Source: Mustelus asterias
Taxonomy: Eukaryota
Assembly (NCBI RefSeq): GCF_964213995.1
Contig: NC_135807.1
Location: 69,254,001 to 69,318,000, forward strand
Direction: 5' to 3'
DNA length: 64,000 nt
In this document: piece after piece, positions 1 to 64,000 of the stretch
Layout of the letters: every line of letters begins with the position of its first letter
How positions within the stretch are numbered: position 1 is the first letter of the stretch
The notes under the pieces: generated by a model
Seen by the model: only the letters and a program-made list of their open reading frames with translations
Told to the model about the DNA's origin: nothing
The model's database searches: none
Translations under genes and position numbers: made by a program

Positions 1-3000
1 AATCCATATACACCACATCAACTGCTTTACCCTCATCCACCTCTTTGGTCACCTTCTCAAAGAACTCAATAAGGTTTGTGAGGCACGACCTACCCTTCAC
101 AAAACCGTGTTGACTATCCCTAATCAAATTATTCCTTTCTAGATGATTATAAATCCTATCTCTCATAATCCTTTCCAAAACTTTGCCCACAACAGAAGTA
201 AGGCTTACCGGTCTATAATTACCAGGGTTGTCTCTACTCCCCTTCTTGGACAAGGGGACAACATTTGCTATCCTCCAGTCTTCTGGCACTATTCCTGTAG
301 ACAATGACGACATAAAGATCAAAGCCAAAGGCTCTGCAATCTCCTCCCTAGCCTCCCAGAGAATCCTAGGATAAATCCCATCCGGCCCAGGGGACTTATC
401 TATTTTCACATCTTCCAGAATTGCTAACACCTCCTCCTTATGAATCTCAATCCCATCTAGTCCAAAAGCCTGTATCTCAGTATTCTCCTCGACAAAATTG
501 TCTTTTTCCTGCGTGAATACTGACAAAAAGTATTCATTTAGTGCCTCTCCTATCTTTTCAAACTCCACGCACAACTTCACACTACTGTCCTTGACTGGCC
601 CTAATCTTACCCTAGTCATTCTTTTATTCCTGAGATACCTATAGAAAGCTTTAGGGTTTTCCTTGATCCTACCTGCCAAAGACTTCTCATGTCCGCTCCT
701 GGCTCTTCTTAACTCTCTCTTTAGGTCCTTCCTGGCTAACTTGTAACTCTCAAGCGCCCTAACTGAGCCTTCACGTCTCATCTTTACATAAGTCTCCTTC
801 TTCCTCTTCACAAGAGATTCAACTTCTTTAGTAAACCACGGCTCCCTCGCTCGACCACTTCCTCCCTGCCTGACAGGTACATATTTATCAAGGACATGCA
901 GTAGCTGTTCCTTGAACAAGCTCCACATTTCAATTGTGCCCATCCCCTGCAGTTTCCTTCCCCAACCTATGCATCCTAAATCTCGCCTAATCGCATCATA
1001 ATTTCCTTTCCCCCAGCTATAACTCTTGCCCTTCGGTATATACCTTTCCCTTTCCATCGCTAAAGTAAACGTAACTGAATTGTGGTCACTATCACCAAAG
1101 TGCTCACCTACCTCCAAATCTAACACCTGGTCTGGTTCATTACCCAGTACCAAATCCAATGTGGCCTCGCCTCTTGTTGGCCTATCTACATACCGTGTCA
1201 GGAAACCCTCCTGCACACATTGGACAAAAACGGACCCCTCTAAAGTACTCGAACTATAGCTTTTCCAGTCAATATTTGTAAAGTTAAAGTCCCCCATAAC
1301 AACTACCCTATTACTTTCACTCCTATCCAGAATCATCTTTGCAACCCTTTCCTCTACATCTCTGGAACTTTTCGGAGGCCTTTAGAAAACTCCCAACAGG
1401 GTGACCTCTCCTTTTCTGTTTCTAACCTCAGCCCATACTACCTCAGTAGACGAGTCCTCATCAAACGTCCTTTCTGCCACCGTAATACTGTCCTTGACTA
1501 ACAATGCCACCCTCCCCCTCTTTTACCACCTTCCCTGCTCTTACTGAAACATCTAAACCCCGGAACCTGCAACATCCATTCCTGTCCCTGCTCTATCCAT
1601 GTCTCCGAGATGACCACAACATCGAAGTCCCAGGTACCAACCCATGCTGAAAGTTCACCCACCTTATTCCGGATGCTCCTGGCGTTGAAGTATACACACT
1701 TCAACCCACCTTTCTGCCTGCCAGTACACTCCTGTGACCTTGAAAGCTTATCCATGATCTCACTACTCTCAACCTCCTGTACACTGGAGCTACAATTCAG
1801 GTTCCCATCCCCCTGCTGAATTAGTTTAAACCCTCCCGAAGAGCATTAGCAAATTTCCCCCCCAGGATATTGGTACCCCTCTGGTTCAGGTGTAGACCAT
1901 CCCGTTTGTAGAGGTCCCATCTACCCCAGAATGAGTCCCAATTGTCCAGGTACCTGAATCCCTCGCTCCTGCACCATCCCTGTAGCCACGTGTTCAACTG
2001 CTCTCTCTCCCTATTCCTCTCCTCATTATCACGTGGCACGGGTAAAAAACCAGAGATAATAACTCTGTTTGTTCTAGCCCTAAGCTTCCACCCTAACTCC
2101 CTGAATTTCTGCCTTACATCCCCATCCCTTTTCCTACCTATGTCTTGGGTGCCTTTGTGAACCACAACTTGGGGCTGGTCCCCCTCCCCCTTAAGGATCC
2201 CGAAAACACGATCCGAGGCATCACGGACCCCGGCACCTGGGAGGCAACACACCAACCGCGAGTCTCTCTCGTTCCCACAGAATCTCCCATCTGTCCCCCT
2301 AACTATGGAGTCCCCAATACCTAATTCTCTACTCCTCTCCCCCCTTCCCTTCTGAGCAACAAGGACAGACTCTGTGCCAGAGACCCCATGGCTTACCCCT
2401 GTTAAGTTTCCCCCCCCCCCCCCTCCCAAACAGTATCCAAAACGGAATACTTGTTATACAGAGGAACAGGGGATCGCTGCTCTGACTGCTTCTTACCCCT
2501 TCTAGCCGTCACCCACGTATCATCATTTCTAGGAGTAACTACCTCCCTGTAGCTTCTATCAATAGCTGCCTCTGCCTCCCGAATGATCCTGAGTTCATTC
2601 AGTTCCAGCTCCAGATCCCTAACATGGTCTTCAAGGAGCTGGAATTGGGTGCACTTCCTGCAGGTGTACTCAGCCGGGACACTAATGGTGTCCCTCACCT
2701 CAAACATCCCACAGGAGGAACATTGCACTGCCTGCACTGACATCCCTGCTAACTTCCCTTACTAAGAAACGAAAGAGAGAAGAAAAAAAGCTTGCCTGCT
2801 CTCACTCAGTGTCTTTTTTTTAGGTTAGAGGAGGGGAGAGGGTGGGAGACTGTACACGTGCAGTGTCTCGGGTTTCCTCCCTGTTCAAATTTATTGGGCA
2901 AAAAAAAACCTTCCCAGGCCTCTCCGCGGCCTACATCCGGTTTCCTGTTTCCTGCTGCATGGAAAAAAAAACGAGAAAAAGTAAGGTAAAAAATCAAACT

Positions 3001-3190
3001 CTCTTACCCTCAGCTCTCCTCACACGAATCGCTCCCTCTCTGCTTGCTCCAGTCGAACAATGAGGTTGATACCTCAAAGGTAAGTATCTTTTAAAGGAAA
3101 AAAAACCCCAAAAAAACCTTCACAGGCCTCTCCGCGGCCTTCGTCCGGTTTCCTGTTTCCTGCTGCACTGGAAAAAAAACGAGAAAAATG
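1..3190 (-). mobile_element. CR1-clade LINE, 5' half (5'UTR, ORF1 with Zn-finger/leucine zipper/SGNH esterase, ORF2 APE endonuclease into RT), intronic and antisense to the UBX gene
   Basis: ORF 2402..2743 has CxxC...CxKC plus a heptad (LLEDHVRDLELELNEL). ORF 1821..2429 has GDSIVR...DGLHLN (SGNH). ORF 1498..1755 has LKCVYFNARSIRNK...ISETW (APE). RT-type QHGF/SCLTNLIEFFE is read near 60-120. Frameshifts are at the C run ~2408-2423 and near 1505. Confidence 0.9.
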
Positions 3191-3302
3191 GATATTTTAG
3201 AGGTCAAAGATGTACTTGTTTTCTTTCAATCCTTTTGAATTTCTGAATCTCAGTCAGGAAGTTTTAATGTGCATTCATCACAAGTTTTTGTTTTATTTAC
3301 AG

Positions 3303-3465
3303 AATTCGTGATATTCGTCAATTTATCATTCAACATCGTCCTACCTTTGCTACTTCCTCCTTTGTATTGATGACCACTTTCCCAAATAAAGAACTGACAG
3401 ATGAAGAACAGACTTTGCAAGAAGCCAAGTTACTTAATGCAGTCATTGTTCAGCGTCTAAAGTAA
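3303..3465 (+). CDS. UBXN2B: Terminal coding exon of a p47-family UBX-domain protein (p97/VCP cofactor), probably UBXN2B
   Basis: Polypyrimidine tract with AG at 3301-3302 and a phase-2 start. Translates (R)[53 protein letters not shown], the UBX C-terminus with the FPNK loop. The sequence alone fits NSFL1C or UBXN2B; adjacency to a CYP7A gene favours UBXN2B. Confidence 0.85.
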
Positions 3466-4030
3466 CTTTGTCTTTGTAGGACTGTGTAGGATAGAACAAA
3501 CGTTGCAAATCTTTCAGTATCCTTGTCTGATCTGCGTGTCAGAAGGTGGTAAAATTGCCATGACGCTCACCCCCAAACTATCTTAGCACTGGAAGAAGGA
3601 ATAAAGGTGTTGTGGATCTGCAGGAGGAAGCTATCACTCTCCTATGAAGGCACATCGGAACACTTATCTGTACAATAAATATATACTGTTAATATGTACA
3701 AGTCTACTAATTCTCAAATAGGGAATCCTAGGTAATAGTAACTGGAAACATTCTGCAATGGTAAGTAGAGATTTCAGACAACTGTTGCAATCTTGAGACT
3801 TGATTTAAACAATCACTACTTTATTTGGGCTAGATTCACTTGAATTTTTTCAAAACTCATTTTAAACTGCATTTGGAAATGAAAAATGCACTAGGTAGTA
3901 AGGACAGGTATTCTATTTATGCATGATAGTGGTTGTATGCCAGTATTACATTTATTATTGACATTTTATGGGATCTGTATAAAAACCTAAAGTGTACATA
4001 CTATTGGTAACCTCAATTGTGGAATAAAAT
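3466..4030 (+). terminator. Proximal 3'UTR with candidate polyadenylation signals
   Basis: AT-rich, transposon-free sequence after the stop codon, with AATAAA at ~3599, ~3674 and ~4023. The true 3' end is unknown. Confidence 0.45.
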
Positions 4031-6754
4031 GTTCTTGAAATGTATTCCATGAAATTATGCCATGGTGAATGCTGCTTCAGTTGCCACTTCCAGCTGTTTT
4101 TTTGAGATGAATTCTATGAGTTGCCAGCCCTGTCAAAAATGTTTTAAATTGATAGATTCTTTGAAATTGGCTGCTGCAGCAATAGCTGCATGTTTTATAG
4201 CTATTTGTAAGCTAGTTAAAAAGTTTCCTTGGAATTCATTGATGGCTCAAAAAATTGATGTGCTCTTTTTCTTAAAAAGATATGAACAGACTATTCCATG
4301 AGGCAGTTATCATTAATAGTATGAAGATTGTTATTGATTATTTTGTTTACTTTTATATTGAGAGCTGGTTATGTATGTAATGAATTCTGATAAATGTTGC
4401 AGGAAAATAAGCTATAGTTCTGGATTGTGCTAAACACATGACTTAGGTACTACCTATGAGGGAGGAAGGAACCATTGACTAATTATCATAAAATTATTGG
4501 CTACCAAGAATCATTTTGTGTTTGAAACAGCAACCAGGTCCAGAACCCTTTTTTGTGAAATGGCTGTCACATCAGTGCAAGCGAGATGAATATGCTCCAT
4601 TCTGCTTCTGCAGGGAAGAGTTATAATTTTGGTATTTGCTGCTACTTTTCATTGGATTGAATTTACACAGGATAGTATGCTGCTTTCTTTTTGTACACAT
4701 CATCTGTTTACTTCTATACACTGTCAAAAAATTCTTTTTAAAAAAAAATATCCTGTGGCTTTGGTCCACAAATGTTGTTCTCAGAAAATTCTTTAAAACA
4801 TTGAGGTGAATTTTTCCCATCGTTTCGAACACAATTTTAAAACATGAAAAATTAATATTATTCAGAATTGAGTGATTAGCCTGGTCTTAATCTCATGGTA
4901 CTGCTGGCTGGCTGTGTGAATGACAGAAGTTTTGCAACTATATCTTAAGCATTAAAGAACCTTTTAGTTGGTAGAGATGTGTCTTTGTTCTTGCTTGATA
5001 ATGTCTGAAATGGGTGAATTTTCACTAAAATGAAAAGTATTGGAAAAGTTTATAATGTTTGGTTATCATATGTAAACGTATGCCTGTATATAAGAGACTG
5101 ACTTTTTATTAAATCTTTTGTATTTCCATCCAAAACCTTTCCTTTAGCTTCAAGAAAGGACAAAATTAGCGTTCTAGAACTTGATAATGAAACTCCAAAC
5201 TTCATTGACACATATTGGCAATTTTTGTTAAGAGATCTACTTTTTTTTGTGTTTAAAGGAGACTTGTCATGAATATTGGAATGTCTCAGCAATGGTATCA
5301 ATTGTCAATTACATTAATTTTCATCAAAATGTTTGAAGATTTAATGTTGCAACTCTGAATATAACTAGATCCAACTGGACCAGTCATTTTAGTAACCTCA
5401 TGGAATGTTCTTTTGCACAACAATTAAATTTGATCCTGTAAGCAGACACTTTGAAGAATTATTTATTTTTATATTCCTTATAACTCTTATCTTACACCAG
5501 GGCACTACAGGATTTTTAAATGCTCGATTTCTGGTGAATTGATCTAATTTGTATATCTTAAGTCAGATACTTTTTGAAGAAATTGTTCAAAATCCAATAG
5601 AAATTGAACACTGTAACAAATGCACCATATTCTGCCTGCAACCAAAATCCTTCCTTTCTTAAACGAGCAATTTCACTAAACCGCCAATGGTAACATAGTG
5701 CTGCAATGCCACTGAGTGATAAAATGTGGCTTAGCAACCATAATTCCTTCACAGTTTCCTCTTCCTGATTTCAGCCCTTTTCCTAAATATCACTGAACAA
5801 AATGTAAGCTTCTATGCAGGAGGAAAGGCAGAAATGTCAGTTTTTGGGAGCACTGTAACATCCAAGTTGTTGGTGCCAAGCAATATCAGTGGAAACCTCA
5901 GAACTGATCATATTAATTTCCACTGGGGCATTACCCATGGAAATTAAAATAATAAAACTATGTTAAGCTTCATTCAAAATTCACATTTTAAAAATGCTAG
6001 TTTTTAATCTGAGAAAGTATCGAGTGATGATTAAACCATAGCTAATAAACTATGACTTCTCATTTTTAGACCCGATCAATGATTCACTGCTGTGCAATGC
6101 TTGAATGCAAAACAATGCAGTCAGAACTCATCACCTCCCTGCCTGAACTGAAAACCTGAAACCTAGGCTTGGGCAAGCAAAGGCTGGTTCTCTACTTTAA
6201 CTACTGCCATGACCATTGGAGTCAACTTTTCCAAACTGATGTCGTTTCTCTGCCTTTTGTTTCCCTTATCCACCCCTTCTAAGGAAGAATAGAATCCCCA
6301 AAAAGTAAATTCTTTCTTATTGGTTTGCAAGATGGAGAGGGGTAGTGGTGATTATACAATACAATGGAACTCTTCGTGGGGGTGCTTGGGAATTTTCCAG
6401 TATGGCCAGTCTGCCCCTGCCTTCCTCTTCTTACCCCATGCATAATTGTGTGAGGGAAGGTGGAAAGTCTATATAAATACAAATTATTCCTTAGATCAAT
6501 TTGTTTTAAAATGGCTGCATTCTGTCCCCATTAAGATTAATTAATTCACTCCTGAGTTCTCTTGGGTGAAGCAGCATGATCTTACTGTAACCTAGAAATT
6601 TGATGCTGTGTCTGCTTTCAAAATAGGTGCCAAATTGTCCAGTATGTCAGGTGATATACAGCATACATTTTGATCTGGACATGCATCTTCCACCTCATTG
6701 TTGTAGCATTCATTGATGCCCATGGGGCCTGTGCCTGAAGCAGGCTTTAGGGAC

Positions 6755-8208
6755 TATTACAATCGCAGTTGATATAACTGGACAGGAAGATTCCAGAATG
6801 GAACTCTGGCTCAAAAGTCCCGAGCTTTTACTTTTATAAAAGGTGGAGGAACAAAGTCTCAGGATTGCTAATTATTTTTAACAAGAGAAATACCATACTC
6901 ATTTATTCCCCCCTTGGCTTCACAACTATGCACAGATTTTAAGGTTAGCACAGATTTTAAGGTTAACACAGATTACAAAGCAGATCTTAAACTACAATCC
7001 ACTCAGTAACATACAGCCTCTTTAAGCACACGCATTGGCTGGAGTCAAAAACATACACCCCTCTGAACCCGATTAGTATCCTTGGATTTCTCCTCCAAAT
7101 TCCCCGAGATGATTGTCACATGAGAGATTCCAAACTCCACTCCCAAAACACACTTAAAAATCTTCTTTCAGATTAATACTTTTCGTTCGTGTTTTGCATT
7201 CCAAAACTCAATCCATGTTTTGCAAATGAGACTTTTAAAGAAAGCCTCTGCTCCACTTTTAACAATGAATCTAGTATCCAGGTTTTGACTGCTGTACAAA
7301 CTGTTCACAATTGCTTTAACTCTCGATTCCCAGACTATTAAAATTACATCAGATTTTTTATTCATGAAGTCTGTTTTCCGACTTTAAATCTGGTTAATGC
7401 AGTTATCTTTTCGACTCAGAACACTTCTTACTCTATCTTGAATTCCTCTGAACAATACTTTAGTCTCTGTCCGCTTCAGTTGTCTTAAGACATTCTATTT
7501 GTCCCAATTCCTCTGGTTATCTGGACAGTCACTGGTTCCTTGGGAAACCTGCCTCTTTGCAGCTCCTGTCCTGTCCAGTCTTTCTCCTGGCAGAGTTGAG
7601 TTTTGCTCACTCCCTGGTGTCTTTCTTCAACTGCAATACATCCAGCTAAAACTTGAAAGCTTTTCTAACTTAAAGACCCCCAGTTGCTAAGCAGTTTATT
7701 TATGGGGCAGCACAGTGGTTAGCACTGCTGCCTCACAGAGCCAAGGATCTGGGTTCGATTCCCAGCTTGGGTCACTGTCTGTGAAGAGTTTGCACGTTCT
7801 CCCCGTGTCTGCGTGGGTTTCCTCCAGGTGCTCTGGTTTCACCCCACAATCCAAAGATGTGCATGTTAGGTGGATTGGCCATGATAAATTCTCCCTCAGT
7901 GTACCCAAACAGTCACCGGAGTGTGGCAGCTAGGGGATTTTCACAGTTACTTCATTGCAGTGTTAATGTAAGCCTACTTGTGACTAGTAAATAAACTTTT
8001 TACTTTTAATGCCATAGCCCACTCTAAGCATAATAGAAACACAGTTGGAATTGAACCAACCCCCACACACATGCTAACACCTTTGTCCAGCATGAATCTA
8101 ACTATAGGTTTTACCCTTCCAGGCACAGAAATATTAAACCCATTTAAAACTATACCTTATTTCTAATGTTTATCCATAAATGGACAAACTACCTTTGTTT
8201 TCCTAACA
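6755..8208 (-). mobile_element. Degenerate solo LTR (Gypsy-like) interrupted by a SINE
   Basis: GGAC is duplicated at 6751-6754 and 8209-8212. On minus the element reads TGTTAG...GTAATA (mutated TG..CA ends). Its U5-like end resembles the one near 32200-32350. Confidence 0.55.
7704..8000 (+). mobile_element. HE1-like tRNA-derived SINE (AATAAA-tail variant)
   Basis: Pol III A box (CAGTGGTTAGCAC) and B box (GGTTCGATTCC), conserved core GGGTTTCCTCC..GTGCTC, and tail ...GCCTACTTGTGAC..AATAAA. Confidence 0.85.
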
Positions 8209-9929
8209 GGACTTGTAGCATATGCAGAACACCTGTTTCATACCCCATTTATCAAATTATATTTGGGGAAAGATTCAATACTCAAATTGCAGAAAACTTT
8301 CCAGGTGTTTTACATGTTTTGGCTACCAGTTCTGTAGAGAAAATGAGTGTGGGTGAGGGAAAGTCCCACTTACTTGCTGCTGCCTAAGCTTCCTTTGCCC
8401 TCCCTGGACAATCCGATACTGCTTTCACCTTGTTCAAGATAACTATCACTAAAAGAACATTCCAGTTCTCTGCGACTAGGTCAGCCAATTCTGACCTGGC
8501 ATGAGACTGAATGATGTCACCCCCTGATGTGCTCCAGCCTCATTAGCAGCAGACCCCCTCCTGTCCTTTGATTTTCTCTTTCTTTTCCTTGGCCTCCCAG
8601 AAGATGTGGCCACAGAGTTAAGTGCAGTTGAAAGACTCCTGTGCGGTGGTCAGCGGGAACAAACAGCATAACCTCTCCAATCCATTCGATCGTGGGTTTC
8701 CCCCTGTCCTTGCTGCCCCTCCGATCATAGATTCTGGGTAGAATTTTTTTGGAAGAATTCCAAGTGTTGAATTCGCGTGAAAACTAGAGTAATTCATGCT
8801 GGATTTTTCAGTGGGAGTTCAGAGAAGAATCTCCCACACTCTGTGCAATGCAGAAGCCACCAGCGTGAATATCATTAAATTCCAGGGGGCGAAGCCTATT
8901 CCTACGGGAGAGGCTGAAATCAGTGCGCTGAGCGGGCCACTGTGCATTCTGACCTGTCAGTGTTGAGATCAGTGCATGTGTAGTGGCCATGCACTAACGG
9001 CCCCCCGATTGCTGGCCAGCCCTGCGACCGCTGCAATGCTGGCTATCTACCCTCCACCCCATGGCCCGTTTGCTGTCCCCCTGACCATTCCCGGGCTCAG
9101 CCTCAACCCCCGCATTCCCAGTCTGCTCCAGCTCCCCCTCCCCCCCCCGACAGCTACCACCCCTGCAGTCCCCAACCCCCCGCCCCCCAGAGTGCTGACT
9201 GCCCCAGTCCCCCTGACTGCCCCAGCCCCCCCCGATCGCTGGCCTCCCTCCTTCCCCCAACAATCCCTATGCAGAGTGGCAGCGGGACCCGCCCACCGAT
9301 CGCTCCCTTGGCACTGCCACATTAGGCTCCACCCCTATATCCCCACCCCCCCCGGCACTGCCCCATGTCCGATGGGCAGTGCCTAGGTGCCCTGGGCATT
9401 AGCACTTTGCCCCCTGGGCAGTGCCAGGGACATAGGCTGGCACTACCAGGGTGCCAATGCCCAGGGGCCACCCCTCCATCACCCAACCTCTGGGGGTGCC
9501 CTAATTGCACCCCCTCCTTCCACTCCAGCATGGTTGGGCCGCTAGTTCCCCAAAAGTGGGGATGTACGGTAATCCCCGCTGGAGTGAACCACTGGTGGGG
9601 TGGAGGGAGATGCTAGCGGGCCCGGAGACTTCAGTCCTGAGCCCCAAGCTAATCACATTCAAATGAGATTAAAATGACCATGTTAATGATCTTTGAGCCT
9701 CCCCGCCGATTTCTGGCGCGGAGCAGACGCCACCGGAAATCTGGTGCTGGGAGATGTTAGTGGGGCGCGAACGCACACTTGAACTCCATGAATCGGCCCT
9801 TGTGACAATCTTCCGCCCGCTGCGCTAGAAAATTAGGATGTGGAGATGCAGGCGTTGGACTGGAGTAAACACAGTAAGAAGTCTAACAACACCAGGTTAT
9901 AGTCCAACAGGTTTATTTGGTAGCAAAAG

Positions 9930-9968
9930 CCACGAGCTTTCGGAACAGGCTGTCCCTTCGTCAGGTAG
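9930..9968 (-). ncRNA. Minimal hammerhead ribozyme motif (inverted pLTR copy)
   Basis: Minus strand reads CUAC-CUGACGA-A-GGGACA GCC UGUUCC-GAAA-GCUC-GUGG. Confidence 0.7.
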
Positions 9969-11491
9969 GTGGGAGTTCTGATTACAAACGGCACAAAGAC
10001 ACGATCTCAATTTACATGAATAATGATTGGAATGTGAGCCTTTACAGCTAATCAAGTCTTAAAGGTCCAGACAATGTGAGTGAAAGGAACATTAAGCACA
10101 GGTTAAAGAGATGTGTATTGTCTCCAGACAGGACAGCTAGTGAGATTTAGCACATCCAGGCAGGTTGTGGGGGTTACAGATAGTGTGACATGAACCCAAT
10201 ATCCCGGTTGAGGCTGTCCTCATGTGTGCGGAACCTGGCTATCAGTCTCTGCTCAGCGACTCTGTGCTGTCGTGTGTCGTGAAGGCCGCCTTGGAGAACG
10301 CTTACCACTCACCATGGACTACTCTCCGGAATCGGTTGCATTCTTGGACACACGCATCTCCATTAAGGACGGTCACCTCAGCACTTCACTGTACCGCAAG
10401 CCCACGGATAACCTCACGATGCTCCACTTCTCCAGCTTCCACCCTAAACACGTTAAAGAAGCCATCCCCTACGGACAAGCCCTCCGTATACACAGGATCT
10501 GCTCGGATGAGGAGGATCGCAACAGACACCTCCAGACGCTGAAAGATGCCCTCATAAGAACAGGATATGGCGCTCGACTCATCAATCAACAGTTCCGACG
10601 CGCCACAGCGAAAAACCGCACCGACCTCCTCAGAAGACAAACACGGGACACGGTGGACAGAGTACCCTTCGTTGTCCAGTACTTCCCCGGAGTGGAGAAG
10701 CTACGACATCTCTTCCAGAGTCTTCAACATTTTATTGATGAAGACGAACATCTCGCCAAGGTCATCCCCACACCTTGCTTTCAAACAACCGCACAACATC
10801 AAACAGACCATTGTCCGCAGCAAACTACCCAGCCTTCAGGAGAACAGTGACCACGGCACCACACAACCCTGCCACAGCAACCTCTGCAAGACATGCCGGA
10901 TCATCGACACGGATGCCATCATCTCATGCGAAAACACCATCCACCAGTACACGGTACATACTCTTGCAACTCGGCCAACGTTGTCTACCTGTTACGCTGC
11001 AGGAAAGGATGTCCCGAGGCATGGTACATTGGGGAAATCATGCAGACGCTACGACAACGGATGAATGAACACCGCTCGACAATCACCAAGCAGGAGTGTT
11101 CTCTTCCTGTTGGGGAGCACTTCAGCGGTCACGGGCATTCAGCCTCTGATCTCTGGGTAAGCGTTCTCCAAGGCGGCCTTCACTACACACGACAGCGCAT
11201 AGTCACTGAGCAGAGACTGATAGCCAGGGTCCGCACACATGAGGACGGCCTCAACTGGGATATTGGGTTCATGTCACACTATCTGTAGCCCCCACAACCT
11301 GCCTGGATGTGCAAAATCTCACTAGCTGTCCTGTCTGGAGACAATACACATCTCTTTAACCTGTGCTTAATGCTCCACTCACATTGTCTGTACCTTTAAG
11401 ACTTGATTCGTTGTAAAGGCTCACATTCCAATCATTATTCATGTAAATTGAGTTTGTGTCTTTGTGCCCTGTTTGTAATCAGAACTCCCAC

Positions 11492-11530
11492 CCACCTGAC
11501 GAAGGGACAGCCTGTTCCGAAAGCTCGTGG
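11492..11530 (+). ncRNA. Minimal type I hammerhead ribozyme motif
   Basis: CCAC-CUGACGA-A-GGGACA GCC UGUUCC-GAAA-GCUC-GUGG: intact core, stem I CCAC/GUGG, 6-bp stem II, palindromic AGCU stem III. Confidence 0.8.
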
Positions 11531-12552
11531 TTTTTGCTACCAAATAAACCTGTTGGACTTTAACCTGGTGTTGCTAGAAAATTAGCCCCTGTCTCTGGAT
11601 GAGTGGCAAGAGCAAAAGGAGAGAACCTGTGATTCAAGGAACTGGAGCAATGACAAACTCGGGAACTGCCTGCATAATCTTGTCTCCTTCTTTTCTCCAG
11701 TAGATTGCATGCAATAAGTCTGAGCAACGTTAAGAGATGATAGCATGAGATTTTCAAATGATAGCCCTCAGCAGTACACGAACACCTGCAGCAGTGCTGG
11801 ATGACCTTTACAGATCAATCAGCATGAGGGAGAGAGGAACTGGCAAAGATAGCATCACATGTAGCAACTGGAAAACCACTTTGGCAAGAAAATCATCTTG
11901 ACAAACAAACTACCTGAAATCAAAGAACAAAAGGAAGAACTTGTCTCTATCCAGTGTGTAAGAGACAGAATCTGTGTTTGGAGGAGAAGCTCTGTCTTTC
12001 CAACACCTGCTGTTCCTCTAATCGGTGCTCTGCTGTCAATTCCTGCTCTCAGCATTTGACAGCTTTTTTAAAAACACACAGTTGTTGAGAGCAGGAAGGA
12101 GCTTTGTACAGATTTGTAGTTGACTGACTTTTAAAACTGTCAGTTTAACTGCAGTGACTGACACTTCAAGAGTTGGTCATTGACTGCAAAATGCTTTGGA
12201 ATGTGTTGTGATCATGGAAGGTGCTACATAAATCCAATACTTTATTATCTGACTCGGAATTTGCACCAACATTTAACACATTCTCTCGAGAAATGCAAAC
12301 ATCACATTGTATTATACATGATACAAATTTCAACTCATTGATGGTGTGTTTCATTACAACCTCTTGGGCAGTTGATAACAGATGGTAATTATTTTTGCTT
12401 GACTCTATTTTAGAGATACGTCCGATTGGCTGATTTCAGGGTTGTTACTGAGAGAATAGCTTGAAGCTTTCCATACCTCTGGCAGTTTGAGGAGGTGGAT
12501 AGGTCATGTTCTAAGCTGGCTGCTCAGCCTGGACAACAGCAAGACACCATTT

Positions 12553-12826
12553 CATAGAAAGAAATCATAGAAACCCTACAGTACAGAAAGAGGCCATTCG
12601 GCTCATCGAGTCTTCACCGACCACAATCCCACCCAGGCCCTACCCCCATATCCCTATATATTTACCCACTAATCCCTCTAACCTACACATCTCAGGACAC
12701 TAAGGGCAATTTTTAGCATGGCCAATCCACCTAACCCGCACATCTTTGGACTGTGGGAGGAAACCGGAGCACCCGGAGGAAACCCACGCAGACACGAGGA
12801 GAATGTGCAAACTCCACACAGACATG
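12553..12826 (-). mobile_element. HE1-like SINE (CR1-tail variant), 5' truncated
   Basis: Reverse complement of the SINE core with a (TTCTATGA)-type tail and GATGAGCCGAATGGCCTC. Confidence 0.85.
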
Positions 12827-14454
12827 ACAATGAGCCCAGGACCTTGTGTTTTCCACCTTGGGCACCCCCTTTCCCTAAACCCTGTTTGATCCCCTACTCA
12901 AGGGGCAATGCAATGGCTGAAATTCAGTGCTCTTTGCCAAGGAGCTGTTGAGGCACACTGAGCAAGAATCTGAGGCTGGCTGGTCCGATGCAGTGAGGTT
13001 CAAGTTGTTGTATTTGGTGTGTCTCAAGCCTACTTCTAAAGGATAATGATTGTTCAGATTTCTAAGTCTATGTTAACATATTCCTTTAATAATTTATGAA
13101 TTATTTATTTTGTTTATATTTACAAACCTAATATTTTACATAGCATATAAGTTATATTGCTTGTTAATTTATACTTTGATATGTTGGAATTATATATATT
13201 GTGTAATATTTTATTATGTAGATTACAATAAATATTTCTGATGATTATCTTGCAATGAAGGAATTACAAAAGTGATTAATTCTGTCCATGAATGTAGATG
13301 TTCCACATGTTGTTATTTGTTGTGGCTATTCCACTAAAAGGACAGTCAGTAACCAATGCAGCATTTATTATTTTGATGTTGATTGCCCCTATTTCCACAT
13401 TATTCACATTGCAATGCCTCTGACGTACAGACTGGGGTTTCCTAAATACTTATGCAGCACAATGAAGGAGAAATGTTGACGGAATTACTTTCCACCCATT
13501 TTTGAAGTCTTTTAAATTCAGAATGTCAGTGCATTTCACACATTGGATGACTATCGGTTCTATTGAATGTTAGCCAAAGCCTGTACACTGCGAGATTTCA
13601 AAATGACATGGAGCGTAACATAACTCTTATTTGCCAGGGACAAAAAATTGACAGACATTCGGGAAGGCAGTGAGCAGGAATAGTCAAGGGATTGACAGTG
13701 ATGGTTTAGGCTAGCAGTTAACATGAAGTTAAGGCTAAAATGCACTCAGATTGGAGCTCGGAAAGTAAACAGCTTAACTTGTGTAAGAGGGGAGATTGGG
13801 AGAAAATAGGCTGAGGGTGGCAGCTCGTGGCCAAATCCCTGGCAATTTTGCCACACAAAGCAGGCTCACAGTAAAATTTCATTGGCAATAAAACAAACGG
13901 AACTCCAGCCATGATTGTACTCTCTGCAAGATGACTCTGGATGATAAAGACCCAGCTCATCTCATTCATACAGAATGACCTTAAAAGCTCCCCCAACACA
14001 GCATCCAATTGTCTCTGAAATGATTCCAGGGATTTCACCATTTCCTTTCTCGACCACATTTTGATTTAACTGACAGAAATGCTTCAACTAACGCTGCTTT
14101 AGCAGAATCTCACAAGGTTACAAATTGATGATTACAGCAAAGTTAGATCTTTCAACCTTAGTACCAATCAACAGAAACTTTTTTAAAAAGTACTACAACA
14201 ACTGAAGTATAACACCATATGTTAGTCAAAGCTGAGTTTACTTAACAGTATGGCTAGTCTGATGTTCAAACTTACAGTAGATTTAAATTCAAATTGCAGT
14301 CTATATTTCACATATCACTAGTTGATCTCCATACATGAGGCTGTCCTTTTGTCATGTTAGTATGTTAATCACACAGTGCTTCCTTGAATAGCATCTTACT
14401 TTGGATTTGAGCAGTTGGTATTCAAGAGGGTTTCAGGCAATCAGCACCCTAAGC

Positions 14455-14712
14455 CTGTCAATTAACCTCATTGTTCACCTCAATGCTTGGTCATGAACTA
14501 TCATTCTCCCAATCTCCTCTATTACACTATTCAAGTTTCCTTGACTCTAATACTGGGTCCATCACTGTCAATCCCCCGACTATTACTGCTCGCTGCCTTC
14601 CTGAATGTCTGTCAATTAACCTCATTGTTCACCTCAATGCTTGGTCATGAACTATCATTCTCCCAATCTCCTCTCTTACACTATTCAAGTTTCCTTGACT
14701 CTAATACTGGGT
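14455..14712 (+). repeat. Local direct repeat, ~103-bp unit, two copies (14455-14557 and 14609-14712)
   Basis: CTGTCAATTAACCTCATTGTTCACC...GACTCTAATACTGGG occurs twice, nearly identical. Confidence 0.9.
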
Positions 14713-14779
14713 GCATTTTTAGTCCTATTTTCATATCAAGTGTCAGTTTAAACCATCACATTTTGTGAGGAAAGTTGGG

Positions 14780-15135
14780 CAGGCTAGGCTTATATATACT
14801 GGAGTTTAGATGAGTAGAGACAACTTGATTGAAACAAGATCCCAAGGGGCCAAAAACAGAAAATTCCAGCAAGTCCGACAGCATCTGTGGAGAGAGAAAA
14901 CAGAGGCAACATTTCAAATCTGGATAACCTTTTGTCAGAGCCTCAGGGTTCTTGACAAGGTATTTGTGAAGAGGATGTTTCCTCTTGTGGGTGAATCCAG
15001 AACTAGGTGTCACAGTTTAAAAATAAGGGGTCACCCATTTAAGGCAGAGATGAGGATTTTTTTCTCTCGGAGGGTCATGGGTGTTTGGAACTATTCCTCA
15101 AAAAGCAGTGGAAGCAGAGTCTTTTATTATTTTCA
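14780..15135 (+). mobile_element. CR1 3'-end fragment, interrupted
   Basis: FPLVGESRTRCHSLKIRGHPFKAEMR.FFS.RV matches the CR1 ORF2 C-terminus. Confidence 0.75.
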
Positions 15136-15325
15136 ATCACATCAGCTATGATTTTATTTCTATTATTATTTTGTTTCATTTATATGTAGTTTCATGGTGT
15201 AATTTGGGCGGGTGTGGTGAATTTTGGAACACGATCTAATTTCCTCGGGCCTCTGTCCGATGTGTGGGAGGGGAAAATCACCATTCCTGTATCAGCTCTT
15301 TCTCAGGCTGACATCATGGAAAGAG

Positions 15326-15414
15326 CCGGCTCCAAGTGGAGAGGATCTCCAAGAAGATCGCGCATATCGACACAGACTTCAAGTTTCCCCAGTCCAACGC
15401 CGGCATCTCCACAT
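15326..15414 (+). mobile_element. ~90-bp rearranged Penelope-derived mini-insertion
   Basis: Contains CCCCAGTCCAACGCCGGCATCTCCACAT, shared with the PLE termini at 9837 and 38153. 14-bp TSD CATCATGGAAAGAG at 15312-15325 and 15415-15428. Confidence 0.7.
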
Positions 15415-16373
15415 CATCATGGAAAGAGGCAGGACTGGCTGAAGGATGTCACCAAATGGAACTCTTGCCAGTCTCACCTTTGATGTCCTAATGTAATGTA
15501 AGCTTGAAAGAAGCAAATTTACAATGCTTGCAAGATTATGAAAGTGGGGCCCACCCGATTTTTAAAGGCTAGTTTCCTCTCAGAAAGTGACTTACTACTG
15601 TAAGGAAATTTGACATTTATGAAAACGATATATTTTGTGACCAGCTTCACTCTTACACCAAACTTGCATCTCTGTTGCCAGTGCCACTGTGTTAATATTT
15701 GTGTCACAATTTCATAAAACCTGATTTAGGGGGACAATGTCTGCCTTTAAAAAGATAGGAAAATGACAAAAAATAATCAGTTCAACCATGGGTGATAACT
15801 TTGAAAGATCATGATCAATTTAGCAAATAAGTCAGTGATTATAATTGCTGAATATTAATTAGCTTGAGAAAAAACAGACTCCAAAGTATTCTTTTACTCT
15901 CTTCCTTTTGCTTGAATCAAGGTTAAGAATACATATTTTCTGAGAAAAATTCTCCGCCAAGATCTAAATGATTTATTAAGAAGTGATGTCCTCAAAGACC
16001 ATAACCCGTAAATGTAAGTTGTTCTTCACTTCTGACAACTTGAGCTGGTGTGAAGAGTTTAATTTGAAACATTTAGATATACGAGGAAGTTTAAATGCAT
16101 CGTGTTTTAAAAATCTTATACCTAGCTGCAGCATGAGCATGTGTTATCATTTAAAATACGGATCTTAATTAAATTTGTTTATGAGTCGTGAATTTCCAAT
16201 GTTCTGCTGTCTGTGCAATCTTGCTGCAGGATATAAAATTAATAACATCAGTGATACAAACCTGTGCACAACAGGCTGGATTTGGCAACTGACATTTTTA
16301 GTCAGTGAGAGGCAGCTGTCTTGATGACAACACAACGCACAGTTTTATGGAAAGATTATTCAAACTAGATAAC

Positions 16374-16643
16374 TAATAACTCCACAGAGGCGAAAGTCCC
16401 GTCACCAAGTTACTTTATTTACACCATACATCTGTACACAGCCAGTTCTCCAGTTGGTCCCTGCTGAATGCAGGCTGGGAGGCTGACACACCTGCTTTAA
16501 ATAGGGAGCATAAGACTCCCTGATTTAACCATCAATTAAGACATTTCTTTTCATACCAACCAAATAAACTAACTCAAATTAACTTAGGGAGACAGTTCAT
16601 ACTCTAGCAAGCCAACCTCAAAAGCCTGGCTGAAGTCATCACA
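16374..16643 (-). mobile_element. Short solo LTR-like element
   Basis: Minus strand starts TGTGATG and contains TATTTAAA and AATAAA in LTR order. Near-TSD ATAAC/ATAAT. Confidence 0.5.
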
Positions 16644-17117
16644 ATAATATACAAAATTTGATTAAACTTGTCTAAGCTACTCTCAGCATTCATCTCTCCC
16701 AAAAGAGTTTGGTAACTACCAATCCACATCTCTGTGTATTTTAGTTGATTTCTTTAAGAGATAATTGAGTTTTAAAGAGCTTTTTCGTGATTTTACATTT
16801 CAGTAGTTAATACTTGTCCTTAATGTTTTTGACTGTGCTTCGGCCATTTCCATTGTTGAATCCAAGACTCTCATGCAGTCCCCTTCCTTGTTGCTATTTT
16901 GTAACTTACACCTAACAGAGTGTTAAGAGTGGAATTTGTTTTGATGTCCTCATTGGATTGCACTGTTACATTAGATGAGGGAAATTTCATGAGGAGGTGT
17001 GACATGCAGGTGTGGCAATACCTTTAGACATATGATGACGTTGTATTGTAGTTGTATGTGTTCCTGCACACAGCACCAGTGTTCACTCCCTCAAGCCTGT
17101 TTATACTTAACACCAGA

Positions 17118-17262
17118 TTTTAGTTTAATTTATTTATTAGTGTCACAAGTAGGCTTGCATTAACACTGCAATTAAGTTACTGTGAAAATTCCCTAGTCGC
17201 CACTAGTGGCCTGTTCGGGTACACAGAGAGAATTTATCATGGCTAGTGCACCTAACCAACAT
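17118..17262 (-). mobile_element. HE1-like SINE 3' fragment
   Basis: Reverse complement of the tail seen at 7870-8000. Confidence 0.75.
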
Positions 17263-17864
17263 GTATTTAATTATATTATCTGGGAGCCCATATGTTCACT
17301 ATTGTCTCAAAAAGAAGTGTTTTCTTTTCATGTATAAGCTTGCTTTCAGCTTATGGGCATTTTATGTCCTGTAGTCATTTGCTCATTTTCCAAAAAACAA
17401 AGATCAGAATTTCACGTTCATTCGATGAAAGTTTACAGGCGGAAAGGTTCTAATAATTCCTCGGTTCACCTTCCTTCCAGCCTCCCGCCCACCCAGACCT
17501 CTCTGCAATTTTACAGCGGAAAGGGTGAGGCCTAGGCTTGCACACCATCCTTGCTCCAATTGCCATTAAGTGGCCATTTAATAACCACTTAAGGACCATT
17601 TTCCAGGCAGCCTCAATTTTCAGGATGGTGGGGGTTCAGAGGCATGGGGAAACGCAGAAAGTCATCCTGCTCAGGTCTTGGCCTCCATCAACAGCCTCCT
17701 TTCAACATCCCCTCCATGACCTGAGACCGCCATACTTACCTGGTCCTGGACTCCAGGACTTAGATCATGGTGAGAGCTTATTAGTCCCATCTCTGTCCAT
17801 TGCAGCTTCTGGTGTTACTGGGACTCGACATCTGCTGGTCAATCAGAATGGCCAGAATTGACAC

Positions 17865-18957
17865 AGCTCAGCCTTGAACACCATTATTCTTACAAAACTC
17901 ATCTCCAAACTCTGTGGTCTGGGGCTCGGCTCCTCCCTTTGTGACTGGATCCAAGACTTCCTAACCCACAAACTACAATTAGTACGGATAGGTGACAACA
18001 CTTCATCCACAATCACCCTCAACACCGGTGCCCCACAGGGATGTGTCCTTAGCCCCTTCCTATACTCCTTATGATTGTGTAGCCAAATTCCGCTCCAACT
18101 CGATTTTCAAGTTTGCTGACAACACCACCTAAGTGGGTCGGATCTCAAACAATGATGAGACAGAGTACAGGAAAGAGACAGAGAATCTGGTGTGACGACA
18201 ATAATCTCTCCCTCAATGTCAACAAAATGAAGGTGCAAGTCATCAACTTCAGGAAGCATAGGGGAGGACATGCCCCTGTCTACATCAACAGGGACGAAGT
18301 GGAAATGGTCGAGAGCTTCACGTTTTTAGGTGTCCAGATCACCAACAACCCTGTCCTCGTCCCTCCATGCTGACGCTAAAGTTAAGAAAGCCCACCAAAG
18401 CCTCTACTTTCTCAGGAGGCTAAGAAAATATGGCATGTCTGCTACGACTCTCACCAACTTTTACAGATGCACCATAAAAAGCGTTCTTTCTGGTTGTATC
18501 ACAGCTTGGTATGGGTCCTGCTCTGCCCAAGACTGCAAAAAACTACAAAGGGCTGTGAACAAAGCCCAGTCCATCATGCAAATCAGTCTGCACATCCATT
18601 GACACTGTCTACACTTCCCACTGCCTCGGAAAAGCAGCCAGCATAATCAAGGACCCCACACACCCTGGACATACTCTCTTCCACCTTTTTCCATCGGGAA
18701 AAAGATACAAAAGTCTGAGGACACGTACCAACCAACTCAAGAACCGTTTCTTCCCTGCTGCCATCAGACTTTTGAATGGACCTACCTCACATTAAGTTGA
18801 CCTTTCTCTACACTCTAGCTATGAGTGTAACACTGCATTCTACACTCTCTCCTTTCCTTCTCTATGTACGGTATGGTTTGTCTATATGGTGCGCAAGAAA
18901 CAATACTTTTCACTGTATATTGATACATGAGATAATAATAAATCAAATCAAATCAAA
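17865..18957 (+). mobile_element. Rex1/Babar-type LINE 3' part (decayed RT)
   Basis: [20 protein letters not shown] and KKAHQ.LYFLRRLRK motifs; tail AATAAATCAAATCAAATCAAAT. Confidence 0.85.
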
Positions 18958-19014
18958 TGGCTGGCAGTGCTCTGATGCAGGACTTCCTTCTGAGTGAATG
19001 TTAGAAATAAGGGC

Positions 19015-19525
19015 ACAAGGCACAAGTGATGAAATACTCTACACTTGCCTGGAAGAGTGCAGCTGCATCAACACTCAAAAGGCTTGTCATTATCCAGGAC
19101 AAAGCAGTCTGATTACTACCTCTTCCACAAACATTCACTCCCATCACCATCGATAAACTGACAGCAATGTGTACCATCTACAAGATGCACTGCAAGAACT
19201 CACCAAAGCTCCTCAGGTAGCACCTTCCAAACCCACGACTGCTACCACTTAGAAGGACAAGAGCAGTAGATACATGGGAACACCACCACCTGGAGGTTCC
19301 CCTCCAAATCACTCACTATCCTGATTTGGAAATATATCGTCGTTCCTTCACTGTTACTGGGTCAATATCCTGGAACTCCTTCCCTAACAGCGTGGTGAGT
19401 GTACCTACTGCACATTGACTGCAGCAGTTCAAGCAAGCAGCTCCCCACTACCTTTTCAAGGGCAATTAGGGATGGGCAATAAATGTTGGCCTAGGCAGTG
19501 ATGTCCACATCCCATAAGTTAATTT
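19015..19525 (+). mobile_element. Old CR1/L2-group LINE 3' end
   Basis: Same family as 34960-35490 (MEYS...AAPTTLKKLDTIQDKAA), decayed. Confidence 0.7.
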
Positions 19526-21279
19526 CAAAACATTTTATGGGGTTGAATTTAGCTGAGGTAATGTGACCAAACCACTTGGTGTACTTGAGAACTGCTCTCA
19601 CCATTGGCCTCAAAAATATCAACATTGATTATTTTGTCTTTAATCTCATATCCTCCAGGTGGCCGACACACCACATTAACCACATGATAACTATCTCCCA
19701 CTTTCAGAGAATGTTCATGGATCACTTCAAATCCTGATTTTTTTTTCAGCCTCAGCACATATGGTGTTTGTGACGGTGTGTTTTAGGTGAATTAATTGGT
19801 GAATCTCCTCCAAGGTTTGCTCCTGCTCCGGGAAAATGTTTAATCCGCAGGTCTGCAATACGTCAGGCCATTAGTTGGGATTCATTTGACCTATTGCTAC
19901 ATGTTGGTCACACCCAGATGACACTTGAGAACCACAATTTACAGGTCACTGGTTTTCTTCAGTGACACTTGGATATTCTTGCTTTTCTAGTTATTATTGT
20001 TCATTAAACCTTTACTATTTTAATTATTTTTAATTTTTAAAATCTCTTTTGGATGAACCAACCTTTCTGAAAGTTTCATAGCACCAGACCTTACACAGGA
20101 GGCGTTTCTTAAATACTGCTAAGTGCTGTGCTTCACTGAATTTAACAGTTCCCACGGACCCATGTTAAAGTAAAAGCTCTTAATATAATACAAAGCTTCG
20201 CTGTTATCTACCCTTCAATTTACCACAATAAAATCCCTCTGTCACATAGCTGAAGATCATCAAGCATTTCTATAATTAACTGTCTATAAAGCTTTGTTTG
20301 ATTGGCAAGTTTAAGGATATTTAAGATCAATGTCATTTAATGAAGGAAAACCAGCTACAATGGAGCTGAAAAGCTGTCTGTTTAATGAGGGCAGGACAGA
20401 CAATCTATAAATGTGTTCTACCAGCCAGGATTTGGAAAATGCACAGTTGTATCTGTGATTTCCCCTGTGAGTTTCTAAATTGATTTTACTGCCTGGGGCA
20501 AGCAATTAACACCACACATGGCCAGAAGGAAACAATAAAGTTGGAAATCAACTCAATCAGCTCCAGTCTTCACTTCCAGATTCATCACTCCATGGTGTCA
20601 ATTAAACTCAGCATCTCAATTGAGGTAATAATGCATTCTATGGAAGGGCCTGTGAAGGGTAAAAAAAGTAAAAAGAAACTGCCATAAAACCTATGTACTT
20701 TACAACTTTAAGGAAAAGAATTACTATTTAAGTATTAATATTAGAAATTTGGTTATTTGACAATTCAGAAGCTTATTTTATGAGTACCTTTGGTATGCAT
20801 ATTAAAGAGTTCTAAGTTTGATTCCTGATCTGTGGTGAGTTTTAGCTGGGGTTATTGTAGGGCATTTAATTGGCCTCTGGATATTCCGAGATTAGGAAAA
20901 GGAAAATAACCCAAGGTAACCACTTGTTGCTTAGCAACTGGTGCTGTAAGTGTTTGTGTATTGCGTTTGGCTGCAATACTGTCCCGAATTGCATAACATG
21001 CTAGTTCTCACTGTTAAGGCCCACAAATTGAATAATGGCTATTTTGGTGACACCCCAGATGGCTATTATTCAGAAAGGACACGGACTGTGTTGATTCAGT
21101 AAGGGATTAGGGAACATTTGTATATAAACAATATTTGTAACTTTACTGCAAGTACTTTCCTAAATTCATGCATTTTTTTGAGGGACTCTCAAACTCTCAA
21201 GTTGACCTCAAGCAAGGGAGTATATGAAAGAATGGTCTAGATCTTCCGATTACCGGAGAGTCAGAGACTGGATGTGCAT

Positions 21280-22130
21280 TGACTCCCTGCTCCCAACAGC
21301 CCTGACCCCCCCACTCTCCGCACTGACCTGACCTGACTAGCCCCAACCCCACTTGACTGGCCCCCATCACCCGATTCCACACTGACCCCCAACCTGGCCT
21401 GACACAATCTCACCATCTCACTCTCTCTGACCCAACCTGACTAGCCCCCATCGCCCTCCCAGCTGGCCTGAATACCCCCAGCCCACATTCCCCACCTCCC
21501 ACCCTACACACTCCCACTTCATTACCTCAGCTACCTACGCACATCATCCTAATGATGATCATCCTCCCTGCCACTCAACCCACCTGCGGCTATTCTACCA
21601 CCTCACCCACCTATCACCCTACTACTTCACCTACCTGCTGCTTTCCCAATGACCTACCACACTGCCCACTCACCACACGATCACATGCTACCCTGCCACC
21701 TCACTCATCTACCACTCTACACACCTACTCACCTCATCCACTTAGCATCCTACCCACCTCATCCATCTACCACCTAAGCACCTGACACGCTATCCACCTA
21801 TCACCATAGCTCGCTTCCATCCTGCTACCCTGCCCACATACCCTTCCGCGACCGCTGGGCACCGCAGGGGCTGGGGTGTATTATCGACCCTGATAATCAC
21901 CTTTTGGTTTGATGTTTTAAGTTTCCTTTCGACTTTGTTTTTGGTTCGGGCTGTTCCCCCTTCCTTTTGGGGAGCTGCCCCTTTTAATTTGTCCCTAAGT
22001 TAATTTGAGTTCGTTTACTTGGTTGGTGTTGAAAGAAATGCCCACATACCACCCTTCCCAGCTGCTACCCTTTCACCTTACCCAATTACCTCATTCACTC
22101 TCCCTCCTTAATCTCCCCACCCTCTTACAC
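21280..22130 (+). repeat. C/A-rich low-complexity tract (CCAC/CTAC-type)
   Basis: Strong C/A skew with degenerate CACCCACCTAC repeats. Confidence 0.7.
21843..22038 (+). mobile_element. 3' end of a Tx1/L1-clade LINE
   Basis: Translates FRDRWAPQGLGCIIDPDNHLLV*, followed by a T-rich 3'UTR ending GAAAGAAA. Perfect 12-bp TSD TGCCCACATACC at 21831-21842 and 22039-22050. Confidence 0.75.
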
Positions 22131-22187
22131 ACTTAATTTCTCGCCACAGCTTTTCAAAGAAACTTTGGAATATTTAATCTCGACATG

Positions 22188-22402
22188 GGAGAGCCAGGTA
22201 GGTCAGTTGGCTGGATGCAGATTGATGCCAATAGCGTGGATCCAATTCCTGTACCCACTGAGGTTATTCATGAAAGCCCCGCCTTCTCAACCTTGTCCCT
22301 TGCCTGAGGTGTGGTGATACCCAGGTCAAAATCACCACCAGTCAGCTCTCCCTCTTCAAAGGGGAGATCAGCCTATGGTCATCAGGGACTATGGCGACTT
22401 TG
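22188..22402 (+). mobile_element. Second tRNA-related SINE family
   Basis: Degenerate A box (GTAGGTCAGTTGG) and B-like box (GGATCCAATTCC), with a unique body ending GACTATGGCGACTTT. Confidence 0.5.
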
Positions 22403-23641
22403 CTCACAGAATACAACATCTCGTGCCGTAAGAAGGGTGTGTGGTTTCTGTATGGATTCCCTTTGCTGATGTCTCTGAGGTTTCCCACACTGACTGAGCT
22501 CTGCAGGATTCTCCATTGGAAGCTTTCCCTGAAAAATCAGAAGAAGGTAAGTGTTTTTTTTATGTCTGATCAGAGTCAGAAATAAGTATTCCCCTCCTAA
22601 TCTGGTAGATTTAGACCAATACATTTAACTAATGGCAGATAGGTTGAATATTATTGTTAGCTTTAGGTTCCAGTTAACTCAGGAAACATCGGTTCAATGC
22701 ACTACTTTATGAGTCAAAGTCCGTGCAAACTCAGTTGAACATTAATGACCTTTGGGGATGCATGACGCAGTTTCAAAACTTGGATAAAAACAGAAAGTTC
22801 TGATTAAACTCAACAGGTCTGGCAGCATCAGTAGCGAGAAACAGAGTTAGTGTTTCGGGACTAAATGATCCTTCCACAGAACTGAATCAAGGTAGAAGTG
22901 TACAGAATTATATAATTGGAACGAGAGTGGAAGATGTGGGGCAGAATAGAAGACCAGGATTTTGGGGCAAATCCAGAAGCATTGCAACCACAGCCTTGAG
23001 TATCTTGAGTAGTGTTGAGTCACCAGATCCTTGAGCCTCCCTGAATGTATGTGGTAGCTCACCAAAAACCTCCAAGATCAAGCCACAGCACGACCACAAA
23101 CACTGTCAGAGTAGAAAGCAAAAGTAAATCAAAAGCACCCCAAGTGCAAGTTGGTTGCCTGATCCTTCAATAAAGCTAGTGAGATGTGCTGCTGACTCAT
23201 GTTCAATTGAGGGTGATTAGTACCTGTATTCAGTAGACATTTGCAGACCAAGTTTATGAAGCATGCATCAAATCTGCTAGAATGGCTTGCAGGACATATC
23301 AAAAATGACTGGCAGCATAACCAGCACCTTTTTAGGACTTTGGGGATTTTGTAGCACCAAGACCAGCTCAAAATCACTATCAGATTCTCCAACAGGGGTC
23401 AAATGGAAATTCATGTGTAATTAAATGTGTGCACATTAGCAGAGGAAACTAAATGTTCACCTGAAAAGTGAAAAGGAAACAAGCAAGGATACTAAACATT
23501 CTATGAACCAAAGTAGTCCCATTGTTGTCTATATTTTCACACAACTGATGCATGATTCACCTCATACAACATAGAGAAATAACAACTGAAAGTCCAATCT
23601 GAACAAGAATCAACATATATGCAGCTCCTAAACAATGATGT

Positions 23642-25657
23642 CTGGATGACTCGTGATATTGCGGCCCTGGTCAAGAAGAAGAAAGAGGCACATGACATGC
23701 ATAGGCAGCTGGGATCAAGTGAATCTCTTGAAGAGTATAGGGGGTGTAGGTGTAGAGTTAAGAGAGAAATCAGGAGAGCAAAAAGGAGACACGAAATTGT
23801 TTTGGCAGATAAGGCAAAAGAGAATCCAAAGAGCTTCTACAAATACATAAAGGGCAAAAGAGTAACAAGGGAGAGAGTAGGGCCTCTTAAGGATCAACAA
23901 GGTCATCTATATGCAGATCCACAAGAGATGGGTGAGATCCTAAATGAATATTTCTCATCAGTATTTACTGTTGAGAAAAGCATGGATGTTAGTGAACTTG
24001 GGGAAATAAATAGTGATGTCTTGAGGAGTGTACATATAACAGAGAAAGAGGTGCTGGAAGTCTTAAAGCGCATCAAGGTAGATAAATCGCCGGGACCTGA
24101 TGAAGTATATCCCAGGACGTTGTGGGAGGCTAGGGAGGAAATTGCGGGTCCCCTAGCCGAGATATTTGAATCATCGATAGTCACAGGTGAGGTGCCTGAA
24201 GATTGGAGAGTGGCAAATGTTGTGCCTTTGTTTAAAAAGGGCTGCAGGGAAAAGCCTGGCAACGACAGGCCAGTGAGCCTCACATCTGTGGTGGGTAAAT
24301 TGTTGGAAGGTATTTTGAGAGACAGGATCTACAGGCATTTAGAGACGCAAGGACTGATTAGGGACAGTCAGCATGGCTTTGTGAGTGGAAAATCATGTTT
24401 CACAAATTTAATTGAGTTTTTTGAAGGGGTAGCCAAGAAGGTAGATGAGGGCAGTGCAGTTGATGTTGTCTACATGGACTTTAGCAAGGCCTTTGACAAG
24501 GTACCGCATGGTAGGTTGTTGCATAAAGTTAAATCTCACGGGATCCAGGGTGAGGTATCTAAATGGATACAAAATTGACTTCTTGACAGAAGCCAGAGGA
24601 TGGTTGTAGAGAGTTGTTTTTCAAACTGGAGGTCTGTGACCAGCGGTGTGCCTCAGGGATCAGTGCTGGGCCCACTGTTATTTGTCATTTATATTAATGA
24701 TTTGGATGAGAATATAGGGGGCATGGTTAGTAAGTTTGCAGATGACACCAAGATTGGTGGCATAGTAGACAGTGAAGAAAGTTATCTCCAATTGCAACGG
24801 GATCTTGATCAATTGGGCCAGTGGGCTGACGAATGGCAGATGGAGTTTAATTTAGACAAATGCGAGGTGATGCATTTTGGTAGATTGAACCAGGGCAGGA
24901 CTTACTCAGTTAATGGTAGGGCGTTGGGGAGAGTTACAGAACAAAGAGATCTAGGGGTACATGTTCATAGCTCCTTGAAAGTGGAGTCACAGGTGGACAG
25001 AGTGGTGAAGAAGGTATTTGGCATGCTTGGTTTCATCGGTCAGAACATTGAATACGGGAGTTGGGATGTCTTGTTGAAGTTGTACAAGACGTTGGTAAGG
25101 CCGCACTTGGAATACTGTGTGCAATTCTGGTCACCCTATTATAGAAAGAATATTATTAAACTAGAAAGAGTGCAGAAAAGATTTACTAGGATGCTACCGG
25201 GACTTGATGGATTGAGTTAAAAGGAGAGGCTGAATAGACTGGGACTTTTTTCTCTGGAGCATAGGAGGCTGAGGGGTGACCTTATAGAGGTCCATAAAAT
25301 AATGAGGGGCATAGACAAGGTAGATAGTTAATATTTTTTCCCAAAGGTAGTGGAGTCTAAAACTAGAGGGCATAGGTTTAAGGTGAGAGGGGAGAGATGC
25401 AAAAGTGTCCAGAGGGGCAATGTTTTCACACAGAGGGTGGTGAGTGTCTGGAACAAGCTGCCAGAGGTAGTAGTAGAGGCGGGTACAATTTTATCTTTTA
25501 AAAAGCATTTAGATAGTTACAAGGGTACGATGGGTATCGAGGGATATGGGCCAAATGCAGGCAATTGGGATTAGCTTAGGGATTTTTAAAAAAAAGGCGG
25601 CATGGACAAGTTGGGCCGAAGGGCCTGTTTCCATGCTGTAAACCTCTATGACTCTAT
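23642..25657 (+). mobile_element. 5'-truncated CR1 LINE (RT domain and 3' tail)
   Basis: ORFs 23619..24578 and 24600..25220 contain [31 protein letters not shown] and KFADDTK, with in-frame stops. Tail (CTATGA)n; candidate TSD AATGATGT at 23634 and 25658. Confidence 0.95.
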
Positions 25658-27007
25658 AATGATGTTGTCCTACATTATAAATAACTTACCACCATGTATA
25701 ATGATGCAGAGTATCATCAACCTTGGTATTGCATTGATGTATATACATGTTTTTGAGAAGTGCTCAATCTATGCACTATAGCTGTCAAACTCAAAGATAA
25801 TGGTGGAATATGGAAGCTGACTTTAACTATAACCTTCTGGTGATTGATTATAGGTGGTAGGTATGTATGTCAGTCACATTATGGGATTTTATCAGCATCT
25901 TATACCCAAATTTAGACACTGCAGTTGCTGTGATGCTAAATGTTGATCATTGGAGCTCAATGGTGCCGTCATTCTTTCTAGGAGTGCCACAATACTTTCC
26001 CCTCTCTAAATATACCACATTAGTTTGCTTTTAGCTTCATTTTCAACTTTTGTATCTCTCCCCTCTCACCTTGTAATTTGGTGATTATTTATCCAGGATG
26101 AAGCCAAGAACTGGCAATGAACTCTACAGTATGTTACACCTGCGTATCCAAACAACACTTTTATTGGGACAGTAGAGATATCTGAGGTTTTCCAGACTTT
26201 GAGTTTCCTACAAACTAACATCTTGGGACGATAGACAATCTTATTGTGTTTGTTGTTCACTGAGAGATTAAACCTTGAACCATTTTGCCTTGCATTATTG
26301 TTTAGAAGAGGTATCATCATCACCATGCTGGTCAATCTAGAAGCTTATTAACTCAGGTTACAAACTTTCTGGCATAACAAAGAGACTCACATCTCCTTGC
26401 TTAACACCAATCCTGTGCTTCACCATTATTCCAATCCTTCATTTGGTTTTCCGTTTAAAAAATTTGGAACCCAATTAACTTAAGTATCTTCTATATTCTT
26501 TTGATTCTGGTTTAAGAGAAGCCCTCCACATGCAATGGCTTTGGGCACCTTTGATCTTGGTATGCTCAATTTATCCAATTGATAATTCGTTAACTGCGTC
26601 TTGTCCATGTTGTACTTTTGTTAGCTGTTTTATGGATACAACTGAGTTCTATTGTTCCCTTAGGAAATCCCTTCAACTATTTTTGCATGGACTCATCAAA
26701 TTAATGCATTGGCACTATGGGCTTGATTTAAGAGAGTGCCATATACCTTACCTCAGGAAAGGTTGGGGCAAGGCGGCTCTGTGCACTATTCTGGTGGCTG
26801 CCCTGCAGCCATTTAATGCTGGGAGGCAGGAAGCCTCGTCTTAGAGATCTGTTCACCAAATGGATGGCAGGCAGCTCTGTAGTCCACACAGCACCATTTG
26901 GAGTGGTGGCCACTGCTGGGACTGGAGGCAGTCCAGTATGTCGAGGAGTCCAGTCTGACAGGTAAATCTGCGGTGTCACCACTGCCAGATTGGTAGATCC
27001 TGGCGAA

Positions 27008-27900
27008 GAGTCATAGAGTCATAGAGGTTTACAGCATGGAAACAGGCCCTTCGGCCCAACTTGTTCATGCCACCCCTTTTTTTAACCCCTAAACTAGTCC
27101 CAACTGCCCGCGTTTGGCCTATATCCCTCTATACCCATCTTACCCATGTAACTGTCTAAACGCTTTTTAAAAGACAAAATTGTACCCGCCTCTACTATTA
27201 CCTCTGGCAGCTTGTTCCAGATGCTCACCACCCTCTGTGTGAAAAACATTGCCCCTCTGGGCCCTTTGGTATCTCTCCCCTCTCACCTTAAACCTCTGCC
27301 CTCTAGTTTTAGACTCCCCTATCTTTGGTAAAAGATATTGACTATCTAGCTGATCTATGCCCCTCATTATTTTATAGACCTCTATAAGATCACCCCTAAG
27401 TCTCCTATGTTCCAGAGAAAAAGGTCCCAGTCTATCCAGCCTCTCCTTATAACTCAAACTATCAATCTGGGTAGCATTCTAATAAATCATTTCTGCACTC
27501 TTTCTAGTTTAATAATATCCTTTCTATAATAGGGTGACCAGAACTGTACACAGTATTCCAAGTGTGGCCTTACCAATGTCTTGTACAACTTCAACAAGAC
27601 GTCCCAACTCATGTATTCAATGTTCTGACCAATGAAACCAAGCATGCCGAATGCCTTCTTTATCACTCTGTCCACCTGTGACTCCACTTTCAAGGAGCTA
27701 TGAACCTGTATCCCTAGATTTCTTTGTTCTATAACTCTCCGCAATGTCCTACCATTAACTGAGTAAGTCTTGTCCTGGTTTGATCGACCAAAATGAATCA
27801 CCTCACATTTATCTAAATTAAACTCCATCTGCCATTCGTCAGCCCACTAGCCCAATTGATCAAGATCCCGTTGCAACCCTAGATAACCTTCTTCACTGCC
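27008..27900 (-). mobile_element. CR1 LINE 3' fragment, same subfamily as 23642-25657
   Basis: ORFs 27487..27828 and 27167..27457 (LVRPHLEYCVQFWSP) with the same tail. Confidence 0.93.
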
Positions 27901-28027
27901 CAGGGGGTGATTGTGAGGAAAGTAGCAAGTTTATGAGGCCTTGGAGAAGTGATTAATGGGAGATAACATTCAGGAAGGTTGCCTCCAATAGTTCCAAAGA
28001 GTAAAGTAGGGTCCCATCACACCCCCA

Positions 28028-28430
28028 CCCTCACAAGATCCAAACTGAGATAAAGCCCAATTCACATTCCACGTGGTGAAACATTTAAGTTAGTATTTTC
28101 TCTGCTTGAAGTGCAGGTTTCACTGACTAACGTTTATTTTCTTTGGCTCTCTCCACTCAGAGAGTTGCAGCCTATTGTGAGAATGGATGTTACTTTTTTG
28201 AAGCTTTTGGGGGGAATATTGTGTCATTCTGTAAATAAGGCTGTGTGTGTAAGTTATTTAATTAAGCTGGGGATAGGTTAAATGGAGTCATTTTGATTGA
28301 ATAATTGAGAGATGAGAAGGAATACAAGTGCTAAATGCATGCATTGTTAATGAAGCTAGGTTCAAACGTTTTTACAAATAAATATGTCAAGATTAGGAAT
28401 TTTCATTAGGGACCTGGTTTGTTCAGCTGT
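28028..28430 (+). repeat. ~400-bp direct repeat, copy 1
   Basis: Matches 29449-29849 with about two substitutions and one small indel. Confidence 0.92.
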
Positions 28431-29448
28431 AACCCAACCATCCCCCCGCACAAATTGCTCGACACTATCCTGAGGAGCTAAAGCTGCCAGGCGTCCCAAA
28501 TGGGGTTACAGGAATAGGGCCTGGGTGGGATTGTAGTTGGTGCAGACTCGATGGGCCGAATGGCCTCCTTTTGCACTGTAGGGATTCTATGATTCTATGA
28601 AGACAAAGAATCAGACATTAAGATGGCTAACCAAATGTTTAGTCAAAGACATGGATCTTAAGAGAGGGAAGACAGGTAGAGTGTTGTCGGGTTTAGGGAG
28701 GGAATTTGAGGGCTTATGGCTGACATTTTGGCAGAAAACTGTGGAAGCTTCAGAAAAATGGTGTTAATTCTATTTCTACAGCAGTCCCTGGGGCTCTTCC
28801 ACCAAAGTCTCCAAGTAAATTCATCCCTGAAAATTTTAATTTGAGCGGAGAGTTATTAGATTTGTTACGCTCCTGTTAGCATTATTAATGTTTAAAGAAG
28901 AAATCCAAATACACAGGAATTAACTGACAGCACTGTGCCACAAGATTTCACATTTTTAAACCAAAACAAACTTTGTTGTATATCAAAAATAATTAAACAA
29001 AGTCAGTGAACCTAACATTATAGCTTATAAAAATAGCCTATGAAGTCATTTCTATTTTCTATTTACCCCTTATCTTACAAAATCTTGAAAGTTCATTCAA
29101 TTTTCCTGGGATCAACTCAAATGTATGCCACAACCTTCCAGAATTTTCATTAATTATTCTCAGTGTTCCAAATTTCTCCCAAGTACAATATTTATGGGGA
29201 TCCTTCCATTAGCTTTTTAACTCATGACCCTCCAATTTTCTTTTAAGAATTTGTGACTGTGGCTTCTTCAGCTCCTTGTTCTGGGCTTGGACATGGACTG
29301 CTCTTTCCCAGTCTGCTCTCATTGCTTCTCTATGGCCCTGTCTAATCTAACTATTCAAGCCAACTGCTTTCTGCTACAAGGTTCTGTGAGGATCACTGTG
29401 GATTTCTTCCACTAGCTGCAAGCTACAACAAATCTTCCAGCTGTGTTT

Positions 29449-29849
29449 CCCTCACAAGATCTAAACTGAGATAAAGCCCAATTCACATTCCACGTGGTGA
29501 AACATTTAAGTTAGTATTTTCTCTGCTTGAAGTGCAGGTTTCACTGACTAACGTTTATTTTCTTTGGCTCTCTCCACTCAGAGAGTTGCAGCCTATTGTG
29601 AGAATGGATGTTACTTTTTTGAAGCTTTTGGGGGGAATATTGTGTCATTCTGTAAATAAGGCTGTGTGTGTGTTATTTAATTAAGCTGGGGATAGGTTAA
29701 ATGGAGTCATTTTGATTGAATAATTGAGAGATGAGAAGGAATACAAGTGCTAAATGCATGCATTGTTAATGAAGCCAGGTTCAAACGTTTTTACAAATAA
29801 ATATGTCAAGATTAGGAATTTTCATTAGGGACCTGGTTTGTTCAGCTGT
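29449..29849 (+). repeat. ~400-bp direct repeat, copy 2
   Basis: Near-identical to 28028-28430. Confidence 0.92.
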
Positions 29850-30619
29850 TAAATTTCAGAGGGGAGGAAAATGGCATTTACAGGGTGCAAAGGTTTCATA
29901 AGTAAAAAAGGGAAAGTTATTCAATATCATTTGATTCCAAAAGTGGAGGCAATAGGAAAGACATGAAAGGTTTGTGCATTTGTAATGAGATATTAAGGTG
30001 GGTTTGAGATACAAGTAGATTGGATCCACCATTTGCAGTTTTAGATAAGTTGAGCAATTGTTTTAATATTAAAGGGAAGTCAGAGGTGACAAGAAATATT
30101 TGCATCTGACAGAGTTCTGTGAATAAAGAGAAAAGGGCATATTATGTTTTAGTGACCCGAAAACAGATACAAAATAAAAAGATTTGTATGTCATGGAATA
30201 GTTGCGTTCAAAGAAATGCTGAGGATAATGGAAATCATAGATGAAAGAACAAAATGATTTTTAAGGAGAGACTTGATTTATTGTTGGCTGTGAGGAAAAC
30301 CTCATGGAAACCGTTCTAGCTACAAGAAGATGTGAAGTTTGCATCAGCCATCTGTCAAGTAGAAAACTCTTAAGCTGCAAACAAGTCTTGTTCTAAAATC
30401 TTGAATTTCCACAGCAGAGTGGAAGTGAGTTTGAGATGTTGTGTGGTATGCCTCTATTAAAGCTGCAGCAGTTTACTTGGGTAATATTACTGGATTTTTA
30501 TAGTTAAACATCAATGAGGGAGTATTGCCTGGGAGGTGCTTATAGAATCACAGAGTTGTGATGGCTCTGAAGAAGGCAATTTGGCCTGTCGCGTCTGCAC
30601 CAGCTCTCCAAACAAGCAT

Positions 30620-31750
30620 CATAAACATAAACATAAACATAGAACAGTACAGCACAGAACAGGCCCTTCGGCCCACGATGTTGTGCCGAGCTTTATCTGA
30701 AACCAAGATCAAGCTATCCCACTCCCTATCATCCTGGTGTGCTCCATGTGCCTATCCAATAACTGCTTAAATGTTCCTAAAGTGTCTGACTCCACTATCA
30801 CTGCAGCCAGTCCATTCCACACCCCAACCACTCTCTGCGTAAAGAACCTACCTCTGATATCCTTCCTGTATCTCCCACCACGAACCCTATAGTTATGCCC
30901 CCTTGTAATAGCTCCATCCACCCGAGGAAATAGTCTTTGAACGTTCACTCTATCCCCTTCATCATTTTATAAACCTCTATTAAGTCTCCCCTCAGCCTCC
31001 TCCGCTCCAGAGAGAACAGCCCTAGCTCCCTCAACCTTTCCTCATAAGACCTACCCTCCAAACCAGGCAGCATCCTGGTAAATCTCCTCTGCACTCTTTC
31101 CAGCGCTTCCACATCCTTCTTATAGTGAGGTGACCAGAACTGCACACAATATTCCAAATGTGGTCTCACCAAGGTCCTGTACAGTTGCAGCATAACCCCA
31201 CGGCTCTTAAACTCCAACCCCCTGTTAATAAAAGCTAACACACTATAGGCCTTCTTCACAGCTCTATCCACTTGAGTGGCAACCTTTAGAGATCTGTGGA
31301 TATGAACCCCAAGATCTCTCTGTTCCTCCACAGTCTTCAGAACCCTACCTTTGACCCTGTAATCCACATTTAAATTAGTCCTACCAAAATGAATGACCTC
31401 ACATTTATCAGGGTTAAACTCCATTTGCCATTTTTCAGCCCAGCTTTGCATCCTATCCATGTCTCTTTGCAGCCTGCAACCAGCCCTCCACCTCATCCAC
31501 TACTCCACCAATCTTGGTGTCATCAGCAAATTTACATCTTATCAACAGCATTTCCCTCATTAGCCCTTTCTGTTACCTCCTCAAAAAGTCCAAGAAGTTA
31601 GTTAAACATGATTTCCCCTTTAGAAATCCATGCTGGCTCTTCTTAACCAATCCACATTTTCCTATGTTTCTGGAAGTTTGCCCACTACTGATGTTAAACT
31701 GACAGGTGTGTAATAGCTGGAGCTATCTTTGCAACAATTTTAAATAAGGG
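30620..31750 (-). mobile_element. CR1 LINE 3' fragment (TATGTT-tail subfamily) adjoining an older CR1 RT piece
   Basis: ORFs 30945..31496 and 30709..30948 match CR1 ORF2; tail seen as (CATAAA)n on +. Confidence 0.9.
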
Positions 31751-31812
31751 GCCTTGTGAGCCTCACCAAGTATGGAATCTTTTGAGGGCAATGTTTTGGA
31801 AGATTAATTTTA

Positions 31813-32145
31813 ATTTGATTTGATTTATTATTGTCATATATATTAGTATACAGTGAAAAGTATTGTTTCTTGCGCACTATACAGACAAAGCATGCCATAC
31901 ACAGAAAAGGAAAGGTTAGAGTGCAGAATGTAATGTTAGAGTCAAAACTAGGGTTTGGCGAAAGATCAACTTAATGCAAGGTAGGTCCTTTCAAAAGTCT
32001 GATTGCAGCAGGGAAGAAGCTGTTCTTGAGTCGGTTGGTACACTTTGTCCCAACGGAAGCAGGTGGAAGAGAAAATGTCCGGGGTGTGTGGGGCCCTTAA
32101 TTATGCTGGCTGCTTTTCTGAGGTGGCAGGAAGTGTAGACGCTGT
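31813..32145 (-). mobile_element. Rex1/Babar LINE 3' fragment
   Basis: Reverse complement of 18630-18957, including the (TCAAA)n tail. Confidence 0.8.
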
Positions 32146-32379
32146 GTAACTGTAATCTCGTGTGCTTAAATTTTCTTACCTTCTTACTAATAAACCTTAT
32201 AATTTTTAAAATCCCGAAAGTGTTACTGGACTTCTTGCTGCTGAGATGAGTACATTTTCAGAAAACATTTAAAAAGTGTGGCCCATATGCCAAGTTTCCC
32301 ACTGAGATTTGGTTTGCCCAGCAATTTGCATCTGCTGTGATCATAGCAATACAATTGCATCTGCTGTGATCATAGCAAT

Positions 32380-32648
32380 TACAGGCTGACCTGTCTGAAG
32401 ACAATACACATCTCTTTAACCTGTGCTTAATGCTGTCTCCACTCACATTGTTTGTTACTTTAAGACTTGATTATCTGTAAAGACTGCATTCCAATCATTA
32501 TTCTGTAAATTGAGTTTGTGTCTCTGTATGCCCTGTTTGTGAGCAGATCTCCACTCCACCTGATGAAGGGGCAGTGCTCCGAAAGCTAGTGGCATTTGCT
32601 ACCAACTAAACCTGTTGGACTTTAACCTGGTGTTGTTAAACTTCTTAC
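32380..32648 (+). mobile_element. Penelope pLTR fragment with hammerhead motif at 32556-32592
   Basis: Homologous to 11320-11572. Motif CCAC-CUGAUGA-A-GGGGC AGU GCUCC-GAAA-GCUA-GUGG. TSD TGATCATAGCAAT at 32367-32379 and 32649-32661. Confidence 0.85.
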
Positions 32649-32857
32649 TGATCATAGCAATACCACAGGGCCAAATCTGCAACTGCCTCTATCTGTTCCC
32701 CCACTGAGCTGCTTGCTTCTGTCAGCAAACACACACAGATAGATCAAACAAAAGGACATTCTAACCAAGGCTCCACCCTAAATCACTATCTTTATGGCAA
32801 TATGCCTTCCTTTGGGGTGGGCACAAACATAAATGTAAACATATTAGTTTACCTTCA

Positions 32858-33030
32858 AGGCCATTCGGCCCATCGAGTCTGCACCGACCACAATCCCAGC
32901 CAGGCCATATCCCCATAACCCCATGCATTTACCCTAGCTAGCCCCCCTGACACTAAGGGACAATTTAGCATGGCCAATCCGGAGGAAACCCACGCAGACA
33001 TGGGGGGAATGTGCAAACTCCACATGGACA
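32858..33030 (-). mobile_element. HE1-like SINE fragment
   Basis: Similar to 12553-12826. Confidence 0.75.
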
Positions 33031-34130
33031 TACTTGCTTGAGTTGCATTTACATCAGAGTTGATTTATCAGCTTCTCAACCAGATGCCCCCATTTTTCTA
33101 CAGTTAAAAGCATGATTACTAAAATTAAAGTCACAATCCAAAATTTATGAGTCATGAACTAGTTATTCCAATTCACTGAAGCAGCTTTATAAGGTAGCGC
33201 CAACCTCTGATTCACATACTCATGATGATGTAGACTCGTGTGAACTATGTCTACTGTGTAATCCCGAAGAAGAAAACTGCACAGAGAGCGCATTGTAATT
33301 GAGTCACCATCAGGTCCTGGGTGGGGATTTAATCAGAAATGGACCAAATTCAAAAAGTGTTTAAACAATGCTGCAGTCCCAGTGGAAGCACAGCAGCACG
33401 TGTTGTGAATGTGTTCACTGCCAGCAAGTGGAAACCGGAGCCCATTATAAGAAATTTCAAACTAATGCAATGAAAAATGGTGAGCTCTCCTGATTTTTGA
33501 AATTCCTTTGTCCTCATAACCTCGCATGCCAATGTGTGTCTATATTCCGAAGGTGTCAGGTGTAATTACAGATCCATTAAGTTGTCATTTATTTAAAATG
33601 AAAAATGTCAGAAATAAACTTGAGGATTATCTGTGAGATAAGCTTGTTAAAGCAATTGAATTCCTTTAAATTTTATTGCAAAAGTATCAAAAGGAAATAC
33701 AGATTCATACCAGTAAAGGATAAATTTCAGAAGTTACTTTGTACACAAAATGTGACCCATGAATAGACGCGGTGTTAGAGTAATGGTAACGAAACATCAG
33801 GAAATCATTCAGTGAACAACTGGACAATTTAATATAAAGGGGATTTAGGATCATTCTGATGGATGAATGAAGGTGTGCCATGTTGGATTAGAGTGCAGCT
33901 GAACTTTGGTGAAACAAGAAGTCTCGAGGGGTAATTTTAAGGAATAATTTAAGAGCTAATTTCAATCTAAATTTCAATCTAAATTCTAGTTTGTTTACTT
34001 TAGCAATTAACTAAAAGTTGCTCTTTTGATTGGGTGAAGTTCAATTGCAGCTTTAAAACAGGAATTTACAGATTCTCAGATGAAGTTAGTTAATTATTCA
34101 ACTGGTTTAATCCAGTTTCAGAAGCCTTGA

Positions 34131-34315
34131 ATTCCTCCGGGTGCACTGGTTTCCTCCCACAGTTTGAAAGATGTGCTGGTTAGCTGCATTGGCCATGCTA
34201 AATTCTCCCTCCGTGTACCCGAACAGGCGCCGGAGTGTGGCAACTAGGGGATTTTCACAGTAACTTAATTGCAGTGTTAATATAAGCCTACTTGTGACAC
34301 TAATAATAAATAAAA
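34131..34315 (+). mobile_element. HE1-like SINE 3' half
   Basis: TCCTCCGGGTGC...GCCTACTTGTGACACTAATAATAAA. Confidence 0.8.
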
Positions 34316-34595
34316 CTAATAGTAAATAAAATAAAAACTTGAATTAGGGCCACAAAAAGGAGGGCTCCTTCAGTGCTGCCTTGCTGTATTAGAATGCAGC
34401 TGGAGTTTGGTGAAACAGGGAGTTGGGTGAAAGAGGGGGATGATGATCCTTTCTTTTCTCCAATTGGTGAATCCTGCTCTTTAAGATAAAAGTAAGGTCT
34501 TGGGGAATTTGGATCATGAGGAGAAAGAAGGACTTAAAGTAGCTCTTACAATACAGAGCACTGGAGGTTGGAGAGTAAGTCTGGTGAGGAGCAGC

Positions 34596-34801
34596 CGTGA
34601 TGTAAACACAGTAAGAGTTTTAACAACACCAGGTTAAAGTCCAACAGGTTTATTTGGTAGCAAATGCCATTAGCTTTCGGAGTGCTGCTCCTTCGTCAGA
34701 TATCCACTCCATCTGATGAAGGAGCAGTGCTCCGAAAGCTAATGGCATTTGCTACCAAATAAACCTGTTGGACTTTAACCTGATGTTGTTAAAACTCTTA
34801 C
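34596..34801. mobile_element. ~200-bp palindromic Penelope-derived mini element with a hammerhead motif on each strand
   Basis: 34610-34701 is the reverse complement of 34711-34803. Motifs at 34667-34702 (-) and 34709-34745 (+). TSD TGAGGAGCAGC at 34585-34595 and 34802-34812. Confidence 0.88.
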
Positions 34802-34959
34802 TGAGGAGCAGCTGAGCAGAGCAGCGGGAAAACTTTAAAAGGAGCGACCCAGCGAACCTTCCCCTTCACACAGTCCTGAGGCAGAGGTCCTGAGGTAAAG
34901 TCAAGATTCAAAAGAGACGAAGGGCAAGTAGAAGCTCTGATTGGGTGAGTACAGACTTT

Positions 34960-35490
34960 TGTTTCATTCATTCGTGGGACATGGGTGTTGCTGGCTGGCC
35001 AACATTTATTGCCCATTCCTAGTTGCCCTTGAGAAGGTGGTGGTGAGCTGCCTTCTTGAATCGCTGCAGTCCATGTGCTGTGGGTTGACCCATAATGCCG
35101 TTAGGGAGGAAATTCCAGGATTTTGACCCAGCGACTGCGAAGGAACAGTGATATATTTCCAAGTCAGGATGGTGAGTAACTTGCAAGTGGTGTTGTTCCC
35201 ATGTATCTGATGCCCTTGTCCTTCTAGATGGACATGGTCGTGGGTTTGGATGGTGCTGTCTAAGGATCTTTGGTGAATTGCTGCAGTGCATCTTGTAGAT
35301 AGCACACACTGCTGCTACTGAGCGTTGGTGGTGGAGGGATTGAATATTTGTAGATGTGGTGCCAATCAAGTGGGCTGCTTTGTCCTGGATGGTGTCAAGC
35401 TTCTTGAGTGTTGTTGGAGCTGCACATATCCAGGCAGGTGAGGAGTATTCCATCACACTCCTGACTTGTGCCTTGTAAATGGTGGATAAT
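34960..35490 (-). mobile_element. CR1/L2-group LINE 3' end
   Basis: ORF 35019..35456: MEYSS.AW..AAPTTLKKLDTIQDKAA...LQRFKKAAHHHL. Confidence 0.8.
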
Positions 35491-35654
35491 ATTCTGAGTA
35501 TTTATACTACTATAATCACTTAGTAGTTGTTATTTTGTGGTTTATAGTTTGTAAGAGCTATATTCTGTATTAACAAGGTCAAGGGAAGAAGGGAAGAAGT
35601 AATTGGTATTATTCAATTTCAAGAGGCCTTTAAAGGTTTAATCTAAAGGGTAAG

Positions 35655-36360
35655 TTATGGCAAAATAGTTCAAAGCTTTGGTCTGTTCCTCCTGTTCTTT
35701 GTGGGAACCCAGACACATTTCCAGTGCCTGAGTCAGCAAGTGTGCAGGAAGTGTCTCCAGTTGCAGCTCCTGGAAGCCTGGATTTTGGAGCTGGAGCAGC
35801 GACTTGGGACACTGTGGAGCACCCATGAGGTGCATAGTATCGTGGATAGCACGTATAGAGAGATGGTCACACCGCAGACTAAGACTCCACAAGCAGAAAG
35901 GGCGAGGTGATCTCACTGAAACATATAGGATCCTTAAATGCTAAGAGGGTGTTTCTCCTCATGAGAGAATCTAAGACCAGAGGGTATAGTCTCAGAATAA
36001 GGGGCAGCAATTTAAGACTGATGAGGAGGAATTTCTTGTCTGAGGACTGTGAGTCTTTGCAACTCCTTGCCACAGAGGGCTTTGGGGGCAGAGTCATTGG
36101 GTGGACTTTTCCCGTCCTGCCTGCCATGGGAATCACAGACCATGCAAAGGTCCATTGACCTTGGAAGGAAATTTCTGGCCTTGGGTGTGTGTGGCCGGAA
36201 ATTCCCGCCCATTGTGTATATTTAATGAGATAGGTAGATTTTTTGATCAGTCAGGGAATCAAGGGTTACAGGGAGTGCAGGAAAGTGGACGTGAGGAATG
36301 TCGGATCACCCATGATCCCGAAGAACAGGTTGGAGGGGCCGAACGACCTGTTCCTATTTC
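35655..36360 (+). mobile_element. Collapsed CR1 remnant (ORF1 Zn-finger start fused to 3' end) with a small TIR insert at ~36098-36210
   Basis: CSSCS...CRKCLQLQLLE..ILELEQRL is homologous to ORF 2402..2743, followed by ESKTRGYSLRIRG. Confidence 0.7.
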
Positions 36361-36599
36361 TTACGGTAATTTCACGGGCTTCCCCCATCCTGAATTTTTG
36401 TATGACCAATCTCGTGAAATCAATGTAAATTTTCCTTATTAAAAATGTATTGATATAAAGTGTTGAAAAACGATTCAGAAAACATTTTTTCAATATATGT
36501 TTTGAATTGGTAAATTTTGAGAAGTGTAACAGATCATACCAGAAGCTGCTGACGTCCCTCCAGCCCCTTCCTCTCCACGCCCTATTTTCCATTATTTAA

Positions 36600-36898
36600 A
36601 ACGATTTGGCTGCGCCGTTGAATCTGCACATTCGGCATCTTCCCCATCCGTGCGGAACGTGCTGTGCAAAGTTCACACACTCGGTGCATGTGGATTGTGA
36701 TTTGCTTCCGACCCGCGAAAGGACTTCACCCTGGTTCGATCTGCACTGCTGCTTCGTGTGGTTGCCAGCTTCGTTTCAGTGAAGTAGATCAGTAAACTTT
36801 GGCGGACCGGGGAGCTTCGAAGGGACGGCTTTTTTGTTTGCAAGCCGCTCTGCTTGCTGTCTGTCACCCTCCTGTTGTTTCTGACACATTATCGAACA
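36600..36898 (+). promoter_or_regulatory. Putative CYP7 promoter/5'UTR (CpG-enriched) with candidate HNF4 DR1 and FOXA sites
   Basis: Local CpG enrichment upstream of ATG 36899. TGTGCAAAGTTCA (DR1) at 36663-36675 and TGTTTGC at 36835-36841. Confidence 0.45.
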
Positions 36899-36981
36899 AT
36901 GGCAGATCTGAGTGTCTGGATTGTGAGTGTGCTGGCGGGGTTGTCACTCGGCTTGTTCCTGCTGCTAAGGATCAGGAGAAG
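36899..36981 (+). CDS. CYP7A1-like P450, coding exon 1 (ER signal-anchor)
   Basis: Kozak-like ACAATGG; MADLSVWIVSVLAGLSLGLFLLLRIRR(R), hydrophobic anchor plus basic cluster. Ends in phase 2 at AAG|GCGAGT, matching exon 2. Confidence 0.8.
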
Positions 36982-37296
36982 GCGAGTGCACATTTTTGTT
37001 ACTGTCTCTGTTTTAGATTCTTGGCAAAACCTTTTGTAGCGGTAGTCCCTTTGCAGTCAAACAAAGATCCATTAGTAAATCTTAGAATAATAGAAATTTA
37101 CTTCACAGGAAGGGACTAAAGAGCCCAAGCTAAGCTTTCATTTAGTCTCATTCCCATGGCCTTTCCTCATAATATTTCCACATCTTTTTTCCACATCTTT
37201 ATCCACTTTCCTTTTAAATGCTATTATGAATTCTGCTCCCATCAGTGTTTCTGACAAAGCTTTCCAGGGATGATTCGTCTGGCCACTATACTCTGT

Positions 37297-38219
37297 AAGA
37301 AGTCTCACAACACCAGGTTAAAGTCCAACAGGTTTATTTGGTAGCAAAATCCACAAGCTTTCGGAGTGCTGCCCCTTCATCAGGTGAGTGGGAGTTCTGT
37401 TCACAAACAGGGCATATAAAGACACAAACTCAATTTACAAAATAATGGTTGGAATGCGAGTCTTTATAGGTAATCAAGTCTTAAAGGTACAGACAATGTG
37501 AGTGGAGAGAGGGTTAAGCACAGGTTAAAGAGATGTGTATTGTCTCCAAACAGGACAGTTAGTGAGATTTTGCAATCCCAGACAAGTCATGGGAGTTACA
37601 GATAGTGTAACATGAACCCAAGATCCAGGTTGAGGCCGTCCTCGCGTGCGGAACTTGGCTATCAGTGGCTTCCTGGGCTTGCAAAATCTCACTAACTGTC
37701 CTGTCTGGTGACCATACACATCTCTTTAACCTGTGCTTAACAGTTAGTGAGATTTTGCAAGCCCAGGAAGCCACTGATAGCCAAGTTCCGCGCACATGAG
37801 GACGGCCTCAACCGGGATCTTGGGTTCATGTTACACTATCTGTAACTCCCACGACTTGTCTGGGATTGCAAAATCTCACTAACTGCCCTGTCTGGAGACA
37901 ATGCACATCTCTTTAACCTGTGCTTAACGTTCGCTCCACTCACATTGTCTGTACCTTTAAGACTTGATTACCTATAAAGACTCGCATTCCAACCATTATT
38001 TTGTAAATTGAGTTTGTCTTCATATGCCCTGTTTGTGAACAGAGCTCCCACTTACCTGACGAAGGAGCAGCGCTCCGAAAGCTAATGGATTTTGCTACCA
38101 AATAAACCTGTTGGACTTTAACCTGGTGTTGTGAGACTTCTTACTGTGTTTACCCCAGTCCAACACTGGCATCTCCACATCATCACTGGCATCAACACTG
38201 GCATCTCCACATCATCACT
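37297..38219. mobile_element. ~850-bp fold-back Penelope-derived element with hammerhead motifs on both strands
   Basis: Arm 37295-37699 is the reverse complement of 37740-38144. Motifs at 37351-37387 (-) and 38052-38088 (+). Candidate TSD TACTCTGT at 37289 and 38220. Confidence 0.88.
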
Positions 38220-38261
38220 TACTCTGTGCCAGTTTAGATTTGATTTATTATTGTCGTATTG

Positions 38262-38600
38262 ACCATAAGACATAGGAGCGGAAGTAAGGCCATTCGGCCC
38301 ATCGAGTCCACTCCACCATTCAATCATGGTTGATTTCAACTCCATTTACCCGCTCTCTCCCCATAGCCCTTAATTCCTCGAGAAATCAAGAATTTATCAA
38401 TTTCTGTCTTTCTGTCTTGAAGACGCTCAACGTCTCGGCCTCCACAGCCCTCTGTGGCAATGAATTCCACAGACCCACCACTCTCTGGCTGAAGAAATTT
38501 CTCCTCATCTCTGTTCTAAAGTGACTCCCTTTTATTCTAAGGCTGTGCCCCCGCGTCCTAGTCTCCCCTGTTAATGGAAACAACTTCCCTACGTCCATCT
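38262..38600 (-). mobile_element. CR1 3' end
   Basis: LFPLTGETRTRGHSLRIKG..FRTEMRRNFFSQRVV plus tail. Confidence 0.85.
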
Positions 38601-39112
38601 TCTCTGTCTATCTTCACGGAGAGGGGAAAGTTTGGAGGGAAATGTCTTTACGAATTCCTGATGTGCTGCAACATGTTTGTGGATTCATAGGAATTTACAA
38701 CACGGAAGAAAGCTATTCAGTCTGTGATGCCCGTACTGATCTTTTGAAAGAGCAACCAAGTTTAGTCCCACATCCCAGCTTTTAGTGCCTAACTCTGCTG
38801 GTTTTTCATCCTTAATTACCTGTCCAACACTCTTTTAAAATTATTTATGGAATCAATTATCGCCACCTTTCGGATGCAGCATTCCAAATCCTGAGAACTC
38901 TGCGTGGAAAAGAAAATTTCCTTTTTGATCTCCCAGATTTATTACCAATGATTTTAAATGCATCACCCATTCAACAGGGAGACTGATTTTTGTATCTCTC
39001 TACTCTGTCAAAACCTGTCATCTTCTTAAAGATCTCTATTAAGCCACCTTTTAACCTTTCTGTTCTAAAGAAAATATATGTAACTTTTCAAAACTCTCCT
39101 CATTATTAGTAA

Positions 39113-39414
39113 ATGGTGGCACAGTGGTTAGCATTGCTACCTCACAGCGCCAGGGACCTAAGTTCAATTCCCGACTTGGGTCACTGTCTGTGTGGAGTCC
39201 ATACATTCTCCCTATGTCTGCAAGGATTTCCTTTGGGTGCTCCAGTTTCCTCCCACAGCCCGAAAGATGTGCTAGTTAGGCGCATTGGCCATGCTAAATT
39301 CTCTCTGTGTACCCGAACAGGCGCCGGAGTGTGGCGACTAGGGGATTTTCACAGTAACTTCATTGCAGTGTTAATGTAAGCCTACTTGTGACACTAATAA
39401 ATAAACTAAACTAA
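39113..39414 (+). mobile_element. HE1-like SINE (AATAAA-tail variant)
   Basis: A and B boxes, core, and tail CACTAATAAATAAACTAAA. Confidence 0.85.
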
Positions 39415-42224
39415 ATCTTCTCTCTGCCCTTTTTAAGGCATTGTCACCTTCCCTGCTGTGTGGTGTTCAGAATTGTCCACCATGCTCCAGCTGAGGCCAA
39501 GCCAGTGCCCTACAAAATTCTCACATTACCTCTTTATTTCTATATTCTGTTTTTCTATTTATGAACATAAGTTGTCAATGCACTTTTTTAACCACCTTAT
39601 CAATTTGCTGTGTCACCTTTTAAGGATTTGTATATGGGCACCAAGTTCTCTCTGCTCATCTACACTTTCCAAACCCTTGCCATTTGCATGATATCATGTT
39701 CGTCCTTCCGAAGTGCATCCACTTTGAATTCCATCTGCCATCCTTCAATCCATCTCACTATCCTTGTATGTTACCCTGAAACCTTATTTCCTAAAGGTAG
39801 TATTGGGATGACCTTATTTGCCCTCCTTGTGTCATAAGATTTATGATTTATTGAGGCAAGTCCATTTTCTAATTAACCTAATGCACCTATTTAAGCTTGA
39901 TTTAATTAATGTTCCACCGCTGATGGCCAAAAAAGCTATAAAGATTCACAGGACTTCATTTATTTTAGAGAAAGCCTATTTTCAGATTAATTTGACTTGC
40001 ATAACTGTTAAGGTCCAATCAGAATTGTTAAGTAATCTGTTCTCTGTACTAGCTGCATAAGGATATTTTGCAAGAGGTTTTTTCTTTCTCTTCCCTGTCA
40101 TTTACACTGTTATAATGACAAAGTAAAAATGAGTCACAAAATTCATTAAATATCCCTTATTAGATTCTCTAACATTTGAGCCACTTGGCCTAGAAGTTAC
40201 GGAGAACTGAAATACTTTGCAGCAATATCGACAAATGAACTGGAACAGAAATAGCAAAATTAAGATATATTGTAAATTAGAAACCATTTAAATTACAAGG
40301 GAAGGTGTAGAAGCTCAAGGTAAATAAAACCTTCAGCTTTAACAATTTATCAATGTACACAGATCCAAAGAGATTTTGATGTAATAGACAGTATAAGTAC
40401 AGTGGCTGGAACATGCATAGACTTTACAAAAGTGTTTTGCAAGTTACCACATGCAAGATTACCATAGAAGATTAAGTCATTTGTAAGTAAGTGTTCGCAA
40501 ACAGGATTAAAGTTGGTTAGACGGAAGAAAGCAGAGGAGGAGTTAAAGCAGTTTACAAAGTAATTGGAATAGGGTTGTGATGTCCCACAGCATACTGGGA
40601 AGATTCTGTTCACGGTGTGGACTAATGATTTGGACATAAACCTCAGGGGACGGCAATTGTCATTGGCAAATTATATCAAAATAGAGAGTGTAGTTAATAG
40701 TTCCAAAGAAACTGCGAAGGGGATATTGACAGGATGGAGCAATGGCTTAAAAAGTGCCAGATGGAATTTAATGTCTGTGGTTAAGCAATAACAGCAGTAT
40801 TTACAAATCTGCTAAAAATTTCCACTATTCCAGGAGCATCCACCCTCGCATTCAACACTAAGTGTGAGAGGTTTAAGAACTTCTTTAACGCTGCGATTGG
40901 AACCATTTGATCAGTTTCCTGTGCCACTTCAATCAAGGGCCAGAGAAAGAAATCTCAGGCCCTGGTGCTCTCCTTTTTCCAGGCCCCTTACCTACCCCCA
41001 CAAAATTTTCCCTTTAACCTTCTCCCTTCCCCCTCAGTCATACATGTTACCTTTGTCCTTTTGAGATTCACCAGTCAATTTACCCAACAATCACAGAAAG
41101 ATCATAGTAAAATGATAATACCCATTCTTGACATCTGGTTACAAATAATATATATGCAGCCTGGTGAATCATTAGTATTGAGAGCAGCAACAATAGAAAG
41201 GACTTTTAGTTTGAGTGCACCCCATAGGTAATCTCACCATGATTATTAAATAAGCCACAGTACAGATTTTATTTCAACAGCATCATGCTATATTGTTAAT
41301 TTGATCTCCTCAGTTATTTATAACACTGTGACAATGATGACATTGACCCTGGTGAGTGCCTCAGATGTCCTGCACATTGCACCATATGTACGGAGTGACA
41401 ATAAATACATGTTTGAGGGAAACATTCAATCGCCTCAATCCAGCTTTCAAGGATACCTTTCAGGTTTTGTTTTACATATTTTGACTACCCATTCTATATA
41501 AAAAAGCAAGACCACTTCCATGCTGCAGCTCACATTGTTTCATTGTTGTGAAATGGAAAGAGTACGGGAGGAGGAGCAGAATCCCATTCACTTGCCATTG
41601 TCTGAGCTTCCTTCTCCCTCCCTGTACACAGTACTCACCTCGATCAAGATAACTCTACCGCTAAAAGAACATTTCAGTTCCCTAGAAGTGGCTTGGCTGG
41701 GTCAGACCCGGTGTCAGGCTAAGTGAAAGCTTCCTCGGGCCTGCTCTGGCCTCTATCGGCAGAGACTCACTCCTGTTCTTTAATTTTCTATTTCTTCTCC
41801 TTGGCCTCTCGGGAGATGTTGTCATAAAGAGTTATGTGCAGTTGAAAGATTCTTGTATAGTGGTGAATGGGAATGACCAGAATAACTCATCCAGCCCATC
41901 CAATCATAGGTTCCCCTATCCTTGCTTCACCTCCAATCATAGATTCTGTCTTTAGATGGCAAGAGGAAGAGAACCTTTGATTTGAGGAACAATGACAAAC
42001 TTGGGAACCGAATGCACGGTCTTGTCTCATTGCTTTCCCCAGTAGATTGCATTCAGCAAGTCTTGCCAATTTCAAAAAAAGATAGCCCTCAGCAGCACAC
42101 CGACACTGTTGTTCTGTTCATTCACTTGTTCATTTCTTTTTCATACACAAAATGGAAGTGCAGTGCCAGATGATTTTTGCACACCAATCAGCCTGAGGGA
42201 GAGAGGAACAGACATAATAATAAT

Positions 42225-43440
42225 GGGGAACACAGAACTGGCAGAGACACTCAATCAATATTTTGCTTTGGTCTTCACAGTGGAGGACACTAGAGCCATC
42301 CCAATAGTAACAGGTAATGCAGAGGTTGTGGAAAAGGAGGAACTTAAAACAATCACCATCACTAGGGAAAAAGCGCTGAGCAATCTATTCAGATTAGAGG
42401 CAGACAAATCCCCAGGACCTGATGACCTACATCCTGGGGTCTTAAAGGAAGCGACAGCAGAAATAGTGGAGGCATTGGTTATAATATTCCCAAATTCCAA
42501 GGTTCCAGTGGATTGGAAAAAGGCTAATGTAATGCGCCTGGTTATAAAAGCAGGAAACTATCGACCAGTTAATTTAATGTTTGTTGTTGGGAAACTGTTG
42601 GAATCCATTATTAAGGAAGTAGTAATGGGATATTTGGAAAGTCAAAATACAATCCATCAGAGTCAACATGGTTTTATAAAGGGTAAATCGTGTTTGACTC
42701 GTTTGCTGGAGTTCTTTGAAGATGTAACAAGCAAAGTGGATAATGAGGGTCCTGTAGATGTAGTGTATCTGGACTTCCAAAAGGCATTTGATAAGGTGCC
42801 ACACAAGGTTTATATACAAGGAATAATCCCACGGGATTGGGGCAATATACTATCTTGGATTGAGTATTGTCTAACCAACAGAAAGCAGAGAGTGGTCATC
42901 CAGCAGTAAGGATACACCTGTAGCAAGCAATAAAAGAACTAACTTTACAAAGTAAATCAAAGAAAATGTTTAATAAAGAAACTCCATTGCACCACCACTT
43001 GGGCCATGCCCTGGGCCACACATGCTTCTCACAATCCCCGTCTGCTTTCTATTTATACCAGGTCAGCTGACCCAAACAAGAGAGAGTTGGGATAAATGGG
43101 TCTTTTTCTGGGTTGCCAAGCTGTTACGAGTGATATGCCACAGGATTTGGTCCTTGGGAGCCCCAACTATTTACAATCTATTGGTTTCACAGGTCGGCGC
43201 AACATCTAGGGCCGAAGGGCCTGTACTGCGCTGTTATGTTCTATGTTCTAAATATTAATGACTTGGATGCAGGGATGGAATGTACTATAGCCAAATTTGC
43301 AGATGACACGAAAATAGTTGGGAAAGCAAGTTGCAATGAGGAAATAAGAAATTTACAAATGAATATGGACAGGTTAGATGAGTGAGCCAAAATTTGGCAG
43401 ATGGAGTTTTACATGGGTAAGTGTGAGGTGATCCATTTGT
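42225..43440 (+). mobile_element. Decayed CR1 RT fragment with two nested small insertions
   Basis: ORF 42109..42909 has KSPGPD, QHGFIKGKSCLT and DFQKAFDKVPH; it resumes after 43087 (KFADDT near 43295). Confidence 0.85.
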
Positions 43441-43592
43441 CATGAAAGTTGCGATATAAATCCAAGACTTTCTTTTTTCTGACTTTAAGAATTTTGTATC
43501 AACATTCAAAATAGGTTCTTGAGTGATTGATCACAGATGGTCATTTGTTTTGCTAGACTCCCTATGAAACATTTTTTAACAGTGTGGAGCTG

Positions 43593-44887
43593 ATGGGGGA
43601 GATTCTCCCAAAAAAGTTCTAAGTGTCGAATTTGCGTAAAAACTGGAGTAAATCGCACTTTTTTTTTCAGATTGAGTGTGCACTGCAGAGTGCACTAGCG
43701 TGATTCACTCCAGAAATCAGAGGGCGGAGCCTATTCCCACTGGAGAGGCCGGAAGCATAGCTCTGAACAGGACACTGTGCATGCGCTGATCTGTCAGCAC
43801 CTCGATCTTCCACCCTGACCCCCCCCCCTCCCCCGCCAGTTGTCTGTCCCCTCCCCCACACCTCGATGGCCAGCCCCGATCACTGGCGTCCCTCTCTCAA
43901 CCGAGATATTGGGTTTATGTCACACTATTTCACATAAATATTTCTGCTTTTTTCCTCCTGAGTCTTTATCATGCGATCCTAGAATCAGAATTTATGTCAC
44001 ACTATTTGTAACTCCCACAGTTGCGTGGACCTGCAGAGTTTCACTGGCTGTCTTGTCTGGAGACAATACACATCTTTTTAGCCTGTCTTGATGCTCTCTC
44101 CACTCCCATTGTTTTGTTTCTTAAAGACTGGATTAGTTGTAAGTATTCGCATTCCAACCATTATTCATGTAAATTGAGTCTGTGTCTTATAAGTTCTGTT
44201 TGTGAACAGAATTCCCACTCACCTGAAGAAGGGGCTCAGAGCCTCGAAAGCTTGTGTGGCTTTTGCTACCAAATAAACCTGTTGGACTTTAACCTGGTGT
44301 TGTTAAACTTCTTACTGTGTCCCTCTCTCTACCATTGATCCCGACTGCAGAGTGACAACGGGACCCTCCACACCCCTCAGATGCCATGCCCCTTGGCACT
44401 GCCCCATGCCTGGTGGCTCAGTGCCAAGATGCCTCCTGAGCATTGGTACTTTGCCCCTTGGGCAGTGCCAGGCTGGCACTGCCACGGTGGCAATCCCCAG
44501 GGGGCACACCCTGACCTCCTGGGGGGCCTCAGTTGCCTCCCTATCACTCCAGCAGGGTAGGGCCGCCAACTCCCCGTAAGTGGGGAGCTATACTGAACCG
44601 CACTGGAGTGAAATGCTCTTGGCGGCGGGGGGAGAGGCTAGCGGACCCGGAGATTTCAGTCCCGGGCCCACTAGTAGGATTTAAGTTGTATTAAAATTAG
44701 CGGCTGCATACATTAGGCAGCTCCACGCCGATTTCTGGCGCAGAGCTGACGGTGCAAGAAATCCACTGCTGGGAGACACGCGGAGGCCGTGGCACCCAGC
44801 AGGGAGCCTGCGAAACCGCCTCCGCTAGGGTCTCCCGGCTTGCTGCGCTCAAAAAGCAAAGCAACGGGATGGGAGAATCTCCCCCAT
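43593..44887. mobile_element. GC-rich MITE-like element with perfect 18-bp terminal inverted repeats
   Basis: ATGGGGGAGATTCTCCCA at 43593-43610 and TGGGAGAATCTCCCCCAT at 44870-44887. Confidence 0.75.
43899..44318 (+). mobile_element. Penelope pLTR fragment with hammerhead motif at 44219-44257
   Basis: Motif CAC-CUGAAGA-A-GGGGCU CAG AGCCUC-GAAA-GCUU-GUG. TSD GTCCCTCTCTC at 43888-43898 and 44319-44329. Confidence 0.82.
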
Positions 44888-46306
44888 ATGTCTGATTTGC
44901 TGATTTCCGTGTTGTTACTGAGAATATCTTCAAGCTTCACATACCACAAACACCGGAGGAGGTGGCTGAGTCATGTTCCAAGCATTGCTTTTCCAGTTGA
45001 TCATCCATGGATGGCTGCCACTTCCAAATACTTTTTGTGGCAAATAAATATTTCACCTTCACACAGTGCCTCATCTGTCCCATGTTTACACTTTGCGTGA
45101 AGGTCTTTCTAATCTGTTCGCATTTAGAAATTTTACTCAGTTCAGAGAGGAGTTAACCCCAGAATGCTTCTGCCAATGTATTTTAGTCAGTCTATTTCAC
45201 AATCTATTCCCTCTTTTATGAATCATAAATTGGACTCCTTTACAGAGCGCAGTAAGAACTTAATGGTAACCATTCACTAAACAGGGACAACTGATTTTCA
45301 AATGATTCCAACTACTTAAACAACACAAGATCTTTTCCACTCTGTAGAAAGAAGACTTTCTCCTGCCTGGGTGCATAATATTATTCAATATAATTATTTC
45401 ATACAAGGGTTATAACAATTGGGATTCTATTTTATCACTAACTTCACACAGTAGAAAGATCAAATGGCTCCTGAGCAACAAAATGGAATGATTGCGCAAC
45501 ATATGCCTTCACTGTCAATAAGAAGCGTTGGTGCCCTCAGGTCCCAGCTCTCTGGTGTCTCTGTGTGGTACAACTTTAAGAGGCTAGAGGACAAAGACTG
45601 GATGGTTCACAATCATATCTGTGTTTTCTTGATCAGCAAGCCTCAAAGCTCTGTTGATTTCTTCCTCTCACTACAATATATTTTCAACATCTGCTATTCA
45701 ACACAACCTTATCACGATATTTCAATACCTCAAACTCATACCAAACAGCACCAAGGTAGAGTAGGACAATAAATAAGTTGACCAGTCCCTTCCCCTAGCC
45801 CACTGGGCTAAACTTCCTCCAACGGTCTCCCCTTCCCTCGCTCTGAACTCACATCTTTCTCGAATTTTTCTCCTATTTCCCCTCATGGCCTCTGAGCTTG
45901 TTTTCTCATTGAAACCCACCTCCAGCTCCTTTGACGCTATTCCTACTCACCCCCCCATCTTGGGTCCCATGTTTGCTAATATTATTTACAGTTTTCTCTT
46001 CAGCTGCTGTCCCCATTTCAAATCTGCTATCATCATCCCTTCTTGTCACAATATCATTGCTTGACATCCCTGTTCTTGCAAGCTTCTGCCTCATCTTCAA
46101 ACCTTCTTTCCTCTCCAAAGTCTTTGAATGGCTGCTTTCTCTCAGTTTTGTATCCATCACTCCCAGAACTCTATCTTTGAATCCCTTCAATCATGTTTCA
46201 GCCCCTACCACAGTCACAAAATGGCTCTTATCAAAGACACAAATGACATCCTATGTGATTGTGGGAAAGGTAAACCCTTCCCATCCCTCTCAACCTGTCT
46301 ACAGCA

Positions 46307-48155
46307 TGTGGTGAGCCATCGTTGGTTCCCACTGGATAGTACTGAGCCAGGGTCTGGCCAGTACTACAAGGATGTACATATGTTACTGTTGGGTTGTGCT
46401 ACTTGTTGCTGTTGGGGTTAGGGTGGGGTTGTTACACCTTTGTACTGTAGTGTTGTGGTACATCCCAGTCGGGCTCCACCTCCTGGGAGAGGTATAAAGG
46501 TCCCTGCTCTGGCTGGGACCCCTCGGTCTGGGATCGTGTATATAATTATTGGCTGCTTCATTACAGTAAATAAAAGCCTTTATTTCCCGAGCATCTAGCC
46601 TCGTGTTTGATAACGCGCATCAATTTTATTTACTGTTGTTAAACTCTCCTTGAAGAAAAAAAAAGAGAGTATGGAGCAGATCCTGAAGCCGGAATGCCTT
46701 ACGTTAGATCCACATGCGGTGGGCGCCTCTAACACCTTCGACCACTGGCTGAAGTGCTTCGAAGACTACCTGGCAGCCTCCGCAGCGGTCACCACAGATG
46801 ATGACAGACTCCGGGTCCTCCATGCGAGGGTAAGCGACACTGTCTACCTCGCGATCCGCGCGGCCACCGATTATACAAAGGCCCTCGAGCTTCTGAAGAA
46901 GCGTTATATCAAACCGCCCAATGAAATACATGCTCGTTACCTCTTAGCCACTCGACGACGGCAGTCTGGCGAAACGATGGAGGAATATGCGAACGAGCTC
47001 CTACAGCTAGCCAGGGGCTGTAACTGCAAAGCTGTGTCGGCTGAGCAGAGCATGAACGACCTCGCCCGAGATGCGTTTGTGGCGGGAGTCGGATCGTCGT
47101 ACATTCGACTTAAACTATTGGAGAAAGGTAACCTTGACCTTACCCAGGCAATCGAGCTAGCAGAGATGCTGGAGACGGCCTCCAAAAGCTTAGTATTGTA
47201 TCCGGAAGACCACGTGGAGACAACGTGGCAGGAGCAGTCGCCAATCCCTCCTCGTCCCTCGGGTTCGAAATGCTGCGTAATGGCGTGCTCACACTCGGGC
47301 CAGACGACGGCAGCAGATCCGGGCGGCTCGCGGTGTTACTTCTGTGGGGGAGCGAAGCACACTCGGCAATGGTGTCCCGCTAAGGCTGTGTTGTGCTCCG
47401 CCTGCGGTAAGAAAGGGCACTATTCGAAAGTGTGCAGATCTAAATCTAGGAACGGCAGTGTGGCCTGCGATTCTTCAGAGCTCGGCTCTTTGTCGTCGAA
47501 ATCATCAAGGGGTTCGTCCACGTGCGAGGCCAGGACGACGCCATTACGGTCGACGGAGTCGGAGGTGTGTGACCACCAGGGGTCGCTGAGTTTGGCGCCA
47601 TCACCCACGTGCGACTTATGGGAGCGGCCATGTTGGTCGGCACCGACCGCGAACGACCAGCAGGGGTCCTCCTCGTCGATTTCAGCTGCCTGCAGTGGCG
47701 CTCATGAACCAACGGTGGCGTCGAACATCCTGGACCAGGCCAAGCCTCATAGACTTGACAAATCTATGATGAACTTATAGACTGATGACACTTTATTCTG
47801 TTTTTTTGTACCCCGCCGGCCTTTGTTCTCAAAGGAGGGGTGAATGTGGTGAACCATCGTTGGTTCCCACTGGATAGTACTGAGCCAGGGTCTGGCCAGT
47901 ACTACAAGGATGTACATATGTTACTGTTGGGTTACTTGTTGCTGTTGGGGTTAGGGTGGGGTTGTTACACCTTTGTACTGTAGTGTTGTGGTACATCCCA
48001 GTCGGGCTCCGCCTCCTGGGAGAGGTATAAAAGTCCCTGCTCTGGCTGGGACCCCTCAGTCTGGGATCGTGTATATAATTATTGGCTGCTTCATTACAGT
48101 AAATAAAAGCCTTTATTTCCCGAGCATCTAGCCTCGTGTTTGATAACGCGCATCA
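46307..48155 (+). mobile_element. Young non-autonomous Gypsy-like LTR retrotransposon (LTR-gag-LTR, pol deleted)
   Basis: LTRs at 46307-46622 and 47845-48155 (TG...CA) differ by about four substitutions and one 5-bp indel. 5-bp TSD CAGCA at 46302-46306 and 48156-48160. PPT AAAGGAGGGG at 47831. Confidence 0.95.
46671..47780 (+). CDS. gag: Gag (capsid plus two CCHC zinc knuckles), uninterrupted, 369 aa from ATG
   Basis: CYFCGGAKHTRQWC and CSACGKKGHYSKVC knuckles; RQSGETMEEY MHR-like segment; ends before any protease D[ST]G motif. Confidence 0.88.
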   Translation: MEQILKPECLTLDPHAVGASNTFDHWLKCFEDYLAASAAVTTDDDRLRVLHARVSDTVYLAIRAATDYTKALELLKKRYIKPPNEIHARYLLATRRRQSGETMEEYANELLQLARGCNCKAVSAEQSMNDLARDAFVAGVGSSYIRLKLLEKGNLDLTQAIELAEMLETASKSLVLYPEDHVETTWQEQSPIPPRPSGSKCCVMACSHSGQTTAADPGGSRCYFCGGAKHTRQWCPAKAVLCSACGKKGHYSKVCRSKSRNGSVACDSSELGSLSSKSSRGSSTCEARTTPLRSTESEVCDHQGSLSLAPSPTCDLWERPCWSAPTANDQQGSSSSISAACSGAHEPTVASNILDQAKPHRLDKSMMNL

Positions 48156-48444
48156 CAGCATTTGATAGTTGACTGCACCTTCCTCCTCCGATACCTGTCC
48201 ACCTGTCATCCAGTGGGGTGGGACTGCAATGGCTTCTCTTCCCAATCCCATTGTTACCTCTGGTGCTCCTGCTGTTCTTGGCCGCTCCTATTTCTAATCC
48301 ACATGCTGCCCCTCAGCACCATCATCTGAAAACAATTTTCACAGGTACACTCTCAGCAGCCAGCTCTACCCCAGCACCATCACTCTCGACTTCTGTCTCA
48401 GTACTATTCCTAAATTATCATCTGCTGGTCTGAAATCCAATACT

Positions 48445-48783
48445 GGGCGGCACGGTAGCACAGTGGTTAGCACTGCTGCTTCACAGCTCCAGGGTCCCGG
48501 GTTCGATTCCCGGCTCGGGTCACTGTCTGTGTGGAGTTTGCACATTCTCCTCGTGTCTGCATGGGTTTCCTCCGGGTGCTCCGGTTTCCTCCCACAGTCC
48601 AAAGATGTGCAGGTTAGGTTGATTGGCCAGGTTAAAAATTGCCCCTTAGAGTCCTGAGATGCGTACATTAGCGGGTAAAATATGTGGGGGTAGGGCCTGG
48701 GTGGGATTGTGGTCGGTGCAGACTCGATGGGCCAAATGGCCTCCTTCTGCACTGTAGGGTTTCTATGATTTCTATGATTTCTA
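48445..48783 (+). mobile_element. Full-length HE1-like SINE (CR1-tail variant)
   Basis: GGGCGGCACGGTAGCACAGTGGTTAGC head, GGTTCGATTCC B box, (TTCTATGA)n tail. Confidence 0.92.
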
Positions 48784-51283
48784 GATGAGCAGAAATTTCC
48801 TCCAGTTAAATATTGGAAAGACTAAAGCCGCTTGCCACAAACACTGTTCCCTAACTAGCAACTCCATTCCTCTCCCTGTCTGTGAATGACCCAGACATTT
48901 TGCAACCTTGGTGTTGTATTTGCGCCTGAGATGAGCTTCTAATCACATGTTCATACTGTCAATAAGACCACCCATTTCTATCTCTTTAACATTTCCCTAC
49001 TCAGCCCCTTCCTCAGCTCATCTGCTGCTGAAACCCTCATCCATGCCTTTATTACCCATAGACATTACTGTTCCTGTGCACTCATGGTGGTTGTCCATAT
49101 TCTACCCTCCCTGAAACCTCAGTTGCCCATGTCCTTACTTGTACCATGTCCTATTTATGCATAATCCCTGTGCTCAGAGACCCACATTGCCTCCCAATTA
49201 AGCCACATCTCAGTCTGTTAAGTTCTCAACATTTTCAAGCCTTTACATGGCCTCCTTAGCTTTGTAACATCTTTCAGCCCTACAACTTCCGAGATGTTTG
49301 CATTGCTCCAATTCTGGCCTCTTGAGCATGAGGATTTAATTGCTTCACCATTAGCAACCATGCCTTCAGCTGCCTAGGCTCTAAGCTCTGGAATTTGTTC
49401 CTGAACATTTGATACCTTTCTATCTCAATTTCTCCTGCAGGATACTATTTAAAGCCTACATCTTTCGCCAAGCTTTTGACCATTTGCACTAATATAGCCT
49501 TATAACACTCCTGTGAAGCACCTTGTGGAGTTTTATTTTGTAAAGGTGCTATACAAATGTAAATTGCTGTTGTTGAATAGAAGTTGGCTAAGTGCTGTGG
49601 CAGAGCAGAAGCATTTTGGAGTATACGTTCGATCTTTAATGACTATCAATAAACATATTAGAATTGTAGGGTCTATTGCAAGAAGTATAGATAGAATATA
49701 AAAGCCAACAGTTATTGATGAGCCTATATAAAACCTTAATAGCACCTTAGTTAAAATGAGAACTGTGTGCAATATTTACACACTTGAGGCTTTAGAGTGG
49801 ACATAAGATTCATTAAAATGCTGTCTGCTTTGAAGAAATACAAACACAAATAATGTTTGGAAAGTTCAATATTTTTTGTTGAGGCAACATGGTTTAGGGG
49901 ATAGTATCCTAGAATTTTTTAAAAAAATTGACAGTATGGGATGAAGGAGATAACTTATATTTCTATCAAAACACGGTGTATTGTATGAGTCTTTGGAACT
50001 AAGAGCAGGAGAAATTTTTTTCCATGGAGATTTGAGATTGTGGAATTTACACATGAAGTTAGTGGTCAAGGCAGATTCTATGGTAAGTATTTACAAGCAT
50101 GAGGGGTAATCGTTGATTTGAACAGATTGGGGCAAATGGCTGTTTCTTTGTTATAATTTCAATATTATGAAATCCATTTTAGGATGATGATCCAATCCAA
50201 CCATAGCAAAGGAGTTTTACAACTGCTCAAACTGAACAAAAGAAAAGATAAGGAACCCATCCTTTCCAAATACTCCATTATTTGTGAATGGCCTTTGGAT
50301 GTTTCTAGAATTAGAAGGCACTATATAAATGCAAGTTGTTATCCGTTGTGACATTAGGAATCAGGATACCACCTACAGAGTTACTTAATAATCTCTGTCA
50401 CTTGCATTGTTGGGTTTAGTTATGTAACTACAACTCAGCGTATTTGCTACATGCAGCTGCGTACATAACTTGTACTTTAATGTGAAGCCGTACTGTTGCA
50501 ATTAAAGTAAGATGCTCTGAAGGTAGGATCTTATGAAGCATCATTTTCATAATTGTCCCAAGAGATTTATTATCCAGTTCTCATGGATATACATATTAGT
50601 TGAAATCCTTGCAATTGCAAGTTTTTGATTTATTAGGATGTAACTGCACTGGATTAGTTTAAACACTTGAGTTAAACACTCTGCGTTGGTTTTCACGTAA
50701 TGGGAATGCATTCATTCCTGAACTGGAAACATCACTGCTTAAGGTGCTCGTTCTGTAGGATCTTATAATGGACATTGCATCTTTTCAATTCTGCCATCAT
50801 TATCCCGAATATGCTAAACCATGTCTTCTTAATTAATTAAAGCTTTTGTGACATCTATGGATTTGCCTAATACACCATGCATATTGTTGCAGGTCATTTT
50901 GGTTGATGCTTCACGTATTTGATTGCTTTCACTTCTATTAATTTCAGTGCTGTTGTGAGTATCTTTTGCACGTTACTGGCATTTGGCACTTAGTGAATTC
51001 AGCTTCAAATTGTGTTCTTTTGGTGTTTGAGGATCTACCCCCAATAGATTAAATACACATTAGGCTGCATTTTTTGTTTTCAGTAGTGAACAAGTGGTAC
51101 CAACTATTCATTGTACTCTCTGCAAACTTTCTGTGGGATTTTGCACTGGAGCTTACTGTGAAAGGAAAGCCATTTGGTACAGTGCTCGCTACACCATGAA
51201 TGAGACAAGCAATTGCGACTTTCTTACCAATTAGATTGAAGTATCATTCATAAGAAGCATAGAATATGAAACTGAGAATTATA

Positions 51284-51557
51284 AAGTTTATTTATTAGTC
51301 ACAAGTAGCTTACTTTCACACTGCAATGAAGTTACTGTGAAAATCCTCTAGTCACCACACTCCGGCACCTGTTCAGGTACACTGAAGGAGAATTTAGCAT
51401 GGCCAATGCACCTAACCTTTGGACTGTGGGAAGAAACCAGAGCAGCTGGAGGAGAACATGCAAACTCCACATAGACAGTGACCCAAACCAGGAATCAAAC
51501 CCGGGTCCCTGGAGCTGAGAGGCAGTAGTCCTAACCACTGTGCCACCGTGCTGCCCT
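51284..51557 (-). mobile_element. HE1-like SINE (AATAAA-tail variant)
   Basis: Reverse-complement head GGGCAGCACGGTGGCACAGTGGTTAG with B box. Confidence 0.85.
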
Positions 51558-51820
51558 GATGTGGCAGCTTTCAGCCAGTGGCACAAATATATGGATGCCT
51601 TGTGCAACAGTTTGATTGAACAGCTTTCTACTGGCACTCTTAGCAATCTAAAGCTGGTTGGATTGCTTATTTTTTTAACATTAAAAATTTAGTAGCAGCC
51701 TTCCTAAATACTCTATTGAGGTGAATTTTCTTGTGGGTTTTCATACCTGTCTGCTACAGTTGAAAGATGTGCAGTGAGTATGCATTTCTCTTGTTTTATT
51801 TCAATGTTTCCTTTTCACAG

Positions 51821-52061
51821 ACAAGAGGGAGAGCCTCCAGTTGAAAATGGCTGGATTCCGTATATCGGTTGTGCTTTAGAGTTTGGTGCAGATCCTCTGA
51901 AGTTTCTGCAAACTCGCCAGAAGAAATACGGTGATGCTTTTACATGTAAAATAGCTGGGAACTTCATCACTTTCATCACTGACCCCTTCTCATACAGCTC
52001 TGTAATTCGACACGGAAAAAATCTTGATTTCCAGACCATTGCAATAAAGATTTCAAGAAGG
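51821..52061 (+). CDS. CYP7A1-like exon 2 (241 nt)
   Basis: cttttcacAG|A CAA GAG GGA GAG CCT CCA; QEGEPPVENGWIPYIGCALEFGADPLKFLQ...KISRR|GTAAGA. Same length as exon 2 of human CYP7A1. Confidence 0.95.
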
Positions 52062-53599
52062 GTAAGAGATCCTGCTTGTTTTCTGAAGTACTGCCTAAGT
52101 ATGTTAGGGAGAAAAAGAAACTGTGCAGCTCTTCTGCTCTTTGCTCCCCTCGAGAGATCAGATGTGGGTTTCAGAGTTTTAAACCAGCCTTTATTATGAG
52201 CTATAGCAAGCGATCTAGTGGCTCCAACACTGACCTCTGCAGCGGGAAACACTCCACGTTCACACCGCCACCACAGGTCTAAGTCCCTAGATGGGAGAAT
52301 TCTGCCCTCTCTCATTATGGCAAACATCAGCCCTGTGACAATTACATTAGCCACTAACTAAGCCTGATACTAGTTCTTACAGCAACCCCTCAAACTGTGA
52401 CAAATACCAATTAACTGACAATGGCTTATGTAATCACTAACTTCCAAGCAAGTGCCTACTCCTAGCTCACTCTCCTAACAACTGCCCCTCCCCCCCCGCC
52501 CCAACACCCCTCACTCCCTGAAGTAAGTGTCCTGTGCATGTCCTCACTGCGCATGCCAATAGTATATCCCTTTAGCAAGTAGCTTTTGCAACATTTAGCT
52601 CCAGTAGATACACCTAAAATCAACACAACCAAAATACTTCCTACCCAATATTTGCAACTCGTGACCAATGGAAAGAGTTCCCCTGACTTCTCCTCAACAA
52701 CCTAAGCAGATGCCCTGGTACATCTAGCCCTGGGGCCATTCAGCCTTAGCTTCTGTTTACATCTAATGGTAGGCTCACTGAGCCCAAATGTGCAAATTGT
52801 CCCAGCTACAACCTCCGTTCACTCCTGTTTTCTTTCCCCCCTTAAAGTTACATAACATCTGACACTTAAAAAGATGGCAACTTTAAGACTCAATAACCAC
52901 ATAAAAATGATGCATACAAAATGAGGCTTTTCATCACAAAACTTAAGTACAGTTTGATAGTTTAAGATTAATTAATTGTACCAATGAGATGACGTCTACC
53001 TGATGAGTAGCTGAAACTTAGTTTAAGAGAAAAGTAACTGTGTTTTAGGAACAAAAGAAAAGGGAAGGTGTGACGATGTTCACAAGCGAGAGATGGGTGC
53101 AGGTGCAATTGTGCCCTCTGTTGTAAACTGCCAAATTTTGGCGAGCTTAGGCTCCTCTCCCTGCTGGTGGGAAACAGATCTACCATTATTTTTTCACAGA
53201 ATGATTCAATAAGATTCAATTTTTAAGTCACCTGAAGAAACAGTGTGATTCTCTCCCGTTAACACGCTCGTTCGATACTTAGAATTGTTTTGGCAAGATC
53301 GCCCCTATGTTTCATCTTAAACAATATTCAATCCAGCCAAAATTACAACTCATAAAACTTGTGAATATTAATCATCAGATACTTTAAAGGTGAGGTTATC
53401 AGTCTTTCGATTCCAAAATGTGAACATTCTAAACGCAGGTGACCAAAGGGTGAAATTGAGGTGATGTGATTGTTTTTACTGGTCACCATAGAAACCAAGC
53501 AATGGCATTTGTGTGCCTTTTCCATAAGACAAAACAAGTTAGCAGATGCAGCAAAATTGACTGTATCTGCATTTCTTTGCTATATCTATTTTATATCCC

Positions 53600-54115
53600 C
53601 TAATCTAAGAAGAAATGGATAAGTTTGATTCTTTTGCTTATTCAGTCATTGATTAAACATCTGAACCCCAAAACAAAAAGGAAGAAATGTCAAGAGACAT
53701 TAAAATGAGAGCTATCTGGCCTTTGGATTTTCATGGATGGGAGACGGCGCTTTGCCCCTTACCTGAATGTGTCACCTGCAGAGAGAAGTTGGCAAACACT
53801 GTGGTGGTAGAAAGCAAGTTAAAATGCCATTTGCAGGCAAAACATCTATCTCTTGCAAACAAAGGTATTCAGTGCTTTAAAGAACAAAACATGAAGCAGA
53901 CCCAACGTCTGATGATGTGTGCGAGTGTGAGTTCAAGAGGCTATTTATCTGGTGGCTGAGCTTGTAGCAGAATTGCAAACATCTCTAGTGAGACCGTAAC
54001 CATAATAAATGTGACATTCATGAGTAATCGATTCAGCTGAAAAGAAAATGGGTGTGGCGTGGAATTGTTTGGCTCATTGAAGTGTGCCGTGTTACCGAAA
54101 AGGTTGGGAACCACC
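53600..54115 (+). mobile_element. hAT (Buster/Charlie-like) transposase remnant
   Basis: PECVTCREKLAN....SKLKCHLQAKH is a BED-type motif; the end AAAAGGTTGGGAACCAC is Charlie-like. Confidence 0.65.
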
Positions 54116-54794
54116 CTCAAAATGAGTGTGGATTACTACTCATTCTCATTCCTTCCACTCCACCATCAGAGGAAAACCTTACTGTTGTAGTAAACATCTT
54201 TCTGAAATTCTCTTTGGGAAAAGATCTGTACGTTAGGGGGATTAGCAGGGGGTTACAGGGATAGGGCAGGGGAGTCGGGGGTGGGCCTGGGTAAGGTGCT
54301 CTGTTGGAGAGGGAGAGTCAGTGCAGACTTGATGGGCCAAATATCCTCCTTCTGCACTGTAGGGGTTCTATGAAAACACTTCCACCAGTTAACCTCCTAG
54401 TTTCAGAAACCTCCTAGTCATTTCTTCAAATGTGCTGTTTGTCTCGCACAGCCTATAAATGCCTCCATTCTCATGCCTTCACTTCTTTGCCTTGTAAACT
54501 GCTTTCAGCCGTTCTTTTTAAATAAATGTAAGTTGTTTCTTAGTGTAGAATTAGTTTATTCAACTCACAGGAAACTCCTGTGATTTCCACGCAACTATTA
54601 GTGTTTTAAATCAGTGAACCAAACAGTGTTAGTTCAAAAGGAATCTTTTGACTTCTTCATTGTAAATTAACATTTGATAAACTTTTAATTGGAAACAGAA
54701 GAAAAGCAGTTTAGCATGTGTGACATGAGTTAACATTGTGAGCTAAGCATTTAGAGGCTCAGAATAGTTGATTTTAGCTATTCTTCCCTGATTT

Positions 54795-55150
54795 TGTTTT
54801 GATTTTATTATTGTCACATGTATTAGTAAACCGAAAAGTATTGTTACTTGCGTGCTATACAAACAAAGCATACCGTACATAGGGAAGGAAAGGAGGGAGT
54901 GCAGAATATAGTGTTACAGTCATAGCTAAGGTATAGAGAAAAATCAACTTAATGCAAGGTAAATCCATTCAAAAGTCTGATGGCAGCAGGAAAGAAGCTG
55001 TTCTTGAGTCGGTTGGTACGTGACCTCAGACTTTTGTATCCTTTTCTCGACGGAAGAAGCAGAAGAGAGTATGTCTGGGGTGCATGGGGTCCTTGATTAT
55101 GCTGGCTGTTTTTCCGAGGTAGCGGGAAGTGTAGACAGTATCAATGGATA
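54795..55150 (-). mobile_element. Rex1/Babar LINE 3' fragment
   Basis: Homologous to 31813-32145 and to the reverse complement of 18600-18957. Confidence 0.8.
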
Positions 55151-55346
55151 CGTGCAGCACAAAACAGTAATGTGTTAAAGACAGCTCCCATTTGTTTGCA
55201 TTGCTCGCAAAAGTGGTATTTTTGCTTATACTGAGACAAATGCAATTCTTTCTGAGCTACGATGAGCAAGAATGCTAATGGTAAATATTGATTTCACTTA
55301 AATTCCCTGTATAACATAAAACAATATTCCATTTTGTCTTCCACAG

Positions 55347-55957
55347 GTATTTGGTCATGTAGATTTTACTGATGCTAAATATGGGGTAAGTTATGAAGAG
55401 ATACATCAAATTTTCAACAGGACCCTACAGGGATTCTCCTTGGGCCCTCTGACTTCAAGTATGATGATAAATCTTCAGTTTGTAATGTTACAAAACAAGA
55501 AATCATCAGACTCCAGCAAATGGACCACCGAAAGCCTTTGTGCATTTTCAAACAGGATAATGTTTGAAGCTGGGTACTTAACACTCTTTGGAAAAAATGA
55601 AAAAGCAATGAAAGAAAACAATACTGAAAAGGTAAAGGCACAGTGTGCTGCCATTCAGTCTGTCATGAAGAATTTTACAGTGTTTGACAATTTATTTCCT
55701 GTTTTAGCTGGTGGCATTCCGTTATTGTTTGTCAAAGCTGCCAAGCAATCAAGAATGGCCCTAGCACAAGCATTATTGCACAATAACCTACGGCAGAATG
55801 ACAGTAAATCTGACCTCATAGAGGAAAGAATGAACCTTTTTGATCGTTCACCTGCACTTGATGAACTCAGCAAGGGGAAGACTCATGTCACAATGCTGTG
55901 GGCTTCACAGGCTAATACGCTTCCAGCTACCTTTTGGAGTGTTTATTATTTAATAAG
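55347..55957 (+). CDS. CYP7A1-like exon 3 (611 nt, includes I helix)
   Basis: ttccacAG|GTA TTT GGT CAT; VFGH...TLQG...MFEAGYLTLFG...MLWASQANTLPATFWS..LI(R)|GTACTG. Confidence 0.95.
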
Positions 55958-57705
55958 GTACTGTTACTCTCAACTTTCATAATAGAAGTTTGATCCACTT
56001 GTAGCAATTTTAAACCTGAACACTCTGAACATAATCTGTCTGTTTTATTGCCATAATCATTTATGCCTCTTTGCTTCAACCAGCTTTCTAATGAATTCAT
56101 GCTGACATGGGAATTATGCTTTTTTTTAAACCTTCACCGCCTGTCTGTAATCTGCTGCAATGGATAGCCTGTCCATTGTAAATAGGGTGAAATCAGGCAG
56201 GTACTATAATGGGTGGGCAATCTGCTCTGCCAGAATACTATGAGTGGTGAAGACAAGGATTTTTTTCATGGTTTCTGCTGGAATCACAAACTCTGATAAT
56301 GTATTCCACAAGCTCACAACCATTTTCCCAGCCTACAAAAGGTAGGTTCCAGTGTGTGTGGAGTAGGAAAGTCCCAGAAAATGACATTGGATCAGGATCC
56401 TGACATCATTCTACCTAATTCTGGCTTTCCCCAGGGTGGTTGAAGGTGAGTGGGAATCCTGCCTTGGATCTGTTGGGTAAGAAATATGGAAATGTTTCAG
56501 CTAATTAAGAGGGCAATTAAGACCTGCTTCAAGCCTGAATCCTAGCCTTTCCAGCTTATCAGCAACATCCCAGGGTTTCCAAGGTGAATGTACAATGGAA
56601 GGGGCTTTTTCAGTGACAAGCTGGAAGCCTTTGATCAGTTACACTGAAGAGCTGCAACTATAGCTATTGACAGCCAGTTATTCAAAGCATTTCTCTGAGT
56701 GAATCTCCCTAACCAATGGAATTAAGAATTCAGAAATAGACAGAGGATGGTCTGAGAAGGATGGTAAGTTAAGAGTGGGCGAATTTGGGGACAAATCAGG
56801 TATTTAAAGGGAATGAATGATTGGATTAAGTGAGATAAAAAGTGATAGACAGGAAAAGTAAGAAAAATAATTTTAATTTTAATAAAATATCCCAAAACAA
56901 CTCACTACAGAAGAATGCACTTATTCGTTGAATGGTGCTGGCTGGGCCGGCATTTCTTGTCCATCCGTGGGGGCATTGCTGTGGATCTGGAGTCATGTGT
57001 AGGTCAAACCAGGTAAGGATGGCAGATTTCCTTCCCTAAAGGACATTAGTTAACCCCAGATGGGTTTTACAACAATCAACAATGGTTTCATGGTCATCAG
57101 TAGATTCTGAATTCCAGATTTTTATTGAATTCTAATTTCATCATCTGCCATGGTGAGATTCGAACCTGGGTCCCCAGAGCATTACCCTGGGTCTCTGGAT
57201 TACCAGTCCAGAGCCAATACCACTACACCACCGCCTCCCCAATTGTTCATTAATTGCTCAATTTCTGGGCCAGAGAGATAGATTGCAAACATTAACGATC
57301 ATCATGTTGTTAAACAAGGGGCTGCTGGGGATGATGCTTAAGGTGTTAATTTCTAAACCTGTTGAACTTAATTTTCAATTGATCTGAAAATGTAGCAACT
57401 TCATGAAAATGACAGGGAGATTAAAGGTGAGATTCCATTTCTGTAAAGCCGGTGATGGAGCAGTGCAATTTGTGCAACAACTTGTGGCGATTTGCAATTC
57501 TTTCTCGCCACAAGGTTAATTTGCACACTAATAATGAGATGTGTCACTAGCATGTCATTATTGTTTTGCAGCAAATTCTGGGACCACTAAGGTTTGGTGA
57601 CAGGGAATGCATCAGATTTTTAATAACTGGATAGAGAACTATCATACTTGCTGTCTGTGACATATTATTCACACCATCATTTATCTGGTTCTACATAATC
57701 TGCAG

Positions 57706-57836
57706 GTCTCCTGAAGCATTGAAAGCAGTGAAAAATGAAATTGAAGATTTGCTTTGTATGACAAATCAGAAGCCGGGGGACATTAATAATCCGATTATCT
57801 TCACCAGAGAGCAATTAGATAGCATGGCAGCGATGG
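57706..57836 (+). CDS. CYP7A1-like exon 4 (131 nt)
   Basis: tgcAG|G TCT CCT GAA GCA; SPEALKAVKNEI...FTREQLDSMAAM(G)|GTAAG; phases 2 and 1 fit the neighbouring exons. Confidence 0.93.
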
Positions 57837-58059
57837 GTAAGAACATGATCACATCTGTTATTCTAATATATATCTTTGCAATAGTAATGCACATGATGTG
57901 AAATAATATTCACAACTAGGTATTAGAGCAAACAGAACCTTGTATAACCAGACAAGGATTTGACGACTGATTTTACTTATTTCCTTCTTATTAACATAAC
58001 AAGCACTCAATATTATTGCTAAAACGGTAAAAAAATTAGCTTAATCAAACTTTTCACTA

Positions 58060-60325
58060 CATAGGAATGAGGCAGGTCATTCAAGCCCTTTAGCCTGTTC
58101 CACCATTCAACGAGATTATGGTTAATGGGTACATTATCTCAGTCTATCTGCCATGGTTCATAGGAACATAGGGATTAGGAGTGGGAGTAGGCAATTCAGC
58201 CCTTTGAACCCGCTCTGTCATTTAACATGATCATGGCTGATCTTATCTGGTCTCAACTCCACTTTCCTGCCTGCTCCCCATTGCCCTTTATTCTGCTTTT
58301 CATCAGAAACATGGGGGCGATTCTCCCAGCCAGCTGCGCTATTGTTGTAGCACACGGGCTGGGAGACTCAAGTGGAGGCTGTTTCGCAGGCTCCCCGTTG
58401 GACACCAAGGTCTCCGCGAGTCTCAGGCAGCCAGATTTCCGGCACCATCAGCTTCGCACCAATTTCTGGCGTGGGGCTGCATCAACTATTTAAATTCTAT
58501 TTTTTAATATATTTTAAATATCATTAGTGGGCCCAGGACTGAAATCACCGGGCCCGCAAGCACCTCCCCACCTGCCAGAACTGGCTCACTCCATCTGGGT
58601 TTAGTACAGCTCCCCACTTGCGGGGAGCTAGCTGCCCGAACCCGCTGGAGTGAAGGGAGGCCATTGAGGCTTCCCAGAGAGTCGGATGCTGGAGAGGGGT
58701 GCCCCCTGGGCATTGCCATCTTGGCAGTACCAGCCTGGGCCCCTGGAACTGCCCAAAGAGCAAAGTGGCAATGCCCGGGAGGCATCTTGGCACTGTCACC
58801 GGACATTGGGTGGTGCCAAGGGGGTGGGGCCTAATGGGGCAGGGCCTGATGTGGGGTGGGGCTTCTCGGGGATGAGTGACAGAGGGAAGGAGGCCAACAA
58901 TTGGGGCTGGGCATTGGGATGGGGGGGATCAGCCTGCTTGAGTGGGTGGGGGAGGGGGGGTCGGAGTTACAGGGTGGTGTCGGGGCTGTGTGTGGAAGGA
59001 TCAGGAGATCAGAGCGGGCGGGGGGGGTGGAGAGGGGGGACATTAAGTTGGGGTGAGGGTCGAGGCTGGCCCAGACATTTTGGGGGGGCCAGTGATTGGG
59101 TCGTGGGGGAGTTGAAGGGCCATCAATGAGGGATCGCAGGGCTGGCCAGAGTTTGAGCTGGCCAGCGATCGGAAAGCCAGCAGTGTGGGGCCACTGCGCA
59201 TGCACCAATCTCGGTACTGACAGATCAGCGCATGTGCAGCTGCCGGCCTCTCCAGCGGGAATAGGCCCCACTCCCTGAATTTCAGCCTGATTCATGCTTA
59301 AGCACTTTGCAGTGCACAGAGTGTGGGAGATTCATTTTGAAAATCCCGTTGAAAAAACCAGCGGGATTTACTCCAGTTTTTACCCGTTTTCCCATCCAGC
59401 CTGCCAAGGGAATCATAGAGGGCGCACTGTGCAAAGGTCCGTTGACCTCGGGCGAGGTTTTGTGACAAGCGCAGCCGGAAAATCCAGCCCTATATCTATG
59501 ACCTCTTGTTCTAGATTGTGACACAAGGGTTCAATATCCAACTTATCAATCCCCTTTAGCATTTCATATACCTCAATCAGATTCCACCCCCCCCCCACCC
59601 CCCATCATTAGCAATAGGTTCAGCATTGAAATTTTCAATTGACCAAGCCTCGAGCTTTTCCAGGAAGAGAGTTTCAGATTTCCACTTCCCTTTGTGTGAC
59701 AAAATGCTTTCTGAATCACCACAGAAGTGCCTAGCTTTCCTTTAAGGTTATGCCCCTCTTGTTTTGAAATCTCCCACAGGGAAAATTACCTGTCGACCCT
59801 ATAAACTCTCTTGATCATCTTAAAACCTCATTTAGATCACTCCTTAATCCTCTACATTCAAAGGAAGACATGCCTAATCAATGCAACTAGTTCTCATAAT
59901 TTAATCTTTGCATCAATTCGATCAATCTGCTTTTCTCCAACTACGAGATGTCATTCCCAGAACTGAGCACTATGCTCTAGTTGGGGTCTAACCAGAGACC
60001 TATACAACTGGAGCATAACTTCCAGCCATCTGTACTCTGACCCTCTTGAGGTAAAGGACAACTTTCCATGAGCCTTTTTAATTATTTTCGTATCGTCAAC
60101 TAGCTATTAGTGATTGCTGTATTTGGACACAAATCTTTCTAGCTTTTCACCATTTTAAAAATACTGAGACCAACCTTTCTTGCGTCCAAGTGGATGATCT
60201 TACACTTTCCTCACATTGAACTCCATTTGCTACAGTTTTATCCTTCTAATCTATCAACGTCCCTTTGAAACTTTCTACATCTACACTATTTACTGTGCCA
60301 TCTAGCTTAGTGTCAGCAGTGAACA
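58060..60325 (-). mobile_element. Decayed CR1 3' region split by a MITE-like element
   Basis: CR1 tails at 58060-58310; RT C-terminal remnants (LIEVYEMLKGID, CACATTGAACTCCATTTGC) at 59490-60325. Confidence 0.6.
58311..59490. mobile_element. GC-rich MITE-like element, same family as 43593-44887 in opposite orientation
   Basis: Starts ATGGGGGCGATTCTCCCA; internal blocks are reverse complements of 44560-44887 and 43620-43800; the right end resembles the small TIR element at 36098-36210. Confidence 0.7.
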
Positions 60326-61336
60326 AGAAATTTAATACAGCAAATCAATCTTGTGCTTCCAGTGACATTCACAAGATGCCTTAATTAGTTATAGCAACAA
60401 TGTTATTAGAAGCATTGGACGGAACCTTGTCGCAGCGATGGGTGTTTCAGCAGCAGGATTGGAAGTGAACGGGACATCCGCTTGGAGGTGGATTGGCTGG
60501 CCATCTGCAGTCATGTGGCAAACAACCACAGTCGAGGGACCCAACCAATTGTTCAGTGCGGGTGGGCAGGACCCGCCATTACATAATGGAGTCAAAGGCC
60601 AGTGTGCCATTTTTAAATGGCACCCAGACAGGCATCCACTCCGTGCAGCCATTCTGCCTGTTTGTGGAGAGAATTTTGAACTAGAACTGCTGCCACAATT
60701 GGATCCCTGAAGCTGCTTCCACCTTCTCTCCCTCAAACAGTCATGTCTGGACCTCCATAGACATCCTCAATGCAACAGGTCAGCCTCCTCTCCCCTGGTC
60801 CAGCAAAGATCCCCATACAAAAAAAGCAGCTCCTACTCACTCTAAATTCCCAAGGAAGACAACCTCGCCTGCTACACACCTTTGACCAGTCACTAATTGG
60901 GAGGTACCTGTTCCTCATTTCCTGCCAACTTAATTGCACGGGTATAATTTGATTGAGTGACCATGTGTTTTAATGTGTATGCATGATCTGATAATGCATT
61001 AAAAATAGGGTCCTACCACTTGCCATCAGGAACCATGATGCACCTTTAATCTGCTGCCAATTTGCTTCCCAACTTTCATCCCACCATCAAGAAGCTGACA
61101 CTTTACCTCCCACACAATTAAGTGTCCCTGCCTATCCTGTTTTTTGCCTTAGAGAACTTCACTAGATTCTGCCCATTACAGATCTAGATTGTATTATCCT
61201 TTATCATTGTAGCCAATTTTAGAAATAAACTTGCATTTTAATCAGTCTTTTTTGTAATATTTCTTGACTTTCTGGCTTTCTTTTGTGTCATGATTTTTGA
61301 ATCTCTGCTAAACAATCTTCTGAAATAATTGAACAG

Positions 61337-61515
61337 GAAGCCTAATAAATGAAAGTCTGCGCTTATCCAGTGCATCAATCATGCTGCGTGTTGCCACTGA
61401 GAACTTTGTACTAACTATGGATAAGGGTACAAAGCTGGCCATTCGGAAAGGAGACCAAATTGGTTTATATCCTCAACAACTGCATCTAGATCCAGAGATT
61501 TATGAGGATCCCTTG
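61337..61515 (+). CDS. CYP7A1-like exon 5 (179 nt, K-helix ExxR)
   Basis: gaacAG|GA AGC CTA; SLINESLRLSSASIMLRVA...IRKGDQIGLYPQQLHLDPEIYEDPL|GTAAGT. Exons 1-5 join in frame to 415 codons. Confidence 0.95.
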
Positions 61516-62764
61516 GTAAGTAAATTATCAAAATTGTGCACATTAAATTCTAGTGTGAAAAATGTTGAATATTACATTTCCAAAACATACTCGAGTTAAG
61601 TATTATCATGGATTTTAGTCTTTTGAGAACAATTTTTGGGGCTTTATCAAAGCTCTCTGTCTTATGCCTCCACAATGAGACACAATTTAGGAAGAAGAGT
61701 GCTGGTCCTGATGACGAGACAGGAAACAGGCACCATGTCCTTTTTAATGTCAGAAGCTGCAAAGTCTACAATCACAATTCAAATTATTAAAGTGTGTGTT
61801 GGGCACATGTCGCACGTTCAATCGCAAGGTGGGAAATTGCACTCAGCAGCCTGTTTCTTCCAAGAGCTGCTGTCAGCGTCACAACAAGACTGTAAAGGAA
61901 AAATTAAGGTAGTTAAAGGGAAAGAAATACTGAGGGCACAATGGTGCCGGGGTGCTGAGACACTCTTATAGAATGCACATGTATTTGGATATCACAATAT
62001 ATTTTATTCAAGTAGTTGGTTGATAGTACAGAACTTCAGTATTCCTGAAAAATGCTTTTTGTCTTGTACTCATCAGGACATTTCTCAAGAAAATACCAAT
62101 GTCAACATATTTTATTCATTTGATTACTGTGTACACGATGTTTATGTGTCGGAATGTCTTCTTTCAGAGGGCATATTGTACCATCATGCTTCATGTTTGG
62201 CAGTCATTGCTGAATGAAGGGGACTGAGGGACATCTCGCCTGTTAGCAACAATGTGGCAGTATGTTAGAGGTTAGGCTTTATCAGATAGTAATGTGTGTG
62301 GTTTCTATTCCCAAGGCAATGCGACATGACTGCTCAATACAGTATCTGCTCACCGACCCATGAATGACTTTCCAAGAAAATTGGCAGAAGTCACCGGTGA
62401 GCATGAGAAGCGATGTTATGCTCATGCAATCATGGTCTGGACAATGAGGGCAAGAAAAGGAGAGAGAGCTCATGATAGCTTCATTGACTTCAATGTCACT
62501 GCAAATCTGATATCTTTATCAGGGGGCCATCTCTTCCCATCCTATCTGAGAACAGTGAACTCCCCCTGATCTTCTAGGAGGTGGAGGATGTGTGTAACGA
62601 GAGAGACCCTGGTGGAGGTTGGCAGAAGTGGGTGCACAATAGGAGCATGCAAAGGTTTGCAGGTGAGAAAATTATGATCAGGGAGGTGCATCAAAATGAT
62701 TGAAGATGAGTTTGTCCTTGAGAGCCTAGGCACGTCCTTGCATGACCATGACCTCTGGGAGAGT

Positions 62765-64000
62765 TATAGAATCAGAGTTTTACAGCGTGGGAACAGGCCC
62801 TTCGGCCCAACTTGTCCATGCCACTTTATTTTAAACCCTTAAGCTAGTCCCAATTGCCTGCATTTGGCTCATATATCTCTATACCCATCTTACCCATGAA
62901 ACTGTCTAAATGCTTTTTAAAAGACAAAATTGTACCAACCTCTACTATCTCTGGCAGCTTGTTCCAGACACTCACCACCCTCTGTGTGAAAAAATTGCCC
63001 CTCTGGATCCTTTTGTATCTCTCCCCTCTCACCTTAAAACTATGCCCTCTAGTTTTAGACTCCTATACCTTTGGGAAAAAATATTGACTATCTAGGTGAT
63101 CTATGCCCCTCATTATTTTATAGACCTCTATAAGATCACCCCTCAGCCTCCTACGCTCCAGAGAAAGAAGTCCCAGTCTATCCAGCCTCTCCTTATAACT
63201 CAAACCATCAAGTCCCAGTAGCATCCTAGTCAGTCTTTTCTGCACTCTTTCTAGTTTAATAATATCCTTTCTATAATAGGGTGACCAGAACTGTACGCAG
63301 TATTCCAAGTGTGGCCTTGCCAATGTCTTGTACAACTTTGACACAATGTCCCAACTCATGTATTCAGTGTTCTGACCAATGAAACCAAGCATGCCGAATG
63401 CCTTCTTCATCACTCTGTCCACCTGTGACCCCACTTTCAAGGAGCTATGAACCTGTACCCCTAGATCTCTTTGTTCTGTAACTCTCCCCAATGCCCTACC
63501 ATTAACTGAATAAGTCCTGCCCTGGTTCAATTTACCAAAAATGCATCACCTCGCATTTATCAAAATTAAACTCCATCTGCCATTTGTCAGCCCACTGCCT
63601 CTATTGATCAAGATGCTGTTGTAATCTGAGATAACCTTCTTCACTTTCCACTATGCCACCAATTTTGGTGTCATCTGCAAACTTACTAACCATGCCTTCT
63701 ATATTCTCATCCAAATCATTAATATAAATGACAAATAACAGTGGACCCAGCACTGATCCCTGAGGCACACCGCTGGTCACAGGTCTCCAGTTTGAAAAAC
63801 AACCCTCTACAACCACCTTCTGTCATCAAGCCAATTTTGTATCCATTTAGATACCTCACCCTGGATCCCATGAGATTTAACTTTATGCAACAACCTACCA
63901 TGCGGTACCTTGTCAAAGATCTTGCTAAAGTCCATGTAGGCAACATCAACTGCACTGCCCTCATCTCCCTTCTTGGTTACCCCTTGAAAAAACTCAATTA
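62765..64000 (-). mobile_element. CR1 LINE 3' part, same subfamily as 23642-25657, running off the window
   Basis: [17 protein letters not shown] and LEYCVQFWSP motifs with the CR1 tail at 62765-62850. Confidence 0.93.

Follow-up and report, generated by a model that had tools for sequence, protein, structure and literature searches.

Minimal hammerhead motifs in the pLTR of an abundant shark Penelope-like element, with possible genomic traces of cleavage and of paired priming

The window (the whole 64-kb stretch of DNA that was analysed) contains eight motifs with the hammerhead core. A check of the window sequence agreed with the sequence-only reading in both the letters and the places of all eight, the minus-strand positions in that reading being the low ends of the motifs. 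The motifs belong to five insertions of a Penelope-like element (PLE), four of which are flanked by target duplications of 11–15 bp; a sixth insertion of the same family is without a hammerhead. The features are listed below.

9837..11573: insertion 1, one PLE event, with the inverted arm and its long (tail) end on the left, the 5'-truncated body and a shortened end on the right; flanked by a 13-bp target duplication (9824-9836, 11573-11585)
9930..9968, minus strand: minimal hammerhead motif, inverted left arm of insertion 1; C3 at 9964, predicted cut after 9934
10309..11288, plus strand: frameshifted remnant of the PLE ORF (RT end, Cys linker, GIY-YIG-like endonuclease), upstream of the 11492 motif
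11492..11530, plus strand: minimal type I hammerhead motif, right arm of insertion 1; C3 at 11496, predicted cut after 11526
15326..15417, plus strand: sixth insertion of the family, without hammerhead; an ORF-start-like piece with part of the tail behind it; target duplication of 14 bp
about 32353-32649: insertion 2, single arm with the short end; 15-bp target duplication
32556..32592, plus strand: hammerhead motif of insertion 2; C3 at 32560, predicted cut after 32588
34596-34802: insertion 3, inverted pair; 11-bp target duplication
34667..34703, minus strand: hammerhead motif, left arm of insertion 3, with the inversion junction replacing part of the 5' stem I strand; C3 at 34699, predicted cut after 34671
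34709..34745, plus strand: hammerhead motif, right arm of insertion 3; C3 at 34713, predicted cut after 34741
about 37287-38190: insertion 4, inverted pair, short end on the left and long end on the right
37351..37387, minus strand: hammerhead motif, left arm (short end) of insertion 4; C3 at 37383, predicted cut after 37355
38052..38088, plus strand: hammerhead motif, right arm (long end) of insertion 4, with a C.A mismatch as the first stem I pair; C3 at 38056, predicted cut after 38084
38085..38185, plus strand: segment that begins at the predicted cut and runs past the short end as far as the long end
43899-44319: insertion 5, single arm with the short end; 11-bp target duplication
44219..44257, plus strand: hammerhead motif of insertion 5, whose subfamily was used for the cut-site count; C3 at 44223, predicted cut after 44253

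Counting the eight copies as independent instances was therefore an overstatement: they represent five insertion events, namely three inverted pairs and two single arms. A target duplication was looked for at insertion 4 (about 37287-38190) and none was found. The sixth insertion (about 90 bp; window 15312-15428), whose ORF-start-like piece was judged by comparison with the sampled copy L132, suggests a template jump on the same RNA, and the sampled stretch L103 has a filler resembling its own. The tail of about 36 nt within 38085..38185 is predicted to fold back onto the conserved stretch before the short end, with a z-score of only −0.2. AATAAA is found 16 bases past the predicted cut (window 11543-11548), as in nearly all copies. 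In several subfamilies the first letters of stem I (window 37379-37392, 44215-44228 and related copies), read on the opposite strand, match the splice-donor consensus well; at such a copy number they could affect host introns. Elsewhere in the window, a 220-codon frame on the plus strand (55320-55982) matches cytochrome P450 (E 7e-7), is long for one exon and is possibly a retrocopy, while LINE-type RT remnants and a remnant of a GDSL esterase-like ORF1 are located at 23583-25220, 42046-42909, 62764-64000 and 1821-2453.

The assignment of the host to a shark PLE was upheld by its RT, CX4CxxC linker and GIY-YIG-like end. RVT_1 matches the host ORF above the cut-off (E 9e-8); the Pfam GIY-YIG match is weak (E 0.084), with the VVY...YIG motif present, and relatives of the host protein carry PF01541. 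The C-x4-C-x2-C linker precedes the endonuclease in the sampled copy L131, and longer copies, L131 and L132 among them, have frames reaching 784 codons that hold RT motifs, the linker and the GIY-YIG-like end; among the copies sampled, none was found to be full-length with the pLTR-ORF junction. The shark assignment is supported because the best named relatives are shark proteins (Scyliorhinus, Heptranchias, Mustelus) at 83–89% identity, whereas proteins of other animals show about 47% or less. Judged by these protein comparisons, the family spans distant shark orders. Its domain layout marks the host as an endonuclease-bearing PLE of the Neptune/Nematis type, for which the available text of PMC8557442 gives an RT, a CX2-5CxxC linker and GIY-YIG. 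In the window, as in 14/14 long copies, the motif lies downstream of the ORF, i.e. in the pLTR, and the two 3' ends of the element come 60–100 nt after it. Beyond the long end there is a conserved ATG, probably the start codon of the ORF. In one sampled stretch (L140, 3959-4166 and 6303-6450) the tail and its flank are repeated in inverted orientation at the 5' end of a long copy, an inverted duplication larger than usual. Selenocysteine in the ORF was considered, given one TGA in nearly every match, and was rejected, as this TGA lies in the shifted frame of a frameshifted query.

A descriptor independent of the family recovered seven of the eight window motifs (mean over 50 shuffles, 0.02); the 38052 copy was missed owing to its C.A mismatch. 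In 769 kb of the genome (77 evenly spaced 10-kb stretches) the same descriptor gave 37 matches versus 0–2 in five shuffles, and all but two (35/37) plainly belong to the same PLE family. A match at position 7840 of the sampled stretch L074 has a different stem II and is possibly the hammerhead of another PLE family. The Rfam hammerhead models, which the sequence-only reading had proposed for comparison, found no match in the window, either at the gathering score or at E up to 10. The exact core pattern occurs 127,051 times in the 3.68-Gb genome (reversed-pattern control, 0), i.e. 34.5 per Mb, and 157 sampled stretches gave 31 motifs per Mb; a 26-mer just downstream of the motif has 180,883 genome matches. 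The figure of about one motif per 8 kb proposed earlier does not hold genome-wide, where there is one per 29 kb; the density in the window (125 per Mb) is 3.6 times the genome-wide value.

Column counts were made on 44 independent sampled copies picked by their flanks, and for comparison the aligned flank of 36 copies was used. Individual dead copies decay neutrally; therefore selection was tested between subfamilies. It had been proposed that the core be compared with the flanking pLTR, and at the subfamily level the core proved the more conserved: shared non-CpG variants affect 0 of 13 core columns and 33 of 84 flank columns (Fisher p=0.004). An ungapped flank count (32/36 columns) was inflated by indels and is superseded by the aligned one. 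Private changes are as frequent in the core as in the flank. The claim that the core is invariant except at N7 and H17 is valid for the window (8/8), but elsewhere only 31 of the 44 independent copies have an intact core. These alignments support selection on the core at the level of subfamilies, while individual genomic copies appear to decay neutrally, mostly without a function of their own.

The variation within the motif follows the hammerhead fold. N7 is A in 16, C in 16 and U in 11 of the 44 copies; H17 is A in 8, C in 10 and U in 25, and never G. U at H17 makes a poor cleavage triplet. An extra A follows A9 in 44/44 copies, G10.1 is present in 43/44, and position 11.1 is C in 38 and a CpG-type T in 6. 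The proposed covariation of stem I was found in one pair, the first, which is C-G in 28, U-A in 10, U-G in 1 and broken or gapped in 5 of the 44. These figures count copies, and the compensatory change may go back to one event in a single lineage. The fourth pair is broken in 21/44. Stem II, said to vary while staying paired, is mostly paired, but its changes are mostly one-sided (G-C/G-U, A-U/G-U), and its pair 5 is mismatched in 6 of 39 copies. Helix I has 3–4 bp and helix II 5–6 bp (4 bp in decayed copies). The reduction of stem III to the AGCU palindrome was likewise borne out, with G/C at 15.2/16.2 in 42 of the 44. Folding energy did not prove useful as a mark of the motif: the predicted folds are no more stable than those of shuffled sequences (z from −1.1 to 0.2). 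The helix III self-duplex is predicted at −3.9 to −4.9 kcal/mol, and in a free dimer model the intermolecular pairing goes via stems II and I rather than helix III.

The motif could instead be a relic or a chance likeness, conserved by overlap with another signal, with the excess of copy starts described below produced by the sequence bias of end joining. The stretch just downstream is about as conserved as the core (variants in 6/49 columns, in copies picked by that very stretch), and palindromes such as AAGCTT and CCATGG attract junctions. However, the variation is confined to tolerated positions, the stem I pair is compensatory, and the same architecture recurs across animal phyla according to the available text of PMC4209133; we regard this explanation as very improbable.

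Our main reading, to which we assign a probability of roughly 0.6, is that these are hammerhead folds of the minimal type I class, residing in the pLTR of an abundant shark PLE and copied with each truncated insertion, and that a minority of the element's RNA molecules is likely cleaved by them after H17, in dimeric form or together with the protein of the element. The dimers would likely pair through the AGCU palindrome, or the protein would assist the cleavage. Reverse transcription would start at two ends, the short and the long one. Most templates would remain uncut or be religated, so that most copies retain the whole motif, and the ribozyme-cut templates would yield copies of 60–100 bp starting at the cut. 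In the portions of the literature available to us, related PLE hammerheads cleave weakly as dimers (PMC4209133), and the hammerhead of an anole element cleaves only with protein (PMC11167929).

Arm ends were studied on 165 matches reaching the 3' part, selected from 274 initial matches. Opposite-strand matches inside the pLTR came from rearranged reference copies and were dropped. Arms stop about 32 (short end) or about 69 bases (long end) past a fixed anchor, the difference being the known tail. Both ends act as reverse-transcription starts, because each of them also occurs alone with a target duplication. Among 68 unpaired arms, 37 are short, 28 long and 3 other, some with a tiny inverted piece of the tail at the 5' junction. 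Among the 44 inverted pairs sampled, 39 combine a long and a short end, five combine a long end with an unscorable shorter one, and none is long-long or short-short. All scorable sampled pairs (39/39) thus have one 3' end of each kind; the window pair at 34596-34802 scored as short-short, and its left arm resembles the tail with an internal deletion. A target duplication of 11–14 bp accompanies 33 of the 44 pairs. The 5' ends of the two arms lie within 15 nt of each other in 22 of 31 measurable pairs, against 7.8 expected, a count reached by 0 of 20,000 permutations; in these 31 pairs the long arm is the shorter one in 16 and the short arm in 4. The long-plus-short ends point to coordinated priming of both target strands, and we infer that a single complex would start on them from the two sites, using a template that has one 5' end. 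Copying by fold-back, proposed for inverted copies (PMC3846280, as far as its available text goes), explains the shared 5' end equally well, but not the stop of the second arm at the short end. An origin of the twin arms from two RNAs is without support because twins are more alike (94–95%) than separate insertions (84–93%).

Copies starting at the predicted cut were counted by 5'-end patterns that demand three non-matching letters upstream of a given base. For the subfamily of the 44219 motif the bases were the cut, −3 (same chance factor as the cut) and +1, with 1,148, 125 and 274 matches in the genome, respectively, and 2,822, 307 and 976 after correction for chance. AAA or AAG precedes the cut in 47 of the first 100 cut-site matches listed (a by-eye count) versus 9% by chance; these matches may be small deletions rather than 5' ends. 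Removal of the suspect upstream words (deletions or point mutants; 47 and 29 per 100 matches listed) leaves about 1,650 starts at the cut and about 824 at +1, an excess of about 5-fold over −3 and about 2-fold over +1. In the group of the 34709 motif, 306 starts were counted at the cut, 331 at −2 and 71 at +2 (1,217, 759 and 303 when chance-corrected), giving an excess over −2 of only 1.6-fold; many matches of this group are fold-back palindromes, and many of those at −2 are fold-backs at 0 or −1. Of 97 sampled arms of the counted subfamilies, 88 are intact, 5 have their start at the cut or no more than about two bases from it, and 4 are otherwise changed. A per-base profile of 207 sampled arms gave 7 starts within −2..+1 against about 4 expected (p=0.14), a difference not significant in this small sample. 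The excess at the cut is real in the counts, of the order of 2- to 9-fold; cleavage, stalling or junction bias may lie behind it. Copies starting at the predicted cut are a possible fossil of cleavage in vivo. A dip in RNA depth over the motif with a rise after the cut, seen on contigs in four RNA-like runs, was discarded: three large, probably-DNA runs show the same dip, which is therefore attributed to subfamily diversity.

The same excess would arise if the fold were selected without cutting in vivo, as a structural signal for RNA dimerisation or protein loading, and reverse transcriptase stalled before helix III; a stall before U16.1 would likewise give ends at −1 or 0. As many as 79 of 135 sampled arms span the whole motif. 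According to the available parts of two papers, the class has low or no activity in vitro (PMC4209133) and ribozyme mutants insert unimpaired in vitro (PMC11167929), and in the anole element no RNA reads end at the cut and cleavage is dispensable for insertion in vitro (PMC11167929). Against this, a structural signal would not need every catalytic base fixed or H17 avoiding G (43/43), and the start counts drop steeply three bases upstream of the cut. We consider this explanation unlikely. Less probable still is the circle model put forward in 2014, in which almost every template would be cut and then religated; copies would retain the motif because reverse transcriptase reads across the sealed junction, and its slips there would leave small deletions and subfamily indels at the cut. 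The share of AAA/AAG before the cut, five times that expected by chance, fits a loss of 3–4 bases beside it, and subfamily indels lie just past the cut, one of them a 7-nt duplication across it. But none of nine non-intact sampled copies is such a deletion with the remaining motif in place, and the copies are single or inverted, not head-to-tail. The 7-nt tandem duplication itself (L070:678-740 and the minus arm of L114) is the apparent origin of younger subfamilies.

Six insertions (L156, L175, L208, L086, L117 and L224) start six bases before C3, where about one is expected per base (p=0.0008 before correction for 88 positions). All six are preceded by G (p=0.0006), which in L208 also fits the target duplication, and five come from older subfamilies. 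These starts may mark a capped transcription start; if so, the ribozyme would decap the element's own mRNA.

Returning to the reading with cleavage, we tentatively suggest, at somewhat less than even odds, that the PLE reaction has left a fossil record in the genome. The thousands of insertions starting at the hammerhead cut would be the first genomic sign of a minimal PLE hammerhead cleaving in vivo, and the strict use of both start sites in each inverted insertion, one per target strand, would be that expected of a dimeric enzyme on one RNA with a shared 5' end; the cluster six bases before C3 may mark its capped start. The matter is of interest given the low activity in vitro and the lack of RNA ends at the cut in the one study made on an active element. 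With more than 127,000 cores in several subfamilies, cleavage in vivo becomes addressable by base-by-base counts of 5' ends, and the long-plus-short rule constrains how the PLE enzyme builds inverted insertions.

The minimal PLE hammerhead class has been in print since 2014, and the motif itself is ordinary for PLEs. All sequence features of the class given in the available text of Cervera and De la Pena (2014; PMC4209133) are present here, which agrees with the identity proposed from the sequence: the same core with an extra base between 9 and 10.1 and G10.1-C11.1, a short helix I, a palindromic 15.2/16.2 without loop 3, helix II above 4 bp, location in the pLTR, opposite-strand pairs 100–700 bp apart, and many families per genome. 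That text, two supplement files included, names no cartilaginous fish and does not describe an excess of starts at the cut; it reports about 4,000 hammerheads in coelacanth and about 9,000 in Xenopus against at least 127,051 cores here, under different search rules, and helix II has 5–6 bp in our family. A search by title and abstract, mostly of journals open without subscription, returned no paper on shark PLE hammerheads, cut-site truncation or twin priming.

PAc, a Poseidon element of the green anole (Frangieh et al. 2024; PMC11167929, available text), likewise has a hammerhead upstream of two internal RT start sites bracketing the tail, and both target strands are cut and extended there too. 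It differs in belonging to the Poseidon clade without the Cys linker and in an ORF starting inside the ribozyme, and the accessible account reports neither a difference in start site between the strands nor RNA ends at the cut. Non-LTR retrozymes (bioRxiv 10.64898/2026.07.22.740005, seen in part) have type I hammerheads that derive from the terminal repeats of PLEs, and one chondrichthyan genome is among those reported to carry them. They are head-to-tail non-coding arrays, whereas the shark motifs belong to a coding element and sit in its single or inverted remnants; no head-to-tail hammerhead repeats were found in the window or in the sampled copies, where single or inverted arms are joined to ORF remnants. 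Penelope, Adineta and Naiad elements (PMC3846280, PMC8557442) share the inverted 5'-truncated copy in one target duplication and the 30–40 bp tail at one end. In the available portions of these papers the tail is called, in qualitative terms, optional or often one-ended, whereas here 39/39 scorable pairs are long-plus-short and 22/31 have the 5' ends of their arms within 15 nt. The copy number and the two genomic signatures, starts at the cut and the long-plus-short rule, are the less ordinary part of the shark family.

Follow-up and report, generated by a model that had tools for sequence, protein, structure and literature searches.

The 206-nt insert at positions 34596-34801 of the window (the whole 64-kb stretch of DNA analysed here) is a head-to-head pair of truncated Neptune/Nematis-type PLE ends lying within one TSD. 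We regard it, with a probability of about 0.8, as the outcome of a single abortive insertion in which both nicks primed reverse transcription and the two cDNAs were joined by microhomology, leaving a structure that could probably not copy itself as one piece; that it is a by-product of PLE insertion, all routes taken together, is very likely. The palindrome is frequent debris from a known class of retrotransposon, its head-to-head architecture has already been published, and it is neither a one-off nor a member of a discrete family. As a single insert it matters little; its value lies in what the class tells us about PLE integration and ribozyme use, the tens of thousands of young copies giving nucleotide-level statistics on integration and on the role of the hammerhead.

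Architecture of the insert

The first-pass annotation had described a near-perfect inverted repeat around a centre of about 9 nt, and this is borne out: two 93-nt arms (34609-34701 and 34711-34803), complementary at 89 of 93 positions and with three of the four mismatches being CpG-type changes, enclose the 9-nt centre ATCCACTCC. The 11-bp TSD that it reported is equally real, the exact 11-mer TGAGGAGCAGC standing at both ends of the insert (34585-34595 and 34802-34812) and nowhere else in the 64-kb window, and with the whole palindrome inside this one exact TSD, the claim that it inserted as one unit holds. The insert is nonetheless asymmetric, with a remnant of the PLE tail on the left arm only (34598-34608). 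Relatives carry a 35-nt extension on one arm, of which, in a by-eye comparison, the window copy retains the two ends, the middle 25 nt being gone; the extension corresponds to the PLE tail, placed by PMC11167929 between two start sites of reverse transcription. A DNA-like contig from run X15, which may be the source sample, agrees with 34507-34627 at every position and spans the left junction, and no empty-site allele was seen among the read-contig joints listed for the locus. The features of the locus are as follows.

34585-34595, + strand: left TSD, 11 bp
34596-34597, no strand: CG dinucleotide, unlike the TSD and only partly like the tail end, possibly untemplated (from the sequence)
34598-34608, - strand: PLE tail remnant (outer reverse-transcription start site); an internal deletion of 25 nt, seen by comparison with relatives, is found in this copy alone of the 37 with this junction
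34609-34701, - strand: left arm, a truncated PLE pLTR end, sense on the - strand, ending 2 nt 5' of the hammerhead core
34671-34699, - strand: minimal type I hammerhead core whose helix I is damaged (two Watson-Crick pairs and one G-U), predicted cut between 34671 and 34670
34697-34715, + strand: junction CAGAT-ATCCACTCC-ATCTG, native parent sequence, in which CAGAT (34697-34701) is the 5-nt microhomology common to both arms
34709-34745, + strand: complete minimal type I hammerhead, helix I 34709-34712/34742-34745, predicted cut after 34741
34711-34801, + strand: right arm, a truncated PLE pLTR end that ends at the inner start site (CTTAC) and has no tail
34802-34812, + strand: right TSD; its initial TG is shared with the element end, a 2-nt microhomology

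The parent element

The arms are the end of a repeat that occurs eight times in the window, and two pairs of these repeats form longer inverted insertions with TSDs of their own (9837-11573 and 37287-38181). Both are inverted PLE pairs with one tail each and TSDs of 12-13 bp; the first encloses a frameshifted remnant of RT thumb, linker and GIY-YIG, while the second, whose tail is partly duplicated, lies just inside the first intron of a CYP7-family gene.

The same pLTR end stands behind a 418-aa frame at locus L203 that has RT motifs, a CX4CxxC linker (present also in the window frames) and a GIY-YIG domain with two internal cysteines. In Pfam the L203-type frame matched RVT_1 (E 2.9e-6) and GIY-YIG (E 3.7e-4), both slightly short of the curated cut-offs, and the three frameshifted window frames gave no match. 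A search for the full-length parent by extension of eight loci gave longer RT frames, with no ORF start found. The likeness to Neptune and Nematis lies in this combination, a pLTR of the same family behind a frame of RT, CX4CxxC and GIY-YIG; a CX2-5CxxC linker ahead of GIY-YIG is what defines these types in PMC8557442, and by that definition the parent would be a PLE of Neptune or Nematis type. The attribution of the insert to the PLE system stands, its arms matching pLTR ends behind RT-EN frames, and the insert has what marks a truncated inverted pair of an EN+ PLE: a pLTR end belonging to an RT and GIY-YIG frame, head-to-head ends, a tail of 30-40 nt on one side only, kept here as a remnant on the left, and a short, variable TSD.

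Inverted-pLTR insertions of EN+ PLEs, as described for D. virilis Penelope and for Pen2 and Pen3 of Adineta vaga (PMC3846280, PMC8557442, PMC2377424), resemble the insert in their head-to-head ends, one-arm tail, short TSD and self-complementary junction. The insert differs from those described there in having no ORF between the arms, in the length of both arms (about 100 nt) and in being one of thousands of copies rather than a handful.

Hammerhead motifs and predicted RNA fold

Each arm bears CUGA.GA, a 5-bp helix II and GAAAGCUA, with cores at 34713-34741 on the + strand and 34699-34671 on the - strand. The earlier claim of a hammerhead in each arm, in opposite orientation, is thus right as to the cores, but only the + strand motif has a full helix I. 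That hammerhead (34709-34745) consists of CUGAUGA, the 5-bp helix II, GAAA, a palindromic AGCU and a 4-bp helix I; its - strand counterpart, whose helix I is mostly gone because the junction removed it, keeps two Watson-Crick pairs and one G-U there, short of the 4-5 bp of a minimal type I motif. Assignment to the minimal PLE type was by pattern and pairing, the motif type being that described in PMC4209133; an Rfam search at E of at most 1 returned no hammerhead, its sole match being a chance one to mir-81. Among 42 copies with native upstream sequence, helix I positions 1 to 4 are paired in 41, 42, 41 and 36 and position 5 in 4, and the first pair is U-A in 32 and C-G in 8, these being counts of sequences and not of events.

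With the metazoan PLE minimal type I hammerheads, as PMC4209133 describes them, the motifs have in common a short helix I, one base after G8-A9, a G-C pair closing helix II, a palindromic helix III region and the occurrence as an opposite-strand pair from truncated PLEs. Opposite-strand pairs of minimal hammerheads 100-700 bp apart in Schistosoma mansoni are ascribed there to truncated PLEs; in the insert, by comparison, the cores are only 13 nt apart, helix II has 5 bp and one helix I has been destroyed by the junction.

The RNA of the insert is predicted to fold at -173.4 kcal/mol (z -24.6; 0 of 200 shuffles equally stable), and forcing the hammerhead fold in place of this rod would cost a predicted 55.7 kcal/mol on the + strand and 44.1 kcal/mol on the - strand. 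The antisense arm is transcribed first, whichever strand is read, so that the ribozyme emerges into its own complement, and the predicted rod would sequester both hammerheads. Minimal hammerheads require a second same-sense copy, according to PMC4209133; the unit is without one, and a single cut per strand gives no unit-length monomer. The likeness to viroid-like RNAs or retrozymes proposed by the first-pass annotation is not supported, given one sense ribozyme per strand, the lack of a tandem array, the antisense arm being made first and the existence of hammerhead-free palindromes that are equally common. Some viroid-like RNAs do carry a ribozyme in each polarity, and the insert is like them in its predicted rod and its hammerhead motif per strand; it is unlike them in being linear, genomic and TSD-flanked, with no multimer, and in that its two motifs are perfect complements of each other and mask one another. 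In the description of bioRxiv 10.64898/2026.07.22.740005, a retrozyme consists of head-to-tail repeats and has two or more ribozymes of the same sense, and the insert shares with the non-LTR retrozymes described there a non-coding, PLE-derived sequence and a type I hammerhead, but it is head-to-head, with one hammerhead per strand and no tandem same-sense pair. The hammerheads would be passengers from the pLTR.

Abundance of palindromes in the genome

The 13-nt hammerhead core has 94,266 exact matches in the genome, against 145 for a control. Double-core palindromes number 4,087 genome-wide with a core-to-core gap of 0-30 nt and 2,009 with a gap of 31-60 nt, and palindromes joined further 3' number 4,780 and 4,994 for the same two gap classes, although the two anchor sets are different subfamilies and the pairs of counts are comparable only roughly. 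The 4,780 are too short for a core, with none in the 50 listed, and the 50 listed of the 4,994 have no core or one. Among consecutive young arms, 46 of 70 had an inverted partner, at distances from 15 to 1,870 nt. Thousands of such near-perfect hairpins could feed double-stranded RNA silencing or be unstable as DNA.

The first 50 double-core palindromes on contig C1 have 49 distinct centres; one tail is present in 46, two in none, and 4 are without a tail. A TSD of at least 8 nt was scored in 42 of these 50 and in 36 of the 37 copies with the exact junction of the insert, one mismatch being tolerated, and the lengths run slightly long. Strict matching finds extra sequence in 35 of the 50 centres, a figure inflated by the incomplete parent set. 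Many of the listed centres hold short repeats copied from the adjoining arm ends, which resemble the templated insertions made by alternative end joining. The same unusual 38-nt centre is present in two palindromes that lie 1.5 Mb apart (G000:C1:50425815 and 51897037). In the open-access literature we found no report of mass mini-palindromes, of dual-priming statistics or of copy ends at the cut site.

The recurrent junction

The exact junction of the window copy occurs 37 times in the genome, and all 37 occurrences, when examined, had distinct TSD strings. Many copies with one junction and different TSDs were what the first-pass annotation had put forward as the sign of a replicating family; the pattern is there in 37 of 37, but it is not decisive, for the microhomology of the parent regenerates the junction. 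The parent pLTR reads GCAGAT-ATCCACTCC-ATCTGA, and the two arms share a 5-nt overlap at the junction, which is the longest microhomology when compared with the first 50 palindromes; because the 5-nt hairpin CAGAT/ATCTG pre-exists in the parent, the junction can recur independently. A hammerhead-free junction at another microhomology, found in 6 of 30 copies sampled from 2,739, or about 550 genome-wide, is some 15 times commoner than the exact junction, and its recurrence too means that identical junctions arise without copying of a unit. Identical junctions with distinct TSDs do not, then, prove a replicating family, and the window copy is an example.

The 37 copies make up 0.9% of the 4,087 double-core palindromes. 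They comprise 23 of subfamily A, 13 of subfamily B and one mixed, with several loop variants common to the one junction, and 35 of them have exactly one tail; the tail is on the left in 24, on the right in 11 and on both sides in one, and none was scored in the window copy, which has the left remnant. The copy with one arm of each subfamily (L094), which has two tails and no TSD, is probably a recombinant between two palindromes and hence a possible rearrangement breakpoint.

Comparison of the arms across the 37 copies gave no clear sign of inherited asymmetry at non-CpG sites, where 540 of 2,000 arm swaps reached the observed value, same-side arms being no closer than cross-side ones; with all sites the figure was 119 of 2,000 and with subfamily A alone 129 of 2,000. 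Small values in this test are noisy, as the first-50 set, in which left and right are arbitrary, gave 46 of 2,000. At core position 5, a CpG site, 10 of the exact copies read C/T and 2 read T/C (p 0.04), and the tails of subfamily A are biased in side, 17 left and 5 right.

Two palindromes 1.8 kb apart (L044 and L045, G000:C1:460763 and 462548) have in common an unusual centre with private changes. Their TSDs differ and their tails are on opposite arms, so that neither is a simple copy of the other; centres may thus pass between copies, in this case possibly by gene conversion between hairpins.

Origin of the palindrome

Under the dual-priming reading, the PLE protein would nick both target strands about 11 nt apart, and ordinary PLE RNA would be reverse-transcribed from the 3' end at each nick, starting for one strand at the outer site, which includes the tail, and for the other at the inner site (CTTAC). 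Both cDNAs would halt just 5' of the hammerhead, in what appears to be a favoured stopping zone, and their ends would anneal through the 5-nt CAGAT/ATCTG microhomology and be filled in; elsewhere the cDNA ends would join by microhomology or with added bases. Joining of either kind is as in alternative end joining. L1 twin priming likewise uses both target strands as primers and joins the cDNAs by microhomology, but those cDNAs cover different segments of the RNA, whereas here the same segment would be copied from two adjacent start sites.

A PLE protein of the Poseidon clade, a different clade from the one here, cuts and extends both strands in vitro and starts at two sites, as reported in PMC11167929, and inverted pLTRs with a tail on one, a TSD of 8-10 bp, head-to-head ends and palindromes at the junction are described in PMC3846280. 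Of 70 consecutive young arms, one was dropped for failed alignment; ends fell within the first 30 nt 5' of the core in 19 of 63 arms, within the following 30 nt in 8 of 44 and inside the ribozyme body in 6 of 69, and per nt they are more frequent in the first zone than in the last (p 0.002). The tail arm, predicted to be the shorter, is so in 25 copies against 11 of the exact set (p 0.03), and in 25 against 15 of the first 50 (p 0.15, not significant). A single sharp transcription start was considered as the cause of the short class, pLTR promoters being known to start transcription in D. virilis (PMC2377424), but is not supported: the stopping zone of the young family is about 60 nt wide, unlike a point start. 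In older families the stops seem to fall no more than about 8 nt from the core. Immediately 5' of the core itself, the parent pLTRs and the window (34697-34712) have CCACTCC, which we take to be initiator-like, and a pyrimidine-rich run ending in CAG, which we take to be splice-acceptor-like.

The chief competitor is self-priming, in which one cDNA folds back at CAGAT/ATCTG, or the RT switches to its own cDNA, and copies itself. The necessary 5-nt hairpin exists in the parent pLTR, junction palindromes of rotifer PLEs were interpreted in this way in PMC3846280, and the arms within a copy are closer than random overall (0.024 against 0.062; 0 of 2,000), a likeness that is seen in subfamily B (0 of 2,000) and is not beyond chance in subfamily A (1,327 of 2,000), and the two arms may derive from one RNA or from two. 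We nevertheless think it unlikely. In 25 of the 36 one-tail exact copies, the window copy included, the tail belongs to the arm that self-priming would have produced second, which counts against it because a copy cannot hold sequence absent from its template; a tail on the arm without the centre could not have been copied from the other arm, and a second priming event would therefore be needed. Five copies of subfamily A also differ between their arms at a C/G site, and the extra sequence in many centres, even with the strict figure inflated as noted above, tells in the same direction.

That the identical-junction palindromes are instead a non-autonomous family whose transcripts, with a ribozyme in each polarity, are re-inserted in full by the PLE protein, we judge very unlikely, though the 37 identical junctions with distinct TSDs, the tail bias and C/T asymmetry and the centre common to L044 and L045 can all be read in its favour. 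A family should not combine two subfamilies and several loop variants on one junction with a tail on either arm, and its junction, 0.9% of the class, is predicted from the parent; hammerhead-free palindromes are as numerous, and the energetic cost of the hammerhead fold, the prior transcription of the antisense arm on both strands and the requirement of minimal hammerheads for a same-sense partner (PMC4209133) weigh against it as well. The discrete family of the first-pass annotation is accordingly disfavoured, and its alternative, a by-product of insertion, is supported except in being called one-off, since there are thousands of such pairs; a unique junction, with different centres elsewhere, had been expected of such a by-product, and although 49 of 50 sampled centres are distinct, this junction recurs 37 times. 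That a longer inverted pair was inserted first and later lost its middle through a deletion at the microhomology is scarcely credible: long inverted pairs are common and microhomology deletions are seen in these copies (the tail of the window copy; L088 and L089), but solo copies end in the same zone too (e.g. L224 and L284) and added sequence is often present in the centres, observations that are still compatible with deletion at this one copy.

Copy ends at the predicted ribozyme cut site

Exact pattern counts fall from 54,414 to 48,253 on crossing the predicted cut (-11.3%) and to 46,670 over the next three bases (-3.3%), the drop at the cut being due in part to mutation and to another linker family. 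The 8% of cut-site ends obtained by subtracting 3.3% from 11.3% is too high, for the 7 that failed among the first 100 copies were 4 point mutations, 1 other linker family and 2 true ends. A direct genome query gave 2,739 copies deviating at -2, and of the first 30, 17 end at +1 or -1 and 13 continue; the 17 true ends are 6 microhomology junctions, 4 other inverted junctions and 7 others. This puts cut-site ends at about 1,900 copies or 3.5% of the young set. The rate per nt is about 1.7%, against 0.31% for the ribozyme body and no more than 1.1% for the adjacent step.

In a census of 83 short palindromes, from which 10 ambiguous loci were set aside, 45 had unambiguous long linkers; among their 90 arms 18 end at -1/+1 (five of them of the microhomology type and at least one a misread point mutation), 7 at +2 and 2 each at -2, -3 and -4. 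Older short-linker loci, in a small sample of 28, have no cut-site peak. Examples of copies that end at the predicted cut are L121, L143, L244, L256 and L267.

Run-off on cleaved RNA would explain this excess, as could pausing at helix I or a bias towards microhomology, and the ends are a possible genomic trace of in vivo cleavage. Most copies cross the predicted cut site, and uncut or re-ligated RNA as the main template is consistent with this. We tentatively suggest, putting the odds somewhat short of even, that the palindromes may be a genome-wide fossil record in which every PLE insertion was dual-primed at the two start sites, with a minority of copies, about 1,900 of them in the young subfamilies, templated by hammerhead-cut RNA. 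If so, this would point to a weak minimal hammerhead that cleaves in vivo and to its 3' product serving as template. Hammerhead cleavage is dispensable in vitro, with no reads ending at the cut in the experiments that PMC11167929 describes, and the account of minimal PLE hammerheads in PMC4209133 offers no in vivo evidence for them.

Genomic neighbourhood

The insert lies upstream of a CYP7-like cholesterol-hydroxylase gene, as first annotated at about 2.1 kb from the ATG; the ATG is at 36899, 2,098 nt from the insert, and the next exon has CYP7A1 as its best PDB match (E 8.6e-25). The gene (36899; 51831-52100) has a first intron of about 15 kb and may be CYP7A1 or CYP7B1. At 32385-32650 there is a solo PLE end with a 13-bp TSD, adjoining a local duplication of 31 nt, the source of the chance Rfam match to mir-81, and at L228 long LTR-retroelement frames (protease, RT and integrase-like) stand beside a PLE copy.

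What the first reader, a model, noticed from the sequence alone, without database searches (positions are those of the whole stretch)
46563..46636. LTR element lacks a tRNA PBS; its PBS position is complementary to its own LTR poly(A) region
Seen: the 5' LTR ends ...GCATCA at 46622 and is followed by A-TTTTATTTACTGT (46624-46636) rather than TGG. This 13-mer is the exact reverse complement of ACAGTAAATAAAA (46563-46575) inside the LTR, which contains AATAAA. The 3' end of that segment would pair one base from the LTR edge, pointing the right way for minus-strand strong-stop synthesis. TATA-like boxes lie at 46493 and 46539, the latter 24 nt upstream of the 13-mer. Known: Tf1/sushi-type elements self-prime from their own 5' RNA, and some retroviruses hide the 5' poly(A) signal in a hairpin. 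Inference: one duplex could both self-prime and silence the 5'-LTR poly(A) site, while the 3' LTR has no partner and stays usable.
Basis: partly seen in the sequence, partly recalled or inferred. Interest (0 to 1): 0.8.

Follow-up and report, generated by a model that had tools for sequence, protein, structure and literature searches.

The report
Self-priming Gypsy lineage outside chromoviruses
This is a shortened copy of a young jumping gene whose whole lineage, from cartilaginous fish to marine metagenomes, has at the usual tRNA landing site a sequence that pairs with its own end-repeat, mostly over the poly(A) signal, so it likely starts copying itself with a cut piece of its own RNA, a trick that likely arose separately from the known yeast and fish cases.

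Summary
Observation confirmed. 46307-48155 is an internally deleted copy (gag only, 5-bp TSD, LTRs about 99% alike) of a ~4.7-kb Ty3/Gypsy family with no chromodomain. The duplex between the PBS position and the LTR is a lineage trait. It holds in 34 of 38 families (106 of 115 loci), with 32 different arm 11-mers, against 5% of cross-family pairings. None of the 34 has TGG at the LTR edge. A compensatory change exists even inside this family. The RT tree puts the lineage beside a TGG-PBS lineage and rejects grouping it with fungal/vertebrate chromoviruses (AU p=0.0001). Self-priming in some form is likely (~0.9); no cleavage or RNA end was observed. Correction: the promoter kept in all six host-genome families is TATA 46493 plus initiator ~46525, not TATA 46539. 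The primer would then be an internal-cut ~51-nt fragment ending at the poly(A) hexamer, not Tf1's first 11 nt. The hexamer lies in the arm in 25 of 34 families, so masking is plausible but untested. Not found in nine literature searches, though key papers were not held. This scan noted the same signature before on other DNA (e1-7857539, e1-7805054).

The parts
46302..46306 (.). Left target-site duplication CAGCA
   Evidence: Same 5-mer at 48156-48160
46307..46622 (+). 5' LTR, 316 nt, TG...CA
   Evidence: Differs from the 3' LTR by 4 substitutions and one 5-nt indel
46493..46499 (+). Upstream TATA box, likely the working promoter
   Evidence: TATA plus TCAGT 26-36 nt apart in 51 of 59 loci of six host-genome families
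46523..46527 (+). Initiator position; predicted start site ~46525. This LTR carries A>G there; the 3' LTR keeps TCAGT
   Evidence: start site inferred, not mapped
46539..46546 (+). Second TATA-like box, specific to this family
   Evidence: 29 of 29 loci of this family, 0 of 30 in five sister families
46563..46575 (+). LTR arm (candidate self-primer 3' part), holding AATAAA 46569-46574
   Evidence: Exact complement of 46624-46636; covaries across families
46576..46579 (+). Conserved (G/A)CCT just after the arm; predicted cut between 46575 and 46576
   Evidence: G or A 33, C 31, C 31, T 29 of 34 families; cut inferred
46624..46636 (+). PBS-position 13-mer, one base after the LTR's CA
   Evidence: Perfect duplex in 26 of 28 printed family junctions; one-base spacer is A in 30 of 34 families
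46671..47780 (+). gag with two CCHC-type knuckles, running across the deletion to a stop
   Evidence: weak zinc-knuckle hits below cut-off
47770..47774 (+). Deletion junction with 5-nt microhomology; about 2.9 kb holding protease, RT, RNase H and integrase is missing
   Evidence: Comparison with longer family copies
47831..47840 (+). Polypurine tract, 4 nt before the 3' LTR
   Evidence: Same tract in 11 of 11 two-LTR copies
47845..48155 (+). 3' LTR, 311 nt, with second copy of the arm and AATAAA (48102-48107)
48156..48160 (.). Right target-site duplication CAGCA

Best explanation
The 13-base stretch after the 5' LTR pairs with a stretch of the element's own LTR in place of a tRNA site, and it likely lets the element prime reverse transcription with a fragment of its own RNA that would be cut just after the poly(A) signal. 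Steps: (1) shown: a Ty3/Gypsy lineage without chromodomain or TGG site, with a covarying duplex of at least 13 bp whose LTR-side 3' end faces one base past the LTR's CA. (2) Inferred: in the host-genome families transcription starts at the TATA/initiator ~46525, so the arm lies inside R, 38-50 nt from the cap. (3) Inferred: the arm pairs with the PBS as the RNA is made, burying AAUAAA and helping to prevent early polyadenylation at the 5' LTR. (4) Inferred by analogy with Tf1: in the particle the RNase H domain cuts between the arm's last A and the conserved (G/A)CCU, leaving a capped ~51-nt primer. (5) Inferred: RT copies the ~48-nt loop as minus-strand strong-stop DNA and transfers to the 3' end through the 15-25 nt between hexamer and poly(A) site. 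(6) Inferred: plus-strand copying of the primer rewrites the PBS each cycle, which would explain how fast the arms change together. Self-priming in any geometry about 0.9; this geometry about 0.55.
For: Duplex score >=10 in 34 of 38 families and 106 of 115 loci, against 75 of 1406 cross-family pairings and 11 of 190 shuffles; own LTR strictly best of 38 in 33 families. Positions -5 to -11 are 97-100% Watson-Crick with 3-4 pair types per column, and there are 32 distinct 11-mers. In this family 9 copies carry C at arm -9 with G in the PBS and 20 carry T with A, with no mixed copy among 29. Where both LTRs are on a contig, LTR identity ends at or within a few bases of that CA, which anchors the register independently. 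0 of 34 have TGG in the first 8 nt; two other Gypsy lineages of the same genome do, and one matches a tRNA-Thr 3' end over 10 nt. The bases after the arm are conserved, and a stem of at least 4 bp starts there in 24 of 34 families (9.9 expected; 0 of 300 shuffle sets). TATA plus initiator is kept in all six host-genome families. Pairing runs on to -13 in 91% and -15 in 71%, beyond an 11-nt primer.
Against: No RNA end, cut or primer-cDNA joint was seen; only assembled contigs were available. The 28 duplex-bearing families from metagenome and MAG contigs show no such TATA/initiator pair, and a pyrimidine-purine step at -11 or -10 occurs in 26 of 34, which fits a short Tf1-like primer instead. 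The window's own 5' LTR has lost the initiator A. The side helices that Tf1 needs were not found, and the window copy lacks the small stem (2 bp). 9 of 34 arms have no canonical hexamer. 4 families fail: one has a 13-bp duplex shifted by 5 nt, and three have no definable LTR end, one of them with a TGG 2 nt after a CA. The tRNA set tested was partial: 48 sequences of 9 amino-acid types; it also missed the second positive control. Family representatives were the best-scoring members, which lifts the 34 of 38.
Confidence: 0.55

Rival explanations
1. Tf1-style self-priming: transcription starts at the arm itself (about 46565-46566), and the primer is the first 10-11 nt of the RNA. The 5' poly(A) signal would then be too close to the cap to work, and masking would not matter.
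For: G at arm -10 in 30 of 34 families and A at -11 in 22; pyrimidine-purine step at -11 or -10 in 26 of 34. A TATA box 26 nt before 46565 in 29 of 29 loci of this family. Tf1's primer is the first 11 bases (PMC7175516, passages).
Against: That TATA is absent from five sister families (0 of 30 loci), which keep the upstream TATA/initiator. Pairing extends to -13/-15 in most families and to 22 nt with mismatches in one. The same pyrimidine-purine step is as common at -7 (19 of 34) as at -11 (15).
Confidence: 0.25
2. The duplex serves only to mask the 5' poly(A) signal or to shape the leader, and priming uses some other primer (tRNA fragment, other host RNA, protein).
For: Hexamer inside the arm in 25 of 34 families and in the loop in only 2; predicted buried at the 5' end. 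An upstream start makes R contain the signal twice, which calls for suppression (PMC12789967, passages).
Against: The partner sits exactly at the PBS position with a fixed one-base spacer, where a masking helix could sit anywhere. 9 families keep the duplex without a canonical hexamer. 32 different sequences that each track their own LTR cannot match one host RNA.
Confidence: 0.1
3. Self-priming without an internal cut: the 3' R copy of the arm, or a short transcript ended at the 5' poly(A) site, pairs with the PBS and is trimmed from its 3' end back to the duplex.
For: With a start at ~46525 the arm is in R at both RNA ends, and it ends only ~20 nt before the expected poly(A) site. It would explain why the primer end coincides with the hexamer.
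Against: The 5' copy is 48 nt from the PBS and is predicted to pair first (0.85-1.0). Conserved bases and a stem right after the arm look more like a recognised cut site.
Confidence: 0.1

Closest known systems
Tf1/Tf2 (Schizosaccharomyces pombe), Tj1 and the Tf1/sushi group of chromoviruses
   Same: Ty3/Gypsy domain order; no tRNA PBS; PBS position complementary to the element's own LTR in the orientation needed for minus-strand priming (PMC7175516, PMC4600332, PMC10085805, passages).
   Different: No chromodomain or Tf2-type SH3 domain (0 of 34); RT outside chromoviruses; duplex 13-20 bp against 11; the three-duplex 'pretzel' not detected; arm predicted to be internal to R; arm ends on the poly(A) hexamer.
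Plant Tcn1 (chromovirus) and TAR/Houba/Osr-1 (Ty1/copia), predicted self-primers
   Same: Self-priming predicted from sequence alone, including outside Tf1/sushi (PMC6317226, passages), so repeated origins have precedent.
   Different: Different superfamily or clade and plant hosts; no poly(A)-signal overlap mentioned in the passages seen.
Retroviral 5' poly(A) occlusion (HIV-1 polyA hairpin)
   Same: Poly(A) signal in R buried in a helix at the 5' end (PMC12789967, passages).
   Different: HIV's hairpin is local and can form at both ends, and priming uses tRNA (recalled). Here the partner is the PBS position, outside the LTR.
Mag-type Gypsy elements with a TGGCGACGAG site, and Cigr-1 of Ciona (both labels recalled)
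   Same: Nearest sampled RT neighbour (SH-aLRT 99.4); two-knuckle gag. Cigr-1 is recalled as a ~4.2-kb single-ORF element with SURL-like gag and appears as a metazoan Gypsy clade in PMC6238403 and PMC8556966 (passages).
   Different: The sampled neighbours carry a TGG site. No named reference sequence was available, so identity with the Cigr-1 clade is a lead only.

Membership tests
Ty3/Gypsy LTR retrotransposon | LTRs TG...CA, short TSD, PPT | tested here: met
   5-bp TSD exact in 9 of 11 two-LTR copies, one mismatch in 2
Ty3/Gypsy LTR retrotransposon | gag-PR-RT-RH-IN order; RT closest to Ty3 among solved structures | tested here: met
   Met in longer family copies; the window copy itself lacks pol
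Tf1/sushi chromoviruses | Chromodomain at the integrase C-terminus | tested here: not met
   0 of 34 aligned relatives hit Chromo or SH3_Tf2-1 (31 of them include the integrase core); a control element hits both
Tf1/sushi chromoviruses | RT groups with fungal/vertebrate chromoviruses | tested here: not met
   AU p=0.00013 against that grouping and 0.025 against grouping with all 16 database rows (000 replicates, below the advised 10,000). Stand-ins were used; Tf1 and sushi-ichi themselves were not in the tree
Tf1/sushi chromoviruses | PBS complementary to own LTR, no tRNA site | tested here: met
Tf1/sushi chromoviruses | Self-primer is the RNA's 5' end | tested here: inconclusive
   Promoter motifs point 38 nt upstream in host-genome families; no RNA ends available
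Tf1/sushi chromoviruses | Three-duplex 'pretzel' around the PBS | tested here: not met
   U5-end helix 4.44 against 4.60 shuffled (46 of 60 sets reach it); post-PBS helix 5.31 against 5.01 (2 of 60, marginal); a simple helix score, not a full fold
Tf1/sushi chromoviruses | RNase H cleavage makes the primer | not testable with these tools
   Needs biochemistry
tRNA-primed Gypsy lineages (Mag-type) | TGG-led PBS matching a tRNA 3' end | tested here: not met
   0 of 34 families with TGG at the LTR edge; best match to 48 host tRNA-like sequences 5-8 nt, none at a 3' end (partial tRNA set)
Cigr-1 clade | RT/RH monophyly with Cigr-1 | not testable with these tools
   No reference sequence found:

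The most novel reading that the evidence does not exclude
A widespread animal Ty3/Gypsy lineage evolved tRNA-independent priming separately from Tf1/sushi, and does it differently: one RNA helix inside R first hides the 5' poly(A) signal and is then cut right behind AAUAAA to give a long capped primer, so the poly(A) signal itself is the primer's 3' end.
Probability: 0.35. Interest if true: 0.8.

Novelty: new variant of a known kind. Interest (0 to 1): 0.62.

Why it matters
Self-primed reverse transcription has been worked out in one yeast element and is treated as the mark of one chromovirus group, with a few plant predictions beside it. A second large animal lineage, next to tRNA-primed elements in the tree, would make it a repeatable switch and give a natural series of 30-odd covarying substrates for asking how an RNase H domain picks a cut in an RNA-RNA helix. 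If the primer end is the poly(A) signal, it links two problems every LTR element has: 5' poly(A) suppression and priming. Such elements would also lie outside control by tRNA 3' fragments (inference). Annotation tools that need a tRNA PBS would score these high-copy elements as defective.

Tried and rejected
RNA evidence: no RNA holder listed; the two 'RNA?' runs were contigs of other organisms with small word shares. They gave no starts, ends or poly(A) tails and say nothing on start site or expression.

Clade name: motif look-up in the supplements of PMC6238403 found no sequences (file 2 unreadable, file 4 cut). Searches for Cigr gave only clade lists. Cluster look-ups gave hosts (ray, corals) but no element names.

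Outgroups: no relative in viral contigs. 0 of 6 Chromo-hit regions of the host genome had an RT nearby, and SH3_Tf2-1 hits were mostly decayed, so chromovirus stand-ins came. The atlas look-up gave no answer. The first tree run returned nothing. One search was a mis-aimed alignment and is not used.

Papers not held: Levin 1995 and 1996, Lin and Levin 1997 and 1998, Atwood-Moore 2006, Esnault and Levin 2015.

Rejected readings: chance match (and cross-family control); separate non-autonomous family (this junction in 1 of 30 loci); half-tRNA priming (PBS sequences differ by family and follow their own LTR); Tf1 pretzel; TATA 46539 as the lineage promoter.

Full report
1. Observation. The window holds an LTR element at 46307-48155 with LTRs of 316 and 311 nt (4 substitutions, one 5-nt indel), TSD CAGCA and a polypurine tract at 47831-47840. 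After the 5' LTR's CA come one A and the 13-mer 46624-46636, the exact reverse complement of 46563-46575, which includes AATAAA at 46569-46574. In 20,000 LTR shuffles the longest match at this anchor was 10 nt. The helix is predicted with probability 0.85-1.0 per pair. Its 3' end on the LTR side faces position 46624, the right orientation for minus-strand synthesis.

2. What the element is. The ORF 46671-47780 is a gag with two CCHC-type knuckles. A DNA search scored 40 of 3,054 candidates at 97% or more, and a gag search scored 150 of 16,496, all at 97% or more; both are lower bounds. Of 12 fetched copies, 11 show both LTRs: 9 are about 4.7 kb and 2 are 5.4-5.5 kb. One copy scanned carries protease, RT, RNase H and integrase in Ty3/Gypsy order. 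The window copy has lost about 2.9 kb at a 5-nt microhomology; that junction was seen in 1 of 30 loci. The closest named proteins are from rays and catsharks (74-83%), then corals, a sea anemone and a sea cucumber (61-63%). I infer a cartilaginous-fish host.

3. The duplex is a lineage trait. In the family, 26 of 28 printed junctions keep all 13 pairs; 2 of 30 loci were not printed because the junction motif was altered. I then took 89 metagenome and MAG loci, of which 54 had a gag start at least 90 nt from the contig end, plus 60 host-genome loci and the window: 115 loci in 38 families. RT-core identity to this family runs from 48 to 73%. A duplex score of 10 or more is reached by 34 of 38 families (best member taken) and 106 of 115 loci. 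Controls: 75 of 1,406 cross-family pairings and 11 of 190 shuffles with the same freedom of junction choice. The own LTR is strictly the best partner in 33 of 38. Positions -5 to -11 of the arm are 97-100% Watson-Crick with 3-4 pair types each; pairing falls to 91% at -13, 71% at -15 and 50% at -16. The 34 families have 32 different arm 11-mers. Inside this family a T-A to C-G swap at -9 separates 9 copies from 20 with no mixed copy, and similar swaps occur in other families. Where both LTRs lie on one contig, their identity ends at or within a few bases of the CA before the PBS, so the register does not rest on the pairing. The four failures: one has a 13-bp duplex shifted by 5 nt, and three have no definable LTR end, one of them with a TGG near a CA.

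4. No tRNA site. None of the 34 has TGG in the first 8 nt. Best matches of the six host-genome PBSs to 48 host tRNA-like sequences are 5-8 nt, none at a 3' end. Two other Gypsy lineages in the genome have TGG sites, and one matches a tRNA-Thr 3' end over 10 nt; the other had no match, which shows the tRNA set is incomplete.

5. Features around the predicted cut. The arm ends in A at each of its last three positions in 33-34 of 34 families and is followed by (G/A)CCT in most. A stem of 4 bp or more starts at that point in 24 of 34 families against 9.9 expected (0 of 300 shuffle sets), but the window copy has only 2 bp. The Tf1 side helices described in PMC10085805 (passages) were not detected: one at shuffle level, one marginal. 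AATAAA (13) or ATTAAA (12) lies in the arm's last 8 nt in 25 of 34 families, and a hexamer lies in the loop in only 2. The hexamer is predicted 0.00-0.02 unpaired at the 5' end and 0.10-0.51 at the 3' end.

6. Where transcription starts. All six host-genome families keep a TATA box with TCAGT 26-36 nt downstream (51 of 59 loci). The initiator A lies 51-55 nt before the arm's end in five families and 74-75 in one. The box at 46539 is confined to this family. That predicts a start at ~46525 and an arm internal to R. Against it: the window's 5' LTR has lost that A, the 28 other families show no such promoter, and G at -10 (30 of 34) with a pyrimidine-purine step at -11/-10 (26 of 34) would suit a start at the arm. 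Contig data could not decide.

7. Phylogeny. The lineage is one clade in a 37-row RT tree (support 0.84; one short row dropped; five host-genome families had no RT in their loci). In a 38-row tree with 16 database rows found from a chromodomain-bearing element (8 with a Pfam chromodomain; two short rows dropped; rooted on an unidentified distant RT), the 15 sampled members group at SH-aLRT 90.7 and join the TGG-site lineage at 99.4. The fungal, vertebrate and protist chromovirus rows group apart at 99.5. Forcing the lineage with those rows is rejected (AU p=0.00013), and with all 16 rows more weakly (p=0.025; 5,000 replicates). None of 34 relatives hits Chromo or SH3_Tf2-1. An origin separate from Tf1/sushi is the simplest reading; it rests on about 210 RT residues and stand-in references.

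8. Mechanism. Shown: anatomy, covariation, no TGG site, tree position. Inferred: start at ~46525, pairing during transcription that buries AAUAAA, an RNase H cut at 46575/46576 as in Tf1 (PMC7175516 and PMC5341516, passages), a capped ~51-nt primer, strand transfer through the 15-25 nt after the hexamer, and rewriting of the PBS from the primer at each cycle. Odds: this geometry 0.55, Tf1-like short primer 0.25, trimmed 3' copy 0.1, masking only 0.1.

9. Literature. Nine full-text searches showed self-priming for Tf1/sushi, fungal relatives, Tcn1 and TAR copia, unexplained non-tRNA sites in Skipper, GalEa and bivalve TRIMs, and nothing on a non-chromovirus animal Gypsy lineage or on a primer overlapping the poly(A) signal. 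I saw matched passages only of PMC3601003, PMC6317226, PMC6238403 (plus supplement hits; one file unreadable, one cut), PMC4600332, PMC3670739, PMC5341516, PMC6934838, PMC5006619, PMC10085805, PMC7175516, PMC8556966, PMC12789967 and PMC2864245. The primary Levin papers were not held. Butler 2001, the Cigr-1 paper, GyDB and Repbase Reports were not seen, so an earlier description cannot be excluded. Earlier notes of this scan report the same signature in other genomes; they are not independent support.

10. Verdict. A real, lineage-wide feature. It works like Tf1 self-priming in all likelihood but is not a member of the Tf1/sushi group. New variant of a known kind; interest 0.62.

Noticed in passing
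L108, L112, L117, L119, L129, L134/L135, L160, about 15-35 nt upstream of the LTR arm: A pyrimidine run ending in CAG, like a 3' splice acceptor, lies just upstream of the arm in several non-host families (read by eye). It could mean cis- or trans-splicing sets the RNA's 5' part near the primer.
   Followed up: no
L293:1026-1175: A chromodomain-bearing element has a 9-nt LTR match to its PBS position starting about 35 nt after a TATA box and holding no AATAAA (read by eye): the Tf1-type geometry, as a single contrast case.
   Followed up: partly
window 46525: The 5' LTR has G where the 3' LTR and most family copies have the initiator A, which may weaken this copy's promoter.
   Followed up: partly
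window 51813-52061 and 55320-55979: Cytochrome P450 exons on the + strand; CYP7-like by recall. The element lies about 3.6 kb upstream of the first exon seen, in the same orientation.
   Followed up: partly
window 28028-28430 and 29449-29849: A ~400-nt direct repeat, 98-100% alike, 1.42 kb apart and without TG...CA ends; looks like a recent local duplication.
   Followed up: partly
window 10080-11382 and 37286-38152: Two elements with long inverted arms (227 nt, 95-96%) of a repeat family present several times in the window; class not determined.
   Followed up: no
window 23583-24578 and 42046-42909: RT fragments, probably of LINE-type repeats.
   Followed up: no
L153-L161: Animal-type Gypsy elements of this lineage sit in contigs filed as bacterial MAGs, likely host contamination.
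   Followed up: no
G000: Chromoviruses look scarce in this genome: 17 Chromo hits, none of 6 fetched with an RT nearby, while this lineage has at least six families.
   Followed up: partly
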